Shown: positions 1 through 64,000, numbered from the stretch's first letter. The stretch: DNA of 64,000 bases from Treponemataceae bacterium (GCA_963667725.2 CAXXHO010000003.1:1472001-1536000); one strand, 5' to 3'. The notes: generated from the sequence alone by a model not told the origin. Translations and numbers: made by a program.

Positions 1-1127
1 TCCGAATAAGGCATTGCCTTGAGGACAGCGGATTCATTGAGCTTCTGGGTCGGCTGGACAACGGCGACCTTTTCGAGGTACTGGTCCCCATGACCGAGCA
101 TATAGTCGAGGAGGATCCAACTGGCTTCCTGCTTGAGTTTGTCGGACTGGACGTTGACCATGTAATAGTGGCCGGAATAGTTAGCGGTGACACGCTTTTT
201 CGCGTCCTTCCACTGAGGGAAGGGCACCACCATCCAATCTTTCGAACTATAGAAGGCCGGGTTGGAAGCCTTCATTCTCGCTTCCTGATAAAGACCTGAG
301 AAAGACATGGCGATAAGGCCGGTGTTCTTGTCGAATTCCGTCCTGGCCGCCGTGTAGGTCGGCGATCCGAGATTCTTGGCGCCGGGACCGAAATCCTTCA
401 CGTACTGGAGAACCTTTAGCCAGGCGGCGTCGCCGACGATAGCTGTCTTCCCGTCTTTCGACACGAGTTCGCCGCCGAGCTGCTCGACCATCGGGACAAA
501 GGTGTTGGGATAGGCGTCGTAACGGAAGTCGAACCCGCGACGGGTGATGATCTGTCCATTGCGCTTTACGAGTTTTTCGGAGAGCGCCATCACGTCTTCC
601 CAGGTTTTCGGGGCGTCCTTATCGGGATCAAGGCCGGCCTCGATGAACATTTTCCTATTCACGTAAAGACACATATTGGTCAGTTCCAGGGGCAATCCAT
701 ATATTTCGTCATCGCGGGAAACGGCGGCGAGCATGCCAGGCAGATAGGCGGCTTCCAGAGCCGAAGCATCCTTGTAGCCTATGGCCTTGTAGTTGACGGG
801 CGTGATTCTGCCGTTATCGAGAAAGGAAATGGCGCTGGTGATCGCCACGTTGAAAATATCGGGACCCTGGTTGGCGGCAAAAGCCGTCGTGAGCGTTTCC
901 AGGATTTTCCCCGAAGGATAGCTGGAGTAATTCACCTTGATGCCGGGATTCGCGGCCATGAACTCCGCGATGAATTTCTTTTCGAGAGGTCCGCGGTTCG
1001 CGTCGTCATGGGTCCACATGTTGATCTCGATATTTTTCCCTTTCAGTCCGGGAACCACCGGGGCCTGCGCAAAGGCAACCGAAGCCGCAATTGCCGCCAA
1101 AACGATAGAAACTATCACCTTCTTCAT
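1..1127 (-). CDS. ABC transporter sugar-type extracellular solute-binding protein (runs off left edge)
   Basis: Hand-translated, missing from the ORF track: MKKVIVSIVLAAIAASVAFAQ signal peptide, then ...EFMAANPGIKVNYSSYP...AANQGPDIF...IYGLP...LYVNRKMFIEAGLDP...PKTWEDV; GGAGG RBS upstream. Confidence 0.9.
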   Translation of the reverse strand, partial: MKKVIVSIVLAAIAASVAFAQAPVVPGLKGKNIEINMWTHDDANRGPLEKKFIAEFMAANPGIKVNYSSYPSGKILETLTTAFAANQGPDIFNVAITSAISFLDNGRITPVNYKAIGYKDASALEAAYLPGMLAAVSRDDEIYGLPLELTNMCLYVNRKMFIEAGLDPDKDAPKTWEDVMALSEKLVKRNGQIITRRGFDFRYDAYPNTFVPMVEQLGGELVSKDGKTAIVGDAAWLKVLQYVKDFGPGAKNLGSPTYTAARTEFDKNTGLIAMSFSGLYQEARMKASNPAFYSSKDWMVVPFPQWKDAKKRVTANYSGHYYMVNVQSDKLKQEASWILLDYMLGHGDQYLEKVAVVQPTQKLNESAVLKAMPYS

Positions 1128-1322
1128 CTGCGTCCCTCCAGGTAAGCATATCGGGATATGACATATCGCGCGATTCGCCATAGTGTAGCCCGGTTTCCGC
1201 GGCCGCACAAGAATTTTTTCAATGCAAAAACCTTCATGAATCGAAATTTCAGGGATGTTTTTATCCACGGCTTTCTCCTGGAGACTGCCCCGATCGAGCG
1301 CTTTATGCTAGCATAGCCGTGT

Positions 1323-2465
1323 ATGCCGAATGCTAAAAAGGTTCCCCGGGGGACTCCTCGCGAGAGCCCCAGTTCGCTCGATACGCTCATCGACGAAGCC
1401 TTGCTCGACAGGACTTTTCCCGGCATCGCCTGCGGACTGTGGATCGATGGACGGCAAGAATATGTCAGGTACGCGGGATTCAGCGATCCGGACGAAGACG
1501 AGATTGACGGAAATGCCCCAATCTCCGAAAATACCTTGTTCGACGCGGCTTCGCTCACAAAACCCCTCGCGACCTCGCTGCTCGTACTGAAGGCTTGCGA
1601 GGCGGGCGCCATCGACCTGAACGGAACCTTGGGGCAGTACCTTCCCCGCGAGAATCCCCTGGCGAGGGATATTCCCATCCACAGCCTACTGACGCACACG
1701 AGCGGATTGCCCGCCATCCCCGCCATCGAACGTCGCTTCCCCTCGCCGCTTTTAATCGATAGGGAGGCGGCCGTTTCGGAGCTTTACTCTATCCAGCCTG
1801 AGAAAGGCCACGGGGAGGCCGTCGTATATTCCTGCACGGGGTATTTACTTCTTGGCCTTATCCTGGAGAGGATATCTGGAAGGCTCTTGGGCGACCTTTA
1901 TGGAACCGAAGTCGCCGAGCCCCTGCATCTGCCGCGAGCAGCCTTCGCCCCCGGCATCGGTCCCGACGGCGAACCTCTTGGCATCGGGGGCGCCGCAGCG
2001 ACCGAATACTGCGATTGGAGGAAAAAGCGGGTGCGCGGCCAAGTCCACGACGAGAGCGCCTATTGTTTTGGCGGTCACGCAGGCAACGCCGGTCTCTTCG
2101 TCTCGCTCGAGGACGTGTTCAGGACAGCCTCCATCCTGCTGGAAGGTGGCGTCTCGGAAGGAAAGCGGTTCCTCGGAGAGAACTTTATCCGCGATCTCAC
2201 CGAGGATAAAACACCCAACCTCGGAGAGCGGCGCTCTTTCGGCTTCAGGATGAAGGAGCCTGGTACCTTCACGGGTCCGCTATGGCCCAGCTCGTCCTTC
2301 GGGCATACGGGATTCACGGGAACGAGTCTCGCCGTCTCGCCGCGGCAAGGCCTGACCGCGATCATCCTCACGAACCGCGTGTATTATGGCAGAAATGATA
2401 CGACACAAAAAATCGCCGATTTCCGGACGAGGTTCCACACGATCGCGTTCAGGAGTTTTTGTTGA
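1323..2465 (+). CDS. Serine hydrolase, beta-lactamase/EstB-like family
   Basis: FDAASLTK (SxxK), LLTHTSGL, YSC and GHTGFTG motifs. Confidence 0.9.
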   Translation: MPNAKKVPRGTPRESPSSLDTLIDEALLDRTFPGIACGLWIDGRQEYVRYAGFSDPDEDEIDGNAPISENTLFDAASLTKPLATSLLVLKACEAGAIDLNGTLGQYLPRENPLARDIPIHSLLTHTSGLPAIPAIERRFPSPLLIDREAAVSELYSIQPEKGHGEAVVYSCTGYLLLGLILERISGRLLGDLYGTEVAEPLHLPRAAFAPGIGPDGEPLGIGGAAATEYCDWRKKRVRGQVHDESAYCFGGHAGNAGLFVSLEDVFRTASILLEGGVSEGKRFLGENFIRDLTEDKTPNLGERRSFGFRMKEPGTFTGPLWPSSSFGHTGFTGTSLAVSPRQGLTAIILTNRVYYGRNDTTQKIADFRTRFHTIAFRSFC

Positions 2466-2667
2466 CGTATTCTAGATTCCTTAATTTCTTACATATATGA
2501 AACTATAATATATTATAAATACACATTTGTAACAAAATTTATTCAATAAAATTCTATAATATCAATTTTAGTATACATATTTTTGACAAATACATAATTA
2601 CCTACATATTATGTTCTTTTACTTACATATTTGTACTATTAAATTTAAAATGCTACTTTATTTATTT

Positions 2668-2684
2668 TTGGCATGTTTCCTGCT
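2668..2684 (+). promoter_or_regulatory. Sigma-54 (-24/-12) promoter of amtB-glnK
   Basis: TTGGCATGTTTCCTGCT: GG(2670-71)-N10-GC(2682-83), at the end of an AT-rich intergenic region, ahead of AGGAGG RBS. Confidence 0.8.
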
Positions 2685-2717
2685 AGTTAAAAGCAACACT
2701 GCTCAGGAGGAAACATA

Positions 2718-4037
2718 ATGCGCAAAAAGAGCGTCATGCTCATCGTGCTCGGAGCCTGCGTCCTTGCCCGAGTCGCCGCGGAGGAGACTGTCGCGGGCCT
2801 GGCTTCGGCTATCGATATGCTATGGCTCATCATCACCGGTTCTCTGGTCTTCTTCATGCAAGCAGGATTCGCCTTCGTCGAAACCGGCCTGACGCGCGCC
2901 AAGAACGCGACGAACATCCTCATGAAGAACCTGATGGATTTCTGCTTCGGTTCCATCGTTTTCTGGATGATCGGCTGGGGATTCATGTACGGCGCCGACA
3001 AGCTGGGCGGCTTCGTCGGTTTCTCGGAATTCTTCAAGGGACCTATGGGAGACCCCACCTTCTACCGGAACTGGTTTTTCCAGGTAGTCTTCGCGGCCAC
3101 GTCGGCCACGATCGTCTCCGGCGCCATGGCCGAACGGACGAAGTTCAAATCCTACCTCATCTATACCTGTTTCATCTCCGCCTTCATCTATCCCGTCTCC
3201 GGCCATTGGATATGGGGCGGTGGATGGCTCGCCAAGCTCGGTTTCCACGATTTTGCCGGCTCTAGCGTCGTTCATTCCGTCGGAGGCTGGGCGGCATTCG
3301 TTGGAGCCGCCATCCTCGGCCCAAGAACCGGCAAATACGTCAGGTGCAACGGAAAAGTCAGCGTCAAGGCTTTCCCTGGCCATAATATCGGCTGGGCTTT
3401 CCTCGGCGTCTTCATCCTCTGGTTCGGCTGGTATGGCTTCAATCCCGGGTCTACCCTTTCGGGCATGAGCGCCGACATCGGAAGAATCGCCGTCACGACA
3501 ACCTTGGGAGGATCGGCGGGAGCCGTGGCCGCTCTAGTCTTCTCCTGGATTTGGTTCAAGAAGCCCGACGCGTCCATGACGCTGAACGGCTGCCTCGCCG
3601 GCCTCGTCGCAATAACCGCGCCCTGCGCCGTCGTCTCCCCTGGCGACGCCATCGTCATCGGCCTGATCGCCGGCGTCCTCGTCGTCCTGGCCGTCGAGTT
3701 CATCGACAAGGTGCTCAAGATCGACGATCCCGTGGGCGCCTCCTCCGTCCACATGGTGAACGGAATCTTCGGAACCCTCGCCGTCGGCATTTGGGGCAAT
3801 GTGGACGGGGTGGCCGTCGGACTGCTTTACGGCGGCGGCCTTCATCAGCTGGGCATCCAGGCCCTGGGCGCTTTTTCCGTGGCCGCCTGGGCAGGACTGA
3901 CCAGCGTCGCCCTCTTCTTCGCCATCAAGAAAACGGTCGGCCTCAGGGTTACGGCCAAGGAAGAACTCATGGGGCTCGACCTCGGCGAGCACAAGTCCGA
4001 AGCCTATCCCGGCTTCCAGTTCTTCAGCAATCTTTAA
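2718..4037 (+). CDS. amtB: Ammonium transporter
   Basis: [43 protein letters not shown] and DDPVGA motifs. Confidence 0.97.
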
Positions 4038-4047
4038 GGAGGACGCT

Positions 4048-4389
4048 ATGAAGATGATAATCGCCTATATTCAGCCCCACCAGCTCAACGAGGTGAAGCA
4101 GGAACTCTATAAGTCCGAGATCTACAAGATCTCGGTGTCGAACGCCATGGGCTGCGGACAGCAGAAAGGCTACAGCGAGATTTATAGAGGAGTCGACATC
4201 GAGGTCAATCTGCTCAAGAAAGTGAGGATCGAGATCGGCGTCAACGACAATTTCGTGAAGCCGACGGTGGATGCGATAATCAAGGGGGCGCAGACGGGAG
4301 AAATCGGGGATGGGAAGATATTCATCCTGCCCATGGATGAGTGCATCAGGATAAGAACAGGGGAGACAGGTTCCGAAGCGATCGGCTGA
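4048..4389 (+). CDS. glnK: P-II nitrogen regulatory protein
   Basis: GCGQQKG..EIYRG T-loop, [16 protein letters not shown]; directly downstream of amtB. Confidence 0.95.
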
Positions 4390-4422
4390 AAGAGAGAGGT
4401 GGCCCCGACAGCCTCCAAGCCC

Positions 4423-5481
4423 TCAGTTCAAGGCTTCGAACAGCTTCTGGGCGAAAACAGCCGATGTTTCCCTGGGGCAGAGGTAGGCCACGGCGCTGGG
4501 ATCATCGCAGTCCAGTTCGATCACGTCTAGTCCTATGGTCCGCACTGATTCACGAGCCAGGACGACGCCTTTCGCGCCGGCAGCCGCGGAAAAGACCGCC
4601 GTCACGCGAAGCTTGTTACCTGGCCCGGAGCAAGTAGCGAGCCCGAGGAAATTAGGAACCTCGGCACCCTGGGATGCCGGTCCGATGAGGGTGCCTTCGC
4701 CCTCGTCGAAGGTGGAACGCACGCGCATTCTCAGGCCGCTGGCCTTGGCCAGCAGGGCGGACTTGTCGTGCAGCACTCTCGCGCCATGATTCGCCAGCCT
4801 GAACATGGAGTCGTAGTCGAGAAAATGCATGAAGGGGACGCCCTTAACGAGCCGAGGATCCGCCTTGGCCACGCCGGGGACATCCTTGTAGATATCGACG
4901 AAATCGGCCCCGAGCGCCGCCCCTATCGCGACGGCGCTTGTGTCGCTCCCGCCGCGGCCGAGGGTGAGTATGTCGCCCACGGCGTCGACGCCCTGGAAGC
5001 CCGTCACGACAGGAACCTTCCCGGCCGCCAGAACAGCTCTGAGGCGCGCCGGATCGATCGCGGCAGGCGCCGCGTCCCCGAAGGGGCCACTGGCCGCGAT
5101 GCCGGCAGAGTGCGCCGTCATGGGAACGGCCCCGATGCCCATGGAATTGAGGAGGGCCGCTATCACGCAGGCCGAGATCACTTCTCCGCAGGAGACCAGT
5201 AGGTCGCTGGTGAGCCCATCCATGCCGCCAGCCGCATCGGCGGCGACGACCGGGCCGGCCGAGCCTACGCCGCCCGCTGTGCCTGCACCGCCGGAATATT
5301 CTCCCAGCAGATCAAGGAGCGTATCGGTGGCGTAGGGATCTCCCCTCCGCCCCATCGCGGAAACGACGAGGACGATTTCGTCCCCGGCGTCCCGCGCCGC
5401 GCCGACTTTTTTCGCGAGCATTTCTCTCGCGGCGGGATCAGCCAGCGACGTTCCGCCGAATTTCTGAACAATCAAAGCCAT
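4423..5481 (-). CDS. lysC: Aspartate kinase (DapG/aspartokinase I-like), short degenerate C-terminus
   Basis: IVQKFGGTS, VVSAMGRRGDPYATDTLL, GFQG, TLGRGGSDTSA, DVPGVAKADPR. Confidence 0.9.
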   Translation of the reverse strand: MALIVQKFGGTSLADPAAREMLAKKVGAARDAGDEIVLVVSAMGRRGDPYATDTLLDLLGEYSGGAGTAGGVGSAGPVVAADAAGGMDGLTSDLLVSCGEVISACVIAALLNSMGIGAVPMTAHSAGIAASGPFGDAAPAAIDPARLRAVLAAGKVPVVTGFQGVDAVGDILTLGRGGSDTSAVAIGAALGADFVDIYKDVPGVAKADPRLVKGVPFMHFLDYDSMFRLANHGARVLHDKSALLAKASGLRMRVRSTFDEGEGTLIGPASQGAEVPNFLGLATCSGPGNKLRVTAVFSAAAGAKGVVLARESVRTIGLDVIELDCDDPSAVAYLCPRETSAVFAQKLFEALN

Positions 5482-6504
5482 CTATAATTTCCTTGGTTCG
5501 AGTCCCCGCGCCGCGAGGGTTTCGGCGATCTGGACGGCGTTGAGGGCGGCGCCCTTCCTGAGGTTGTCCGACACCACCCAGAGATTCAGTCCGTTGGGCA
5601 CCGTCGGGTCCCTGCGGATCCTGCCGATAAAGACCTCATCCCGGCCTTCGCAGTCCAGGGCCGTAGGATACACCAGGTTCGCCGGATCGTCCATCACGAG
5701 CACCCCGGGCGCCTTCTTCAAAAGCGCCACCACCTCGGCCAGCTCGAAAGGCTTCTCCGTCTCGATGTTGATCGACTCCGAATGCCCTCTCGTCACCCCG
5801 ATCCGCACCGCCGTCGGACTCACCAGAATGTTCGGGTCCAGCATCTTGTGCGTCTCGTGCACCATCTTCATCTCTTCTTTCGTGTAGCCGTTGTCCAGGA
5901 ACACGTCGATGTGCGGCAGGGCGTTGAAGAGTATCTGTCTCGGATAGACCGCCACCGTGAGGGGCTTGCCCTCGGTGAATTCCTTCGCTTGGTTCCGCAG
6001 CTCGGCTATGGCCGCCGCTCCCGTGCCCGAAACCGCCTGATAGGTCGCGACGACGATCCGCTTGATCTTGTAGGCATCGTGGATGGGCTTGGCCGCCACG
6101 AGCATCTGGATGGTCGAGCAGTTGGGGTTGGCGATGATGCCTTTGTGCCAGGCAAGGTCCTGGGGATTGACTTCGGGGATGACGAGGGGGACCTTGGGGT
6201 CCATGCGCCACTGGCTGGAGTTGTCGATGACGATGGCGCCTTCAGAGGCCGCCGCCGGAGCGAGGATTTCGCTGGCTTCGGCGCCCGCAGAGAAGAGGGC
6301 GATGTCGACATCGCCGAAGGCGCCCGGCTTGGCCGCCCTCACCGTCTTTTCCACGCCCTTGAAGGTCACTTTCTTTCCGGCCATGGCCTCGACGTCCATG
6401 GGGATGATCTCCGAGACCGGAAAGTCCCTCTGCTCGAGGGTTTTCAGCATTTCCGTGCCCACGGCGCCCAGGGCGCCCACCACCGCGACTCTATAGGATT
6501 TCAT
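5482..6504 (-). CDS. asd: Aspartate-semialdehyde dehydrogenase
   Basis: GALGAVG, DNSSQWRM, IIANPNCSTIQ, YQAVSGTG, DNLRKGAALNAVQIAE. Confidence 0.97.
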   Translation of the reverse strand: MKSYRVAVVGALGAVGTEMLKTLEQRDFPVSEIIPMDVEAMAGKKVTFKGVEKTVRAAKPGAFGDVDIALFSAGAEASEILAPAAASEGAIVIDNSSQWRMDPKVPLVIPEVNPQDLAWHKGIIANPNCSTIQMLVAAKPIHDAYKIKRIVVATYQAVSGTGAAAIAELRNQAKEFTEGKPLTVAVYPRQILFNALPHIDVFLDNGYTKEEMKMVHETHKMLDPNILVSPTAVRIGVTRGHSESINIETEKPFELAEVVALLKKAPGVLVMDDPANLVYPTALDCEGRDEVFIGRIRRDPTVPNGLNLWVVSDNLRKGAALNAVQIAETLAARGLEPRKL

Positions 6505-7003
6505 GATTCCTCCGAATGCTTATGACATTTTCCACGAATTCTTTCGGGAACTCCGCCGTCACGACGGCCGTCCTGTTGTTCCGCGCGGGATTGATCGCCG
6601 CGATCACCACGCCGGGACAGACAACCTGCCCCTGACGGTCCACCATTTCCACTTTCTGTCCCTTCACCGGAAGCGGCAGGTATTCCCAGGGGAAGCGAAT
6701 CCTCGCCATGTCGCCATCGACGCTTTTGATCGTTATGGCGAGTCCGGGACAGGCAGGGATGCAGAGCCCGCAGAGGATGCATTTTCCCCTGTCGATGACG
6801 GGCAGGTTCGTTATGGGGGAGCCCACCGTAAGCGCGTTCTGCGGGCAGCTTGTCTCGCAGGGGTTGCAGGGAATTTCCTCGACGCATTCGATGCAGAGAC
6901 AGGCTTTCTCCTCCAGGTCCGCGAGGGTGGTCAGCATGCCGGCGGCGCGCAGCTCTTCAAGAGAAGGCGCTCCCGTCGTTTTCAGCGATTGATTGTCACT
7001 CAT
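6491..7003 (-). CDS. 4Fe-4S dicluster subunit of a proline/opine-dehydrogenase-type complex
   Basis: ECVEEIPCNPCETSCP and CILCGLCIPACPGLAI motifs. Confidence 0.88.
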   Translation of the reverse strand: MSDNQSLKTTGAPSLEELRAAGMLTTLADLEEKACLCIECVEEIPCNPCETSCPQNALTVGSPITNLPVIDRGKCILCGLCIPACPGLAITIKSVDGDMARIRFPWEYLPLPVKGQKVEMVDRQGQVVCPGVVIAAINPARNNRTAVVTAEFPKEFVENVISIRRNHEIL

Positions 7004-8100
7004 TGGGCCGCTCCCTTCTCAAGAATCCTCTGTTTCGCGGCAAAGCGTTTCTGCCCGAATACGCCCTGCCTGAGGGAACTCAGACGTTGTACGGTTTCTT
7101 CCGTCCTGGCCTTCATCGTGGCTTCGTCCAGATATCCCATGGCATATGCCGCGTGGATGCCCGCGAGCCTTCCTTCTTCCATGGCCGTGCTAGCTTCCTC
7201 AACGCCCGCTATGTCGCCTACCACGTAGATAGATTCATCGCTGGAGCGCATGTACCGATCGTGGCCCGGCATATTGCCGCCGAGCTCCGGAATGTATATT
7301 TCCTTGCATCCCGCTATGCATGCCAGTTCTATGGAAGGCGTGAGGCCGACGGCGAGGCAGATGGTGTCCACTTCGAGGGTCTCTTCCGTTCCCGGTATGG
7401 GCTGGAAACGCGAGTCGATCTTCGCGATGATCGCGCGCTCAACGCTTTCCTTGCCCTCGGCGCGAAGGATTGTCGTGGCGCAGCGGAAGGGCACGCCGGC
7501 GCGGGCCACTTTGGCCGTGTGGACGCCGTAACCGCCTAACTTGGGAAGGGCTTCCACCACCGCCACCACCTCGGCTCCTGCCTGCATAAGCTGATAGGCC
7601 ACGATGACGCCGACGTTGCCCGATCCTATCATGAGCACCCGTTTTCCGGGCAGGACGCGATGCACGTTAATGAGGGTCTGGGCGCAGCCGGCCGTCATGA
7701 CGCCAGGCAAGGTCCAGCCGGGAAAGCTGAGGGCGTTCTCGGTCGCCCCCGTGGCGAGGATGAGTTTCGAGGCTTCTATCGTGTATGAGCGATTTCGGTT
7801 TTCCACCGCCCACACTTTCAGTCCGCTTTCTATGCCCACGACTTCCGTCTTGAGCCGCACATCGATGCCCAGGTTGAGCGATTCGGTCAGGAGTTCCTTC
7901 CCGATCTCGAAACCCCTGGTGCCGGCCTTGTGCTCGCGGGAACCGAAAAACTTGTGTATCTGCTTGAAGAGCTGTCCGCCCGGCTTGGAGTTTTCATCCA
8001 TCAATATCACCGGAGCGCCGGCTTTTTTCAGTTCTATCGCCGCGCAGAGCCCGGCCGGCCCGGCGCCGACCACTATGGCGGGTTTCCTGTCAGTTTCCAT
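7000..8100 (-). CDS. FAD/NAD(P)-dependent oxidoreductase, alpha-type subunit (PdhA/OoxA/HcnB-like)
   Basis: VVGAGPAG, GGQLFKQ, ATGA..FPGWTLPGV, GSGNVG, VVGDIAG; start trimmed to ATG 8100 behind GGAGG. Confidence 0.9.
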   Translation of the reverse strand: METDRKPAIVVGAGPAGLCAAIELKKAGAPVILMDENSKPGGQLFKQIHKFFGSREHKAGTRGFEIGKELLTESLNLGIDVRLKTEVVGIESGLKVWAVENRNRSYTIEASKLILATGATENALSFPGWTLPGVMTAGCAQTLINVHRVLPGKRVLMIGSGNVGVIVAYQLMQAGAEVVAVVEALPKLGGYGVHTAKVARAGVPFRCATTILRAEGKESVERAIIAKIDSRFQPIPGTEETLEVDTICLAVGLTPSIELACIAGCKEIYIPELGGNMPGHDRYMRSSDESIYVVGDIAGVEEASTAMEEGRLAGIHAAYAMGYLDEATMKARTEETVQRLSSLRQGVFGQKRFAAKQRILEKGAAQ

Positions 8101-8449
8101 CGCCGGCCTCCGCTTCGATTTTCCAGCTTCCCACGCCTTTCTGCCGCTCAACAGTCATGCCGTCGCGCACATCGGTCACGCAGGTGCGGACGCCCGGAAC
8201 GCCGTCCACCATCATGACGCAGTCGGTGCAGCGCCCGATGCCGCAGAACATCCTGCGGGGAGATCCTTTCTTCGTATAGCGGAACACCTTGACGCCGGCG
8301 GCGATAAGCGCCGACATGATCGGCTCGCCGGCTCTCGCCTTCAGCGCCTTCCCCTCGAAGAAGATGGTGACTTCTTCCGTCGCCTCGAGGTCGCCGAGAA
8401 TGGCGTGATGGCCTATTCTCGAGCCTTCCTGAATGCTGCCGTCCTTCAT
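8090..8449 (-). CDS. (2Fe-2S)-binding subunit (HcnA/sarcosine oxidase alpha N-terminal-like)
   Basis: FCGIGRCTDC...VDG.PGVRTC. Confidence 0.9.
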   Translation of the reverse strand: MKDGSIQEGSRIGHHAILGDLEATEEVTIFFEGKALKARAGEPIMSALIAAGVKVFRYTKKGSPRRMFCGIGRCTDCVMMVDGVPGVRTCVTDVRDGMTVERQKGVGSWKIEAEAGDGN

Positions 8450-9324
8450 TTTAGGAGCCCCAGATCGGCGAGCGCCGCATGAAGGGCCGCGGTTACTTCC
8501 GTCGAGGCGTCCTTGAGGGGAGCCCGCAGGGAACCCGCGTTGAAGCCGCAGAGCCTGAGCGCCATTTTCACCGGCACGGGGTTCGGCTGGAGGAAAAGGG
8601 CCTTGTTGATGGCCTGCAGTTTCACGTGCAGGGCCGCCGCTTTGGCGTTGTCGCCGGCCAGGTAGGCTTCAATCATCTTTTTCATGATCCCGCCGGCCAC
8701 ATGTCCGGTCACCGACACGACTCCATAGCCGCCAATAGCGAGCGTGGGCAGGGTGAGCGAATCCTCGCCCGTATAGACCCTGAAGCCCGGCACCGCGTTC
8801 TTGATGACGATGGTCGTGTCGTCGAGCACGCCGGCGGCGTCCTTGAGCATCGTGATGTTCGGCACGTCGCGCGAAAGCTTCACGATGGTCTCAGGCCTGA
8901 TGCTTATGCCCGTTCTTCCCGGGACATTGTAGAGCATCGAGGGAATCTTCACCGACGAGGCTATGGCGGCGAAATGATCGTAGAGCATTCCCTGATCGGG
9001 CTTGTTGTAGTAAGGAGCGACGAGAAGAAGGCCATCGGCCCCGGCCTCCTCGGCGTCGAGAGCGTTCTGGATCGAGGCCGCCGTGCTGTTCGTGCCGGCG
9101 TTTCCGATGAGCGGCACGGAGACAGCCTTCCTCACCGCCTTTATGAGGTCTATCTTTTCCTGGCGCGTCAAGGTCGGCGATTCGCCTGTCGTTCCGCTCA
9201 GGACGAGGGCGTCGACGCCGTCGGCGATGAGCCGTTTTGCCAGTTCGACCGCTTTTCCGGGATCCAGTTCCAAGTCCTCGCGAAAAGGTGTTGCCATAGC
9301 GACAATGAGTCTTCCGAAATCCAT
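8446..9324 (-). CDS. dapA: 4-hydroxy-tetrahydrodipicolinate synthase
   Basis: GTTGESPTL, PYYNKP, LYNVPGRTG (ASA-binding Arg retained), Schiff-base Lys in LKDA, PNPVPVK. Confidence 0.92.
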   Translation of the reverse strand: MDFGRLIVAMATPFREDLELDPGKAVELAKRLIADGVDALVLSGTTGESPTLTRQEKIDLIKAVRKAVSVPLIGNAGTNSTAASIQNALDAEEAGADGLLLVAPYYNKPDQGMLYDHFAAIASSVKIPSMLYNVPGRTGISIRPETIVKLSRDVPNITMLKDAAGVLDDTTIVIKNAVPGFRVYTGEDSLTLPTLAIGGYGVVSVTGHVAGGIMKKMIEAYLAGDNAKAAALHVKLQAINKALFLQPNPVPVKMALRLCGFNAGSLRAPLKDASTEVTAALHAALADLGLLK

Positions 9325-9368
9325 CGTATTTCCTCCGTTATTGTTCCGCGGTCGACACGACCGCGCTT

Positions 9369-9650
9369 TCAGTCATCCATCGATTTGATTGAAACCGGAC
9401 GCACTGGCTGCCTGAAAGAAGCGATCTCCACTTCCTCCGGTTTCAGATGCAGTTCTTCCGCCAGAATTCTCTCCACGAGACGCCGGCAGGACCTGCCCTG
9501 ACATATACCCATGCCGGCTCGCGTCCAGCGCTTTACTTCGATGACACTCTTAGCTCCCGCGCGGATCGCGTCCCGGATTTCCTGCTCGGTGACTTCTTCG
9601 CATCGGCAGATATACTTTTCGTTTCCTTTAGCATTCTCTTCGGCCATCAC
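9369..9650 (-). CDS. BFD-like (2Fe-2S) subunit
   Basis: ICRCEEVT...KRWTRAGMGICQGRSC...RQPVRPV. Confidence 0.9.
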   Translation of the reverse strand: MMAEENAKGNEKYICRCEEVTEQEIRDAIRAGAKSVIEVKRWTRAGMGICQGRSCRRLVERILAEELHLKPEEVEIASFRQPVRPVSIKSMDD

Positions 9651-9651
9651 C

Positions 9652-10377
9652 TTACTCCCTGTAATGTTCCCAATATTTCTTCACATCCTCGATGAGGGAA
9701 TCCATATGTCCGCTGATACACGTTTCCGCCTTGTCCGGATCATGAGCCGTCAGGGCCTCGAGGATCGATCGATGGGCTGTCCTGTAGTTTCCTCCGACCC
9801 GGCTCCGCATGAACTCAAAGAGTTCAGACTGCTGCCCCATCATGGCAAGGATGCCGTAAAGCGCAACCAGAGCCGAATTGGTGGAAGCTTCGGCAATGCC
9901 GCGGTGGAAGGCAATATCGACTTCCGCGATGCTTTCGCCTCTCGCCGCTTTGGCTTCCTGTTCTTCCAGAATCTGCTTGAGGTGTTCCAGCTTCGCTTCC
10001 GTGATGTTCTCGGCGGCCAGGCGCACTGTCTCTCTCTCTATAGCCTTTCTTGCCTGCAGCACCATGATATATTCATCGAGAATCCGGCTATCTATTAGAT
10101 TCTCCAGCTCTTTCCTATGCATATCGAACGATTTATAGCTTTTCGCCCTCTCTATGGCCTTCAGCCCCTGTTTCGTCAGCACGCGGCCTTTGTTCGTCCT
10201 GCTTTCCACATAGCCGAGTGACTCAAGCCTGTATAGAATTCGCCCGATAGATGCTGAACTGACCTTGCAATTCCTTTTTTCGCACTCCTCCACGAGACTC
10301 CAGGATCCGAGAGGCTCACCCGCGTCGCGGATGAATTCGAGCACCATCAGATCTCGCTCGTCGAGATTGGTTTTCAC
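9652..10377 (-). CDS. Transcriptional regulator: winged-HTH plus FCD (FadR C-terminal) domain
   Basis: N-terminal EPLGSW..SIGRILYRLESLGYV..GRVLTKQG; C-terminal ARKAIE, DIAFH, HRSILEAL..HD. GTG 10377 chosen by AAGGA RBS. Confidence 0.85.
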   Translation of the reverse strand: MKTNLDERDLMVLEFIRDAGEPLGSWSLVEECEKRNCKVSSASIGRILYRLESLGYVESRTNKGRVLTKQGLKAIERAKSYKSFDMHRKELENLIDSRILDEYIMVLQARKAIERETVRLAAENITEAKLEHLKQILEEQEAKAARGESIAEVDIAFHRGIAEASTNSALVALYGILAMMGQQSELFEFMRSRVGGNYRTAHRSILEALTAHDPDKAETCISGHMDSLIEDVKKYWEHYRE

Positions 10378-10390
10378 GCGATAATTCCTT

Positions 10391-11575
10391 TCAGACGCTT
10401 TGGAAGCGCCCAGGAGCAAATTTTTCGAGAGAAAATTCCGGCGTCACTCCGCAGACGAGATCGGCCATCACCCTGCCAGTTATTGGCGATAGGGCAATGC
10501 CGTCGCCTTCGTGACCGGCGGCTATGAAGAAGCCCGGCGCGCCGGGGATCTCCCCGAGGAAGGGCATTCCATCCGGTGTCGAAGGCCGCAGGCCGGCGAA
10601 GGTCCTTATAAAGTTTATCTTTTCCATCACGGGGAAGAACCGCTTGGCTTGGGCGGCCAGCAAAGCGAGAGCGTCGGGATTGGTAGTCTTGTCGAAGCCA
10701 ACGTTCTCCCTTGTGGAGCCGATGAGATAGTTGCCGCTGTGCGTCCCCGTGAAAGCAAATCCCAGGCCAAACTTATCGCCGGGCTTGGCCGAGGCGTCTT
10801 TGGGAACCGCCTGCGGTCTCAACTTCGAGACAATATACTGAGCGCTCCAGACGTTGGTTTCCCCGAGCGGAGGAATGGATTCTGTGACAATGACCTGACC
10901 TTTCCGCGGTGTTATGGGCACCTCAAAGCCTATGAGTCTGGTGACTTCGTTTGCCCAGGCACCCGTCGCGTTGACGACACTTTCCGCCTCAACCACATCT
11001 CCCGTTGAGAGGCTGAGCACCCAATAACCATCGCGCTTAGCGATTTCAGTTGGCCTTGCCCGGTCCATAAATCTAAGGCCATGCTTTTTTGCGCCGAGAA
11101 GGAATCCCTTCATGAGGAGCATAGGGTTAACCTGGGAGTCGCGCTCGCTATACGTGGAAGCGATGATGTCCCTGGCAACCAGCGGCTGCAGCTCGCGAAG
11201 ACGTTTGGCGTCGATTATCTCGACCTTGAGGCCATAACTGTTCTGGCTGGCGACAAAGTCCTCCATTACCTTGAGATGCTCCTCATCCTCTATCAGGATG
11301 GTTCCGCCGTGGGTATCAAATTCAATATCGCAGGGAAGCTCCTGCTTCAGGCCTTCAAAAAGCTCCAGGCTCCTGAATGCCATTTCGAGAAGAATGCCAG
11401 GTTTCTTGGACTGGAGAAGGATCATGTCATCGCAGGAACCGGAAGCGCCGGCGCCCGGAACTACCTTGTCTATAAGAATCACGTTCTTACCGCGCTTGCA
11501 TAGTTCATAGGCTATGGATGTTCCATTGACGCCGGCGCCAAGCACCGCCACATCGCATTTCGTTGTCGCCATCAT
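10391..11575 (-). CDS. FAD-dependent D-amino acid/imino acid oxidase-family beta subunit (PdhB/OoxB/HcnC-like)
   Basis: VLGAGVNG, GASG, VNATGAWA, PRKGQ, FAGLRPSTPDGMP, GHEGDGIALSP. Confidence 0.92.
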   Translation of the reverse strand: MMATTKCDVAVLGAGVNGTSIAYELCKRGKNVILIDKVVPGAGASGSCDDMILLQSKKPGILLEMAFRSLELFEGLKQELPCDIEFDTHGGTILIEDEEHLKVMEDFVASQNSYGLKVEIIDAKRLRELQPLVARDIIASTYSERDSQVNPMLLMKGFLLGAKKHGLRFMDRARPTEIAKRDGYWVLSLSTGDVVEAESVVNATGAWANEVTRLIGFEVPITPRKGQVIVTESIPPLGETNVWSAQYIVSKLRPQAVPKDASAKPGDKFGLGFAFTGTHSGNYLIGSTRENVGFDKTTNPDALALLAAQAKRFFPVMEKINFIRTFAGLRPSTPDGMPFLGEIPGAPGFFIAAGHEGDGIALSPITGRVMADLVCGVTPEFSLEKFAPGRFQSV

Positions 11576-12304
11576 TTAGCCTCTGTCCTGAATCAAGCCG
11601 GAATGGATATATCCCGCAAGCGTCACGATGTCGAACACCGGCCTGCCGCAGGATTCCTGAATCGCCTTTCTGAAAGGGGGCATATTCGTACACTCCAAAA
11701 CTATGAAATTTATGTCGGGATGTCGATCCACGAGTCTGCGGGCGACACTTCTTAGCTCGGTTTCCGCCTTGCCTCTATCGAGACATGGTACTGAATCGAT
11801 GTCTCCCTTCTCTAGAAATACTCTCGTGAATTCTGGACTATCGTCCATTCCCGCTACCGCCAAGGGAAGCCCAGATGCTCCGCATTGGTCAAAATGCCGG
11901 CTGCCGAGCGAAGAAGCCCGCGCGGTCATTACTCCAATTTTTCCCTTTCCTCCGAAAAGCGAGAACAGAAAGGGAATCTGCAGGAGACTGGAAGTGAAAA
12001 CCGGAATACTGACCGCCGCCGCGAGCTCTTTCTGGAAGAGGACGAGAAAGCCGCAGCTTGTCGTTATGGCTTCCACGCCTTCCGCCTCAAGCTCCCGCGC
12101 CGCGGCGATGAAGGGATCGAGGAGAGCGGGGTCACCCTCCTCTACCACACGCTTCGGCGAAGCTCCCTCGACCTTGAGGTAGCGTACGGGAAAAGGAAAG
12201 GTACGGGCATTCCCTATGTCCCCGGGAATTCGGGGAAACCTCGTGTCCAGCATCAAGATGCCGAGAGATTGACCATAGGTTGTATACCCTCCCTTCGCGA
12301 TCAT
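11576..12304 (-). CDS. Asp/Glu/hydantoin racemase-superfamily protein
   Basis: Two catalytic-type Cys: TTSCGF and LECTNMPP. Confidence 0.85.
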   Translation of the reverse strand: MIAKGGYTTYGQSLGILMLDTRFPRIPGDIGNARTFPFPVRYLKVEGASPKRVVEEGDPALLDPFIAAARELEAEGVEAITTSCGFLVLFQKELAAAVSIPVFTSSLLQIPFLFSLFGGKGKIGVMTARASSLGSRHFDQCGASGLPLAVAGMDDSPEFTRVFLEKGDIDSVPCLDRGKAETELRSVARRLVDRHPDINFIVLECTNMPPFRKAIQESCGRPVFDIVTLAGYIHSGLIQDRG

Positions 12305-14214
12305 GCAAATGCCTCCATGTGGGCTTTGACCGCTTTCTTGTTGAGGATGAAGAAGGCGATCAGTATCACGGCGGAAGCAACGATTATGATGATCTGAGGA
12401 ACAAGCTGCGTCATGATGGAAACATTACAGACGAGGACGACGAGCGCGGCGGTAAAGACGCCCAGGAGCATCTGCAGCACTCTGCCGATATTTTTAAAGA
12501 GATAGCCCGTGAAGGTCGCGGACCAGAGCATGGAGATGATCAGACCCAGAAGGAAGGTCGCGAGGATATCCAGCGGAGTACCTTTCAGGATCAGGGCGTT
12601 ATTGTAGACGAATATGAAGGGAATAAGATAACCCATGATAGCCAGCATGGATGCCTCAACCCCAGTGGCCAGAGGTTTAGTGCCCGCAATAGCCGCTCCG
12701 CAATAGGACGCGATGCATACAGGAGGCGTTACCTCAGCCATTATGGCGAAATAGAATACGAAGAGATGGGCAGGCAGGACATCGATGCCGAGAGCCATCA
12801 TGGCCGGTCCACCGATCGTCACCGCGATAATGTACGCGGGTGTGCAGGGCAAACCCATGCCGAGCAGAAGGCATGTAAGCATGACGAGAATCAGCGCAGG
12901 AAGGAGGAAACCGCCCGAGAGGCTCTGGATGGCCGTGGCGATGCCGAGAGCCAAGCCTGTGTAGGTAACAACGCTGACAACTATGCCTGCGCCTGCGCAG
13001 GTAACGCCCAACATTATGCAGTTATAGCCGGAATTCTCAAAAATCTGAAAAAGCTTTTTCGGCGTAAGTCTCGTATCCTTGCGGAAAAAGCTGAGAACGA
13101 AGGACGAAGCGATCGAGTAGATGCAGGCTCCGAAAGGTGAATAGCCTATGACAAGGAAGGCGATAAGGACCACGAGGGGGAGGAGGAGATAAGAATCCAT
13201 GATGATCTGCTTCCAGGAGAGCATGTCCTTGGGATCCATCGCCTTGAGGTGTTCTTTGAGCGCTACGAAGTGCACTCGCCAGTAGATGCTCACATAGTAA
13301 AGGATCGCGCCCAAGGCTGCCGCCAGGGCTATCGTCGCATATGGGATATTCGTGATCTCAGACATCACGAAGGCTCCAGCGCCCATTATCGGCGGCATGA
13401 TGAGCCCTCCCGTCGATGCCGCGGCCTCAACGGCGCCGGCGAACTGGGGTCTGTATCCGAGCTTTTTCATGAGAGGTATGGTGAAGGTCCCCGTGGCGTA
13501 GACATTGGCCGACGCGACGCCCGATATGGAGCCGAAAAGGCCGGAACTGATGACGGCGATCTTGGCCGGACCGCCCGGCCCCCGCCCCGCGATCTTGGTG
13601 GCAAAATTGGTGAAAAACGCGCCGGTCTTCGTCGTTTCCATGAAACAGCCAAAAATGACGAAAATGGCAACAAAGGTCGCCGTAACGCCGGTGATCGCTC
13701 CGTAGATGCCCGTATCGGTCAGCAGATAATTCATCTCGACAATGCGGGCAAAACGTGTGGGCCTCGCATAAAAAATGCCTGGCAAATATGGGGCTACGAA
13801 AACGTAAAGAATAAAGACCCCGACCAGCACCGCCATGGCTGGCACGACGACACGCCGAATCGCCTCGAGGATGAGCAATATGTTTATGGTCCCCAGAACT
13901 ACTTGAAGTGTAGACACCGAGGAGACCATCTGCATTCGCATATTGAGCGGCTCATTGTAGATGATGATATAGAGGGCCGGCACGAAGGAGAGGAGGGCGA
14001 GCAGAACGTCCAAAATGGTCGGCCTGTCGACTGGAGACTTCGTTTTGGATGCCGGAAATAGGATGAAAGCCATTGGAAGCAGAAACAACAAATGAACGCC
14101 TCGCTGGACGCGGGGCTGCATGACGCCAAAAACCGCCGTGTAAAGATAGAACAGGGCGATTATGGCAGACCATATACCAACCAAGGTCTTGAGCGGACCT
14201 GTGAGTTTTCGCAT
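12301..14214 (-). CDS. TRAP transporter fused permease (TAXI-associated 4TM/12TM)
   Basis: GGPAKIAVISSGLFGSISG, EAAASTGGLIMPPIMGAGAF, AEVTPPVC. Confidence 0.95.
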   Translation of the reverse strand: MRKLTGPLKTLVGIWSAIIALFYLYTAVFGVMQPRVQRGVHLLFLLPMAFILFPASKTKSPVDRPTILDVLLALLSFVPALYIIIYNEPLNMRMQMVSSVSTLQVVLGTINILLILEAIRRVVVPAMAVLVGVFILYVFVAPYLPGIFYARPTRFARIVEMNYLLTDTGIYGAITGVTATFVAIFVIFGCFMETTKTGAFFTNFATKIAGRGPGGPAKIAVISSGLFGSISGVASANVYATGTFTIPLMKKLGYRPQFAGAVEAAASTGGLIMPPIMGAGAFVMSEITNIPYATIALAAALGAILYYVSIYWRVHFVALKEHLKAMDPKDMLSWKQIIMDSYLLLPLVVLIAFLVIGYSPFGACIYSIASSFVLSFFRKDTRLTPKKLFQIFENSGYNCIMLGVTCAGAGIVVSVVTYTGLALGIATAIQSLSGGFLLPALILVMLTCLLLGMGLPCTPAYIIAVTIGGPAMMALGIDVLPAHLFVFYFAIMAEVTPPVCIASYCGAAIAGTKPLATGVEASMLAIMGYLIPFIFVYNNALILKGTPLDILATFLLGLIISMLWSATFTGYLFKNIGRVLQMLLGVFTAALVVLVCNVSIMTQLVPQIIIIVASAVILIAFFILNKKAVKAHMEAFA

Positions 14215-14254
14215 AAATTCCCCTTTTGGAAAAAAACGGATCAGTCAGGGAACC

Positions 14255-14288
14255 GGAGCGGCGCTTCAGGTCTCTGAAACGCCGCTCC
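14255..14288 (-). promoter_or_regulatory. Intercistronic stem-loop after the TAXI gene
   Basis: Transcript GGAGCGGCGUUUCAG-agac-CUGAAGCGCCGCUCC with a U-G pair only on the minus strand. Confidence 0.6.
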
Positions 14289-14317
14289 AATCCAAGAAAA
14301 GCAGAATATAGAACGGA

Positions 14318-15340
14318 TTATTTCATCAAGCCCGCTTCGCGATAATACTTAAGGGCGCCTGGGTGCAGGGGGACCTGAACGGTGGTGCCGGCATTCTTGG
14401 GCTCGAAAACCTTATATCCTGCGCCCATCTGGAGCAGGAAGTCTTTGTTCTCGTTGAGAACTTTCGTGAGGACATAGACGACATCATCAGAAAGTTTCGG
14501 GCTGACAAGCATTTCTGTCGAATGACAGAGTGTCTGGATGTCGCTGGGCATACCTGTGTACGTGCCGCCGGGAACCCTGGCTAGTCCAGAATTGAGGGCG
14601 ACTGTTCCATAGGTGGTGGCGCAGAAATTGATGAGCTCATCGGAGAGCGCCATGAGGGTGGCGGGTCTGCCCATCGCCATTTCGGTGATGATTGCCGCGG
14701 GGAGTCCGACGCAGGTGAAGGCGTAATCGACGTGGCGGTCCTTGAAGAGGCTCGTCATGTCGCCATAGATGGCCTGGATCACCTTACCGCCGTTCTGTTT
14801 GATCTTGTCATAGGAAATGCCATAATGCTGGAGCACAAAGGAGGTCATGACATATTCGGAAGTACCGGTCATGGGTGCCGCGACGTTCAGTTTGTCGCCC
14901 TTCTTAACCTTGGCGACAAACTGGTCGAGGGTAGTGACGCCCTGATCCTTGGCGGCCAGGAAGTGATAGTAATCGACGGCGAGAGTGCCAGCAAAAGCCG
15001 AGATCCTCTTATATGACTTGTCATAGATCGGCGCCGTACCGTTAAAGGCTGCCTTGTCCACATAACCGACGCCCCAGGCTATATCGGCGTCTCCCTGATC
15101 GAGAGCGATGGGGTTGGCCACTCCGCCGCCCGGGACGACCTTGATAGTGATGCGAGGCTCTTTTTCATTGACAAGGCGCGCGAAACCGCCTGCCACCGTG
15201 TACCAGCCGCCGCCCATGCCGCCCGCTACCCATGTATAGGTTCCCGCTTTCATGTTCGCCGGACCTACCTGCGCGTAAGCCATACCCGCTGCGACAAAGC
15301 AAAGAACCAACAGCGCCAAGGGCTTCCCTAACTTTTTCAT
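14318..15340 (-). CDS. TAXI-family TRAP solute-binding protein
   Basis: Signal peptide, GGMGGGWY, GGGVAN, PLHPGALKYYRE. Confidence 0.95.
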   Translation of the reverse strand: MKKLGKPLALLVLCFVAAGMAYAQVGPANMKAGTYTWVAGGMGGGWYTVAGGFARLVNEKEPRITIKVVPGGGVANPIALDQGDADIAWGVGYVDKAAFNGTAPIYDKSYKRISAFAGTLAVDYYHFLAAKDQGVTTLDQFVAKVKKGDKLNVAAPMTGTSEYVMTSFVLQHYGISYDKIKQNGGKVIQAIYGDMTSLFKDRHVDYAFTCVGLPAAIITEMAMGRPATLMALSDELINFCATTYGTVALNSGLARVPGGTYTGMPSDIQTLCHSTEMLVSPKLSDDVVYVLTKVLNENKDFLLQMGAGYKVFEPKNAGTTVQVPLHPGALKYYREAGLMK

Positions 15341-15369
15341 GTGTGCCTCCTATGGAAATTTCTCTACCA

Positions 15370-15416
15370 CTCATCAGTAGATGAGCAATCGTACGACAAG
15401 TATTTGAACCTGTCAA
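15370..15416 (-). promoter_or_regulatory. Sigma-70 promoter plus palindromic operator for the 12-gene operon
   Basis: TTGACA(15416-11)-17 nt-TACGAT(15393-88); CTCATC-agta-GATGAG at 15370-15385 over the predicted start site. Confidence 0.7.
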
Positions 15417-15478
15417 GAAAAATTTATAGTATATTTATGCTGATTTACAGAGGGAAAACAAATTTTTATGAATAATTT

Positions 15479-17071
15479 TTACAAAATCGGGCGCTCAAAA
15501 ACCAATTTGCCGGCGACTGCCGTCGCTGAAACCTTTGTTATCCGAAGCGAGTTCTCATCATCCTCGATCAAATCGCCATCGAGAACGGTGAAGTCGGCCC
15601 ACTTTCCGGGCTCGAGGCTCCCCCTGCCGCCTTCCTCGAAATTGGCGCGCGCGGCCCAGATCGTCATGGCGCGCAGGGCATCGGCCCGGGACATGGCTTG
15701 CGAAGGCCTGTAGCCTCCTTCAGGCAGCCATGCGTCGTCCTTCCTGAAAACCGCCGAGCGGAAACCGCGCAGCGGTTCTAGTCTCTCTATGGGAAAGTCG
15801 CTGCCGTTGGCCAGCCAGCCGTTCTGCGCGAGGAGGTCGCGGTAGCGGTGCGAGCGGGACATGCGTTCATGTCCAAGACGCGTTTCGGTCCAGGCCATGT
15901 CGGAGGTGGCGTGGCTGGTCTGTACCGAGGGGATGATGTTGAGGCGGCCGAAACGCGGAAGGTCGTCGTCGTGGACAAGCTGGGCGTGCTCGACGCGCCA
16001 GCGCAGATCGTTGCCAGGTTCGAGAAATCTTTCGTAGGTATTGAGAACGAGGCGGGCGGCCGCGTCGCCGATGGCGTGGACATTCATCTGGAATCCGCTG
16101 GCCTTGGCGATTCCGCAGACACGCGCGAGCTCGTCGGGGTCCAGGGTAAAAAGGCCGCGGTTTCCAGGATCGTCGGCGTAGGGCTCCAGGAGACGCGCGC
16201 CCCGCGAGCCCAGGGCTCCGTCGGCGAACATCTTGAAAGACCTGACCGTGAGCCTATCGCCGGCACTAGGACCGCGCGACGCGAAATATTCGATATTCTC
16301 CAGGGTAGGCAGCAGCATGACATAGATGCGGATGGGGAGATCCCCCTCCCCCTGCATTTTTTCCATGAAGAGCGCGTCGTTTTTTTCGGTTCCGGCGTTG
16401 GAAACCGAGGTAAGCCCGGCGGCGAAGCACTTCTCCTGGGCGACGAGGAGGGCTTGCCTCGTGGTCGCTTCGCCAGGCGAGGGAATTACGCTTTTCACCC
16501 TGTCGACGGCGTTGTCCAGGAGAAGCCCTGTGGGACGGCCGCCCGAAACGACGATTGTCCCGCCGTCAATGCGGGACGCCGCGTCTATGCCCGCGGCGGA
16601 GAGGGCGGCGGAATTGGCCATGGCGGCGTGTCCGTCGACGCGGATCGCCAGGACAGGGACGCGGGGAAAGGCTCTATCGAGAAGCTCATTGCTGGGGAAT
16701 TGTCCCGATTCCCATGTGTTCTGGTCCCAGCCGCGGCCCTGGACCCAGGGCTCAGGGCTATTGGTGGCATGCGCGACAAGTCTCGCCACCGTTTCCTCCC
16801 AGGACCTAGCGCCGAAAAGCTGGGCGCGCTGAAGGACGTAGCCATAGCTCAGGAAGTGGCAGTGCGGATCCATGAAGCCAGGGTAGACGACGGCATTTCC
16901 GAAATCGAGCCGCCGTCGCGGCGAGAATGCCTCTTCCATATCGTCGCGCCTTCCGACGGCAATAACGCGGCCGAGGTCGACGGCCACGCACTCGGCGACG
17001 GAGAAGGCTTTATCCACGGTATAGATGCGGCGAGCGTTGACGATGAGATCGACTCGGGTCTTCATGCCCAT
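15479..17071 (-). CDS. Amidohydrolase 3 family (YtcJ-like)
   Basis: PGFMDPHCH, KMFADGALGS, HAIGD, RVEHAQ, GSDFP. Confidence 0.92.
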   Translation of the reverse strand: MGMKTRVDLIVNARRIYTVDKAFSVAECVAVDLGRVIAVGRRDDMEEAFSPRRRLDFGNAVVYPGFMDPHCHFLSYGYVLQRAQLFGARSWEETVARLVAHATNSPEPWVQGRGWDQNTWESGQFPSNELLDRAFPRVPVLAIRVDGHAAMANSAALSAAGIDAASRIDGGTIVVSGGRPTGLLLDNAVDRVKSVIPSPGEATTRQALLVAQEKCFAAGLTSVSNAGTEKNDALFMEKMQGEGDLPIRIYVMLLPTLENIEYFASRGPSAGDRLTVRSFKMFADGALGSRGARLLEPYADDPGNRGLFTLDPDELARVCGIAKASGFQMNVHAIGDAAARLVLNTYERFLEPGNDLRWRVEHAQLVHDDDLPRFGRLNIIPSVQTSHATSDMAWTETRLGHERMSRSHRYRDLLAQNGWLANGSDFPIERLEPLRGFRSAVFRKDDAWLPEGGYRPSQAMSRADALRAMTIWAARANFEEGGRGSLEPGKWADFTVLDGDLIEDDENSLRITKVSATAVAGKLVFERPIL

Positions 17072-17141
17072 TTCCCTGCCTTTGACATTCGCGTGCGTTT
17101 TTTCGAATATTATCGTATAGCAGTTTCCAAAGGAAAAACCA

Positions 17142-17645
17142 GTGCAAGAGTCAAACTTTTATGATTTCGAGGTCAAGTCCGGAAACGGCTCGGCCTTTTC
17201 ACTGAAGGGGCTCGAGGAAAAAGTCCTCCTCATCGTCAACACGGCGAGCAAGTGCGGCTTCACGCCTCAATACAAGGGGCTAGAGGAGCTGCACCGTAAG
17301 TATGGGGATAAGGGGCTCGTCGTCCTGGGCTTTCCCTGCGACCAGTTCGCCCATCAGGAACCGGGCAGCGACGAGGAAATCGCGAGTTTCTGCCAGGTAA
17401 ATTTCGGCGTCACCTTCCCGATCATGTCAAAGGTTCTCGTGAACGGACCCGACGCCCATCCCCTCTTCCTCCTCCTGCGCAAGCGCACCGCCGGCATCCT
17501 GGGCGATGCCGTCAAATGGAATTTCACGAAATTCCTCGTATCGCCGGGCGCCAGGCGGGTCAAGCGCTACGAATCCTTCGTGACGCCGGAAAAGCTCGAG
17601 GCTGACATCGAAAAAATGCTTACGTCGCGGCCGGTTGGCCAATAA
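17142..17645 (+). CDS. Glutathione peroxidase family protein
   Basis: VNTASKCGFTPQY, GFPCDQF, WNFTKFLV. Confidence 0.95.
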   Translation: MQESNFYDFEVKSGNGSAFSLKGLEEKVLLIVNTASKCGFTPQYKGLEELHRKYGDKGLVVLGFPCDQFAHQEPGSDEEIASFCQVNFGVTFPIMSKVLVNGPDAHPLFLLLRKRTAGILGDAVKWNFTKFLVSPGARRVKRYESFVTPEKLEADIEKMLTSRPVGQ

Positions 17646-17669
17646 GCCGCATTGATATGATCAATCGAT

Positions 17670-17700
17670 AAAAAAGGGCGCCCTTTCGGGGCGCCCTTTT
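17670..17700. terminator. Bidirectional intrinsic terminator
   Basis: AAAAAAGGGCGCCCT-TTCG-GGGCGCCCTTTT between convergent genes. Confidence 0.85.
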
Positions 17701-17725
17701 CGTGCAGAGAATGGATGGAATCCGC

Positions 17726-18847
17726 TCAGGCTTCCTGCTCGTTCCATTTGACGGGGAGGATGGACTTTTCGGTTTCCCTGTCAAAATATCGAGCCTTGCT
17801 CATCGTGGGATCGAAAACGATTTCGTCGCCATGTTTATAGACATAATGGGGACCAATGCGAGCGACCATGCCCTGGGTGGGCGTGGATGCCTGGAGATGA
17901 ATCTCGGCGCCGAGGGGCTCGACGACCGTGACCTTGGCCTTGATGACGCCGATTTCGAGTTTCTGGTTCGCCACATCGAGATCCTCGGGGCGGATGCCGA
18001 AGGAGACTTCCTTGCCGACATAGGGTTTCAGGAAGGATTCATGGGCGGCGTCAGGGATCAGCTTGAACGAGCCTTCGTCGATGATGACCTTTCCGCCTTC
18101 TTCCAGGACCTTGACGGTGAGGAAGTTCATGGGCGGGGATCCGATGAAACCGGCGACGAACTTGTTGATCGGATTGTTGTACATGTAGAGCGGCGAACCG
18201 ATCTGCTGTACGAGACCGTCCTTCATGACGACGATCTTGTCGCCCATGGTCATGGCTTCGACCTGGTCGTGGGTTACATAGATCATGGTGGCCTGGAGCT
18301 TGTCGTGGAGCTCGATCAGTTCGGCGCGCATCTGCACGCGGAGCTTGGCGTCGAGGTTGGACAGCGGCTCGTCGAAGAGGAATACCTTGGGCTTGCGGAC
18401 GATGGCGCGGCCTACGGCGACGCGCTGGCGTTGGCCGCCCGAAAGCTGTTTGGGCTTGCGGTCGAGGAGCTTTTCGATGTCGAGAATGCGGGCCGCTTCC
18501 TTGACGCGCTGGTCGATCTCGGCCTTGGGAATCTTGCGGATCTTGAGTCCGAACGCCATGTTGTCGTAGACGGACATATGGGGATAGAGGGCGTAATTCT
18601 GGAAGACCATCGCGATGTCGCGATCCTTGGGCGGAACATCGTTGACCAGTTTGCCGTCGATGTAGAGTTCGCCCTCGGTGATGTCCTCAAGACCTGCCAC
18701 CATTCGCAAGGTTGTCGTCTTGCCACATCCCGACGGGCCGACAAAAACGACGAACTCCTTGTCGTTGACGATGATGTTCGCGTCGCTCACGGCGCGGACG
18801 TTGCCATCGTACACTTTTCCGATCTTCTTCAATTCAACTTTGGCCAT
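17726..18847 (-). CDS. Sugar ABC transporter ATPase (MsmX/MalK/UgpC family), stand-alone
   Basis: GPSGCGKT, LSGGQRQR, DEPLSNLDAKLR, C-terminal TOBE-like region. Confidence 0.96.
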   Translation of the reverse strand: MAKVELKKIGKVYDGNVRAVSDANIIVNDKEFVVFVGPSGCGKTTTLRMVAGLEDITEGELYIDGKLVNDVPPKDRDIAMVFQNYALYPHMSVYDNMAFGLKIRKIPKAEIDQRVKEAARILDIEKLLDRKPKQLSGGQRQRVAVGRAIVRKPKVFLFDEPLSNLDAKLRVQMRAELIELHDKLQATMIYVTHDQVEAMTMGDKIVVMKDGLVQQIGSPLYMYNNPINKFVAGFIGSPPMNFLTVKVLEEGGKVIIDEGSFKLIPDAAHESFLKPYVGKEVSFGIRPEDLDVANQKLEIGVIKAKVTVVEPLGAEIHLQASTPTQGMVARIGPHYVYKHGDEIVFDPTMSKARYFDRETEKSILPVKWNEQEA

Positions 18848-19011
18848 ACTGCCTCCCTTTAGGGGTTTATGTTAGTTTGTCCAGTCTAACCCGATTTTCC
18901 CGACCGGTCAACGCTTAAAACACATCGAACGGCCCCACGAAAGAGGCGGACAGCGCGACGTTCACACCTATTCCTCAAAAATGAATTATATTAGTTTATG
19001 GAGGCTACACG

Positions 19012-19470
19012 ATGAAAACAGTAAACGACATACTCAAGATGAAAGGATCCAAGGTCATAACCGTCGATTCGGACGCGATCGTCGTCAACGCCCTCGCGCT
19101 CATGGCGGAGAACAACATTGGCGCCGTCCTTGTCACGGACAAGTCGGGCAACGTTTCCGGCATTTTTTCCGAAAGGGATTTCGTCCGAAAGATAATCGTC
19201 AAGGGCCGGAACAGCGAAACGGCGCGCGTGGCCGAACTCATGACCGCCGATCCAATAGCGGTAGGTCCCGAAGCCTCGCTTGGCGAGTGCATGAATCTGA
19301 TGACAGACCATAAATTCCGTCACCTTCCCGTCATGAAGAACGGCCGGCTCATAGGAATCATATCCATCGGCGATGTCGTGAAAGCGCTCATCGACGATCA
19401 GGACAAGATAATATCCGAGCAGGCCTTCGAACTGGGCCAGATCGAGCGCACGAATATGGGAGCCATCTGA
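19012..19470 (+). CDS. CBS domain pair protein
   Basis: GIFSERD, FRHLPV, GIISIGDVVK. Confidence 0.93.
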   Translation: MKTVNDILKMKGSKVITVDSDAIVVNALALMAENNIGAVLVTDKSGNVSGIFSERDFVRKIIVKGRNSETARVAELMTADPIAVGPEASLGECMNLMTDHKFRHLPVMKNGRLIGIISIGDVVKALIDDQDKIISEQAFELGQIERTNMGAI

Positions 19471-19490
19471 AAGCCTGCCCGCGAACATCC

Positions 19491-20308
19491 TCAGATTGAG
19501 GATATCCATGCCTGGGCGGCTATGCCGAAGGCGACGGCGACATTTATGGAAGCCTTGATTCCCCGCATGGGGATGCTTACGCGACGCCCTTCGGCCAGGG
19601 CAAGACACGATTCGGAAACGCCCAGCTCTTCCGATCCGAGGATAAGCAGTCCTCTGTCGGGAAAGACGAACGTGTCCAGGGACAGCCCCCCAATTCAAGA
19701 GCGAAGACAGGCCCAAAGCCCGGCAATTCATCGGGGGAGCAGCGCCTCCAGGGGATGAGGTCCACGGCTCCCATGGATGAGCGCAGCGCCCTGGGATGCA
19801 GAGGATCGGCGCAGCCTGCCGAGAGGAGGATTTCCTCGAAGCCGAGCGCTTCGGCAGTCCTCAGGATGGTGCCGACATTGAAGGGCGAGCGTATGTCCTC
19901 GAGGTAAACCTTGAGTCCCGGAAGGAAGGCGCGCGCTAGGCCCTCAGCCGCGCTTGCCCTGGGCGAGACGAAGTCGTGGAGATCCCAGTCCGCAGGAGCT
20001 TGGCCTGAAATCCTCATGAGCACATGGCGAAAATCGTCGATGGCGCGGAAGGCAAGGGGATATTCCAGCCGGGCGAGACCCTTGAGGCAAGCACCGGCAG
20101 CCGCGGCAAGCTCGGGAGAGGATTCAGCCTCGCCGGCCAGAAAGGCGGCCAGGTCGCGGGCGTAGGCGAGCAGTTCGGCCATGCGCGGCGTGACGGACGA
20201 TCCGTCGCCGATTTCGGAAAGCTCAAGCTGCGCCCTCTCGAGAAGGATGGCGCATTTGCGCGTCCTCGCGACGCCGTGGAGCTTGGAAAGCAGTCTCACC
20301 TGGATCAT
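19491..20308 (-). pseudogene. TrmH/SpoU family RNA methyltransferase with a 1-nt frameshift at a G6 run
   Basis: SPOUT motif 1 (LEDIRSPFNVGTILRTA) is in one frame; motifs 2 and 3 (ILGSEELG, VSIPMRGIKASINVAVA) are in another; the switch is at plus-strand C6 19686-19691. Confidence 0.85.
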
Positions 20309-20315
20309 ACAGCGG

Positions 20316-21050
20316 TCAGCCTTCGGAGCGGCTTTCCTCCGCTTCGTCATCGGTTTCCGATTTGTCGCTCTTGCCCGCCACGAGTACGGCGAACTCGCCT
20401 TTCTGGGGGATTGGGTCGCCCTCCCCTCCGGCGATGCGGGCGGAAAGTTCGGCGGCGCTGCCGATGGCGATCTGTTCATGGATCTTGGTGAGTTCCCTGC
20501 CGATGCAGACCTGGCGCCCGGGCGCGAGACCCGCAATGTCCGCGATAAGTTTGGCGATCCTGAAGGGAGATTCGTAGAGCATGAAGGCTTCTTCCCTCTC
20601 CAGGAGGGCGGCGAGGCGCGCGCGGCGCCGGGAAGCCTTGGGGCTCATGAAGCCGTCGAAGAGGAGGCCCCGGCCGCCGAAGCCACAGGCGCTCACGAGG
20701 GTGGCGAAGGCCGAGGGGCCGGGTATCGGGATGACGCGGTGGCCGGCCGCGCGCGCCGAACGGACGAGCACGGCTCCCGGGTCGGAGAGTCCGGGCGTGC
20801 CCGCGTCGGTGCAGTAGGCCACTTTCTTGCCGGCATCGAGAAGGGAGATGATGCGCGCCGAAGCCCTGAGCTCGTCGTTCGCGTGACAGGAGACAAGGGG
20901 TTTCGCGATGGCGAAATGGTTGAGGAGCTGGAGGGTGTGCCTCGTATCCTCACAGGCTATGGTATCGGCGTTTTTCAGGGTTTCGAGCGCCCTCAGCGTT
21001 ATATCCCCAAGATTTCCTATCGGCGTTCCCACGATATAAAGTTCACCCAT
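20316..21050 (-). CDS. rsmI: 16S rRNA (cytidine1402-2'-O)-methyltransferase
   Basis: LYIVGTPIGNLGDIT, CEDTR, DAGTPGLSDPG, YESPFR, RELTKIHE. Confidence 0.96.
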   Translation of the reverse strand: MGELYIVGTPIGNLGDITLRALETLKNADTIACEDTRHTLQLLNHFAIAKPLVSCHANDELRASARIISLLDAGKKVAYCTDAGTPGLSDPGAVLVRSARAAGHRVIPIPGPSAFATLVSACGFGGRGLLFDGFMSPKASRRRARLAALLEREEAFMLYESPFRIAKLIADIAGLAPGRQVCIGRELTKIHEQIAIGSAAELSARIAGGEGDPIPQKGEFAVLVAGKSDKSETDDEAEESRSEG

Positions 21051-21179
21051 CGCCCGATTCTCCTCATTGCTTGCTTTTTTTATTGTACAGAAGCGGCCGC
21101 GCTTGCGGAAGCGGTTTCAAAGCGCGGGTATCGCGCGCCAAAGCTCGACAAAGCAGGCAAATGAAGGTATTTTAGCAGC

Positions 21180-22304
21180 ATGACATCAGGTACCACCAAG
21201 AAACAGATATTCCTCATTTTTTTCATAGCCTTGTTCCTGCTCGTGGCAAGACTCTTCTATCCATTTTTAACGGTTATCCTGTGGTCCGGCGTGATCTACG
21301 CCTTCATCGCCCCGCTGTATGAGCGTTGCGCAAAGGTTTTCACCAAGCGCGACAAGCTCTCCCAGAAAAAGCGATCCGTGGTGGAGAATATTCTCGGCGG
21401 CATCTTCGCCGTCCTGGGAGTCCTCGTCCTGGCTGTTCCCTTCACCTTCCTCTTCATAGCCCTTCTCAAACAGGTCGTCGATCTATCCGGCAACATGATA
21501 AGGGTCATCGAGGAACATCCGGACATTTTCTCCCTGAGCCACACGAGTCCCATAGGCGGCTTCGTCTATCGGCTGTCGGCCGGCGCCATAGACCTGAGCG
21601 GCATCGATGTCCTCCACGAGGCGAAGGGCTTCCTCATCGCCAGTTCCAGCCGGATCATCGGTTTCTCTGGCACCATCCTCAAGAACGGCGTCTCACTATT
21701 GACCACCCTGGCCTTCATGATATTCACCTTGTATTTCCTTCTCGTCGACGGCAAGCACCTGGCTTCCCTCGTCGTTTCCGCCGTGCCGATCGAGCGCACC
21801 TACACGAAAATGTTCATGCAGAAAATGAGCGAATCCGGACGCCAGCTCGTCCTGGGATTTTTCCTCGTCGCCATCTATCAGGCTGTCGTGATGTTCATTC
21901 TCAGCCTCATTTTCAAGCTCGAGGGACCGCTCGTACTGGCCTCGCTCACCGCCGTCGCATCCTTCATACCCATGGTGGGAACCTCGCTCGTCTGGATTCC
22001 CATCTCCCTCTATATGGGGCTTACCGGCGATGTCGGAAGGGCGCTTCTGTTCTGCGCGCTGGCCGGCTTTTTCGTTTCATTCACCGACAACTTCCTGAGG
22101 CCGATGGTGCTGGGCGACAGGCTGAAGATGCATCCCCTCCTCATCTTTTTCGCCATCGTCGGGGGTTTGAGCATTTTTGGTTTCAACGGGCTCATAATGG
22201 GTCCGCTTATCGTGATTATCTTTTTCTCGGCCGTCGAGCTCTATGACCAGATCGATCAAGTCAAGGCAACCAATCCAGGCAGCGACGAGCAGAGTTCCTC
22301 GTAG
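21180..22304 (+). CDS. AI-2E family transporter
   Basis: Polytopic; IPMVGTSLVWIP, DNFLRP, HPLLIFFAIVGG..FGFNGLIMGP. Confidence 0.92.
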   Translation: MTSGTTKKQIFLIFFIALFLLVARLFYPFLTVILWSGVIYAFIAPLYERCAKVFTKRDKLSQKKRSVVENILGGIFAVLGVLVLAVPFTFLFIALLKQVVDLSGNMIRVIEEHPDIFSLSHTSPIGGFVYRLSAGAIDLSGIDVLHEAKGFLIASSSRIIGFSGTILKNGVSLLTTLAFMIFTLYFLLVDGKHLASLVVSAVPIERTYTKMFMQKMSESGRQLVLGFFLVAIYQAVVMFILSLIFKLEGPLVLASLTAVASFIPMVGTSLVWIPISLYMGLTGDVGRALLFCALAGFFVSFTDNFLRPMVLGDRLKMHPLLIFFAIVGGLSIFGFNGLIMGPLIVIIFFSAVELYDQIDQVKATNPGSDEQSSS

Positions 22305-23110
22305 AAGGAATCGGCGACGGGGATTCCCCCCGCCGTCCTTCCGAGGCCGCAGGCCGGCTTCTCCGCGTTGTGGAAGTCCGATCCCGCCGTGACGAGAAAT
22401 CCTCGTTCCCTCGCCATATGTTCCAATATCCTGCACTGCCCCAATTTAGCCGTCGGATGATAGGCTTCGATGCCTTCCACGCCCGCTTCCTTCCATTCGT
22501 CCATGAGGGTGGCGAGTCTTGTCTTGCTGACAAAGAGCGAGTACGGATGCGCTATGACGGCTACGCCTCCAGAGTCTTTTATGAGGCGGAGGGCTTTGGC
22601 GAAGGGGAGACAATCCTTGGGAAGGTAAAACGGTTTCCCTTTGCCGAGGAACCGATCGAAGGCTTCCTGTTTCGTGCGCACTATCTTGCGTCTCATGAGG
22701 GCTTCGGCCAGGTGCGGCCGACCTATGCGTTCGGTTCCGGCTATCTCCGCTATCTCATCGAGATCGATCGAGATGCCGTCGACATGGAAAAGTTCGACGA
22801 TGCGCTCGTTCCTGATCACTCGCGCCTCGGCCAGGAGGGAGAGGGCCTCGAGGAGTCCCGAGCCGTTTTCGTCTATCCCCAAGCCTAGAAGGTGGAATTC
22901 TCCCGGATCGAAGTCGATTTCGATCTCCACGCCGGACACGAAGGCCAGGGAGAGTTCGGCCGCGCGGCGGCGAGCCTCGGCCACGCCCGCCACCGTGTCA
23001 TGATCGGTGAGGGCGAGGGCTTTGAGGCCCGTTTTTTTGGCAAGATTTACCAGCTCGACGGGAGAAAGCGCTCCGTCGGAAGCGGTCGAATGGGTGTGGA
23101 GATCGATCAT
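22256..23110 (-). CDS. PHP-domain phosphoesterase (YciV/TrpH-like)
   Basis: DLHTHSTASDG, TDHD, GRPH, AHP, GSDFH. Confidence 0.92.
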   Translation of the reverse strand: MIDLHTHSTASDGALSPVELVNLAKKTGLKALALTDHDTVAGVAEARRRAAELSLAFVSGVEIEIDFDPGEFHLLGLGIDENGSGLLEALSLLAEARVIRNERIVELFHVDGISIDLDEIAEIAGTERIGRPHLAEALMRRKIVRTKQEAFDRFLGKGKPFYLPKDCLPFAKALRLIKDSGGVAVIAHPYSLFVSKTRLATLMDEWKEAGVEGIEAYHPTAKLGQCRILEHMARERGFLVTAGSDFHNAEKPACGLGRTAGGIPVADSFYEELCSSLPGLVALT

Positions 23111-24030
23111 CGCTGCAGCAGGGGGCCAGTGCCCCGCTCGCCGTAACCGTATATCGGCAGGGGCCGGCTCAGCGCGCCGGAGACGAGGCCGACGAATCTC
23201 ATGACCGCTTCATCGGAAAGGGCGCTGATTCCGGCTTCCAGAGGCGCGCGAGCGAGCGTGTATACTTGGATGGCGTTGATGGCGGCGCCTTTTTCCAGCA
23301 TGGCGTTGACGCGGACGGCGTAGGACAGGGCTTCGGCATCGTCGGCGGCACAGGTGGCGCCGGAAGCGGTGACGGCTTTAGCAGCGGCGCCGACGGCCCC
23401 GTCGGCGGCGCCATCCATGCCGCAGATCATGGTCTGGATGGTGACGGGCGTCGATCGGGCGAAATTCCCGAGGGCTTCCGAAATGTCGTCGAGGCTATAG
23501 GATGAGCGCGACATGAGGGCGAAGCGTTCCTGGCTGCCGGCGTCGAGTTTCGCCCAAATCTCCAGGGGTTCGCGGCGCGCGAACTCGGCCAGGCGGCGCG
23601 CGGTCTCCTCAGCCATAAAGCCGGTTGAATTAGTGATGATGACGATGGGGCAGGCGCCGGGGACGAGGATGTCCTGATGTCGGCGCCGCGCCGCGGCGCA
23701 GATTTCGAGGGCTTCCCAAAGATGCGGCGAAAGCGTGGGTTCGCCGTTGCCCGAAACGCAGAGGTCGCGGACGGGCCGCGGCGCCCATGCCGCTTTGTAG
23801 CCCACGGCGAGAAAAGCTTCCAGTTCATCTTCAAGCGCCTCCGCGGAAAAAACCCTGCTACCGGCAAAGGGCCGCACCTCGCAATAGGGGCAGTCGAAGC
23901 TGCAGCGCTTGCCGTCGGGAAAGAGATTGATTCCCACGGAGAGGCCGCCCGAGCGCCTCGAAACGACAGGGTAGACCAGCGAGGACTGATCCGCTCCCCT
24001 GTCGTGAACTGAAACGGTGTATTTTCCCAT
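23107..24030 (-). CDS. Radical SAM protein
   Basis: CSFDCPYC, SGNGEPT; start trimmed to ATG 24030 because the longer ORF crosses the his leader. Confidence 0.88.
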   Translation of the reverse strand: MGKYTVSVHDRGADQSSLVYPVVSRRSGGLSVGINLFPDGKRCSFDCPYCEVRPFAGSRVFSAEALEDELEAFLAVGYKAAWAPRPVRDLCVSGNGEPTLSPHLWEALEICAAARRRHQDILVPGACPIVIITNSTGFMAEETARRLAEFARREPLEIWAKLDAGSQERFALMSRSSYSLDDISEALGNFARSTPVTIQTMICGMDGAADGAVGAAAKAVTASGATCAADDAEALSYAVRVNAMLEKGAAINAIQVYTLARAPLEAGISALSDEAVMRFVGLVSGALSRPLPIYGYGERGTGPLLQR

Positions 24031-24138
24031 ATGTATGATGTCATAGTAACGCCAAAATGAAAAATTATGCAATATTGAGCGGATTTCTGACAAGGTTATT
24101 GACAAATGCCCCCATATCATGTTTCTATGGGCAACATC

Positions 24139-24231
24139 ATGAATAGCACTGTCAGCGCCACGAACGGGTTCACGACCCTCCATCATAGCCACGGTCATCA
24201 TCTCAGATCGCCGGGGTCGAGTAGGGCTTAG
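24139..24231 (+). CDS. hisL: his operon leader peptide
   Basis: MNSTVSATNGFTTLHHSHGHHLRSPGSSRA* (alternative in-frame ATG at 24127); 5 His in 7 codons; TTGACA at 24099. Confidence 0.85.
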   Translation: MNSTVSATNGFTTLHHSHGHHLRSPGSSRA

Positions 24232-24259
24232 ATCCGTTAAGGGATAAAGCATGCTATGG

Positions 24260-24294
24260 AAAACGCCGGCTCGCCAAAGCCGGCGTTTTTATTT
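24260..24294 (+). terminator. his attenuator terminator
   Basis: AAAACGCCGGCT-cgccaa-AGCCGGCGTTTTTATTT between the leader and hisG. Confidence 0.85.
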
Positions 24295-24368
24295 AGAGAA
24301 CCGTGGATCGCGACGGTTTCCCTGAAGAGCGCCGGCAGCCAAGACGGGCGCGGCAAAAGGGAGACACT

Positions 24369-25301
24369 ATGGATAATTCGGACAATCTTCTGAGAATCGG
24401 GCTGCCCAAGGGCAGGATGCAGGGCAAAGTCATCCAGCTCCTCTCCGACGCCGGCCTGCCCGTGAACGTCGACGAGAGGGAATACCGCCCGAGAATTGGC
24501 GGCGATTCCTCCAGCGCGGTCGGCTCGACCATGCTCCAGTACGAAGCGAAACTCCTCAAACCCCAGAACATCGTCGAAATGCTCGCCTCAGGCAGCCGCG
24601 ACATCGGTTTCGCCGGCGCGGATTGGGTTAAGGAACTCGATGTCGACCTCGTCGAGCTCTTCGACACGGGCATGGACCCCGTCAGCGTGGTGGCCGCCGC
24701 GCCGGAAACCCTCATGGCCAAAATCGGCTCGCTCGCCAACCCAAAAATATCCTGGGAAGAAGCCTGCGGCAGGACCCCCGTCATCGCCTCCGAATACCAG
24801 ACGATAGCCAGGAAATGGATGAAGAAACACATCGCGGGCGCGACCTTCATCCGATCCTACGGCGCCACCGAAGTGTTCCCCCCCGAGGACGCCGACCTCA
24901 TCGTCGATAACTGCGCGACGGGAAGCACGCTCAGGGCGAACGGCCTTGTCATCATCGACACGATCATGAAAAGCTCCACCCGCCTCTACGCTTCCCGGAA
25001 AGCGATGGAAAACCCGGCCAAGCGGGAAGCGGCCGACGCCCTCATCCTGATCCTTCGCTCCGTCCTGGAAGCGAGGAGAAGGGTCATGCTGGAAGTCAAC
25101 GTTTCCGCGGCCGACCTGGAATCAGTCATCAGCATCCTGCCCTGCCTCAGATCCCCCACTCTTTCCCCCCTCGAAGGAGGCAAGGACTTCGCCGTGCGCG
25201 TCGCCGCTCCCCGCGACAAGCTGGCTGCCCTCATCCCCGAAATCAAGCGCCGCGGCGGCACCGACATCGTCGTCACCCAGCTCAGCCAGCTCGTGCCATG
25301 A
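24369..25301 (+). CDS. hisG: ATP phosphoribosyltransferase (long form)
   Basis: IGLPKGRM, DIGFAGADW, SYGATE, IVDNCATGSTLRANGL, C-terminal regulatory domain; AAGGGAG RBS. Confidence 0.95.
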   Translation: MDNSDNLLRIGLPKGRMQGKVIQLLSDAGLPVNVDEREYRPRIGGDSSSAVGSTMLQYEAKLLKPQNIVEMLASGSRDIGFAGADWVKELDVDLVELFDTGMDPVSVVAAAPETLMAKIGSLANPKISWEEACGRTPVIASEYQTIARKWMKKHIAGATFIRSYGATEVFPPEDADLIVDNCATGSTLRANGLVIIDTIMKSSTRLYASRKAMENPAKREAADALILILRSVLEARRRVMLEVNVSAADLESVISILPCLRSPTLSPLEGGKDFAVRVAAPRDKLAALIPEIKRRGGTDIVVTQLSQLVP

Positions 25302-26344
25302 AGGAGTGCCCCATCGTGGAAAAAACCGACTGGCTCAAGATCGACGCCAACGAAGGCCGCTGCATCCTGAGCGAGGAGCAGCTGGCCAGAGTCCTTTCTC
25401 CCGAGGTCGCGCGCCGCTACCCCAGGGCCGATCTTCTGGAAAAGGATATCGCCGCCTTCTTCAAGGTCGACGAGAATCAGGTCATCGCGACCGCCGGAGC
25501 CGACGACGCCATAGAGAGGGTCTTCAGGGCTCTGACCGGCCCTGGCTCCAAAATCCTCACGACGGTGCCTGGTTTCGTCGAATTCCTCGACGCGGCGAAA
25601 AGGACAAAGGCGACATTCGTCCCCGTCCGCAGGGAACCGATATCGGCCTTCCCCGCCGAAAAATTCTGTTCCCTCATCGATTCCGAAAAACCGGCCATCG
25701 CCATAGTCGCCAGCCCCGACAATCCGGCAGGCACCATGCTCGCGCTGGATGACTTCAGGAAGATAACAGCCGCCTGCGCAGCGCGTGGTAGCCTCTTTCT
25801 CCTCGATGTCACCTACATCGACTTCGCCGACGATACGTCGATTTTCGACGAGGCGCTGAAAACGCCCGGTGTCCTCCTCACCGGGAGTTTCTCCAAATCC
25901 AGGGGACTGGCCGGCTTCAGGGCAGGCTGGGGCATGACGGGCAAGGCGACCGCGGGCATCATCGCGAGCATGAGGGAAGCAGGCCCGCCCTTCTCCCTCT
26001 CGTCGCCCGCCATCGAGGCGGCCCGTCTCGCCCTCGCCGAAGGCAGGGAAGGATATGCCGGATTCGTGAAACGCGTCGCCGAAGAACGGAAAATACTGAA
26101 AGGGATCCTCGACGGCATGGGTGCGAGGACATGGCCATCCCAGGCCAACTTCGTGAGCGCCCTCGTGCCTGACGCCGAAAAATTCGTCCTCGCGCTCAGG
26201 GCTCGGGGAATACTCATCCGCTACTGGCCGGGCAGCCCCGACGCCGAAGGTCTCGTGCGCATCACCTGTCCCGGCGAAAAGGTATCATTCGACAGACTGC
26301 GATCGGCGCTTTCGCGCATGGAGGCATTTTCATGGAAAGCTTGA
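25298..26344 (+). CDS. hisC: Histidinol-phosphate aminotransferase
   Basis: DANE, RYP, SPDNPAG, SFSKSRGLAGFR (PLP Lys), SQANFV; operon context. Confidence 0.9.
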   Translation: MKECPIVEKTDWLKIDANEGRCILSEEQLARVLSPEVARRYPRADLLEKDIAAFFKVDENQVIATAGADDAIERVFRALTGPGSKILTTVPGFVEFLDAAKRTKATFVPVRREPISAFPAEKFCSLIDSEKPAIAIVASPDNPAGTMLALDDFRKITAACAARGSLFLLDVTYIDFADDTSIFDEALKTPGVLLTGSFSKSRGLAGFRAGWGMTGKATAGIIASMREAGPPFSLSSPAIEAARLALAEGREGYAGFVKRVAEERKILKGILDGMGARTWPSQANFVSALVPDAEKFVLALRARGILIRYWPGSPDAEGLVRITCPGEKVSFDRLRSALSRMEAFSWKA

Positions 26345-27024
26345 AGAACGGCAGAACCGCGTCAAGGACGAAACAGACCTACATCGTCGCCACGAGAGAG
26401 AGCAGGGAGACAAGTATAAAGGTCGAACTCGGCCTCTTTCCCGGCCCCATCTCGATCGGCACCGGCATCGGTTTCCTGGATCATATGCTGACGAGCCTGG
26501 CCTGCCACGCGGGATGGTCCCTCGCCCTCGACTGCGAAGGCGACATGGTCGTGGACGACCACCACAGCGTCGAGGACTGCGCCATCACGCTAGGGATCGC
26601 CCTCAGGGAAGCCATCGTCGAGCGCGGCGCCATAGCCCGCTTTGGGTATGCCTACGCTCCCCTGGACGAATCCCTCGCCAGGGCCGTGGTCGACGTCTCG
26701 GGCCGCCCCTTCTGCGACTGCGATCTCCAGTTCGAACGCGAGGCTATCGGCGAATTGGCGACCGAAAATATCGGCCACTTCTTCGCCAGTCTCGCGACGA
26801 ACGCTGGCCTGACCCTCCATGTCGATGTCCTCAAGGGTTCCAACGATCACCACAAGGCGGAAGCCGCCTTCAAGGCGCTCGCGCTCGCGCTGCGGGATGC
26901 GCTCGCCCCGGCTTCTGCCGTGACGTCAGCCTCCGATGCCGAGAATGCCCCGGCAAGCACGAAGGGAACGACGGTGATCAAGGTGACGAAGCGGGAAAAG
27001 GCCGGCGAGGAAAAAAACGAATGA
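26332..27024 (+). CDS. hisB: Imidazoleglycerol-phosphate dehydratase (monofunctional)
   Basis: GFLDHML, DDHHSVED, NDHHKAEAAFKA, STKG. Confidence 0.96.
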   Translation: MESLKNGRTASRTKQTYIVATRESRETSIKVELGLFPGPISIGTGIGFLDHMLTSLACHAGWSLALDCEGDMVVDDHHSVEDCAITLGIALREAIVERGAIARFGYAYAPLDESLARAVVDVSGRPFCDCDLQFEREAIGELATENIGHFFASLATNAGLTLHVDVLKGSNDHHKAEAAFKALALALRDALAPASAVTSASDAENAPASTKGTTVIKVTKREKAGEEKNE

Positions 27025-28493
27025 AAGCGCCCATCCTTACCATAGCGGCCACGGGTGCAGCCAATCTGGCGTCGGTAAAGGCCATGTGCGCCAGAGCCGG
27101 CGTCGAAGCTCTCGTAACCGAAGATCCCGAGGTCCTCTTCAAGGCCGAGAAAGCCCTGCTCCCCGGCGTGGGGGCTTTCGGCGCCGCGCTCGCTAAGCTA
27201 AGGCGCACCGGCCTCGACAAAGCGCTCGTGGCGCGCGTCGATGCAGGCCGTCCAACGATGGGCATATGTCTCGGCATGCAGATGCTCTGCGCTTCGAGCG
27301 AGGAAACCGTAGGCGTGCCAGGCATCGGCGCCATTCCCTGCGCTGTCAAAAAACTCGAGACCGAGCTTCCCCTGCCCCAGCTGGGCTGGAACAGGGTACA
27401 GCCGGCGGCCGGCGACAGTTTCCTCAAGCCAGGCTGGGCCTATTTCGCCAATTCGTACGTGATCGCAAAGGCGCCGGAAGGCTATGTCTCGGCATCCTGC
27501 GCCTACGGAGAGAAGTTCGCCGCGACGCTGGAAGGCCGCTTCGACGCGGCGACGAAGAGGCCGGAAATTCTGCTCTGCCAGTTCCACCCCGAGCTTTCGG
27601 GCCGCTGGGGACTCGATCTTTTCATGCGCTGGATGGGCCTGGACGGTCTGAAAAGCCTAGGAGGCTTGGAAGACCTGGAGGTCCCGAAAGACTCCGCGCC
27701 GAACATGCCAGCCGAGGAAAAAGGAAGAGGAACCGCCACACGCATCATCCCATGCCTCGACATAAAGGGCGGAAGGGTAGTCAAGGGCGTCCGGTTCGAG
27801 AATCTTGTCGATTCGGGGGCACCGGCCGAGCTGGCCGCGCGCTACGAGGCCGAGGGCGCGGACGAAATCGCCCTCCTCGACATCAGCGCCACGCTCGAGG
27901 AAAGGAAGACAGCGCTCGAGTCGGTAGCCGCCGTGAGGCGATCCGTTTCCATCCCCATATCCGTCGGCGGAGGGATAAAAAGCGTCGAGGACGCCGAAAG
28001 GCTCCTGAACGCCGGCGCCGACAGGGTTTCCGTCAACAGCGCCGCGGTACGCGATCCGGGGCTCATCTCGGCCCTCGCGGAGCGCTTCGGCGTCCAATGC
28101 GTCGTCGTAGCCATCGACGCCCGCCGCAGGGCCGCCAATGAAGCCGAATCATGGGAAGTGGTGATAGACGCCGGCAAATCGGCCACAGGCCTCGACGCTG
28201 TGGAATGGGCGCGGCGCTGCGCCGCCCTCGGCGCCGGCGAAATCCTCCTCACTTCCATAGACAGGGACGGGACGGGACTTGGCTACGATTGCGCCCTCGT
28301 CAAAGCGATCGCCGACGCCGCCCGAATCCCCGTCATCGCCTCGGGAGGAGCCACGAGACCCGAGCATTTCCTCGACGGCGTACGCGCGGGGGCGAGCGCC
28401 GTGCTCGGCGCCGGCGCTTTCCACAGAAAAGAACTGGCGATAGTTGACCTTAAACGTTATCTTTCAGTCTGTAGGGTGGAGGTGAGATCATGA
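27021..28493 (+). CDS. hisHF: Fused imidazole glycerol phosphate synthase HisH-HisF
   Basis: PGVG, GICLGMQ, QFHPE, then RIIPCLD..GRVVKG, TSIDRDGTG in one frame; ATGA overlap with hisB. Confidence 0.93.
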   Translation: MKAPILTIAATGAANLASVKAMCARAGVEALVTEDPEVLFKAEKALLPGVGAFGAALAKLRRTGLDKALVARVDAGRPTMGICLGMQMLCASSEETVGVPGIGAIPCAVKKLETELPLPQLGWNRVQPAAGDSFLKPGWAYFANSYVIAKAPEGYVSASCAYGEKFAATLEGRFDAATKRPEILLCQFHPELSGRWGLDLFMRWMGLDGLKSLGGLEDLEVPKDSAPNMPAEEKGRGTATRIIPCLDIKGGRVVKGVRFENLVDSGAPAELAARYEAEGADEIALLDISATLEERKTALESVAAVRRSVSIPISVGGGIKSVEDAERLLNAGADRVSVNSAAVRDPGLISALAERFGVQCVVVAIDARRRAANEAESWEVVIDAGKSATGLDAVEWARRCAALGAGEILLTSIDRDGTGLGYDCALVKAIADAARIPVIASGGATRPEHFLDGVRAGASAVLGAGAFHRKELAIVDLKRYLSVCRVEVRS

Positions 28494-29803
28494 TAGTACC
28501 CAGCATCGATATTCTCGGCGGGAAAGCCGTCCAGCTGAGGGGCGGACGCCATCCTTTGCTGGAGGTGGGCGACCCCGAAATCCTGGCGGAAAAACTCTCC
28601 CGGGCGGGAGAAATCGCCGTCGTGGACCTCGACGCCGCTCTCGGCAAGGGATCCAACAAGGCCCTCATCCTCAACCTTGTCTCCAAATATGCCTGCAGGG
28701 TCGGAGGAGGCATCAGGACGAAGGAGCTGGCAGTCGAATACCTGAACGCGGGCGCCCGCGCCGTCATGATAGGGACGAAGGCCACGCCGGAATTCCTTTC
28801 GGGGCTTCCGTCTGAGCGCCTGATCGCCGCCCTGGACACGAACAAGGAAAAAATCATGGTCGAGGGCTGGACCCGCGCGACGGAAGCCGGTCTTTTTGAC
28901 AAGATCGCTGAACTCAAGCCCTATGTGGGCGGATTCCTCGTCACGACCATCGACAGGGAAGGCGAGATGAACGGCTTCGATTTCGAGCGGGCCGCGGCAA
29001 TTGTGGAAGCGGCGAAAGGCGTACGCGTCACCTTCGCGGGAGGCGCTTCGGGAGGCGACGAGGGCGCGGAACAGATCGCCCGCCTCGACGCCATGGGCGC
29101 CGATGTGCAGGCAGGCACCGCCATCGCCACGGGGGCATTGAGCATCGCGAAGGCCTTTTCGGCTCCCCTTTCCTCCGACCGCAGCGACGGACTCTGGCCC
29201 ACCATTGTCTGCGATGAGGGCGGCAGATTCCTCGGCCTCGTCTATTCGGACTTGGAAAGCCTGAACGCTGCCTTCGAAACGGGGCGCGGCGTCTACAAGT
29301 CGCGGTCCAGGGGGCTCTGGATCAAGGGAGAAACCTCAGGCAACGGCCAGCGCTTCCTGCGCGCCGACCTCGACTGCGACCGCGACTGCATCCGCTTCAC
29401 CGTCAAACAGGAAGGGGCGGGGTTCTGCCACCTGGACAGGCGCACTTGCTTCGACGACGGCTATGGCATCGAAAAACTTTCGCGCACGATCACGGCGAGG
29501 CTCAAGGACGCGCCAGAAGGTTCCTATACGAGGCGGCTTTTCAGCGACTCGGGGCTTCTCGCCTCGAAGCTGAGGGAAGAGGCTGACGAGCTGGCGGTGA
29601 CGACAAACGCCAAGGACGCGGCCTTCGAGGCGGCCGATGTGGTCTATTTCGCCCTCGTGAAGGCGCTGCGCGAAGGGGCTAGGCTACAGGACATCGAGGC
29701 CGAGCTGGAAAGGCGCTCCTACAAGGTCCAGAGAAGGCCGGGCAACGCGAAACCTGGCTACGATGCTTCGGATGGAGGTTCGGCATGGACAGGTATCCAT
29801 TGA
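28490..29803 (+). CDS. hisAIE: Fused HisA-HisI-HisE
   Basis: PSIDILGGKAVQL, VDLDAA, VGGGIR (HisA); WIKGETSG, DCDRD, FCH (HisI); SYTRRL, KLREEADE, EAAD (HisE). Confidence 0.92.
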   Translation: MIVPSIDILGGKAVQLRGGRHPLLEVGDPEILAEKLSRAGEIAVVDLDAALGKGSNKALILNLVSKYACRVGGGIRTKELAVEYLNAGARAVMIGTKATPEFLSGLPSERLIAALDTNKEKIMVEGWTRATEAGLFDKIAELKPYVGGFLVTTIDREGEMNGFDFERAAAIVEAAKGVRVTFAGGASGGDEGAEQIARLDAMGADVQAGTAIATGALSIAKAFSAPLSSDRSDGLWPTIVCDEGGRFLGLVYSDLESLNAAFETGRGVYKSRSRGLWIKGETSGNGQRFLRADLDCDRDCIRFTVKQEGAGFCHLDRRTCFDDGYGIEKLSRTITARLKDAPEGSYTRRLFSDSGLLASKLREEADELAVTTNAKDAAFEAADVVYFALVKALREGARLQDIEAELERRSYKVQRRPGNAKPGYDASDGGSAWTGIH

Positions 29804-31041
29804 GAAGAATCGCGCCCGACGAGATTCCGAGTTCACAGGCACGGCTCTTCTCTCCCGAAGTGGACGCCACGGCGGCTAGAGCCATCGCCGATGTGCGCGA
29901 TTCGGGCGAGAAGGCGCTCAGGGCTTGGGCCGAAAAACTGGGCGAACTGTCGCCCGGCGAATCCCTCGTTCTCGGCAGGGCAGAGCTCGAGGCCGCCTTC
30001 GGGCGCGTGGATCCGGCCGTACGAGAACTGCTGGCGCGCGCGAAAAGCCGCATAGCGGCTTTCGCGGCCGCCCAGCGCTCCTCCCTTTCCGATCTCGACA
30101 TCGTGGTCCCGGGCGGCCGCGCCGGGCACGAGTTCCTGCCCGTCGCGCGCGCCGGCTGCTACGTGCCCGGCGGGCGTTACCCCCTGCCCTCCACCGCCCT
30201 CATGACCGTGACGCCCGCCGTCCAGGCCGGCGTCGGCGAAGTCTGGTGCGCCGGCCCCCGCCCCACCGACATCACCCTCGCCGCCGCCTGCATAGCCGGA
30301 GCCGCGGGCTTCCTGCGCTGCGGCGGAGCCCACGCCATCGCGGCCCTCGCCTTCGGCATCGCCGTACCGCGCTGCGATGTTGTCGTAGGCCCCGGCGGAC
30401 GCTACGTGGCGAGCGCCAAGCGCCAGCTCTTCGGCGCCGTCGGCACCGAGGCCCCCGCCGGCCCCTCCGAACTCCTCGTCGTAGCCGATGGCACCGCCGA
30501 TCCCGATACCGTCGCGGCCGATCTCATCGCGCAGGCCGAACACGACACCGAAGCGGTTCCCATGCTCATCTGCGCCTCAGAACGCTTCGCCGCCGACGTC
30601 GAAGAAGCGCTCGCCTCCCGCCTCGAGACCATGCCAGAGCCCAACAGGACGACAGCCAAGGCATCTCTCAAGAAAGGCTGGGCCCTCGTCACCGCCAACG
30701 ATACGGTAGCCTGCGCCTGCGCCGAGCGATGCGCGCCGGAACACCTGGAACTCATCGTCGACGACCCCGAGTCCTATGCGGCGCGGATCCGGTCGGCCGG
30801 CGCCGTATTCCTCGGCCCCGGTTCCGCTGAAGTCTTCGGCGACTACGGCGCCGGCCCCAACCACACCCTCCCCACCGGAGGCGCCGCCCGTTTCGCGTCG
30901 GGACTTTCGGTCCTGCACTTCCTGCGCGCGCGCACCTGGCTCAACATGGACGACCCTGAAAACCTCGCCGCTGACAGCGCGGCCTTCGCCCGCCTGGAAG
31001 GCCTCGAGGGCCACGCCAGGGCTGCCGAAGCCAGAAAATGA
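29785..31041 (+). CDS. hisD: Histidinol dehydrogenase
   Basis: YVPGG, AGPSE, AQAEHD, APEHL, GDYGAGPNHTLPT, EGLEGHA. Confidence 0.96.
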   Translation: MDRYPLRRIAPDEIPSSQARLFSPEVDATAARAIADVRDSGEKALRAWAEKLGELSPGESLVLGRAELEAAFGRVDPAVRELLARAKSRIAAFAAAQRSSLSDLDIVVPGGRAGHEFLPVARAGCYVPGGRYPLPSTALMTVTPAVQAGVGEVWCAGPRPTDITLAAACIAGAAGFLRCGGAHAIAALAFGIAVPRCDVVVGPGGRYVASAKRQLFGAVGTEAPAGPSELLVVADGTADPDTVAADLIAQAEHDTEAVPMLICASERFAADVEEALASRLETMPEPNRTTAKASLKKGWALVTANDTVACACAERCAPEHLELIVDDPESYAARIRSAGAVFLGPGSAEVFGDYGAGPNHTLPTGGAARFASGLSVLHFLRARTWLNMDDPENLAADSAAFARLEGLEGHARAAEARK

Positions 31042-31078
31042 AAAGAGACAGACCGGGATTCCGGTCTGTCTCTTTTTT
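31041..31078. terminator. Bidirectional terminator after hisD
   Basis: AAAAGAGACAGACCGG-gatt-CCGGTCTGTCTCTTTTTT. Confidence 0.9.
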
Positions 31079-31134
31079 CGATTCGGTTTTCCAATAAACG
31101 ATTACGCGCTGCGCCTCAGGGCACAACCCTGAAT

Positions 31135-32637
31135 CTAGAAACCGTAAATCCTCGAATACTTCTCTTCCAGATACCTCGTAAAATACGAAGCGTCCAAAGG
31201 CTTTCCCGTCACCTTCTCGAGAAGCTCGCCGGGAAGATAGCTGTTGCCTGGCTTGTGAATGTTCCGCTGCAGCCATCCGCGAACCGGCGCGCAGTCGCCC
31301 GCGCCCAGCCTCTCGCCGAGATCGGGGAGATCCTCATTCATCTTCGACCAGAACTGGGCGGCGTAGAGATTGCCGAGAGCGTAGCTGGGGAAATAACCGA
31401 AGGCGCCCATGGCCCAATGGACATCCTGCAGACAACCCTGGGCGTTGTCCGGCACCTCGAGACCGAGCAGCTCCTTCATCTTCCGGTTCCATGCCTCGGG
31501 CAGATCGGACACGGAAAGACTCCCGCTGATGAGGGCGGCTTCCAGATCGAAACGCAGGATGACATGGAGCCCGTAAGTCACCTCGTCGGCTTCCGTCCTG
31601 ATCAGGCTCGGCTCCACCTTATTGATAGCCCTGATGAAATTCTCGAAGCCGATGCCGTCCAGGGCTCCCTCGGCCATCCCGACGAGCGAGGCGTAGTGAG
31701 GCTTCCAGAACTGGCTTGAACGGCCGATGAGGTTTTCCCACATCCTGGACTGGGACTCGTGCACGGCCATCGATACGGCGTCCGCGAGCTTCGTGCCCCT
31801 GAAATCGGGATGAGGATCGATCCCCATCTCATAGAGAGCGTGCCCGGCCTCATGGACCGTGCTGAAAATGCTCGACGGGAAGTAATCCTCTATATAGCGC
31901 GTCGTTATCCTGATATCGTCCCTGCCCAGGGTCGTCGTGAAGGGATGGGCCGTGATATCGAGCCTGCCCCTGCTCCTGTCGAAACCGATCGCGTCCATGA
32001 AATGATCGCTCATCTTCGCCTGCGCCGCGGCTGAAACCTTTCCGCGCAGGAAGGAATCGTCCACCTGTGGGCGGGACCTGATCTTGCCCAGGACGCGCAC
32101 GAGATCCTCGCGCATCACCGAAAATACCTTGGCTATCCCATCCTCGGTGCTTCCGATTTCGAAGAGATCCAGAAGGACATCGTAGGGCTGTTCCCCCTTC
32201 GGGTCCAGGACCGAGGCCATCTCGATATTGAGATCGACCATCTTCTGCAGATAGGGCGCGAAACGCGAAAAGTCATTTTCCTTCCGCGCCTGTACCCAGG
32301 AAGCCTGGGAAAGGCTCGTCTGCCTCGCCATCTCCGTCACGAGCTCCGCGGGCAGCTTCGACTCTCTCTCGAATTCGCGTTTCGCCACGCGCAGATAGGC
32401 CAATTCCAGGCCATCGAGGTCCTTGTCCTCTTCCAAGGCGGCCAGGAGATCGCCGATCTCGGGCTGGACGGCCTTTTCGTGAGCCAAACCCTGGATGAGG
32501 GCGAGTTGTTCGGCCCTTTCCTCTACCGCGCGCTCCGGCAGATAGGTCTCCTGATCCCAGCCCAGCAACGCCCCTATATGGGTAAAGAGCGTGCGCTGGC
32601 GATCTATCTCGATCAATCGCATGATTTCATCGCGCAT
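31135..32637 (-). CDS. Carboxypeptidase M32 (Taq-like)
   Basis: HPF, HEAGH, HESQS, IRTEADE, GCLQDVHW, GYFPSY. Confidence 0.96.
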   Translation of the reverse strand: MRDEIMRLIEIDRQRTLFTHIGALLGWDQETYLPERAVEERAEQLALIQGLAHEKAVQPEIGDLLAALEEDKDLDGLELAYLRVAKREFERESKLPAELVTEMARQTSLSQASWVQARKENDFSRFAPYLQKMVDLNIEMASVLDPKGEQPYDVLLDLFEIGSTEDGIAKVFSVMREDLVRVLGKIRSRPQVDDSFLRGKVSAAAQAKMSDHFMDAIGFDRSRGRLDITAHPFTTTLGRDDIRITTRYIEDYFPSSIFSTVHEAGHALYEMGIDPHPDFRGTKLADAVSMAVHESQSRMWENLIGRSSQFWKPHYASLVGMAEGALDGIGFENFIRAINKVEPSLIRTEADEVTYGLHVILRFDLEAALISGSLSVSDLPEAWNRKMKELLGLEVPDNAQGCLQDVHWAMGAFGYFPSYALGNLYAAQFWSKMNEDLPDLGERLGAGDCAPVRGWLQRNIHKPGNSYLPGELLEKVTGKPLDASYFTRYLEEKYSRIYGF

Positions 32638-32722
32638 CGTTTCTCCTCGAAAAAATATATTTCGGATATGCTACCACGGTGCCGAAAAGTGTACAACCGC
32701 GAAGAAACCAGGCTATACTGGA

Positions 32723-34771
32723 ATGGTGTACCTCCATGAATTGAGACAGCCCGTATCGACGCTGCGCGGCGCCGGTCCATCCATCGTCTCCCGCCTCGGC
32801 CGGCTGGGCATAACGACCATAGCCGATCTCCTCACCCACTATCCCAGGGATTATGAGGACCGTTCCAGCTTCCGCTCCTTTTCCCATTTCGCGGACGGAG
32901 GGTCCGTACACACCGCCGCCATCGTCACCGCCCACGAGTGGTTCGGTTTCGGCAGGATGAAGACTTTAAAAATACTCGTCAGCGACGAATCTTCGGAAGC
33001 CGCCCTCATCTGCTTCAACCGGCCTTTCCTCGAAAAGACCCTGCCCGTAGGCGCCAAGGTCGTCGTCCACGGCAAGTTCCAGTTCCGCTATGGTGAAATA
33101 CAGTCCTCAGCCTTCGATGTCGAACGCCTGGAGAAAGGCGCCAATCCCATAACGGGGCTTGTCCCCGTCTATCCCCTCACCGAAGGCCTCGCCCAGGGAG
33201 TCATGAGGAAGCTGATCCACGCAGCCATCGAAATGTACGGATGCCGGGTCGAGAATGAAATCGATCCCGCCGTCATCGCCGAACGAAAACTTCTTCCCAA
33301 GGCCCAAGCCCTTGCCTTCATCCACTTCCCCGCCGCCATCGCCGAGCGGGAAGCCGCGCTCAGAACCTTGGCCTATGAGGAACTTTTCAAGTTTCAGCTG
33401 AGCATCGCTCTGCGCATCAGGGCGCGCCGCTCCCAGAGCCTCCCGCGCAAGCCCGCCGCGGGAATTCTCGCCGAGCGGCTCCTGCAGCGCCTGCCTTTTT
33501 CTCTCACGCCCGACCAGACCAAGGTCCTCGCGGAAATCGCCGCCGACATGGATGAACCCCACCCCATGGCCAGGCTCCTCCAGGGCGACGTCGGTTCCGG
33601 AAAGACCATCGTCGCCCTCCTCGCGGCGCTGCGGGCTGTGGAGAGAGGTGGCCAAGTCGCCATCATGGCTCCCACCGAGCTCCTCGCGCGCCAGCATGCG
33701 GCCACGGCCGCCAAGCTCATTGAACCGCTCGGCATCCACCTCGCCTTCCTCACCGGCAACGTCGACGACGCGGCGCGGCCGCCCCTCCTCGAAGCCCTCA
33801 AGGCAGGCGCCATCGACATTGTCATTGGCACGCACGCCCTCTTCTCCCCCGACGTGGTCTATAAGTCGCTCAAATTCATCGTCATCGACGAGCAGCACCG
33901 CTTCGGCGTCATGCAGAGGATTGCCTTGTATAAAAAAGGAGACATCCCCGATATGCTCATGATGACGGCCACACCTATTCCGAGAAGCCTCGCGCTTACG
34001 CTTTTCGGCGACCTGGCCGTTTCTTCGATAAAAAACCTGCCTCCGGGGCGAAAACCCGTAAAAACGCATCTGGCAAAAGCGGGAAACGAGTCGAAGGTGT
34101 ATGATTTCGTGCGCAATATTATTCGGGAAGGCCGTCAGGCTTTCTTCGTCTACCCGCTTATCGACCAGTCGATCGACCAGCCGGACAAGGCTTCGCTCAA
34201 GAGCGCCGAGGAGATGGCCGGGCGGCTCGCGACGGAAATATACCCTGAATTCTCGGTGAGCCTGCTCCATTCCAAACTGAAGGAAGACAAGAAAAGGCGC
34301 ATAATGGATGATTTCGTGAGCGGAGCGACGAAGATACTCGTCGCCACCACCGTCGTCGAAGTGGGCGTGGACGTGCCCAACGCGGCCGTCATGGTGATCG
34401 AACACGCGGAACGTTTCGGGCTCTCGGCCCTCCACCAGCTGCGCGGCCGCATAGGAAGAAGCGAATATCAAAGCTATTGTTTTCTAATTTATTCCGGGGA
34501 TATCACAGAGGACGCGGTACAACGCCTGAAAGCGCTTTACGATTCATCTGACGGCTTCGCCTTAGCCGAAGAGGATCTCAAGATAAGGGGTCCGGGGGAA
34601 TTGCTGGGCACCGCTCAATCCGGCGCCCTCCGCCTTCTCATAGCCGACCCGCTGCGCGACTTTGAGCTTCTGAAGCTCGCCAGAGCCGACGCCTTCGCCG
34701 TCGTCAAGGATGACCCTGACTTCATCAAGGCCGGACATGGCGTCTACAGGCGGGGACTCGATTCAATTTAA
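32723..34771 (+). CDS. recG: ATP-dependent DNA helicase RecG
   Basis: RLLQGDVGSGKT, DEQHRFG, MTATPIPR, HQLRGRIGR, RGPGE; start is ATG 32723 or GTG 32726. Confidence 0.97.
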   Translation: MVYLHELRQPVSTLRGAGPSIVSRLGRLGITTIADLLTHYPRDYEDRSSFRSFSHFADGGSVHTAAIVTAHEWFGFGRMKTLKILVSDESSEAALICFNRPFLEKTLPVGAKVVVHGKFQFRYGEIQSSAFDVERLEKGANPITGLVPVYPLTEGLAQGVMRKLIHAAIEMYGCRVENEIDPAVIAERKLLPKAQALAFIHFPAAIAEREAALRTLAYEELFKFQLSIALRIRARRSQSLPRKPAAGILAERLLQRLPFSLTPDQTKVLAEIAADMDEPHPMARLLQGDVGSGKTIVALLAALRAVERGGQVAIMAPTELLARQHAATAAKLIEPLGIHLAFLTGNVDDAARPPLLEALKAGAIDIVIGTHALFSPDVVYKSLKFIVIDEQHRFGVMQRIALYKKGDIPDMLMMTATPIPRSLALTLFGDLAVSSIKNLPPGRKPVKTHLAKAGNESKVYDFVRNIIREGRQAFFVYPLIDQSIDQPDKASLKSAEEMAGRLATEIYPEFSVSLLHSKLKEDKKRRIMDDFVSGATKILVATTVVEVGVDVPNAAVMVIEHAERFGLSALHQLRGRIGRSEYQSYCFLIYSGDITEDAVQRLKALYDSSDGFALAEEDLKIRGPGELLGTAQSGALRLLIADPLRDFELLKLARADAFAVVKDDPDFIKAGHGVYRRGLDSI

Positions 34772-35274
34772 GCTTTCCGCGGACCGCCATTCGTCAAGAC
34801 GATTTCGGAACTGCCCATGAATTCGAGAATCTTCTCTTTTCTTGCCCTGGGCCCCAGCAGCTCCCTCACCCTGAGATATTTGCGGCGCAAATACTGGATG
34901 GAAGGAATGCTGGTGTCAAAATGGCTGGCGAGCTCCCAGTCCTTGTGCAGATATTTATCCGAGGAATCCTTCTTGTTGAGTTCAAGGAATTCCTGGAGAC
35001 GTTCCTTTGTCCACTGAACCGTCTGGCCCCTGGAGTAATCGTGCATATCCAGACGCCTTCTGGTTCTCTCATCCGCCCCTTCCATCTTTTTCTTCTTCCA
35101 GAAAGGATTGCGGTTGCGGGCAAAGAGAATATCCGCTTTGGTGAACCCCGTCGCTTCCATCCACAACTTGGCCAGCTTCGCCTTCTCGGCGGGCAGCAGC
35201 TTGGAGCGGAGGGAGCGTTCAACGTACTCTTCCGGAGTCGTGGACTCCAGAATCAGCTTTTCCCACTTCTTCAT
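34768..35274 (-). CDS. Basic hypothetical protein, possible HTH
   Basis: K/R-rich ORF; DWELASHFDTSIPSIQYLRRKY is HTH-like; promoter sits directly before ATG 35274. Confidence 0.75.
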   Translation of the reverse strand: MKKWEKLILESTTPEEYVERSLRSKLLPAEKAKLAKLWMEATGFTKADILFARNRNPFWKKKKMEGADERTRRRLDMHDYSRGQTVQWTKERLQEFLELNKKDSSDKYLHKDWELASHFDTSIPSIQYLRRKYLRVRELLGPRARKEKILEFMGSSEIVLTNGGPRKA

Positions 35275-35312
35275 AGTTATAATATAGTGAACTTGCAAGC
35301 GTATTTCAAATG

Positions 35313-35357
35313 AAATCGAAGGGGGCGGCGCGCATCGCGCGCCGCCCCCTTCGATTT
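35313..35357 (-). terminator. Stem-loop downstream of PEPCK
   Basis: Perfect 21-bp stem AAATCGAAGGGGGCGGCGCGC-atc-GCGCGCCGCCCCCTTCGATTT. Confidence 0.8.
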
Positions 35358-35428
35358 ATGGCTGATTCGGAATCGGCGAAAGGCACGGAGCCGCTCAACG
35401 CTGAAACGCGAGCTTCTCCGGCGGTCGC

Positions 35429-37252
35429 TCAACTTGCCGAGAATTTGTCCGCGAGACCGGCGAGTTCCTTGAAAAGGGCGTCGGGAATCCTGTCGCCGAG
35501 GCCCAGGAGGTAGTGCCTGATCAAGTCCACTTCCTTCCTCCATTCTTCCGGCGAAACGGCGAAGCACTTCGCCAGAGCCTCTTTCGACATGGCGAGCCCC
35601 TCGATATCGAAATCCTCGACCGCGGGCATCAGCCCGATGGGCGTGTCGACCGCCGAAACCTTGTCGTCGCAGCGCTCGAACATCCATTTAATGACGCGGG
35701 CGTTGTCCGAGTATCCAGGCCAGAGGAACTTACCCTGATCGTCCTTCCTGAACCAGTTGACGTGGTAGATCCTGGGCAGCTTGAGCTCAGGTCTGCCAGC
35801 GAAGGACAGCCAGTGCGCGAAATAGTCGCCGATGTTGTATCCGCAGAACGGCAGCATGGCGAAGGGATCTCTCCTCAGGCGCCCAACCTGCCCCGCCGCG
35901 GCCGCCGTCGTTTCGCTGGAGAGCGTGGCGCCTAGGAATACTCCATGGTTCCAGCTCCTCGACTCATAGACGAGAGGAACGGTCGTCGAGCGGCGTCCGC
36001 CGAAAATAATGCCCGAGATGGGCACACCGTCGGGATTTTCCCAGTCCTCGTCGAGGGAGGGACAATTGGATGCGTGGACAGTGAACCTGGAATTCGGATG
36101 GGCCATGGGGCCGGTTGGCAAAGTCTCGCCCTTCGCCGGCGGGTTCTCGATGAGGTTTCCCTTCCAGTCGATGGTGCCTTTGGGAGCGTCGTAGCCGATG
36201 CCTTCCCACCAGACGTCGCCTTCGGGCGTCAGGGCGCAGTTCGTGAATATCGTGTCACGCTCGGCGCAGCGCATGGCATTGGCGTTGCTTTTATAGGAGG
36301 TATTGGGCGCGACGCCGAAGAATCCGGCTTCCGCGTTGATGGCATAAAGCCTGCCGTCGGCGCCGAATTTCATCCAGGCGATATCGTCGCCTACTGTCTT
36401 GACGGTCCAGCCGGGCAAGGAAGACTCGAGCATGGCGAGGTTCGTCTTGCCACAAGCCGAAGGAAAGGCGCCGGCGAAATATTTCTTCTTTCCCTCGGGA
36501 TTGGTGAGGCTTAAGACCATCATGTGTTCGGCGAGCCATCCTTCATCCCTGGCGATAACCGACGCTATACGGAGGGCGAAGCATTTCTTGTTGAGAAGGG
36601 CGTTGCCGCCATAGCCCGAACCGTAGGACCATATGGTGCGCTCTTCGGGGAAATGAGCGATGGTCATCCTGTCGGGATCGCAGGGCCAGCCTTCCTTGCA
36701 TGCCGAGCTGGGTCTTTCGCTCTTCCCGCATGAATGGAGGCAGCGGACGAATTCGCCGGATGTTCCCAACTTCTCCAGGACGGCGTCGCCCGTTCGGGTC
36801 ATGATATACATATTGACGGCGACATAGGCGGAATCCGTTATCTCGATGCCGATCTTAGCCATGGGGCTTTTCACCGGTCCCATCGAATAGGGAACGATAT
36901 ACATGATCCGTCCTCTCATCGCTCCGGCGAACAGAGGGGCGAGTCGACGCTTCATCTCATCGGGCGCTACCCAGTGGTTGGTGGGACCAGCGTCGCCTTC
37001 GGTCTTCGAACAGATGAAGGTTCTTTCCTCGACGCGCGCCGTGTCGGCGGGGTCCGATTCGGCGAGATAGGAATTGGGTCTCGCGGAGTCCGACAATTTC
37101 CTGAATGTTCCCGCTTTTATAAGACGACCGCAGAGCCGGTCATACTGTAGCTCGGAGCCGTCAAACAATTCGACGGCATCGGGCTGGCATAGCTCCGCCA
37201 TCTCCGTAATCCAGGCATTGACGCCCGGATGGACAAATTTGGGAATATTCAC
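35429..37252 (-). CDS. pckG: Phosphoenolpyruvate carboxykinase (GTP)
   Basis: ARVE.RTFICS, GSGYGGN, FPSACGKTNLAM, GDDIAW, HPNSRF, DPFAMLPF; GTG 37252 behind AAGGGGG. Confidence 0.96.
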   Translation of the reverse strand: MNIPKFVHPGVNAWITEMAELCQPDAVELFDGSELQYDRLCGRLIKAGTFRKLSDSARPNSYLAESDPADTARVEERTFICSKTEGDAGPTNHWVAPDEMKRRLAPLFAGAMRGRIMYIVPYSMGPVKSPMAKIGIEITDSAYVAVNMYIMTRTGDAVLEKLGTSGEFVRCLHSCGKSERPSSACKEGWPCDPDRMTIAHFPEERTIWSYGSGYGGNALLNKKCFALRIASVIARDEGWLAEHMMVLSLTNPEGKKKYFAGAFPSACGKTNLAMLESSLPGWTVKTVGDDIAWMKFGADGRLYAINAEAGFFGVAPNTSYKSNANAMRCAERDTIFTNCALTPEGDVWWEGIGYDAPKGTIDWKGNLIENPPAKGETLPTGPMAHPNSRFTVHASNCPSLDEDWENPDGVPISGIIFGGRRSTTVPLVYESRSWNHGVFLGATLSSETTAAAAGQVGRLRRDPFAMLPFCGYNIGDYFAHWLSFAGRPELKLPRIYHVNWFRKDDQGKFLWPGYSDNARVIKWMFERCDDKVSAVDTPIGLMPAVEDFDIEGLAMSKEALAKCFAVSPEEWRKEVDLIRHYLLGLGDRIPDALFKELAGLADKFSAS

Positions 37253-37384
37253 GATAGCCCCCTTAAATTTTGTGTACTTAAGGGATACACCTGCTTTTAA
37301 AAGTTGACAAGGGGGATTTCGGATAGCAGGACGACGTTTCAACGCTTGAAATTATTGTGTCAAATTGAAAAAAAAGTTGCCGTC

Positions 37385-38728
37385 CTATTCGATGCGCCGA
37401 AACATCAGGGCGGAAAAGCCTTTTTTCTTTTTTTCGCCCAGTCGTTGCATGGCTGAGGGCTTTACCTTGTCAAAACGCGTCGTTACCGTCGGCGAGGAAA
37501 CGATGACGACAGCCCCGCCCTTCTTGACTGACCTGCGGATGAATTCCCAGTCCGGCTTTATGAAATCGTATTCAGGCACTTCTTCGGGAAACCAAAGGAT
37601 GGCGTCGAAGGAGGCGTCGCCGACAGTATCGCCGTCGATTGACTGGAGGGGGAAATATTCGGGATGGGGCGAGTTCAGGGCATCGATATTGGCCTTCGTG
37701 GCGAAAAGCGACAGCAGGTCGCGCGACAGGGCGTGGATTCTGGCGGGGCCGAGGGCTTTGCATGCCCAGAGCGCCGGCAGCCCGATGCCCGGCTCCGAAA
37801 TAAGCAGGTCCCGCACGAGGCTGCCGGCGCAGGCTTTTTCGAGAGCCTCCAGCGCCATCTCCGTCGCGAAGCTCGTGGTGTCGAATTCAGGGAGGCCCCA
37901 GAAACCGGAAACAGGCACCGGATAGCGCCCCAGTTTTCTCGCCGCCGAGCTGCGCCGGTACTGCTCCAAGCCTTCCAGCCTTCGGTCGGGGGAAGGATCC
38001 AGCGCCGCGGCGGGAATACTCAAGGCTGTCGGCTCAAGGTTATCCGCGGAAGCGGGTTTTTCCAGAATGAATACCGTATGCCCCTTCCCGGCCGATTTTC
38101 CGATAAGACTCATGCCCGAGGAGGCGCACCAGGCATCGGCCAGTTCGGCCAAGGTGTTGACTATGACGAAAGCCATCCTGCCGCCGGGATTGAGAAGCTT
38201 GCCCGCGCAGACGTTGACGAATCGCGAGAGTATGACCGGCCCGGCCTTGGCCGGCAGGTTGGAAACGACGGCGTCGAAAGGACCCAGCGGATCGTCTTCC
38301 CCCAACAAGCCGGGAGCGATGATGACTTCATTCAGGCGTTCTTCGTTGTTCTTGTGTTTGGGCGGTCTTTTCCCGATGGGCGGAGCCGCGCTGCCGTCGA
38401 TATTGAAGCGCATCACGGGAATGCCGTTTCTCCAGCAATTTCTTTCCGAAAAGGCGCAGGCAAGGATATCCCTGTCCCTCATGACGACTTTGGCCCGAGG
38501 GCAGGAGGCCGCCAGCGAAATCCCTATGATGCCGGTTCCGCAGCCCGCGTCCAGAATCGTCCTGGCTCCCGTTATGACCTCGTCATGGGCTATTTCCTTG
38601 AGGAGAAACCTCGTGCCCGTATCGATGGCGAAGGAAGAAAAGAGCGCGTGGGAGAGGTCGAAGCCGAGCCGGGCTCCGCGGTAGGCATAGTCTACCGTCT
38701 TGTTCACAAGGAGCTGGAGGTCAGTCAT
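37385..38728 (-). CDS. Class I SAM methyltransferase (RsmC/MTS-like, second degenerate domain)
   Basis: LFSS..IDTGTRFLL, ILDAGCGTGIIG, VSNLPAKAG. Confidence 0.8.
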   Translation of the reverse strand: MTDLQLLVNKTVDYAYRGARLGFDLSHALFSSFAIDTGTRFLLKEIAHDEVITGARTILDAGCGTGIIGISLAASCPRAKVVMRDRDILACAFSERNCWRNGIPVMRFNIDGSAAPPIGKRPPKHKNNEERLNEVIIAPGLLGEDDPLGPFDAVVSNLPAKAGPVILSRFVNVCAGKLLNPGGRMAFVIVNTLAELADAWCASSGMSLIGKSAGKGHTVFILEKPASADNLEPTALSIPAAALDPSPDRRLEGLEQYRRSSAARKLGRYPVPVSGFWGLPEFDTTSFATEMALEALEKACAGSLVRDLLISEPGIGLPALWACKALGPARIHALSRDLLSLFATKANIDALNSPHPEYFPLQSIDGDTVGDASFDAILWFPEEVPEYDFIKPDWEFIRRSVKKGGAVVIVSSPTVTTRFDKVKPSAMQRLGEKKKKGFSALMFRRIE

Positions 38729-38773
38729 GCGCGACGGCCTCCGTCGAAAAACCCGGCTTCGAAGGTTGGAAAA

Positions 38774-39337
38774 TCAGTTGTTTACCCGCTCCACGTAATC
38801 GTTCGACTCGGTGTTGACGAGAATCCGCTCGCCCTGCTTGATGAAGAGGGGAACGCGCACCACAAGGCCCGTTTCGGTGGTGATGGGCTTGGTCGCTCCG
38901 GAAACGGTGTCGCCCTTGATGTAATTCTCGCTCTCCACGACCGTGAAGATCATCTTATAGGGAATCTTGATGTCGATGGCCTCGCCTTCCCACATGACGA
39001 GGGTGTAGGTCTCGCCTTCCTTGAGATAGGGCTTTTTCTCCGCCTGGATCTCCATGGAGACGCCGAACTGCTCGAAGGTTTCGTTGTTCATGAACATGAA
39101 GTACTCGCCGTCGGAGTACTGGTACTGGCAGTCCTCGAGGTCGACCTGGGCATCCTCGACGGAGTCCGCGGTCTTGATCGTCTGCATGATGACGTTGCCG
39201 GTCTTCAGGCTTTTGGCCTTGACTCGGGCGAAGGCCGAGCCTTTGCCGGGGCTTACGAATTCCCGATCCACTACGATGTGGGGGACGTTATTGATGAGAA
39301 GGCATGTTCCTAGATTGATTTCGCCGCCGCGAACCAT
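38774..39337 (-). CDS. efp: Elongation factor P
   Basis: SPGKGSAF, FMNNETFEQ, KGDT, ETG..VRVPLFI. Confidence 0.97.
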   Translation of the reverse strand: MVRGGEINLGTCLLINNVPHIVVDREFVSPGKGSAFARVKAKSLKTGNVIMQTIKTADSVEDAQVDLEDCQYQYSDGEYFMFMNNETFEQFGVSMEIQAEKKPYLKEGETYTLVMWEGEAIDIKIPYKMIFTVVESENYIKGDTVSGATKPITTETGLVVRVPLFIKQGERILVNTESNDYVERVNN

Positions 39338-39527
39338 GATAATTTCCTTTTATTGTCCGCCTTTTGAGGGCTACAATAATCGCATGAGGGATAGACGCTG
39401 AAAACGCCGCATTATTTCGCACCTATACTATTGCAAAATAAGGATTTTTGTAAAGATGCGGAGCCGTATCCCATTCGGACATGGCCCCACCCCTCCCCGG
39501 GTTCCCGCCCGGTTCCTGATCTCTCCT

Positions 39528-40499
39528 TCAGACGCCGTAAGCGGGGAAGGACTCAAAGGGAAAATTGATCACTTCGCTTATGTCGGACTGGCCGAGGAGA
39601 ACCATTGCCAGCCGGTCGAACCCTATCGCCACGCCCGAGCAGGGCGGAAAATCCTCAAAAATGGAGGGATAGCCTGGGTCGATTTTATGCGGGACGAGGC
39701 TGTTCGCCTTTTTTGCTCCCTGGCTGGTGAAATACGCCTTCACCGCCTCGGGGCTGCCCGTCTCGGTGAAGCAGTTCGCGATCTCGATGCCGTGTACGTA
39801 GAGTTCCCACCGCTCCTTGTAGGGCTTCCCTGGGATATCCTTGGCCAGGCACTCGATGCCGCGGGGGTATTCGTCCAGGACGAGGGGTCTGTCGACGGAG
39901 AGGGCCGGTTCGACGAGCGTGAGGAAAATGACGTTGAAAGCGTCCTCCCATGAAGAAGTATCGTCGATCATGAGGTTCTTGGCTTTCGCCGCCCCGATCA
40001 TGGCGCCGGTTTCCCCCAGCGCGTCGAGATCGAGGCTGGCGTATTCAGCGAAGGCTTCCGCCATCGTCACGCGCCTGAAGGGGGGCAAGGCGCTCTTCGG
40101 GGTATCGCTCGCGGCCAGCGTCCTGAAAAGCTCCTCCGTGAGTCCGATGTTGTCGCGGCTGTTCGCCCCTATCGTGTAGTATTCCAGCATGGTGAATTCG
40201 GGGTTGTGGATTCTGCTCAGCGACTCGGCGTTCCTGAAGGATTTACAGAGCTGGAACACGCTCTCCTTGGTGCTCGCTATGATGCGCTTCATCCATATTT
40301 CCGGGGAAGGGATGAGGTAGACCGGGTATCCTGCCCTGTAGGGGTGCACGAAGGCCGTGGCGAAGGCTTCCAAGCAGGATTCGGGGATCAGCGTGGGGGA
40401 AAGCGTCGGAGTGTCGGTTTCCAGGTAGTTTCTCGAGAGGAAAAAATCCCTGGTGAGGGTGACGAGCCTTGATCGGGCTCTCATGGTTTCAGTCGTCAT
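39528..40499 (-). CDS. epmA: EF-P lysine aminoacylase
   Basis: LysRS catalytic domain only: SPEIWMKR, FRNAE..HNPEFTMLEYY, ERWELY, GVAIGFDRL; adjacent to efp. Confidence 0.92.
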   Translation of the reverse strand: MTTETMRARSRLVTLTRDFFLSRNYLETDTPTLSPTLIPESCLEAFATAFVHPYRAGYPVYLIPSPEIWMKRIIASTKESVFQLCKSFRNAESLSRIHNPEFTMLEYYTIGANSRDNIGLTEELFRTLAASDTPKSALPPFRRVTMAEAFAEYASLDLDALGETGAMIGAAKAKNLMIDDTSSWEDAFNVIFLTLVEPALSVDRPLVLDEYPRGIECLAKDIPGKPYKERWELYVHGIEIANCFTETGSPEAVKAYFTSQGAKKANSLVPHKIDPGYPSIFEDFPPCSGVAIGFDRLAMVLLGQSDISEVINFPFESFPAYGV

Positions 40500-40535
40500 G
40501 CGGACAGTATAGCGGCCCGGTAAGAAAAAATCAGC

Positions 40536-41600
40536 CTAGATCGCCTGCCGCGCGCTGCGCCTGAACGCTTCGATCGACATCCAGGCCATGCCGAGCGCCG
40601 ATCCTTCAAGATCGCGCCGAATGACGCCGTCATCGTTTTCCGTGAAATAGCGCGCGGGCAGAGAAGGTCCCAGGCGGCCGATGTCGCTGTGAGCGATGGG
40701 GTCGGTCCTGAAATGCGGACAGGCCTCGAGGCAGGTGTCGCAGCCGTAGAGTCTCCCGTTCCATGCGGCCGCGATGTCAGAGGGCCGGTCTTCGTCCAGA
40801 GCGGTCCAATGCTGTATGCAGCGCTTCCTGTCATATCGGGAGGCTTTCCCGTCGCTCATATCATCCTCATCGCTCCCGCGGCCAGCGCTCATAGCGTCCA
40901 GCGCGCCCGGTGCTCCCAGCGCGCCTGTCGGGCAGGTGTCGACACAGCGTCTGCAATTCCCGCAAAGATTCCTGAGCGGAACCGGCAGTGCAGGCTCCAA
41001 ATCCACGGGGCAGAGCAGAAGTCCGAGCACGACGGCCGAGGAATATTCAGGATCGGTTGCGAGCTTCTCTTCCCTGCCGCGTTTGGCGATCAGAATCGTG
41101 TTTTTACCCGCCCATCCCAGGCCGGCCTTTACGGCCAAAGGCTTTTCCGGCAGTCCTGAATTGACGAGCCTGTGCCATTTCCGGGCGGAAGGCAGAACGA
41201 GGCCCGTTTCGGCCGCGTCGGCGATCGTGCGCGCCACAGCGGAGAGCATCCTCCCGGAAAGTTCGTTGTACCAGTTCGCCCTGGCGAACCGGGCTATCTT
41301 GAGCGGGGGCGAGCTTGTGGTCTTGCCCGGTCGCGCGTCGGCCCAGGGCGGCGCGGGATAATCGCCCTCGCCGTATCGCAGCGCGAGGACGGCGACGCTC
41401 TTGACGGAATCGACATCGTACTTGCGCCGCGCCGCCTCCGGCACGGCAGCGGCGGCGAGAGTTTCCATGAAGGATTCGCGGGGAAGAAAAGCGATACCGT
41501 AGAAGCCCTCGGCGGCGAGGTTCGCCGCGAGCAGGCTCCGCACGAGCGCGGAGCCCCCCGCGCCGCCGGCGCGGGGGCGCTCCGCTGCGCCTTGATTCAT
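40536..41600 (-). CDS. queG: Epoxyqueuosine reductase (QueG-like)
   Basis: EKPLAVKAGLGWAGKNT, CGNCRRCVDTCPTGAL, RCI, YGCDTCLEACP. Confidence 0.85.
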   Translation of the reverse strand: MNQGAAERPRAGGAGGSALVRSLLAANLAAEGFYGIAFLPRESFMETLAAAAVPEAARRKYDVDSVKSVAVLALRYGEGDYPAPPWADARPGKTTSSPPLKIARFARANWYNELSGRMLSAVARTIADAAETGLVLPSARKWHRLVNSGLPEKPLAVKAGLGWAGKNTILIAKRGREEKLATDPEYSSAVVLGLLLCPVDLEPALPVPLRNLCGNCRRCVDTCPTGALGAPGALDAMSAGRGSDEDDMSDGKASRYDRKRCIQHWTALDEDRPSDIAAAWNGRLYGCDTCLEACPHFRTDPIAHSDIGRLGPSLPARYFTENDDGVIRRDLEGSALGMAWMSIEAFRRSARQAI

Positions 41601-41607
41601 GAAGGGA

Positions 41608-42888
41608 TCAGGGAAGCGGGAAACGCGCCGTCAGGCTGAGCACGGCTTCCTTGACGCGCTCGATCACGGCCTCGTCGCCCTTCGATTTCAGCACGTCCAT
41701 GATGAAGCCGCCGATGGTCTCCATTTCGGCCGGTCCCATTCCGCGCGTCGTCACCGCTGGCGATCCGACGCGGATGCCCGAGGTCACGAAGGGGCCTTTC
41801 TGGTCGAAGGGGATGCCGTTCTTGTTGACCGTGATGTTGGCGGCGTCCAGCCATTTTTCCGATTCCTTGCCTGTTATGCCCAGGGGGCTCAGGTCGACGA
41901 GCATGAGGTGGTTGTCGGTGCCGCCCGAGACGATTCGCGCTCCGCCCGCGGAGAGGGCCTTGGAGAGCGTGGCCGCGTTCGCGATCACCCTGTCGATGTA
42001 TTCGACGAATCCAGGTTCCTGGGCTTCCTTGAGGGCCACGGCCTTGCCCGCGATGACGTGCATGAGCGGTCCGCCCTGGATGCCGGGCATTATGCTCGAG
42101 TCGACAACCTCCGACCATTTCTTGATCTCGCCCTTCGGCGTCTTGATCCCGCGATCGTTCTCCCCGTCGCGTCCGACGAAAATCATGCCGCCGCGCGGAC
42201 CGCGGAGCGTCTTGTGCGTCGTCGTCGTCGTGAAGTCAGCTATGGCTATCGGGCTGGGGTGCCTGCCCGTGGCGACAAGTCCGGCTATATGGGCCATATC
42301 CACCATGAGATAGGCTCCCACCTCGTCGGCTATGCGCCTGAAGGCGTCGAAATCTATGATGCGCGAGTAGGCTGAAGCGCCAGCGATGATCATCCTGGGC
42401 TTGTGCTCCCTCGCGAGCTGGGCCAGCTGATCGTAATCGATCGTCTCGGTGTCGCGCTTCACGCCGTAGCGGACGACGTTGTACAGCTTCCCGGAGAAGG
42501 AAACGGGCGCGCCGTGCGTCAGGTGGCCGCCGTGCGCGAGATCCATGCCGAGTATCGTGTCGCCGGGATTGAGCGCCGCGAAGAGCACGCCCATGTTGGC
42601 CTGGCTGCCCGAATGGGGCTGGACGTTGGCGTGGTCCGAGCCGAAAAGCGCCTTGGCCCTGTCCCTCGCCAGGTTCTCGGCCATGTCGACGAACTCGCAT
42701 CCGCCATAGTAGCGCTTGCCCGGATACCCTTCCGCGTATTTGTTGGTGAGCACCGAACCCACGGCCTCGAGGACCGCGCGTGAAGTATAGTTTTCGCTGG
42801 CTATGAGCTCGAGCTTGTCGCGCTGGCGCGCCATCTCGCCCTGCATCGCCGACCACAATTCCGGATCGAAGGATTCAATTGTCGCCAT
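41608..42888 (-). CDS. glyA: Serine hydroxymethyltransferase
   Basis: [34 protein letters not shown]. Confidence 0.98.
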
Positions 42889-42974
42889 AGAGCCTCCTCG
42901 GATGAATTAATCCCGATATGACTGGCAGTATACAATGTGAAACAATTTTCGGCCACCGCCGTCCCGCCACGCGT

Positions 42975-44636
42975 TCAATAAGATCCGATTATTTCGATTT
43001 CCTGCCAGGAACTTGAATAGACGCCGCCTATCGATTCCTCGAAAAGAGTCTGGAAGGACCAGGGAACCTTGGCCGTTTCAGCGCCTGATCCTCCCAGAAG
43101 CGGTGAAACGCTCACTAAGCCTCTCGAAATGGCTACGTGCTTGTTGTCGATCGATCCGAAATAATGGGCGGGATCGTCGAGGGCGGCGTCGAAACCCAGG
43201 GGCTTTACGCCAAGGGAGAGGATGGGATCATAGGGAATCCATCCCACCGCCGGAAGATAGTACTCCATCCAGAAATGGGGAATGCCGGCTCCATCCTTTC
43301 TCACGAGAAAGCCCGATACGGGCAGAGCGGGAACTCCGGCGGCTCGAAAAAGGGCGCTCGCGAGCAGGGCATAGGATTTCGAGTCTGCCTTGCCTTCCTT
43401 CAGCGCCGACAGAGGCGTGTCCCTCGTTCCCGAAGAGGCTTTCCACGCTATGCTTTTCGCGAGCCAATTCCGGATGAGAAGCGCCTTCTTCTGAAGATTC
43501 TTTTCTCTCCCCGTAACCTTGACGATGAGGGTCAGTATTTCCTTGGCTTTTGAGGGCACAAGACTGTCTTCCGTCACATATGCCTGAAGGAAAGGCGGTA
43601 TCTTGCCGTTCTGGAAGCTGTCGCGATACGTATCCAGATCGCTTTCCACGCTGTGGACCGTAATGAGCGCCGTCCTGCTCACCACAACTTCGTTCCCCGG
43701 AAATTCCGAGATCTTAAAGACCGCCACTTTGCCGTAATCGCTCATGAAAGGCTCGGGGTTTTCCTCCTGCATGGAGTCGAGGTTCTGGGAAAACGAAGAC
43801 GCCGGATTGGGCAGGTAGAGCACGACCGTGGGAGGCTCCTTCGTGTCCGGTTTCTTTATCCGTATCGTGAGCCGCATCGAGTAGACGGCTGGATCGAAGA
43901 GATATTTCGACCCCGATCCCTGCTTCACGCCAAACGTGAAAGGCGCCGAATCGCCCTGAGGCGTGCTTACGACGATTGTCCCGGAACCGGCTCCTTCGGG
44001 GACGCGCGCCGAGATGCTCTTGTCGTCCCAACGCTCGTACATGAGATTTGGATCTTCGGGTTCGACATAGGTGGCATCGCGGTTCATCCTGGCGTCAGCC
44101 GGAGCGGCGTCATCGCTTCCAGAACCGGTGCCGGCCGAGTTCCGTGAAAACAGCACATCGCTGAACTGCACATTGGAACCGAAATTTATGCCATCGATCT
44201 CCACGAGGGACCCTATCGCCGCCTCCGCGGGATTTACGGCCATAATGGCGGGCCCCGTCGCGGCTTGAACCGGGTTATCCGGTTTTTCGGGGAGCCGTCT
44301 GGCGCTTATGACGATTTCCGCGTTGCTGCTTCCGAAAGGCGTTACTATCTGAAGGAGACCCGAATCGGTCGAAGGGGGAAGGCGAAGCGTGATCTCCTCG
44401 TCATTCCATGATATGTAGGCTGACTGGGTGAGTGGCAGTGAGTCCATAAGGACCTGGCGGTTTTCCCGAATGTCACCGAAATTCTTTCCCCTTATGGCGA
44501 CTACCCCGTCGGCGCTGAAGGCGAGCGGATCGACGGATAAGATCTTCGGCGTCTCGAGGAACCTGAATATCGCCGCCGAGGCCGCCAGGAGAAGGAGGAG
44601 GATACCGGTGATATTCCTGCGCGCTGCTTTCCTCAT
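42975..44636 (-). CDS. Membrane-anchored IPT/TIG plus transglutaminase-like domain protein
   Basis: N-terminal TM; two IxGxNFG...WxD IPT repeats; RAAGVPA..VSG, HFWMEYY, GWIPYDP. Confidence 0.85.
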   Translation of the reverse strand: MRKAARRNITGILLLLLAASAAIFRFLETPKILSVDPLAFSADGVVAIRGKNFGDIRENRQVLMDSLPLTQSAYISWNDEEITLRLPPSTDSGLLQIVTPFGSSNAEIVISARRLPEKPDNPVQAATGPAIMAVNPAEAAIGSLVEIDGINFGSNVQFSDVLFSRNSAGTGSGSDDAAPADARMNRDATYVEPEDPNLMYERWDDKSISARVPEGAGSGTIVVSTPQGDSAPFTFGVKQGSGSKYLFDPAVYSMRLTIRIKKPDTKEPPTVVLYLPNPASSFSQNLDSMQEENPEPFMSDYGKVAVFKISEFPGNEVVVSRTALITVHSVESDLDTYRDSFQNGKIPPFLQAYVTEDSLVPSKAKEILTLIVKVTGREKNLQKKALLIRNWLAKSIAWKASSGTRDTPLSALKEGKADSKSYALLASALFRAAGVPALPVSGFLVRKDGAGIPHFWMEYYLPAVGWIPYDPILSLGVKPLGFDAALDDPAHYFGSIDNKHVAISRGLVSVSPLLGGSGAETAKVPWSFQTLFEESIGGVYSSSWQEIEIIGSY

Positions 44637-44648
44637 CCTACTATCGGA

Positions 44649-45278
44649 TCATGGATTGGAGCGCTTGTCGACCCTGATCTCCACGACGATCGGGGCTCCG
44701 TCCCTGGTATCGAGACCTAGAGGATAGTAGAAAAGCCTTGCCCCCAGGGGCAGACTTAAGGATTGGACCGTCGTCTTGAAGGAGAGCGAATCGTCAGGCA
44801 TCTTCACCCAAACCATTCCCTGCACCATGAGGTCGATGATGGCGGCGCGAAGCGCGATAGGGACGATCTGGACGAGAGCCACGACATTCTTGCCCACCAG
44901 GCGCACATCGAGAGGCGCGGAGAAAGGCAGGGATCTCGCGAGGGTTTCGCTCCAGGAGATTCCCGGGGAGCCTTCGCGCGCCGACGCGGCCGCTCTCGCT
45001 CCCGCGGCGCCGTCCGCCGCGGCGGTGCTGTTCGACGCGGCGGCTCTGTCCGACGCGGCTCCGCTATCCGGACTCTTCGTCTGGAGAGCGCGCACCATAT
45101 CCGGCGTCAGGGAAAAAGCCGAACGGATGCGGAACGACAGCTCCGGAGCGGTATTAGGCTCGGTCTTTCCTGGCGCGGCCGATGCCTGGGCGCTCAGGAC
45201 CAGGCTGTTGCAAATGAAGATCATGAGAAGCGGATAGCGAGCCAGCTTCGTCATCCTTCCGGAATTGATGCCGCTCAC
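44649..45278 (-). CDS. Exported hypothetical protein in the ECF operon
   Basis: Signal-like N-terminus; overlaps the anti-sigma stop codon; YYPLG C-terminal motif. Confidence 0.7.
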   Translation of the reverse strand: MSGINSGRMTKLARYPLLMIFICNSLVLSAQASAAPGKTEPNTAPELSFRIRSAFSLTPDMVRALQTKSPDSGAASDRAAASNSTAAADGAAGARAAASAREGSPGISWSETLARSLPFSAPLDVRLVGKNVVALVQIVPIALRAAIIDLMVQGMVWVKMPDDSLSFKTTVQSLSLPLGARLFYYPLGLDTRDGAPIVVEIRVDKRSNP

Positions 45279-45880
45279 CGTGTTGAACCTGCGTAGGAAG
45301 TCGTGGTGACTTCAAGAATTGCCGCGTCGGGAGAAGACACGACGATCGGGTTGCCGATCTGGTTGAATATCGATTCCTGGGGCATCTCTATCATCAATGG
45401 TTCCACCGAAGACTGCTTCATGTATTGGGCGATCATCTCGAGGGTCGCCGCCTGGGGAGCTATCGTTTTGGATGCCGAGGCCATCAGGCCCGCCCTGTTC
45501 ATGAAGGGGGTAAAGAGACCCAAGCTGATTCCGACCAGGAACACGAGGGCCAGGAGACTGGCCGCGAGAAAGGGCATCGGCATGGGAACGCGCTGGGTCC
45601 AGAGATGTCGCAGGCGTTCGACTCCGCTCGTCCCGACGTTTCTATCCGCCGCGCCGAAATCGATCGACGCGCCAATTCTCGCCTTGGCCGCCGACAATGC
45701 CCTCAGGTCGGCTTCGGCGTCGATGGCGAGCATGGATCGCTGGAGCGTACGGAAAGATTCGACCTTCCGGGAACACTCGCGGCATCCGCTTACATGAATC
45801 TCCATCCGCTCTTTCCAGGGGGAGGGAATCTCATCGTCCACAAAGGCGGACAGAAGCGCATCATCAGGACACATGGCCAT
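45275..45880 (-). CDS. Zinc-finger anti-sigma factor
   Basis: LSAFVDDE..HVSGCREC (HxxxCxxC) plus one TM; downstream of the ECF sigma. Confidence 0.88.
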   Translation of the reverse strand: MAMCPDDALLSAFVDDEIPSPWKERMEIHVSGCRECSRKVESFRTLQRSMLAIDAEADLRALSAAKARIGASIDFGAADRNVGTSGVERLRHLWTQRVPMPMPFLAASLLALVFLVGISLGLFTPFMNRAGLMASASKTIAPQAATLEMIAQYMKQSSVEPLMIEMPQESIFNQIGNPIVVSSPDAAILEVTTTSYAGSTR

Positions 45881-46457
45881 CCTCCCGGTTCATCCGCGCG
45901 AGAAGGGCTTCCCTGGCGCGGAAAGCGCGCACTTTTACGTTGCCTTCGCTGATTCCAAGCACTTTACCGATCTCTTTGTAATTCATACCGCCATATTCCT
46001 TGAGAATGAGCACCATTCTCAGTTTTTCGGGAAGCGTGGAGAGAAGCTGCTTGATCGCGTCCGACGATTCCTGCCGCAGCACCTCTTCTTCAACGGAGGG
46101 CTGGATTCCCGCTTCGGCGCCCGTCTCCTTGATGGAGAAGGAACCGGCTTCTGAATCCTCGATGGGCGAAGCTTCGCTGCGCCACCACTTTTCGTAAGCG
46201 CGGGTTTCCCTTCCCTTCCGCTTCGCATAGTTGATCGCGCCATTCTTCACGACCCTGATGAGCCAGTATTTGGCGTCATTTCGCGTCGGAAAGATCATCT
46301 TCTTCTCGACGAGCTTGCCGAACGCGTCATGGACGACATCTTCGGCCGCTTCGGCGGAATTAGTGATCCTGAACGCTATCCTGAGCAGCATATCGGAGTT
46401 CGATTCATAGATCGCGCGAAAATCGAGTTCGTTGTGCTGCGTACCAGAAGATAACAA
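45864..46457 (-). CDS. rpoE: ECF RNA polymerase sigma factor
   Basis: AEDVVHDAF, WLIRVVKN, YKEIGKVLGISEGNVKVRAFRAR. Confidence 0.9.
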   Translation of the reverse strand: MLSSGTQHNELDFRAIYESNSDMLLRIAFRITNSAEAAEDVVHDAFGKLVEKKMIFPTRNDAKYWLIRVVKNGAINYAKRKGRETRAYEKWWRSEASPIEDSEAGSFSIKETGAEAGIQPSVEEEVLRQESSDAIKQLLSTLPEKLRMVLILKEYGGMNYKEIGKVLGISEGNVKVRAFRAREALLARMNREDGHVS

Positions 46458-46487
46458 TGTACTTTCCTTATTGTTACGGGGATGGCG

Positions 46488-47918
46488 TCAGAGCTTCTTC
46501 CACGTCGTGCCGGCGGGGCCGTCCTCGAGCGCGACTCCCATTTCCTTCAATGTTGCCCGTATGGCGTCGGCCGCGACCCAATTCTTCGCCTTCTTGGCGT
46601 TTGCCCTCTCCGCTATCAGCCCTTCTATGCGAGCGACGGTGCCGGCATCGACAGAAGCCTCGGCTCTACGCGCCGCGCCGAGGCCAAGCCCCAGGACAAT
46701 ATCCATGTCCAAGGCGGCCGCGAGAGCCTCAGCGGGAGGAATCTGCGGATCGCGCACCAGCTGCCACAGCTCGGCAAGGGCGCGCGGCGCTGAAAGGTCG
46801 TCGGCCAGGGCTTCGTCAAAGCGCGCGAGCCTCTCCTTGGCCGAGGAACCCAGCTCGGAAATATTCGCCACGGTCTTGTCGCCTGCTTTCGCGCGCAGCT
46901 CGAGCACTTTTTCGACAAGAGCCTTTCTGGAGGCTTTGGACTGTTCCATGGCTTCCCAGGAGAAGGTAAGCTGGCTTCGGTAATGTCCTCCGAGGCAGAA
47001 ATAGCGATAGTCGAGCGGATCGATGCCTGCGTCGATGAGGCTCTGAAGGGTGATGAAGCCGCCCTTCGACTTGGACATCTTGCCCTTGTCCATGATGAGG
47101 AATTCGGCATGAAGCCAGTAATTCACCCAGGTCTTGCCCGTGGCCGCCTCGGACTGGGCTATTTCGTTCGTATGGTGGACGGGCACGTGGTCGATGCCGC
47201 CGGCGTGGATATCGAAGGTTTCGCCTAGGTATTTCATGCTCATCGCCGAGCATTCTATATGCCAGCCGGGATAGCCCTTGCCCCAGGGGCTGTCCCATAT
47301 GAGCGCCTGGTTTTCGAACTTGGATTTCGTGAACCAGAGCACGAAATCGTGCGGATTTTTCTTGTTTTCATCCACTTCGATCCGCGCGCCCGCCTTGAGA
47401 TCGTCCATCCGCAGGTTGGCCAGTTCGCCGTAGGTCGGGAATTTCGTCACGTCGAAATAGAGATTGCCGCCCGCCATATACGTATAGCCGTTCGCCTCGA
47501 TGCGCCGGATGAGGGCGATCATCTCCTGGACATGCTCGGTGGCCTTGCAGACCACGGTCGGACGCTCTATGCCGAGGCGTCCTGTATCGGCGAAAAAGGC
47601 GTCCGTGTAGAACTTGGCTATCTGGAGCACGCTTTCGCCCCGCTCCTTCGCGGTTTTCACCATCTTGTCCTCGCCGGTGTCGTCGTCGCCGGAAAGGTGA
47701 CCGACATCGGTGACGTTCATCACATGCTTCACTTCGTAACCGAAGCGGCGCAGGGTCTTCACGAGAATATCCTCGAAAACATAGGTGCGGAGGTTGCCGA
47801 TGTGGGCGTAATTGTAGACGGTGGGTCCGCAGCCGTAAAAGCCGACCTTGCCTGGCTGAAGCGGCTTGAATTCCTGCAACGAGCGACCCTTGGTATTGAA
47901 AAGCCTTAACACGGGCAT
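46488..47918 (-). CDS. cysS: Cysteine--tRNA ligase
   Basis: [25 protein letters not shown]. Confidence 0.98.
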
Positions 47919-47980
47919 CGGTTATCCTCCAGCGGCGGGCTTGCAATTTGGCCGCACAATCACCACTATTGGTGGCGACC

Positions 47981-48916
47981 ATGAAAAACCTATGGCAAAT
48001 CGCCCAAAAAATCAATATAGAACCGGGAAGAATCCATTTTTCCGAACCTATGGCCCCGCATACGACATTCAGGATAGGCGGTCCAGCTGATATTTTCATA
48101 AAAATATCCTCGCCGGCTGAACTCGGCCGCGCCGTCGCCTATTTGGCGGAAGAAAACATTCCCTGCTTCGTTCTCGGCGGCGGGGCCAACATCCTCGTGG
48201 GAGACAGGGGCATCCGCGGCGCCGTGCTCGATCTTTCCGCATTGTCCTGGGCGCGGTCAGAGGGTTCCACGCTCATGGCCGGCGCCGGCATAAGCGTGGA
48301 TAGGCTCTGCGAAAACGCCCTCGCCCTGGAACTCGAAGGCCTGGAAAACTTCTATGGCATGCCCGGGAGCCTGGGCGGCGCCGTCTACATGAACGCCCGC
48401 TGCTATGAAAAGGATTTTTCCGAGACGATACAGGAAATAACCATCGTTTCCCCCGCCGGTGAAATAAAAAAAGTACATCCCGCGGCGGACCAATGGGCTT
48501 ATAAAAAATCCCCTTTCCAGCCCGGCGGAGCCTGGGCGGGATGGATCATCGCCGGAGCGACCTTCGCGCTGCGCGAAGGGAAAGCGGAAAGCGTAGCCGG
48601 AATCATGCGCTCGAGAAAACTGGACAGAGCCGGCAAGGGACACTACCGTCTTCCCTCCGCCGGCTCCGTCTTCAAGAACAACAGGAATTTCGGCAGACCG
48701 ACGGGGGCCATCCTCGACGGTCTGGGGGTAAAGGGGATGCGTGTCGGCGGGGCGGCCGTTTCCTCCTGGCATGCCAACATATTCGTCAACGCTGGAGAAG
48801 CCACCGCGCGCGATATGAGGGCTCTCATCGAAAAAGCGCAGGCCATGGCCTTTGCCGCCTATGGTTTCGAACTGGAACCGGAAGTGCTTTTCATCGGGGA
48901 ATTCCAGGACCGGTAA
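47981..48916 (+). CDS. murB: UDP-N-acetylmuramate dehydrogenase
   Basis: HTTFRIGGPA, GGGANIL, PGSLGGAVYMNA, SAGSVFKN, HANIFVN, LEPEV. Confidence 0.96.
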   Translation: MKNLWQIAQKINIEPGRIHFSEPMAPHTTFRIGGPADIFIKISSPAELGRAVAYLAEENIPCFVLGGGANILVGDRGIRGAVLDLSALSWARSEGSTLMAGAGISVDRLCENALALELEGLENFYGMPGSLGGAVYMNARCYEKDFSETIQEITIVSPAGEIKKVHPAADQWAYKKSPFQPGGAWAGWIIAGATFALREGKAESVAGIMRSRKLDRAGKGHYRLPSAGSVFKNNRNFGRPTGAILDGLGVKGMRVGGAAVSSWHANIFVNAGEATARDMRALIEKAQAMAFAAYGFELEPEVLFIGEFQDR

Positions 48917-48967
48917 GAGCAAATAACGCCTTGCGTTAGCGCGCTATGCCATTTACACTAAAACTAT

Positions 48968-51481
48968 ATGAATTCGATGAATGAACCCGCTGGCATTTTT
49001 GCCTTGATCATGGCCATAGCAGTCATCGCCCCCTATCTTTCGGATTTCGTCGGGGTGCCGGTTGTCGCCTCCATGACGCTTATTGGCATACTTATCGGCC
49101 CCCAGGTTCTTGGAATCCTCGAACCCAACATTCTCATCCAGTTCATCGGCTCGCTCGGGATGATCTATGTGTTTTTCGCCGCCGGCACCGAGGTCAATCT
49201 CGGCATTTTAAGGAAACGCACAAAATCTGTCCTGATTTTCGGCGCTCTCACTTTCATCATACCCTTCCTTTTCGGTATTGCCTTCGGCCTTTTCCTCTTC
49301 GGCCAGAAGCCCCTCTCCGCGATTCTTCTCGGGGCGTTTTTCGCCTCCTCCGGCTCCCTGATGATTCAGCCGATGCTGAGGAGCGACCTCCTGAGCAGGG
49401 AATCGGCCGAAGTGGGACGCGGCGGAGCCGGTCTTTCGAGGATCGCGGTGGCGATCGTCGTATTTCTCTCCGGCATCGCATTCCCCGAGAGCGGACTGCT
49501 GCCAGGCTTAAAGACCGTCGGCATATGGGCCGCGTATTTCGCCGGGCTCTACTTTTTCCTGCCTCGCTTCGCTTCCTTTGTCATACGGAAAACCAGGATA
49601 CAGGGAAGCATCGATGCCGTCTTCATTCTCTTTCTGCTTTTCGCGAGCGCGGCGCTCGGTATCTATGTCGGAGTGCCAGGCTATATCGGCGCTTTCTACG
49701 CCGGCATCCTCATCGCCCCCGCTTTTTCATCGTCCAAATCGATATCGTCACGGATAGATCTGATCGGCGATTCGCTTTTTCTGCCCTTCCTCCTCATCTT
49801 TATCGGCGTCTCGGCCGATTTCTCGCAGATTCCCTCGCTTCCGATAGCTGTAGCCCTCATCGCCGGGTCGGCGGTCTTCGGCTTGGGCTCTAAATTCCTC
49901 GCGGCTTCCTTTGCCGGAAAGATCCTAGGTTATTCGGCCGCCGACAGGGGGCTCCTCTTCGGTTTTTCCTCTACCTTCGCCGCTTTTTCACTGGCGATCG
50001 CCCTGGTAGCGGGCAACTCGGGACTTTTCAACCATCCCCTGGTCAATGGAGCGATCATCCTCGTCATTGTTTCGAGCATCTCGGCTTCGCTCGCCGCCCG
50101 CAATTCCGGTTCATCGATTCTTCTCAAGAAATCCCTGATGCCGGAGCGCCCGTCGCGAGACGGCGAACGCATCATGGTAGCCCTTTCCAAGCCGGGGACG
50201 GCGCACTACCTCATGGACCTGGGCATAGCGCTGCATGGGCGGGATTCCCTCTCCCCGCTCTTCCCCCTGGCGGTGATCTCCGAAACGGAAACCGATGGGG
50301 AATCACGCCAACATGCCGAAACCATGCTCGCCGCCGCCATCATGCAGGGTGTTTCGGCACAAATTTCGGTCATTCCCGTATCCCGAGTCGAAGTGAACAT
50401 CGCCCAAGGCATACTCAGCAGCGCCGAAGAACAGAACGCCGACACCATAATCATCGGATGGAACAAGCCTCCCAGGCTCTCCAACGCGTTCTTCGGATCC
50501 ATCATCGACCAAGTGGTCAATGGGGGCAAGCAGATGGTCCTGGTGGCCCGAGCGGTGACGCCCTTCGCCGCCTCGCACACGGTGGCCATCATCCCTTCCC
50601 TCTGCGATCGGCACGCGGGATTCACACGCGCCGCCCTTGTGCTGGGCGCGCTCTCCAAAAAAAATCAGGCCAAGCTGCATATCGTCACCTTGAGCGGTCA
50701 GGGCGCCAAGTTGGCCAGCGCGTTGAAAGTAGCGGGCTATCCAGCGCAGATACAGACTATCGAGGTGGAATCCTGGAAGGAGATAGGGAAGGCGATAAAA
50801 CTATTGCCGGCCATGCCCAAGCTTTTCGTCCTGTTCAGCGCCAGACCTTCCGAACCGTCCTGGCATCCGGCCATTGAAAGGTTGCCGCACCGCATCGGCG
50901 AGGAATTCCCCGACGCTAACCTGCTCATGATCTATCTGGCCGATCCGACCGCGACATCGGAAGGCGAATCCAGCGAATTCAAGAGGGGCCGGCTTTCCGT
51001 CGGAACCAGCGAGATTCCCGTCGTCATTCCAGCCAAACCTAGTCCCGCGTCGCAGATTCTCAAGGATGCGGTGTCGAGGGGAAATATTCGCGTCAACATG
51101 AAGCATTCGGCCATAGCCGACGGCATTTTCGAACTCGTCTCTTCCGCTTTTCCTTTCGACAGAAAACTATCGAGCAGGTTGGGAACGAGGCTGACGGAAA
51201 TCGTTCAACGTCAGCCGATCGAAATAGAGCCCGGCGTCGTGCTCATCCATGACCGCGTCGAGAGCATCGACGCGCCCATCGTCTGCATCGGATCCCATCG
51301 AAAGGGCTTCCGTATATCCCTGCTCGAAAAACCAGTGAGAATCATCATCGTGATTTTCGTGCCCGAACTGGAAAGCCCCGAGGATCATCTAGCCTTCCTG
51401 GGCGAGATCGCGCATCTTTTTAGGGAGAAGGACCTTTCCAGGCGACTGATCGAAGCGGATTTGCCGGAAGATATTCTATAG
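48968..51481 (+). CDS. CPA2-type cation:proton antiporter fused to USP-like and PTS EIIA-like domains
   Basis: N-terminal polytopic region (GILIGP, FAAGTEVN, IGAFYAGI), FFGSIIDQV USP motif, C-terminal GVVLIHDR..EDHLAFLGEIA. Confidence 0.8.
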   Translation: MNSMNEPAGIFALIMAIAVIAPYLSDFVGVPVVASMTLIGILIGPQVLGILEPNILIQFIGSLGMIYVFFAAGTEVNLGILRKRTKSVLIFGALTFIIPFLFGIAFGLFLFGQKPLSAILLGAFFASSGSLMIQPMLRSDLLSRESAEVGRGGAGLSRIAVAIVVFLSGIAFPESGLLPGLKTVGIWAAYFAGLYFFLPRFASFVIRKTRIQGSIDAVFILFLLFASAALGIYVGVPGYIGAFYAGILIAPAFSSSKSISSRIDLIGDSLFLPFLLIFIGVSADFSQIPSLPIAVALIAGSAVFGLGSKFLAASFAGKILGYSAADRGLLFGFSSTFAAFSLAIALVAGNSGLFNHPLVNGAIILVIVSSISASLAARNSGSSILLKKSLMPERPSRDGERIMVALSKPGTAHYLMDLGIALHGRDSLSPLFPLAVISETETDGESRQHAETMLAAAIMQGVSAQISVIPVSRVEVNIAQGILSSAEEQNADTIIIGWNKPPRLSNAFFGSIIDQVVNGGKQMVLVARAVTPFAASHTVAIIPSLCDRHAGFTRAALVLGALSKKNQAKLHIVTLSGQGAKLASALKVAGYPAQIQTIEVESWKEIGKAIKLLPAMPKLFVLFSARPSEPSWHPAIERLPHRIGEEFPDANLLMIYLADPTATSEGESSEFKRGRLSVGTSEIPVVIPAKPSPASQILKDAVSRGNIRVNMKHSAIADGIFELVSSAFPFDRKLSSRLGTRLTEIVQRQPIEIEPGVVLIHDRVESIDAPIVCIGSHRKGFRISLLEKPVRIIIVIFVPELESPEDHLAFLGEIAHLFREKDLSRRLIEADLPEDIL

Positions 51482-51511
51482 CGTCCCAAACCTGAGGAAA
51501 CCGGATCAAAA

Positions 51512-51557
51512 TAAAAAACCTCCCGTAAGGAAAAGCATCGCTTTTCCTTACGGGAGG
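51512..51557 (-). terminator. Intrinsic terminator of the giant OmpA gene
   Basis: 18-bp stem CCTCCCGTAAGGAAAAGC-atc-GCTTTTCCTTACGGGAGG with a U-tract on the minus strand. Confidence 0.85.
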
Positions 51558-51611
51558 CATGTTGAGGGTTATGGCTCTACCCCATACCCTCAGCCGGCTC
51601 AGGTCCGCCGC

Positions 51612-54600
51612 TCACTGATTCTTTATCAGGACGAACTCCACGCGCCTGTTCTTCCATCGATTCTCCACATCGGAGAAACTCACCACCGGTCTGCGCGATC
51701 CCAATCCCTCGACGCTCAGTCTTCGCGCGTCCACCCCGTTCTGAATGAGCATGGCGCGCACCAGCTCCGCTCTGCCGGTGGACAGGGGGATGAGTTCCTT
51801 GGTTTCTTCGCTGTCAATTCTCGACTGCGAATAGCCGAGCATCTTGCCCACGTTGTTGGCGTGACCTTCGGTGAGAATCCTGTAGTCGGGGAACTTGTTC
51901 AGGATCTGGGCAACCCTCGCGATAACTTTCTCGTTATTGGCGATGATATCCTGGGACAGCCCGACAAAATCGGCGTAATTAGCCCTGAACACTATCGAGG
52001 GAATCTTTATCTTGAGCTTGTCGCCGTCGCGGATCACAAGCACGTCCACGGCTATGACGCCGGACACTGTCGTGGTGTTGCCCAACGCGTCGCGGGCCAC
52101 GAACTTGAATGGATAATCGCTGGCGGATTCCACCAGTTCGCCGCGCGGCGACTTGCCGTCCCAGACGATCTTGGCGGGAGGTTTCCCCTTCCCGTTCCAT
52201 TCCGTGAAGAGCCTCTCCGAACTGACGGCGTTGGGATTGCTCGACTCGACGATGGCGGTCTCGAAGACTTCAAGCTTCCAGTCAACGATTCCGGCCGCGC
52301 CATCGACATCGATGCCGAAGGTTAGGCGATCGCCGGCTCCATCTCCGTCGGGGCTGAAATATTCGGGATCGACGCTGATAGTGACCGAGGGCGGGTCGAC
52401 ATCGACGAGCACCGGAGCGCTCGAAGCCTGGGCCACGTCTCCCTTGGAATAGTTCACCACCAATTTGCCGATGTAATCGCCCTGGACGACCTGTCCCTGC
52501 AAGTCGCGCCCATCCCACACGAGACGCGAGGGCACATCGGAACCCGAGCCGCCGAAGAAGCTCTTTTCCTCGCCCTTCTTGTCGATAAGGGCAAAGCGCC
52601 ACGACTCGATGCCGTCCCTTTGCTCGACGACGATCGTGAAGGATACCTCATCACGTATGCCGTCGCCATTGGGCGACATGCCAGTGTCGGAAGTAGTCAC
52701 GTAGACCTTGGGCTTCGTTCCATCGACCCTTATGCCGGCAATCTTCGCCGAAGCGGCGTTGCCTGCCAGATCGGTGGCTCCCACTTCATAGCTGTAAACG
52801 CCATCGCGCACAACGGCGCCGGAAGCGTTCTTGCCATCCCATACGAAGCTCTTCGCCTCGGATTTCCATGACCAAGTCCTGATGATGGCGCCGGAAGCAT
52901 CCCTGACGCGGCCATTCCAATCATCGCCCACCGAAGAATTCTGGGTGAATGTTACCGTATCCTTGTTGCCGTCGCCGTTGGGCGAGAAGAGAAGAGGAGC
53001 GGCCGAAGCCGAAATTGTCGGTCCCACCGTATCCACAAGAATGGAGGGGCTCGACAGAGAGAACGCGTCGTCGTTGTTATACAGAAGCCTCAGGGCAACC
53101 TGATACTTGCCGTCGGGCACCAGTATGCCGGAGTCGGTCCTGCCATCCCAGGCATATTGATCCTTCATGTCAGTTGAACCTCTCCAGGCCTTGACGGGAT
53201 TCGCCTGGCGGTTTCCAGCCGCGTCTAGGGCATGAACCGCTATCTCATATTCCCTGATAGTCTGGGGTTTCGGCGCCTGAATATTCATGTACAGGACGTC
53301 TTTCACGCTGTCCCCATTCGGGCTGAAAGCCTTCTGGTCGACATCGAAGCGCACCGTTTTTTTAGCCGCGTCCACTTCAATGGGAAGCCGCTGGGAGACA
53401 AAGCTGTTTTCGGCCTGGTCTATCGAGCGGAGTTCGTAATAGTACATGCCATCGGGTACGGCGGCTCCCGTCTGGTTTTTGCCGTCCCATACGATGGAAT
53501 CGAGCTGCTTGTCCCAGGACCAATAGCGGACGATCTTCTCGCCGGAAGAGATAATCTGCCCCTGCCAGGCATCGCCGGGAACCGACTCCTGGGCGATATC
53601 GACGCTGTCCGATCTTCCGTCGCCGTTCGGCGAGAAGATATTGGCGGACAGGCGCAATGTCGCCTGAGGCGCGATCCTGTCCACGACGAAAGGACCGACT
53701 TCGCTGGCCAGATTGTCGTCATTCCTATAGAGAACGGTGAGGCGGGCGCGATAAATGCCGTCGGGGGCCGGCAATCCGGAATCCGTCACTCCGTCCCAGA
53801 GATACTGGCTCCTGAAATCGGTAGAACCTCTCCAGCTCTTCACGGGCAGATTGGAGGCGCCCGAGCCTTCCTGCATGATGAGAAGCTCATAACTCTTGAT
53901 TCTATCCGGATACTGGGCGCTGGCTCCGAAGAGTATGCTGTCTTTCTTGCCGTCGCCGTTGGGGCTGAAGGCAAGCGTATTGGCGTCCAGTCTCACCGCC
54001 TTTTTCTCCGATTCGACGGTGATGGTGATGCCGGGGCTCACCGTCCTGTTGCCGGCGTTATCCACCGACTCCGCTACATATCGGTATTTACCGTCGCGCA
54101 CGACGGTACCGGTCTCGTCCTTGCCGTTCCAGGAGAAGCTCCGTACCTCGTCCTGCCATGAATAGCTCTTCACCACTTTTCCGTCGGCCGCGACGATGCT
54201 GCCGACCCAATTGTCGCCCGCAAGCGAATTCTGGGTAATCTCAACGCTGTCGGACCTGCCGTCGTTGTTGGGGGAGATGATATCAGGCGTCGCGCTCACG
54301 TTGATTCTCGGCATTATTCTGTCGAGAAGAATGGTCGGCGCCGAAGCCTCGATCTCATCGCCATTGAGATAATTCACGGTGATGCTCGCCGCGTATCGGC
54401 CATCGGGAGCCTGGACACCGGAATCGGTTTCGCCCTTCCATGTCGCGCTCTGAGGCACCGAACCGCCCTTCCACACCCTCACCGCATTCATGGCCATGGG
54501 GCCTTCCTGGGCGACAATTCGCAGTTCGTAGCTCTTCACGCGTTCGGGAGCCTGGACAAATACGCTCATGCCGAGATCGTCGCGGAAACCGTCGCCGTTC

Positions 54601-57600
54601 GGGCTGAAGCTCCGCTGCTCTATGCTCAATCGAACTGCTTTCTTTTCCGTTTCCACGCTGACAGGAAGCTTGCCGGAAGAATAACTGTTGCCGCCTGAGT
54701 CGGAAGAAACAAGCTCATAGAGGTAACTGCCATCGGGTACAATGCTTCCGGTACTGTCTTTTCCGTCCCAGACGAGGGTTTCGAGCTTTTCGTTCCACGA
54801 CCAGCTGTTGATGACCTCTCCCTTGCCGGTGCTCACCGTTCCCTTAAACACATCGCCCGATGTGCCTTCCTGCGAGAAGGTGATGGTATCGAGGACTCCG
54901 TCGCCATTGGGGGAGAAGAGCCGGACTGAAGCGTTCACGCTTGCGCGCGGGGGAATCCTGTCGACGGAGAAAGGACCGACTTTGGTTTCGGCCTTGTCGC
55001 CGTTGGGATAGGCAACGTTAAGATAGGCGACATAGGCGCCGTCGGGAGCCGCGATTCCGGAATCGGAGAGGCCATTCCAATTAAAGCTCTGGGGAAGGAC
55101 AAGCCCTCCCTGCCACGATTTCACGGCCTTTCTGCCAGCGGACGAAGGATCGGTCCCGCCGGCCTCGGCCTGGACGATCCAGAGGTTCCAGCCGGTCAGC
55201 TTCGTGCCTGACGTCGCGTCGGAACTTAAGGTCAGGGTATCCTTGACCCCGTCGCCATTCGGGCTGAAACAGAGGCTGTCAGCCGCCAGTTTGAGTTCCT
55301 TCTTCAGCGTATCCACTTCCAGGGAAATTTCGCGCGAAGCGAAACTGTTTCCCGCCTTATCCAGGGCCTCTACGACATATTTATAGGCGCCGTCGGGAAC
55401 TATCAATCCCGAATCTCCCTTGCCGTCCCAGGTCAATGAGGGCAATTCGCCGGCGAAGGTCCATTTCTTTACGGGATTTCCCTTGGCATCCAGCACCTTG
55501 GCCGTCCAAAGGTCTTCATTCGTTCCAGACTGATCTATGGCGATCTTGGATTGTTCAGGATTTCCCGCTGGGTTGAAGGAAGCCTTATCGGCCTTTACCT
55601 GGGCTTTGGGATAGGTCCTGTCGAGGAGTATTTCCGCGCTTGAGATTTTCGCCACGAATCCGTTTATATAGACAAGCTCCAGCTCTGCCTTATATCGTCC
55701 TTCGGCGAGAGCCTTGCCCTCTTTATCCTTGCCTTCGAAGACATAGGCATCGGCCAGGACGTCGCCCGCATCGCTGCCGAAGGACAATCCCGCCTTGCCT
55801 GCCTGTCCGAGGCTCGCTATCGCGAATTTCCAGGAGACAAGCCCGTCTTTCGTCTCGATTTCCGGCGTCAGCGTTACATTCTCGGCGATTCCGTCGTTAT
55901 TGGGGCTGAAGGCTTCGCGATTCAGATTGATCGCGACAGCTGGTTTTTTCGTATCCACACGTACGCGGTTGGAGGTCGTGGCGAAGCTGTTGCCCGCCTT
56001 GTCCATCGCGAAAACATAGACTTCATACTCTCCATCGGTCACGATCCCGCCCTTGTCGTCGCGCCCGTTCCATTCGAGAGCCTCAGGCAGGACCTGCGGA
56101 TAGTGTCTAACTACTTTCTCGCTTTTCTGCGCGTCGCGAATGACGAGGTTCCAGGTTTCTTCCTCTGAACTCTTGAACGAGAAGATATATTTATCCCTGC
56201 TGTCGTCGCCGTCCGGACTGAAAACAGTATTCTCGTCGGTGAGCGCTATCGATGCCGAAGGCGGCGTCCTGTCCATATAGAAGGGCGCGGAAAGCTTCTG
56301 CGGCGTATATCCGTTCGCGTAGCGCAGTTCGACGCCGGCCTCGAACTGGCCGTCGGCGAGGGTTTCACCCTTGGAAGACAGTCCTGAGAAGAGATAGGAT
56401 TGTTCGGGGCGGGTATCTGCGCCGCCTTGAACCGTCCAGACTTCCTTTCTTTCAGGGTCGAGGACAAAGACTTTCCAGGATTCAAGACCCTGGAATGATT
56501 CGATGGATGTCGTTATATGGAGCGAATCGCGGATGCCGTCGCCGTTCGGGCTCATCACCGATTCGTCCGTCGCGATAGTCACCGCTGGCCTTGTCGTATC
56601 GATCGTAATATTCCGAACTTCGCTGACAGCCTTGTTGCCCGCCTCATCCTCTGCCGAAAGCTTCAGGCTGTAGGTGCCGTCGGGGGCTCGCTTGCCGTCA
56701 GCCGCGGTGCCGTCCCAGGTAAAATCGCCCGGGGCGCTGTCCTTGTATTCATATGCCCTTATTACCTTGCCCGAAGCATCGGCTATATCGATAGTCCAGG
56801 TTTTTTCCGGAGATCCGGCATTCCTGAAGGCGAGATTATCCTTGCTTCCGTCTCCGTCGGGGCTGAACAACATCGACGGCTCGAGCGGCCAGACATTGGC
56901 CTGCGGTTTTTTCGCGTCCACGACAACCGTTATGCAGCTCTGATAGTCGAGATTGTAGTTGCCGTTGTCATCCCACGAGACGAGACTCACCGTGTACGCG
57001 TCATCGAGAACCTTCATTCCCAGATCGTCGCGGCCATCCCATACGATGGACTGGGGGACATCGACATTTTTTTTCGTGTAGACGAGAGCGTCCCCGAGCA
57101 CCCCGATTCCGCTTACCGTTTCCACCCTGTCGTTGGACGTGCCGAGGGTCTTGATGATCTTGCCCGAGGATTTGTCCTCCACGGTCATCTTCCATCCGGC
57201 GATATAGCGCTCATCGGAAATTTTTACGGGAATCTCCAGGGTATCCTGCTTGCCGTCGCCGTCGGGGGAGATATACGCGGTGCCGCGGAACGGAACGGGC
57301 AGCTCGGCTTCGATCACGGGAGCCGTTTTATCTTTTATGCCAAAACTCAGGTTGAACCCCGCCCCCATCGCGTAGAGGGAATCGTAGAGAGGAGCGATGG
57401 CCACGGACGTGCTGACGGAAGCATCTTTATGAGACTGTTTGCCGAGGGTGAACCCTTTGCCGAGCGGAATTGTTCCGGAAATGCCGAGCGATGGCAGGAA
57501 GCTTCTGCCCGACCCGGCTATGGTATCACGCATGCCGATGGACCAGCCGAGGCGCAGGGAAACATATTCTCTGAATCCGAAGCCGACGGAAACGTCGGCC

Positions 57601-58343
57601 CCAAGATCCTGGAAGGATGGACTCCATAGATCCAGCGCCACATCGAGATTCCAGTTGTAGGATTGGAGAAGATAGCTTCTCATGCCGAGGCCTAGGGTAA
57701 AAGCCGAAGGATAGGAGCTGGCGGCGCCCCCGAAAATCCCCGTCAACGGCACCGTGGAATAGCCTTTACCGATATCGAGGATGGATAAGCCGAATCGCGT
57801 ATCTTTCAGGAACCCAAGATTCCCAGCAAACCATGTTGCGCCGAGATCGAGCCCTATGCCCCAGCCAAAATTGGCGTTCCCGCCGAGGGTGATATCGATG
57901 GCGCTTCCAATATAAAGCGTAGAAAGAAGATCCTTGGAAAAATTAACCCTGAGGCTGCCGAAAGTGCCCAGATCCATGTCCGTCATGGCCGCGGGAACCG
58001 AGAAAAAACTCGCGCTGCCGCCCCACACGCCATAAGGCACCGGTATCGAAAAGGAAAGGGCCGCGCCTGAGCCCCAGCCCTGGGCAGCGGTCCCGAAATC
58101 GGTGACTCCGGTGTACCCCGCTTCGATCTGGGTGAGCTGGCTCCCCCCCGTCGCCGAAGGGTTCAGCTGTGTGGCCCAGGGCGAAGCCGGGCCGGTGACC
58201 GTAGGCGTCGAAGCCAGCCCCCAGGGGGAATAAAGGGAGCGCAGGAAAAAAGCGCCTTGGGGAGGGTCATATCCGAAGATGAATACATTGCATGCTATTG
58301 CAAGGATGAATGCTGCGGTCAGGGTTTTCTTCATAAAGGACAT
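51612..58343 (-). CDS. Giant envelope protein: predicted beta-barrel, 16 FlgD-like Ig repeats, C-terminal OmpA peptidoglycan-binding domain
   Basis: Signal peptide; amphipathic beta-strand N-region; 16 SP(N/D)xDG/WDG repeats; EGHAN..LSTGRA..GLGS..NRRVEF. Confidence 0.9.
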   Translation of the reverse strand: MSFMKKTLTAAFILAIACNVFIFGYDPPQGAFFLRSLYSPWGLASTPTVTGPASPWATQLNPSATGGSQLTQIEAGYTGVTDFGTAAQGWGSGAALSFSIPVPYGVWGGSASFFSVPAAMTDMDLGTFGSLRVNFSKDLLSTLYIGSAIDITLGGNANFGWGIGLDLGATWFAGNLGFLKDTRFGLSILDIGKGYSTVPLTGIFGGAASSYPSAFTLGLGMRSYLLQSYNWNLDVALDLWSPSFQDLGADVSVGFGFREYVSLRLGWSIGMRDTIAGSGRSFLPSLGISGTIPLGKGFTLGKQSHKDASVSTSVAIAPLYDSLYAMGAGFNLSFGIKDKTAPVIEAELPVPFRGTAYISPDGDGKQDTLEIPVKISDERYIAGWKMTVEDKSSGKIIKTLGTSNDRVETVSGIGVLGDALVYTKKNVDVPQSIVWDGRDDLGMKVLDDAYTVSLVSWDDNGNYNLDYQSCITVVVDAKKPQANVWPLEPSMLFSPDGDGSKDNLAFRNAGSPEKTWTIDIADASGKVIRAYEYKDSAPGDFTWDGTAADGKRAPDGTYSLKLSAEDEAGNKAVSEVRNITIDTTRPAVTIATDESVMSPNGDGIRDSLHITTSIESFQGLESWKVFVLDPERKEVWTVQGGADTRPEQSYLFSGLSSKGETLADGQFEAGVELRYANGYTPQKLSAPFYMDRTPPSASIALTDENTVFSPDGDDSRDKYIFSFKSSEEETWNLVIRDAQKSEKVVRHYPQVLPEALEWNGRDDKGGIVTDGEYEVYVFAMDKAGNSFATTSNRVRVDTKKPAVAINLNREAFSPNNDGIAENVTLTPEIETKDGLVSWKFAIASLGQAGKAGLSFGSDAGDVLADAYVFEGKDKEGKALAEGRYKAELELVYINGFVAKISSAEILLDRTYPKAQVKADKASFNPAGNPEQSKIAIDQSGTNEDLWTAKVLDAKGNPVKKWTFAGELPSLTWDGKGDSGLIVPDGAYKYVVEALDKAGNSFASREISLEVDTLKKELKLAADSLCFSPNGDGVKDTLTLSSDATSGTKLTGWNLWIVQAEAGGTDPSSAGRKAVKSWQGGLVLPQSFNWNGLSDSGIAAPDGAYVAYLNVAYPNGDKAETKVGPFSVDRIPPRASVNASVRLFSPNGDGVLDTITFSQEGTSGDVFKGTVSTGKGEVINSWSWNEKLETLVWDGKDSTGSIVPDGSYLYELVSSDSGGNSYSSGKLPVSVETEKKAVRLSIEQRSFSPNGDGFRDDLGMSVFVQAPERVKSYELRIVAQEGPMAMNAVRVWKGGSVPQSATWKGETDSGVQAPDGRYAASITVNYLNGDEIEASAPTILLDRIMPRINVSATPDIISPNNDGRSDSVEITQNSLAGDNWVGSIVAADGKVVKSYSWQDEVRSFSWNGKDETGTVVRDGKYRYVAESVDNAGNRTVSPGITITVESEKKAVRLDANTLAFSPNGDGKKDSILFGASAQYPDRIKSYELLIMQEGSGASNLPVKSWRGSTDFRSQYLWDGVTDSGLPAPDGIYRARLTVLYRNDDNLASEVGPFVVDRIAPQATLRLSANIFSPNGDGRSDSVDIAQESVPGDAWQGQIISSGEKIVRYWSWDKQLDSIVWDGKNQTGAAVPDGMYYYELRSIDQAENSFVSQRLPIEVDAAKKTVRFDVDQKAFSPNGDSVKDVLYMNIQAPKPQTIREYEIAVHALDAAGNRQANPVKAWRGSTDMKDQYAWDGRTDSGILVPDGKYQVALRLLYNNDDAFSLSSPSILVDTVGPTISASAAPLLFSPNGDGNKDTVTFTQNSSVGDDWNGRVRDASGAIIRTWSWKSEAKSFVWDGKNASGAVVRDGVYSYEVGATDLAGNAASAKIAGIRVDGTKPKVYVTTSDTGMSPNGDGIRDEVSFTIVVEQRDGIESWRFALIDKKGEEKSFFGGSGSDVPSRLVWDGRDLQGQVVQGDYIGKLVVNYSKGDVAQASSAPVLVDVDPPSVTISVDPEYFSPDGDGAGDRLTFGIDVDGAAGIVDWKLEVFETAIVESSNPNAVSSERLFTEWNGKGKPPAKIVWDGKSPRGELVESASDYPFKFVARDALGNTTTVSGVIAVDVLVIRDGDKLKIKIPSIVFRANYADFVGLSQDIIANNEKVIARVAQILNKFPDYRILTEGHANNVGKMLGYSQSRIDSEETKELIPLSTGRAELVRAMLIQNGVDARRLSVEGLGSRRPVVSFSDVENRWKNRRVEFVLIKNQ

Positions 58344-58564
58344 GGGTCTTCTCCCTCTTATTGCGACAATGAGCTAACAAGATAGCTACCACAATTACCC
58401 GAAAAAAACAAAGCCGCCGAAACGACTTCATCTCTCTTCGAAATGTGGGAACCATCTGTCCCATTATATGTTTTTCGACAACTTATCCCCTCGGGACAAG
58501 CCTCAAGTTTAGAATAGGATCATTCTATCATGATTCGAGAGGAATTGACCCGGAATTTACGTGG

Positions 58565-59542
58565 CTATTGATAGATTATAAGGCCAGGACGGGGGTCGAG
58601 AGCCATCACCTCGGCGGGGGATAGGAGGGGATTATCCCAGCCTGCCAACGGGAATTCCGATTTAAAGAAAAGCTTGAACCCCTTCACGGGCATGTTCTCC
58701 GCCTTGGCGATGAGAGAGTATGTGCTTCTTTTGAGCGAGGGGCTGCCGAAACCATCGGCGGTATGAACAAGGACGACGCGATCGAGACCGGCTATGACCC
58801 TCTCCCTGTTCGAGATCATCTTCTCATGGAATTGGTGGACCACAAGCATCCTGATGCCGGGAATATTGTTGGCTATTATGTACTCCTGCATGATTCGTTG
58901 AGCCTGATTCAGTTCCTCGGCGGTGATGGAACCGATCTCCTTCATTGGAATGAGCGTTCTCCATTCGGGATCTATGGCGAGATGTACGTTGGGATACTTG
59001 AGGAAGGGAAGAATCTTCTCCATGGATTCCTTGACCGTATATTTGCCGATCTGATGGTCAACGAACACGATCATGCCCTTGGATTGGGCATAGTTGATGT
59101 ATTCCTCCAGGATGGAATCCTTGAGATAGCCGATATCCCCGCCCGGCCAGCAGGTGCCGTAAATTATGTAATAGGCGGGAACGATTCCGTCGGAGCCGTT
59201 TACCTCGTCGTAATAGCCGGCATAGGTCTTCACCCTTTGGGCGATTTCTTCCTTGGAGTAGAGCCCCAGGATGCCCATTTTCCTGGAATTGGGGTGGCCG
59301 TAGAAGGCGACCACCGTGTTATTCGCGAGCATGGGAACCCGGTCGGCCAGCGTGCCCGCCCCGCCCTGCAGCGAGGGTTTCGACACCGTCTGAGGCAGGG
59401 AAAACTGAAAAGCCTTTCTGTATAAGGTTGGGAACAGTCGATACGGCGCGTTGTCCGTGGAAGCGACATCGATGATCAGGACAAAGATGAAGAGAAAAAA
59501 CAGGCCAATTCTTTTCACGGACATTGATGCTCCCAATCCCAT
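58565..59542 (-). CDS. Exported hypothetical protein (possible hydrolase fold)
   Basis: Hydrophobic N-terminus; VVAFYGHP, HLAIDPEW, LVVHQF, DGFG, GFKLF. Confidence 0.75.
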   Translation of the reverse strand: MGLGASMSVKRIGLFFLFIFVLIIDVASTDNAPYRLFPTLYRKAFQFSLPQTVSKPSLQGGAGTLADRVPMLANNTVVAFYGHPNSRKMGILGLYSKEEIAQRVKTYAGYYDEVNGSDGIVPAYYIIYGTCWPGGDIGYLKDSILEEYINYAQSKGMIVFVDHQIGKYTVKESMEKILPFLKYPNVHLAIDPEWRTLIPMKEIGSITAEELNQAQRIMQEYIIANNIPGIRMLVVHQFHEKMISNRERVIAGLDRVVLVHTADGFGSPSLKRSTYSLIAKAENMPVKGFKLFFKSEFPLAGWDNPLLSPAEVMALDPRPGLIIYQ

Positions 59543-59797
59543 TCAACTGAGGTTCTAGTCATGTATCGTCACGATCGGCGCATTTCTTGACCGATACGCT
59601 ATAAAATAGCATCGAGCGGCCGATCGAGAATCGTGGAGGGCTATCGGGGAATTTTTTGCTCGGACGGGGAACATTTTTCCGTATGACCGGAAAATTCATA
59701 ATAAAAGCCTAGGTTAAATAAACTGACTAATTTAATAAATATTTTATATTTATATTTATTATATATATTTATAAGTTTTTTATTTTTATTTATTTAT

Positions 59798-59814
59798 TTG
59801 GCACGAATTCTGCT
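59798..59814 (+). promoter_or_regulatory. Sigma-54 (-24/-12) promoter
   Basis: TTGGCACGAATTCTGCT: GG(59800-01)-N10-GC(59812-13) after a ~100-nt nearly pure A/T tract. Confidence 0.85.
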
Positions 59815-59923
59815 TAATAATATGTGTCCATGAAAATGGATACGGCGGGATCCGGAAGCCCAGGCTTTACAGCAAAGCAGGCGCCGGCCCCAACCGAAAA
59901 TATTTCTTTTTAAGGAGCTTACT

Positions 59924-60448
59924 ATGAAAAAAGCACTTATCGCCGTAGCGATTGCTTTCCTCGTCATCGGTGCCGCATCGGCGCAGCCTTTCGCCCAGCA
60001 GAGCCGCCCCTGGTTTGGCCAGCAGGGAATGGGACAGATGAACGTACCCAGTTATGGCCGCGGCTACAATCTTCCCGCACAGAACACCATCGTTCTCGAA
60101 AAAATCACGCTTGAAGGCAACCTCGAACTCGTCGATTCCCGCGTGGCGATCAAGAAAGACAATAAGACCTATTTCGTGATGATCCCCAATCGCCTCTACG
60201 GCTTCGTCGATGGACTCAAGGAAGGCGCTAGCGTGAAGATCGAAGGATCTTCCCACGAGATCGTCGGCGTGAAAGACAGCTTCGCGGTTCGTGCCGAGAC
60301 CCTGACCCTCAACGGCAAGACGATCGACCTCGGCGCGACCGCAGGAACCTTCGGCGGCCGTGGCGCGATGGGCGGCGGAATGATGGGCGGCAGCGCTTGG
60401 GGCGGACAGAGACCGCAGGGTGGCAGAATGGGCTATTGGGGCCGCTGA
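59924..60448 (+). CDS. Exported Gly/Met-rich protein with central beta domain
   Basis: AAGGAG RBS; MKKALIAVAIAFLVIGAASA signal peptide; GGRGAMGGGMMGG tail. Confidence 0.85.
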   Translation: MKKALIAVAIAFLVIGAASAQPFAQQSRPWFGQQGMGQMNVPSYGRGYNLPAQNTIVLEKITLEGNLELVDSRVAIKKDNKTYFVMIPNRLYGFVDGLKEGASVKIEGSSHEIVGVKDSFAVRAETLTLNGKTIDLGATAGTFGGRGAMGGGMMGGSAWGGQRPQGGRMGYWGR

Positions 60449-60476
60449 ACCTGAGCGCCATTCCCAGCTTTGAATG

Positions 60477-60516
60477 AATGAGGCGGCCGCACCGATCGGT
60501 GCGGCCGCCTCATTTT
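60477..60516 (+). terminator. Palindromic terminator
   Basis: 38-bp perfect palindrome AATGAGGCGGCCGCACCGATCGGTGCGGCCGCCTCATT followed by TT. Confidence 0.8.
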
Positions 60517-60548
60517 ATGCATCCCACACAGCAAAAGCGCCATATAAT

Positions 60549-60586
60549 AGAACAGCCGTCCACGATGATTCGTGGACGGCTGTTCT
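60549..60586. terminator. Second stem-loop (likely rpmB terminator)
   Basis: AGAACAGCCGTCCACGA-tgat-TCGTGGACGGCTGTTCT. Confidence 0.7.
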
Positions 60587-60651
60587 TCTTCTAAAAGGTT
60601 ATCCTCAGCGGCAATCGATCAATGTTGAAAAGCTCTTCGCAAGAACGGTTA

Positions 60652-60843
60652 TCAGACGTACTTGACGACTTTGCCGGCCTTGAGACACTTCGCGCAGATT
60701 TTTACTGTCTTGACCGTTCCCTCGACCTTGGTCTTCACCTGGATGAGGTTGGGCAGCCAAGCTCTTCTGGTACGATTCTTCGCGTGGGAAACGTTATTGC
60801 CATACATAGGGCCTTTACCGCAAACTTCGCATACTCTCGACAT
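60652..60843 (-). CDS. rpmB: 50S ribosomal protein L28 (Zn-ribbon form)
   Basis: [32 protein letters not shown]. Confidence 0.97.
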
Positions 60844-60931
60844 AGTTGGACTCCAAACGGAATAGTTCAGGTACTTTACCGGAAATGAACAGGAATGTAA
60901 AGCCCCATAGATAGCCGGCCATCGCCACTAT

Positions 60932-62263
60932 TCATTTCATGCCGGACATGTAATTCGCCATGGCCTTCTTGCCTTTCGAGGAGACCATCTTCTTCATCAT
61001 GACGCGCGATTTCTCGAACTTCTTCAGAAGCCGATTGACCTCGGCGACCGAGGTGCCTGAACCTTTCGCTATCCTCGTGCGGCGGGAAGGTCCAATGATG
61101 AGATGATTCCGCCTCTCCTTTTTCGTCATGGAGCGCAGGATGGCTTCTTCGTACTTCATCCCTTCCAGGTCTATCTGGTCTTCGTTCACCTGACCGGCCA
61201 AGCCGGGAATCATGTCGAGCATGGACTTCACCGAACCCATTTTTTTCATTTTCTGCAGTTGGTCGAGGTAGTCCTCGAGCGTGAAGTTTTCTTCCGAGAT
61301 CTTCTTTTCGAGCGCTTCGGCCTCTTTCTGGTCATAGACGGTCTGGGCTTTTTCCACAAGGGAAACCACGTCGCCCATGCCGAGAATACGGCTCGCTATT
61401 CGGTCTGGGTGGAAGGGTTCGAGTCCGTCCATGTGTTCGGAGGTCCCGATGAACTTGATGGCTTTGCCCGTCACCGACTTGAGCGAAAGAGCGGCGCCGC
61501 CTCGCGTATCGGAATCGAACTTGCTCAGGATCACGCCGGTGATGCCGATTTTTTCGTCGAAGGCCTTGGCGATATCCACGGCCGCCTGGCCCGTCATCGC
61601 GTCCGCGACGAGAAGGGACTCTATGGGATGCACGGCATCCCTGACCCTCGCGAGCTCCGCCATCAAGGCATCGTCGATCTGCAGGCGTCCCGCCGTATCG
61701 ATGATCACGGTGTCGAAGGATTCCCGCTTCGCGCGGGCGAGAGCCGCCGCGGCGACCCTGACCGGATCCTTGGTCTCCTCGGCATGAACGGCCACACCTA
61801 CCTGAGCGCCGAGTACCGTAAGCTGCTCCACGGCGGCCGGCCTTACGAGGTCGCAGGCCACGAGGAGGACCTTCCTCCCCTTGCCCTTGAGCCGGTTCGC
61901 GAGCTTAGCCGCTGTCGTCGTCTTGCCGGAGCCCTGAAGTCCGAGAAGAAGTATGACGGACTGCGTGTCCGGTCCCCTGATGTTCAAGTCCTGGTCTTCA
62001 TCGCCCAGGAGGGCAACCATCTTGTCGTGGACGATCTTCACGAACTGCTGGCCGGGGCTGACCGAACGAAGGACTTTTTCGCCCTTTGCTTCCTCCAGCG
62101 TGGAGTTGACGAATCGCCGCACGACGCGGAGGTTTACGTCAGCCTCGAGAAGGGCCATCTTAATCTGGTCTACGGCATCGTCTACGTTTTTTTCGGATAT
62201 GGAAGATTTTCCGCCGATCGTTCGGAACGCATCGACGAATTTTTCAGTAATTTTCTCAAGCAT
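60932..62263 (-). CDS. ffh: Signal recognition particle protein
   Basis: ALLEADV, GLQGSGKTTT, DTAGR, DRIASRILGMGD, Met-rich M domain. Confidence 0.98.
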   Translation of the reverse strand: MLEKITEKFVDAFRTIGGKSSISEKNVDDAVDQIKMALLEADVNLRVVRRFVNSTLEEAKGEKVLRSVSPGQQFVKIVHDKMVALLGDEDQDLNIRGPDTQSVILLLGLQGSGKTTTAAKLANRLKGKGRKVLLVACDLVRPAAVEQLTVLGAQVGVAVHAEETKDPVRVAAAALARAKRESFDTVIIDTAGRLQIDDALMAELARVRDAVHPIESLLVADAMTGQAAVDIAKAFDEKIGITGVILSKFDSDTRGGAALSLKSVTGKAIKFIGTSEHMDGLEPFHPDRIASRILGMGDVVSLVEKAQTVYDQKEAEALEKKISEENFTLEDYLDQLQKMKKMGSVKSMLDMIPGLAGQVNEDQIDLEGMKYEEAILRSMTKKERRNHLIIGPSRRTRIAKGSGTSVAEVNRLLKKFEKSRVMMKKMVSSKGKKAMANYMSGMK

Positions 62264-62402
62264 CGGGAAACCACCATATAACACGGGATTGTCGCGAAAA
62301 ATGTATAGTCAAAAGGTCCCATGGTCAACCGCATCGCGCCGAGGCCTCATCGAGCCCGGCTTGGCCGAGGTTTTGCCGGGCCAAGTCCGGCCTTGCTGAG
62401 AC

Positions 62403-62966
62403 TCAAAGCGTGCCTTTCAGCCCGACATCCTCCGCGGCCATCCTCAATGCCAGAATACAGTCGTTTATGAGTTCGTCCAGCGGAACGCCCAGCATCTCCG
62501 CTCCTTTCTCGATGACATCGCGGCGGATGGCGGCGGCGAAATTCGCGGTTTTCCACTTTTTCTTGACCGACTTCACTTCCATATCCAGTACGCTCCTGGA
62601 TGGCCGCACCACGGCGCAGGCGAAGATAAAACCTGTCAGCTCATCGACGGCATAGAGGACCTTTTCCATCCGGGCTGTCGGTTCCACATCGCTGCAGAGC
62701 CCCCAGCCATGGCTCAGGACGGCATGGATGACATCTTCGCCAAAACCAGCTTTTTCAAGCATAGGGCGCGTATGGGAAAGATGCTCCTCTGGAAACTTCT
62801 GATAATCGATATCGTGCAGGAGCCCCACCACTCCCCAGAAATCCTCATCCTCACCGTATTTCTTGGCGAAATACCGCATGGCGGCTTCCACCGAAAGCGC
62901 GTGGCGATACAGGGAATCCTCGCTGTTATACTGGCGCCAAAGCGAAATCGCCTCGTCTCTGTTCAT
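62403..62966 (-). CDS. HDIG/HD-domain hydrolase
   Basis: HALSVEAAM, GLLHDIDY, SHG, DELTG. Confidence 0.9.
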   Translation of the reverse strand: MNRDEAISLWRQYNSEDSLYRHALSVEAAMRYFAKKYGEDEDFWGVVGLLHDIDYQKFPEEHLSHTRPMLEKAGFGEDVIHAVLSHGWGLCSDVEPTARMEKVLYAVDELTGFIFACAVVRPSRSVLDMEVKSVKKKWKTANFAAAIRRDVIEKGAEMLGVPLDELINDCILALRMAAEDVGLKGTL

Positions 62967-62976
62967 GGTCCGCACC

Positions 62977-64000
62977 TCACTTGAGATTGAAGATTATTTT
63001 CGCGCCCTCGCCCACCGCCGATCCGGGAGCGGGCTGCTGCGACTGTACATAGCCATCGCCGTTGATGACGATCCTGAGGTCCTTCCTTTCAAGGAGCGGC
63101 AGGAGGGAACGTTTGGGAAAACCCGTAAAGTCGGGCATGGTCGATCCGATGGCCGCCAAAGTCTCCACGGGCAGCACCACGGATCCTCCGTGGACGACCG
63201 TGGGCGATTTGCCGCGCTCTATGTCGATGCAGGACAGGACAGCCTCGGCGGCGTCCCTGAGAACCGGCGCCGCGATCTGCCCGCCCAGGTAGGAAGCCCC
63301 CCGCGGCTTTATTATGGCGATATAGAGAACGACGCGGGGATTGTCCGCCGGGAAAATGCCCATCGTGCTCGCTATGTAATCCTTTTCGGAATATGCCCTC
63401 GTCTTGGGATCTATCATCTGGGCTGTGCCGGTCTTGACCGCCATCCTGATATCGGAGACTTTGGCGCGCCAGCCCGTGCCCTGCATGCTCGCCGTCGTCT
63501 CCATGGCGTCGAGGATTGCCTTGGATGTTTCCTCCGAAACGACGCGGCGGACAATCTGCGCCTCGTGGGTGAACACCTCTTCCCCATCGGCCGTCTCGAT
63601 GCGCGAAACCGTCGTCGGCTTGAGAAGAAATCCGCCGTTCGCGATGGCCGCGCCGGCCGTGACCATCTGCAGCGCCGTCACCATCACTTCCTGCCCGATC
63701 GCTATGGTGGGTTTGGAACGGCCCGACCATTTCTCCGGTTCGCGCAGGGAACCAGCGCTTTCGCCTGAAAGGCCTATCCCCGTCTTCATGCCAAAGCCGA
63801 AGGTCTTCAGCCGCTCGTAAAGATCGTTTTCAGAGACACGGTCCGATGCGTAACCAACGCCCGCGTTGCTGGAATGAGCCAGAACGCCTGCATAATTCTG
63901 TTTGCCGTAGACGCCCAGGTCCTTGATCACGATTTTCTCGCCGCTTGGGAGCGTCCTGCGGTAGGCTCCATCGCAATCGAAAATAGTCTTGGTCGTGATA
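62977..64000 (-). CDS. Class B penicillin-binding protein (FtsI-like), 5' end outside window
   Basis: SSN, IGQE, KTGTAQ motifs; C-terminal PASTA-like segment. Confidence 0.9.
   Translation of the reverse strand, partial: ITTKTIFDCDGAYRRTLPSGEKIVIKDLGVYGKQNYAGVLAHSSNAGVGYASDRVSENDLYERLKTFGFGMKTGIGLSGESAGSLREPEKWSGRSKPTIAIGQEVMVTALQMVTAGAAIANGGFLLKPTTVSRIETADGEEVFTHEAQIVRRVVSEETSKAILDAMETTASMQGTGWRAKVSDIRMAVKTGTAQMIDPKTRAYSEKDYIASTMGIFPADNPRVVLYIAIIKPRGASYLGGQIAAPVLRDAAEAVLSCIDIERGKSPTVVHGGSVVLPVETLAAIGSTMPDFTGFPKRSLLPLLERKDLRIVINGDGYVQSQQPAPGSAVGEGAKIIFNLK

Follow-up and report, generated by a model that had tools for sequence, protein, structure and literature searches.

Among the small molecules of bacterial spores, dipicolinate (pyridine-2,6-dicarboxylate) is the principal one. 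According to the accessible part of PMC11472048, it makes up 5-15% of spore dry weight, and little is known of what becomes of it once released. The same text describes an aerobic route, the dip cluster of Alcaligenes faecalis JQ135, in which DipD performs an oxygen-dependent 3-hydroxylation, the operator reads GWATAC and the GntR/FadR-type repressor DipR is released by dipicolinate. The genes for its synthesis are arranged dpaA-dpaB-asd-dapG-dapA in spoVF (excerpt of bioRxiv 803486). Anaerobic degradation is also on record (Seyfried and Schink 1990, as cited in the accessible parts of PMC8048543 and bioRxiv 803486). Literature searches surfaced no genes for this anaerobic breakdown.

Bacterial hydroxyproline catabolism, a second system of interest here, involves an epimerase, a DapA-family deaminase and an aldehyde dehydrogenase. 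It also has a D-hydroxyproline dehydrogenase step, and this enzyme, like the opine dehydrogenase OdhABC, the archaeal dye-linked L-proline dehydrogenase and HCN synthase, is built from a DAO-fold beta subunit, an FAD-binding alpha subunit and [2Fe-2S] and four-cysteine parts (PMC4575208, in its accessible part).

Here we describe a cluster of twelve genes in a window of 64,000 nucleotides (the whole stretch of DNA analysed) from a Treponemataceae bacterium, an anaerobic spirochaete; literature searches returned no published description of it. The cluster contains the beta, alpha and [2Fe-2S] parts of the heteromeric flavin amine dehydrogenases and a putative counterpart of their four-cysteine part, and adds a ferredoxin-like subunit, a true DapA, Asd and a kinase. 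With the hydroxyproline system it shares a design that combines a racemase, a flavin complex and a DapA-fold enzyme with a step of aldehyde oxidation, all within a single catabolic cluster, but its racemase belongs to PF01177 and not to the proline racemase family, and its DapA passes the true cut-off with all residues in place. In trees built solely from sequences gathered in this analysis, its DapA, Asd and kinase group with copies beside dpaAB, the spoVF lineage, and apart from the housekeeping copies of their hosts; the ACT-less kinase resembles one beside dpaAB in genome G193. Unlike spoVF, the cluster lacks dpaA and dpaB, has an importer, a repressor and a flavin/Fe-S complex, and is found in non-sporulating spirochaetes and also alongside intact dpaAB. 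If it does act on dipicolinate, it would share with the dip cluster both the substrate and a GntR/FadR-type repressor, but no DipD-type oxygenase family is present among the twelve genes and the operator is not GWATAC.

Organisation of the operon

The twelve minus-strand reading frames foreseen by the original prediction are all present in the expected order and, by profile searches, belong to the expected families (Table 1); the sequence likewise bears out the predicted junctions, with ATGA overlaps at 12301-4, 8446-9 and 7000-3 and genes that abut at 11575/6 and 5481/2. Two starts were corrected, the regulator most likely beginning at GTG 10377 (241 aa, in agreement with homologue lengths) and the alpha subunit at ATG 8100 (366 aa, in agreement with homologue starts). 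The single promoter/operator that had been placed ahead of the genes was also recovered, as a sigma-70-like match and a conserved palindrome. The promoter match is not significant taken alone, since the scan gave 5 promoter-type sites against 5.4 expected from shuffles. The operator overlaps the likely transcription start, is the best score of the genome with a matrix made from related loci, and is kept ahead of related clusters in two phyla; it is presumed to be the site of the FCD repressor. A pattern search of 35 genomes, too strict for spirochaetes (0/12 matched), found a single site in 18 of the 19 matching genomes and 0/35 with a reversed-pattern control; the one extra site (G177, locus L103) had uninformative neighbours. 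The operon shows a GC step near 9330 and is a recombination mosaic. Misassembly at the step is ruled out by a DNA contig from a public run, which covers 8915-15824. Such contigs extend over the neighbouring genes as well and so carry no information on expression.

Table 1. Features of the operon, in order of transcription (positions in the window)
Feature	Position	Strand	Support
Sigma-70-like promoter TTGACA-17-TACGAT	15388..15416	-	10/12 matches; 48 bp ahead of TAXI start, adjoins operator
Operator (A/G)CTCATC-N4-GATGAG(T/C)	15368..15387	.	palindrome core CTCATC-N4-GATGAG 15370-15385; directly after promoter
TAXI substrate-binding protein, 340 aa	14318..15340	-	TIGR02122 166 bits (cut-off 84)
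Fused TRAP permease (DctQM type), 637 aa	12301..14214	-	TIGR02123 567 bits (cut-off 321)
Asp/Glu-racemase-superfamily protein, accessory	11576..12304	-	PF01177; PRK07475 298 bits (cut-off 231)
Catalytic FAD beta subunit, DAO fold	10391..11575	-	PF01266 (DAO family)
Winged-helix + FCD repressor, ~241 aa	9652..10377	-	PF07729 + HTH_12
BFD-like four-cysteine subunit	9369..9650	-	PF04324; C15, C17, C50, C55
DapA (HTPA synthase)	8446..9324	-	TIGR00674 282 bits (equivalog cut-off 206)
[2Fe-2S] subunit	8090..8449	-	Fer2_4 PF13510; C69, C74, C77, C90
FAD/NAD(P)-binding alpha subunit, ~366 aa	7000..8100	-	Pyr_redox_2
Ferredoxin-like subunit	6491..7003	-	Fer4; one canonical + one variant [4Fe-4S] motif
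Aspartate-semialdehyde dehydrogenase (asd), Bacillota type	5482..6504	-	TIGR01296 440 bits (cut-off 324)
DapG-type aspartokinase, 352 aa	4423..5481	-	PF00696; no ACT domain; core motifs intact

Both importer components exceed their family cut-offs. Solved relatives of the TAXI protein (nearest E 3e-26), the racemase (best E 0.0013, none close) and the FCD protein are too distant for ligand transfer; the racemase has two cysteines, C84 and C205, and its Atlas annotation gives the family name only.

The beta subunit model (pLDDT 90.8) superposes on glycine oxidase 4ysh (TM 0.87) and on the archaeal L-proline dehydrogenase 1y56_B (TM 0.86) at 26-28% identity, just 26% for the latter. In the alignment its R330 (in GLRP) and Y247 match the glycine oxidase residues that clamp the carboxylate; the subunit thus keeps an Arg/Tyr alpha-carboxylate clamp that 1y56_B lacks, and its Q55 and K57 are invariant. 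It also has an Ala where glycine oxidase has H244, and a lysine beside the A54 position; changes at these places were made to accommodate a second acid group (PMC3818420, accessible part), and we count this match in favour of dipicolinate; the cited residues are, however, equally invariant in beta clades without dapA, which we count against it. Compared with the motifs in the accessible part of PMC4575208, GxGxxG occurs in alpha and beta and Cys-X4-Cys-X2-Cys-X11-12-Cys in the [2Fe-2S] subunit, the Cys-X-Cys-Xn-Cys-X4-Cys motif has n=32 instead of 15-20 and is carried by a protein of its own, the BFD-like subunit, and the FMN motif Arg-X-Trp (RTW in 1y56_B) is replaced by R324-T-F326.

By cut-off and residues the cluster DapA is predicted to be an HTPA synthase: T44, T45, Y107, Y133, R138, K161, D188 and N248 (E. 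coli numbering), its catalytic and substrate residues, are all kept in the alignment, and Glu replaces D187 both in this copy and in many of the other cluster copies. H56 and E84, the allosteric residues of lysine-inhibited DapA, are replaced by Lys and Ala, and the enzyme is, as judged from its sequence, of the lysine-insensitive type. The absence of dapB, dapD, dapF and lysA, on which the original prediction had remarked, is true of the window only, since a separate asd-lysC-dapB-dapA-dapD operon, dapF and lysA all lie elsewhere in this genome (G000). The search for dapB, dapL and lysA outside the window thus found the first and the last; dapL (TIGR03542, TIGR03540), ddh and aspA gave nothing above cut-off in G000, and dpaB was not found there. 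On gene content the dapA/asd/kinase trio is redundant in this genome, and the same asd is reused in a second importer-linked cluster (98.5% identical twin at G000:C3:217127-218146).

Conservation of the cluster and the AOR swap

As had been expected, the gene set is kept as a unit across Spirochaetota and Bacillota, with dapA, at 46-100% identity, inside the subunit genes. The conserved unit is not the full set of twelve: racemase, asd and kinase are variable, the racemase being missing from most Bacillota core clusters, and the importer slot is interchangeable, taken by TAXI-TRAP or by a sodium symporter, unrelated to each other, which we count in favour of dipicolinate. The core beta clade comprises 58 loci, with dapA in 50, seven loci cut off and one without it; 48 of the 50 dapA are at least 43% identical, and the other two, L129 and L138, reach 39-41%, L138 being ambiguous.

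Aldehyde:ferredoxin oxidoreductase (AOR) occurs in five core clusters (L067, L072, L074, L216 and L218), representing about three events of which one is clean, and none of the five has asd or kinase. In L067 and L072 it occupies the slot held by asd-kinase in the sister loci L066 and L068-L071, the operator lies 16-98 bp ahead of AOR in four of the five clusters, and two AOR types, just 30% identical, are in use. The replacement of asd and kinase by AOR favours conversion of aspartate semialdehyde to aspartate, that is, the catabolic direction, although AOR could act purely as an electron donor. The proposal that DapA, Asd and the kinase run in reverse is thus strengthened as to catabolism; the substrate, the direction and each chemical step we infer.

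A candidate dipicolinate route and its alternatives

We propose, with a probability of about 0.45, that the operon serves to import dipicolinate, reduce it to dihydrodipicolinate and cleave it to pyruvate and aspartate. It would be an inducible operon for uptake and breakdown: TAXI-TRAP would import dipicolinate, and dipicolinate or a product would bind the FCD repressor and release it from the operator. The five-subunit flavin/Fe-S enzyme would draw an electron pair from NAD(P)H or ferredoxin and hand it to the FAD of the beta subunit; this flavin would then add a hydride at C2 in a reversal of the D-amino-acid-oxidase step. The 1,2-dihydro product would tautomerise and hydrate to dihydrodipicolinate/HTPA, the racemase, where present, correcting the C2 configuration. 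By opening the ring, DapA would then release pyruvate and aspartate semialdehyde; Asd and the ACT-less kinase may convert the latter to aspartate with a yield of NADPH and ATP, AOR taking over this step in other genomes. The sum, dipicolinate + 3 H2O = pyruvate + aspartate, would be redox-neutral, aldehyde-oxidation electrons paying for ring reduction; its computed elemental balance closes. Since pathways branch at dihydrodipicolinate, this DapA can supply DapB as well.

Several points weigh against this route. Aromatic ring reduction and DapA reversal should both be thermodynamically uphill, and a literature search for a reversible DapA found nothing. Characterised relatives of the flavin complex oxidise their substrates (PMC4575208, accessible part), the present genome yielded no aspartase, and the core clusters L045, L048, L058 and L126 have neither asd/kinase nor AOR. 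The racemase, which mostly accompanies beta clades without dapA, suggests a chiral substrate, and dipicolinate is achiral. The same route may start from a reduced, chiral relative of dipicolinate, either piperidine-2,6-dicarboxylate itself or one of its 4-hydroxy and 4,5-dehydro forms: the two-cysteine racemase would set the configuration, the flavin enzyme would oxidise the C-N bond in the direction known for its family, and DapA, Asd and the kinase would finish, much as in hydroxyproline catabolism. A two-oxidation version of such a route would fit the class of G645, where one unit joins beta1 to a racemase, another joins beta2 to dapA and a symporter, and both occur in the same genomes (as one locus in L222 and L076), paralleling the beta exchange on shared alpha/gamma described in the accessible part of PMC4575208. 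We nevertheless consider it unlikely: the majority of Bacillota core clusters contain a single beta gene and lack the racemase, piperidine-2,6-dicarboxylate would have to be oxidised twice and tautomerised to give the DapA product, and no abundant natural source of such compounds surfaced among the papers listed by a literature search.

It is less plausible still that the genes form a lysine/diaminopimelate supply regulon, with kinase, Asd and DapA running forward and the importer and flavin enzyme salvaging dipicolinate as dihydrodipicolinate for DapB. In 11 of 33 genomes no TIGR00674 match at E 1e-55 turned up besides the cluster dapA, and dapB adjoins dapD without dapA in 5 of the 6 spirochaete housekeeping loci examined, so that the cluster DapA probably also works forward there, a point against the dipicolinate route. 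Supply of a normal dapB pathway, named beforehand as the opposing outcome, thus appears to apply to part of the genomes, those that have dapB and no dapA other than that of the cluster. Bacillota clusters also often adjoin dapA-dapB-dapH, ddh or lysC, which we count against the dipicolinate route. But in Bacillota the operator lies ahead of asd/kinase and has the adjacent ddh and aminotransferase genes on its upstream side, leaving dapB and ddh outside the operator-led unit; moreover, three related genomes in which dapB was not found (G193, G205 and G165) keep the cluster, which favours dipicolinate breakdown, the cluster is redundant in the present genome, and the exclusion of asd/kinase by AOR would go unexplained.

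Forward synthesis of a released dipicolinate or piperidine dicarboxylate, a chelator or solute retrieved by the importer, would suit a feedback-free kinase and a DapA related to copies beside dpaAB, and forward DapA should be downhill. It is improbable, since neither the twelve genes nor related clusters include an exporter, AOR would need to reduce aspartate, and many clusters lack asd or kinase. We regard it as very improbable that the dehydrogenase and importer serve an unrelated amine or opine, with dapA, asd and kinase as captured housekeeping genes. The mosaic structure of the operon could be read this way, and outer beta clades do occur without dapA, alongside TPP enzymes or alanine dehydrogenase. 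These clades proved a clean negative control only in part, since one of them likewise pairs with dapA and the same symporter. Against capture stand the position of dapA inside the subunit genes in two phyla, its pairing with a second beta clade that has the same symporter family, the placement of asd/kinase behind the operator of the cluster, and the 24-35% identity between cluster copies and the host's own type. That the complex replaces DapB, as the original prediction had alternatively suggested, or DpaAB as spore dipicolinate synthase is scarcely credible, for although dapB was not found in 5 of the 33 genomes with a core beta subunit and 8 of the 21 cluster genomes from Bacillota yielded no dpaB, dapB is present in the other 28 and a canonical dpaB lies elsewhere in 13 of the 21, and dpaB occurs in 0 of 8 spirochaetes, which do not sporulate; both roles were rejected on these counts.

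Possible anaerobic turnover of spore dipicolinate

Taken with these alternatives, the gene set probably lets anaerobes degrade dipicolinate or a close relative through reversed steps of the lysine pathway. It is tempting to speculate, more tentatively than for the route itself, that this is the missing anaerobic dipicolinate pathway, with flavin/Fe-S ring reduction, reversed lysine enzymes and ATP from the kinase, that it was rebuilt from the dipicolinate-synthesis genes of spore formers and spread to non-sporulating anaerobes, and that spore formers eat their own dipicolinate, of which there is no report so far according to the accessible part of PMC11472048. The cluster supplies named genes, an operator and cultured hosts with which to approach anaerobic dipicolinate breakdown; candidate hosts, to judge by a beta protein within the core clade, are Geosporobacter ferrireducens, Anaerosolibacter carboniphilus, Marinisporobacter balticus, Anaerovirgula multivorans, Natranaerovirga pectinivora and Crassaminicella thermophila. 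If one of the rivals holds, it still marks a so far uncharacterised regulon where pathways part at dihydrodipicolinate. If the dipicolinate route is true, it would provide a pyridine reductase that works without oxygen, a DapA that runs in reverse under physiological conditions and an ATP-forming aspartokinase, and would bear on sediment spore counts derived from dipicolinate.

Conservation of the cluster and its operator

The twelve genes, their order and their junctions are as originally predicted, with start codons corrected for two genes only. The expected co-location of all twelve families across genomes held for the five dehydrogenase subunits (beta, BFD, [2Fe-2S], alpha and ferredoxin-like), dapA, the gene of the presumed FCD repressor and an importer; it did not hold for the racemase, asd and kinase, which are variable, and the importer type differs by group (TAXI-TRAP in spirochaetes, a sodium symporter in Bacillota). 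Two TAXI-TRAP subtypes are in circulation (~65% and ~85% identity).

A close beta subunit is present in 11/60 relatives, in 22 of the 251 genomes of the order of genome G061 (E 1e-90; 20 of the 22 core type) and in 14/34 genomes of the class of genome G645. The core clade, that is the clade including the window's protein, makes up 58 of 126 rows in the beta tree, and dapA accompanies 50 of these, L138 being an ambiguous case; of the others, seven end before its slot and L126 lacks it. The remaining 68 rows, many on short contigs, include five with a close dapA and six with a distant DapA-family gene. A second dapA-linked beta clade has the order sigma-54 activator, beta, dapA, symporter, and its genomes also hold a unit of the other subunits with a different beta and a racemase.

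A conserved palindrome, CTCATC-N4-GATGAG, directly follows a promoter-like site, the count of such sites being not above chance. Allowing at most one mismatch, this operator lies upstream of the cluster in 20 of the 26 loci L027-L052 (the contigs of the other six begin within the cluster) and before 18/20 Bacillota core loci (L054-L072, L074); of the other two, L063 has an operator-like site with two mismatches and L060 has none. It precedes 0/14 outer-clade loci and was not found in L125, L126, L129, L138 or L218. Of the 19 genomes that match a strict form of the pattern, 18 have a single site, and control matches numbered 0 in 35 genomes. Several further features of the window and of related loci were recorded (see table), among them a mosaic junction; judging from DNA identity and composition, a homologous block seems to have taken the place of the operon's 5' half.

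Features located in the window, the host genome (G000, contig C3) and other loci
Feature	Position	Observation
Operon	4423-15340 (minus strand)	Twelve genes
Promoter-like site	15416-15388	Followed directly by the operator
Inverted repeat	14255-14288	GC-rich, between TAXI and TRAP genes; such repeats are often seen after binding-protein genes
Mosaic junction	9300-9350	DNA identity to genome G002 92-96% in dapA vs 72-87% in BFD/FCD; GC content shifts from 53-56% to 59-65%
Second near-perfect operator match	G000:C3:1379744-1379763	~230 bp upstream of an ABC transporter operon of the branched-chain-amino-acid type; could be a chance match or belong to the regulon
Housekeeping lysine locus	G000:C3:132006-137247	asd-lysC-dapB-dapA-dapD
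Second asd unit	G000:C3:217127-225256 (L011:8127-16256)	GntR, TRAP, TAXI, divergent TPP enzyme, class I aminotransferase, asd
Distant flavin/Fe-S amine dehydrogenase clusters	G000:C3:908864-912165, 314813-317106, 2218989-2221519	Three clusters, beta 24-25% identical
Clusters of same-genus genomes	L035:5227-11949, L049:5280-11928	Two FCD genes and two operators each; TAXI-TRAP-racemase-FCD, then beta-FCD-...
Fusion ORF	L087:9251-10981	DapA N-terminal part and TRAP permease C-terminal part in a single ORF beside an outer-clade beta; probably a deletion or assembly artefact

A sister unit without dapA (Fer2-alpha-Fer4-BFD-beta-racemase) was seen in L217, L219, L220, L222, L223, L228, L230-L232, L075-L080 and L082-L086, in some cases near a DctM-like transporter, alanine dehydrogenase and zinc alcohol dehydrogenase; it may represent a further imino-acid pathway, as yet uncharacterised, or a step linked to this one. 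In L073, L158, L161, L163 and L171, beta clusters of the outer clades carry a TPP enzyme, in most cases a racemase and in some an aldehyde:ferredoxin oxidoreductase (AOR), which suggests that a different imino diacid is oxidised and decarboxylated and the aldehyde oxidised.

Origin of the lysine-pathway genes and direction of flux

The host genome was to be checked for dapB and lysA, and both are present outside the window, together with dapF and a bifunctional kinase; the window's dapA, asd and DapG-type aspartokinase are extra copies. Their proteins are 35% (DapA), 27% (Asd) and 32-34% (kinase) identical to the housekeeping ones. The window's DapA scores above the equivalog threshold; its catalytic residues are conserved and its lysine site is not (E. 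coli numbering). The kinase has no ACT domain. In the DapA tree, the cluster proteins share a 56-row clade (100/99) with dpaAB-adjacent DapAs, apart from the housekeeping copies; the kinase and Asd FastTree trees give the same pattern, all three being limited to sequences fetched in this analysis. This grouping marks the trio as the spore-dipicolinate type of Bacillota, foreign to a spirochaete. In the dpaAB loci L199-L201, L207 and L208, asd-dapG and dapA are oriented towards or away from dpaAB, in contrast to the Bacillus order, and dapG encodes an ACT-less protein of 327 aa.

In L067 and L072, an AOR gene occupies the place held by asd and the kinase in sister loci, pointing away from the cluster and preceded, at a distance of 16 bp, by an operator of its own; the arrangement recurs in L074 and L216, and in L218 AOR directly follows the ferredoxin gene, the position of asd in the window. 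None of these five loci has asd or the kinase (they represent about three events, related loci not being independent), and AOR is adjacent in 0/38 distinct loci carrying asd or kinase, L059 having an AOR-like piece five genes away. Both routes would convert aspartate semialdehyde to aspartate. A further asd of the host genome, with 98.5% identity to the one in the window, closes a second unit, again in an uptake setting; this unit may funnel another compound, such as a 4-oxo-glutamate-type acid, to aspartate semialdehyde. Extra asd copies of the window type occur in several related spirochaetes.

Substrate and role of the module

The closest structures to the predicted beta subunit (pLDDT 90.8) are glycine oxidase and archaeal proline dehydrogenase (26-28% identity). 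Like glycine oxidase, and unlike the archaeal enzyme (1y56_B), it keeps the Arg and Tyr holding the alpha-carboxylate; it has Ala at the H244 position of glycine oxidase and an invariant Lys adjoining the A54 position. Substitutions at these sites enable glycine oxidase to accept glyphosate, according to the accessible part of PMC3818420. Such residues would suit a nitrogen flanked by two acids. The outer clades have the same clamp and H244/A54-site residues, so this fit is not peculiar to the core clade.

Dipicolinate is abundant in anoxic habitats and lies one two-electron step, at N-C2, from the DapA product. We propose that it would be imported, reduced to dihydrodipicolinate and cleaved by reverse DapA to pyruvate and aspartate semialdehyde; the computed balance is dipicolinate + 3 H2O = pyruvate + aspartate. 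Acetate, propionate, ammonia and CO2, reportedly the products in a study of anaerobic dipicolinate fermentation, are compatible with pyruvate and aspartate. Pyridine ring reduction and the reverse aldol step are uphill, and may require ferredoxin. Anaerobic dipicolinate fermentation is cited in the sections available of PMC8048543 and bioRxiv 803486; the known degradation genes are aerobic in the portion consulted of PMC11472048, where the term 'anaerob' has 0 matches.

Two other readings stay alive. The imported compound could be a reduced, chiral relative of dipicolinate, the racemase pointing to a chiral substrate. Alternatively, the module could supply dihydrodipicolinate for lysine synthesis: the cluster dapA is the sole DapA match (E 1e-55) in 11/33 genomes, many of these incomplete, and the second match in G645 and G711 is a 30-31% homologue; dapB stands beside dapD without dapA in G012, G021, G035, G031 and G059 (G017 retains it there); and Bacillota clusters frequently adjoin dapB, ddh and dapH. 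Where a housekeeping dapA is missing, the DapA of the cluster is most likely used for lysine synthesis, which would imply expression without inducer or a module supplying dihydrodipicolinate, and the loss argues against a purely catabolic role. That the complex replaces DapB, as had also been suggested, is unlikely with dapB found in 28/33 genomes. Spore dipicolinate synthesis by the complex is unlikely too, dpaB being present in 13/21 Bacillota cluster genomes.

Every part of the module belongs to a known family, and no system with a matching gene combination was found in searches, mostly at listing level, of one library of open papers. We judge the gene cluster of the original prediction to be real, conserved and undescribed. 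Dipicolinate as the substrate is a tentative assignment, slightly short of even odds; that the module carries out catabolism at the dihydrodipicolinate node is the reading we favour, with a probability of roughly 0.65.
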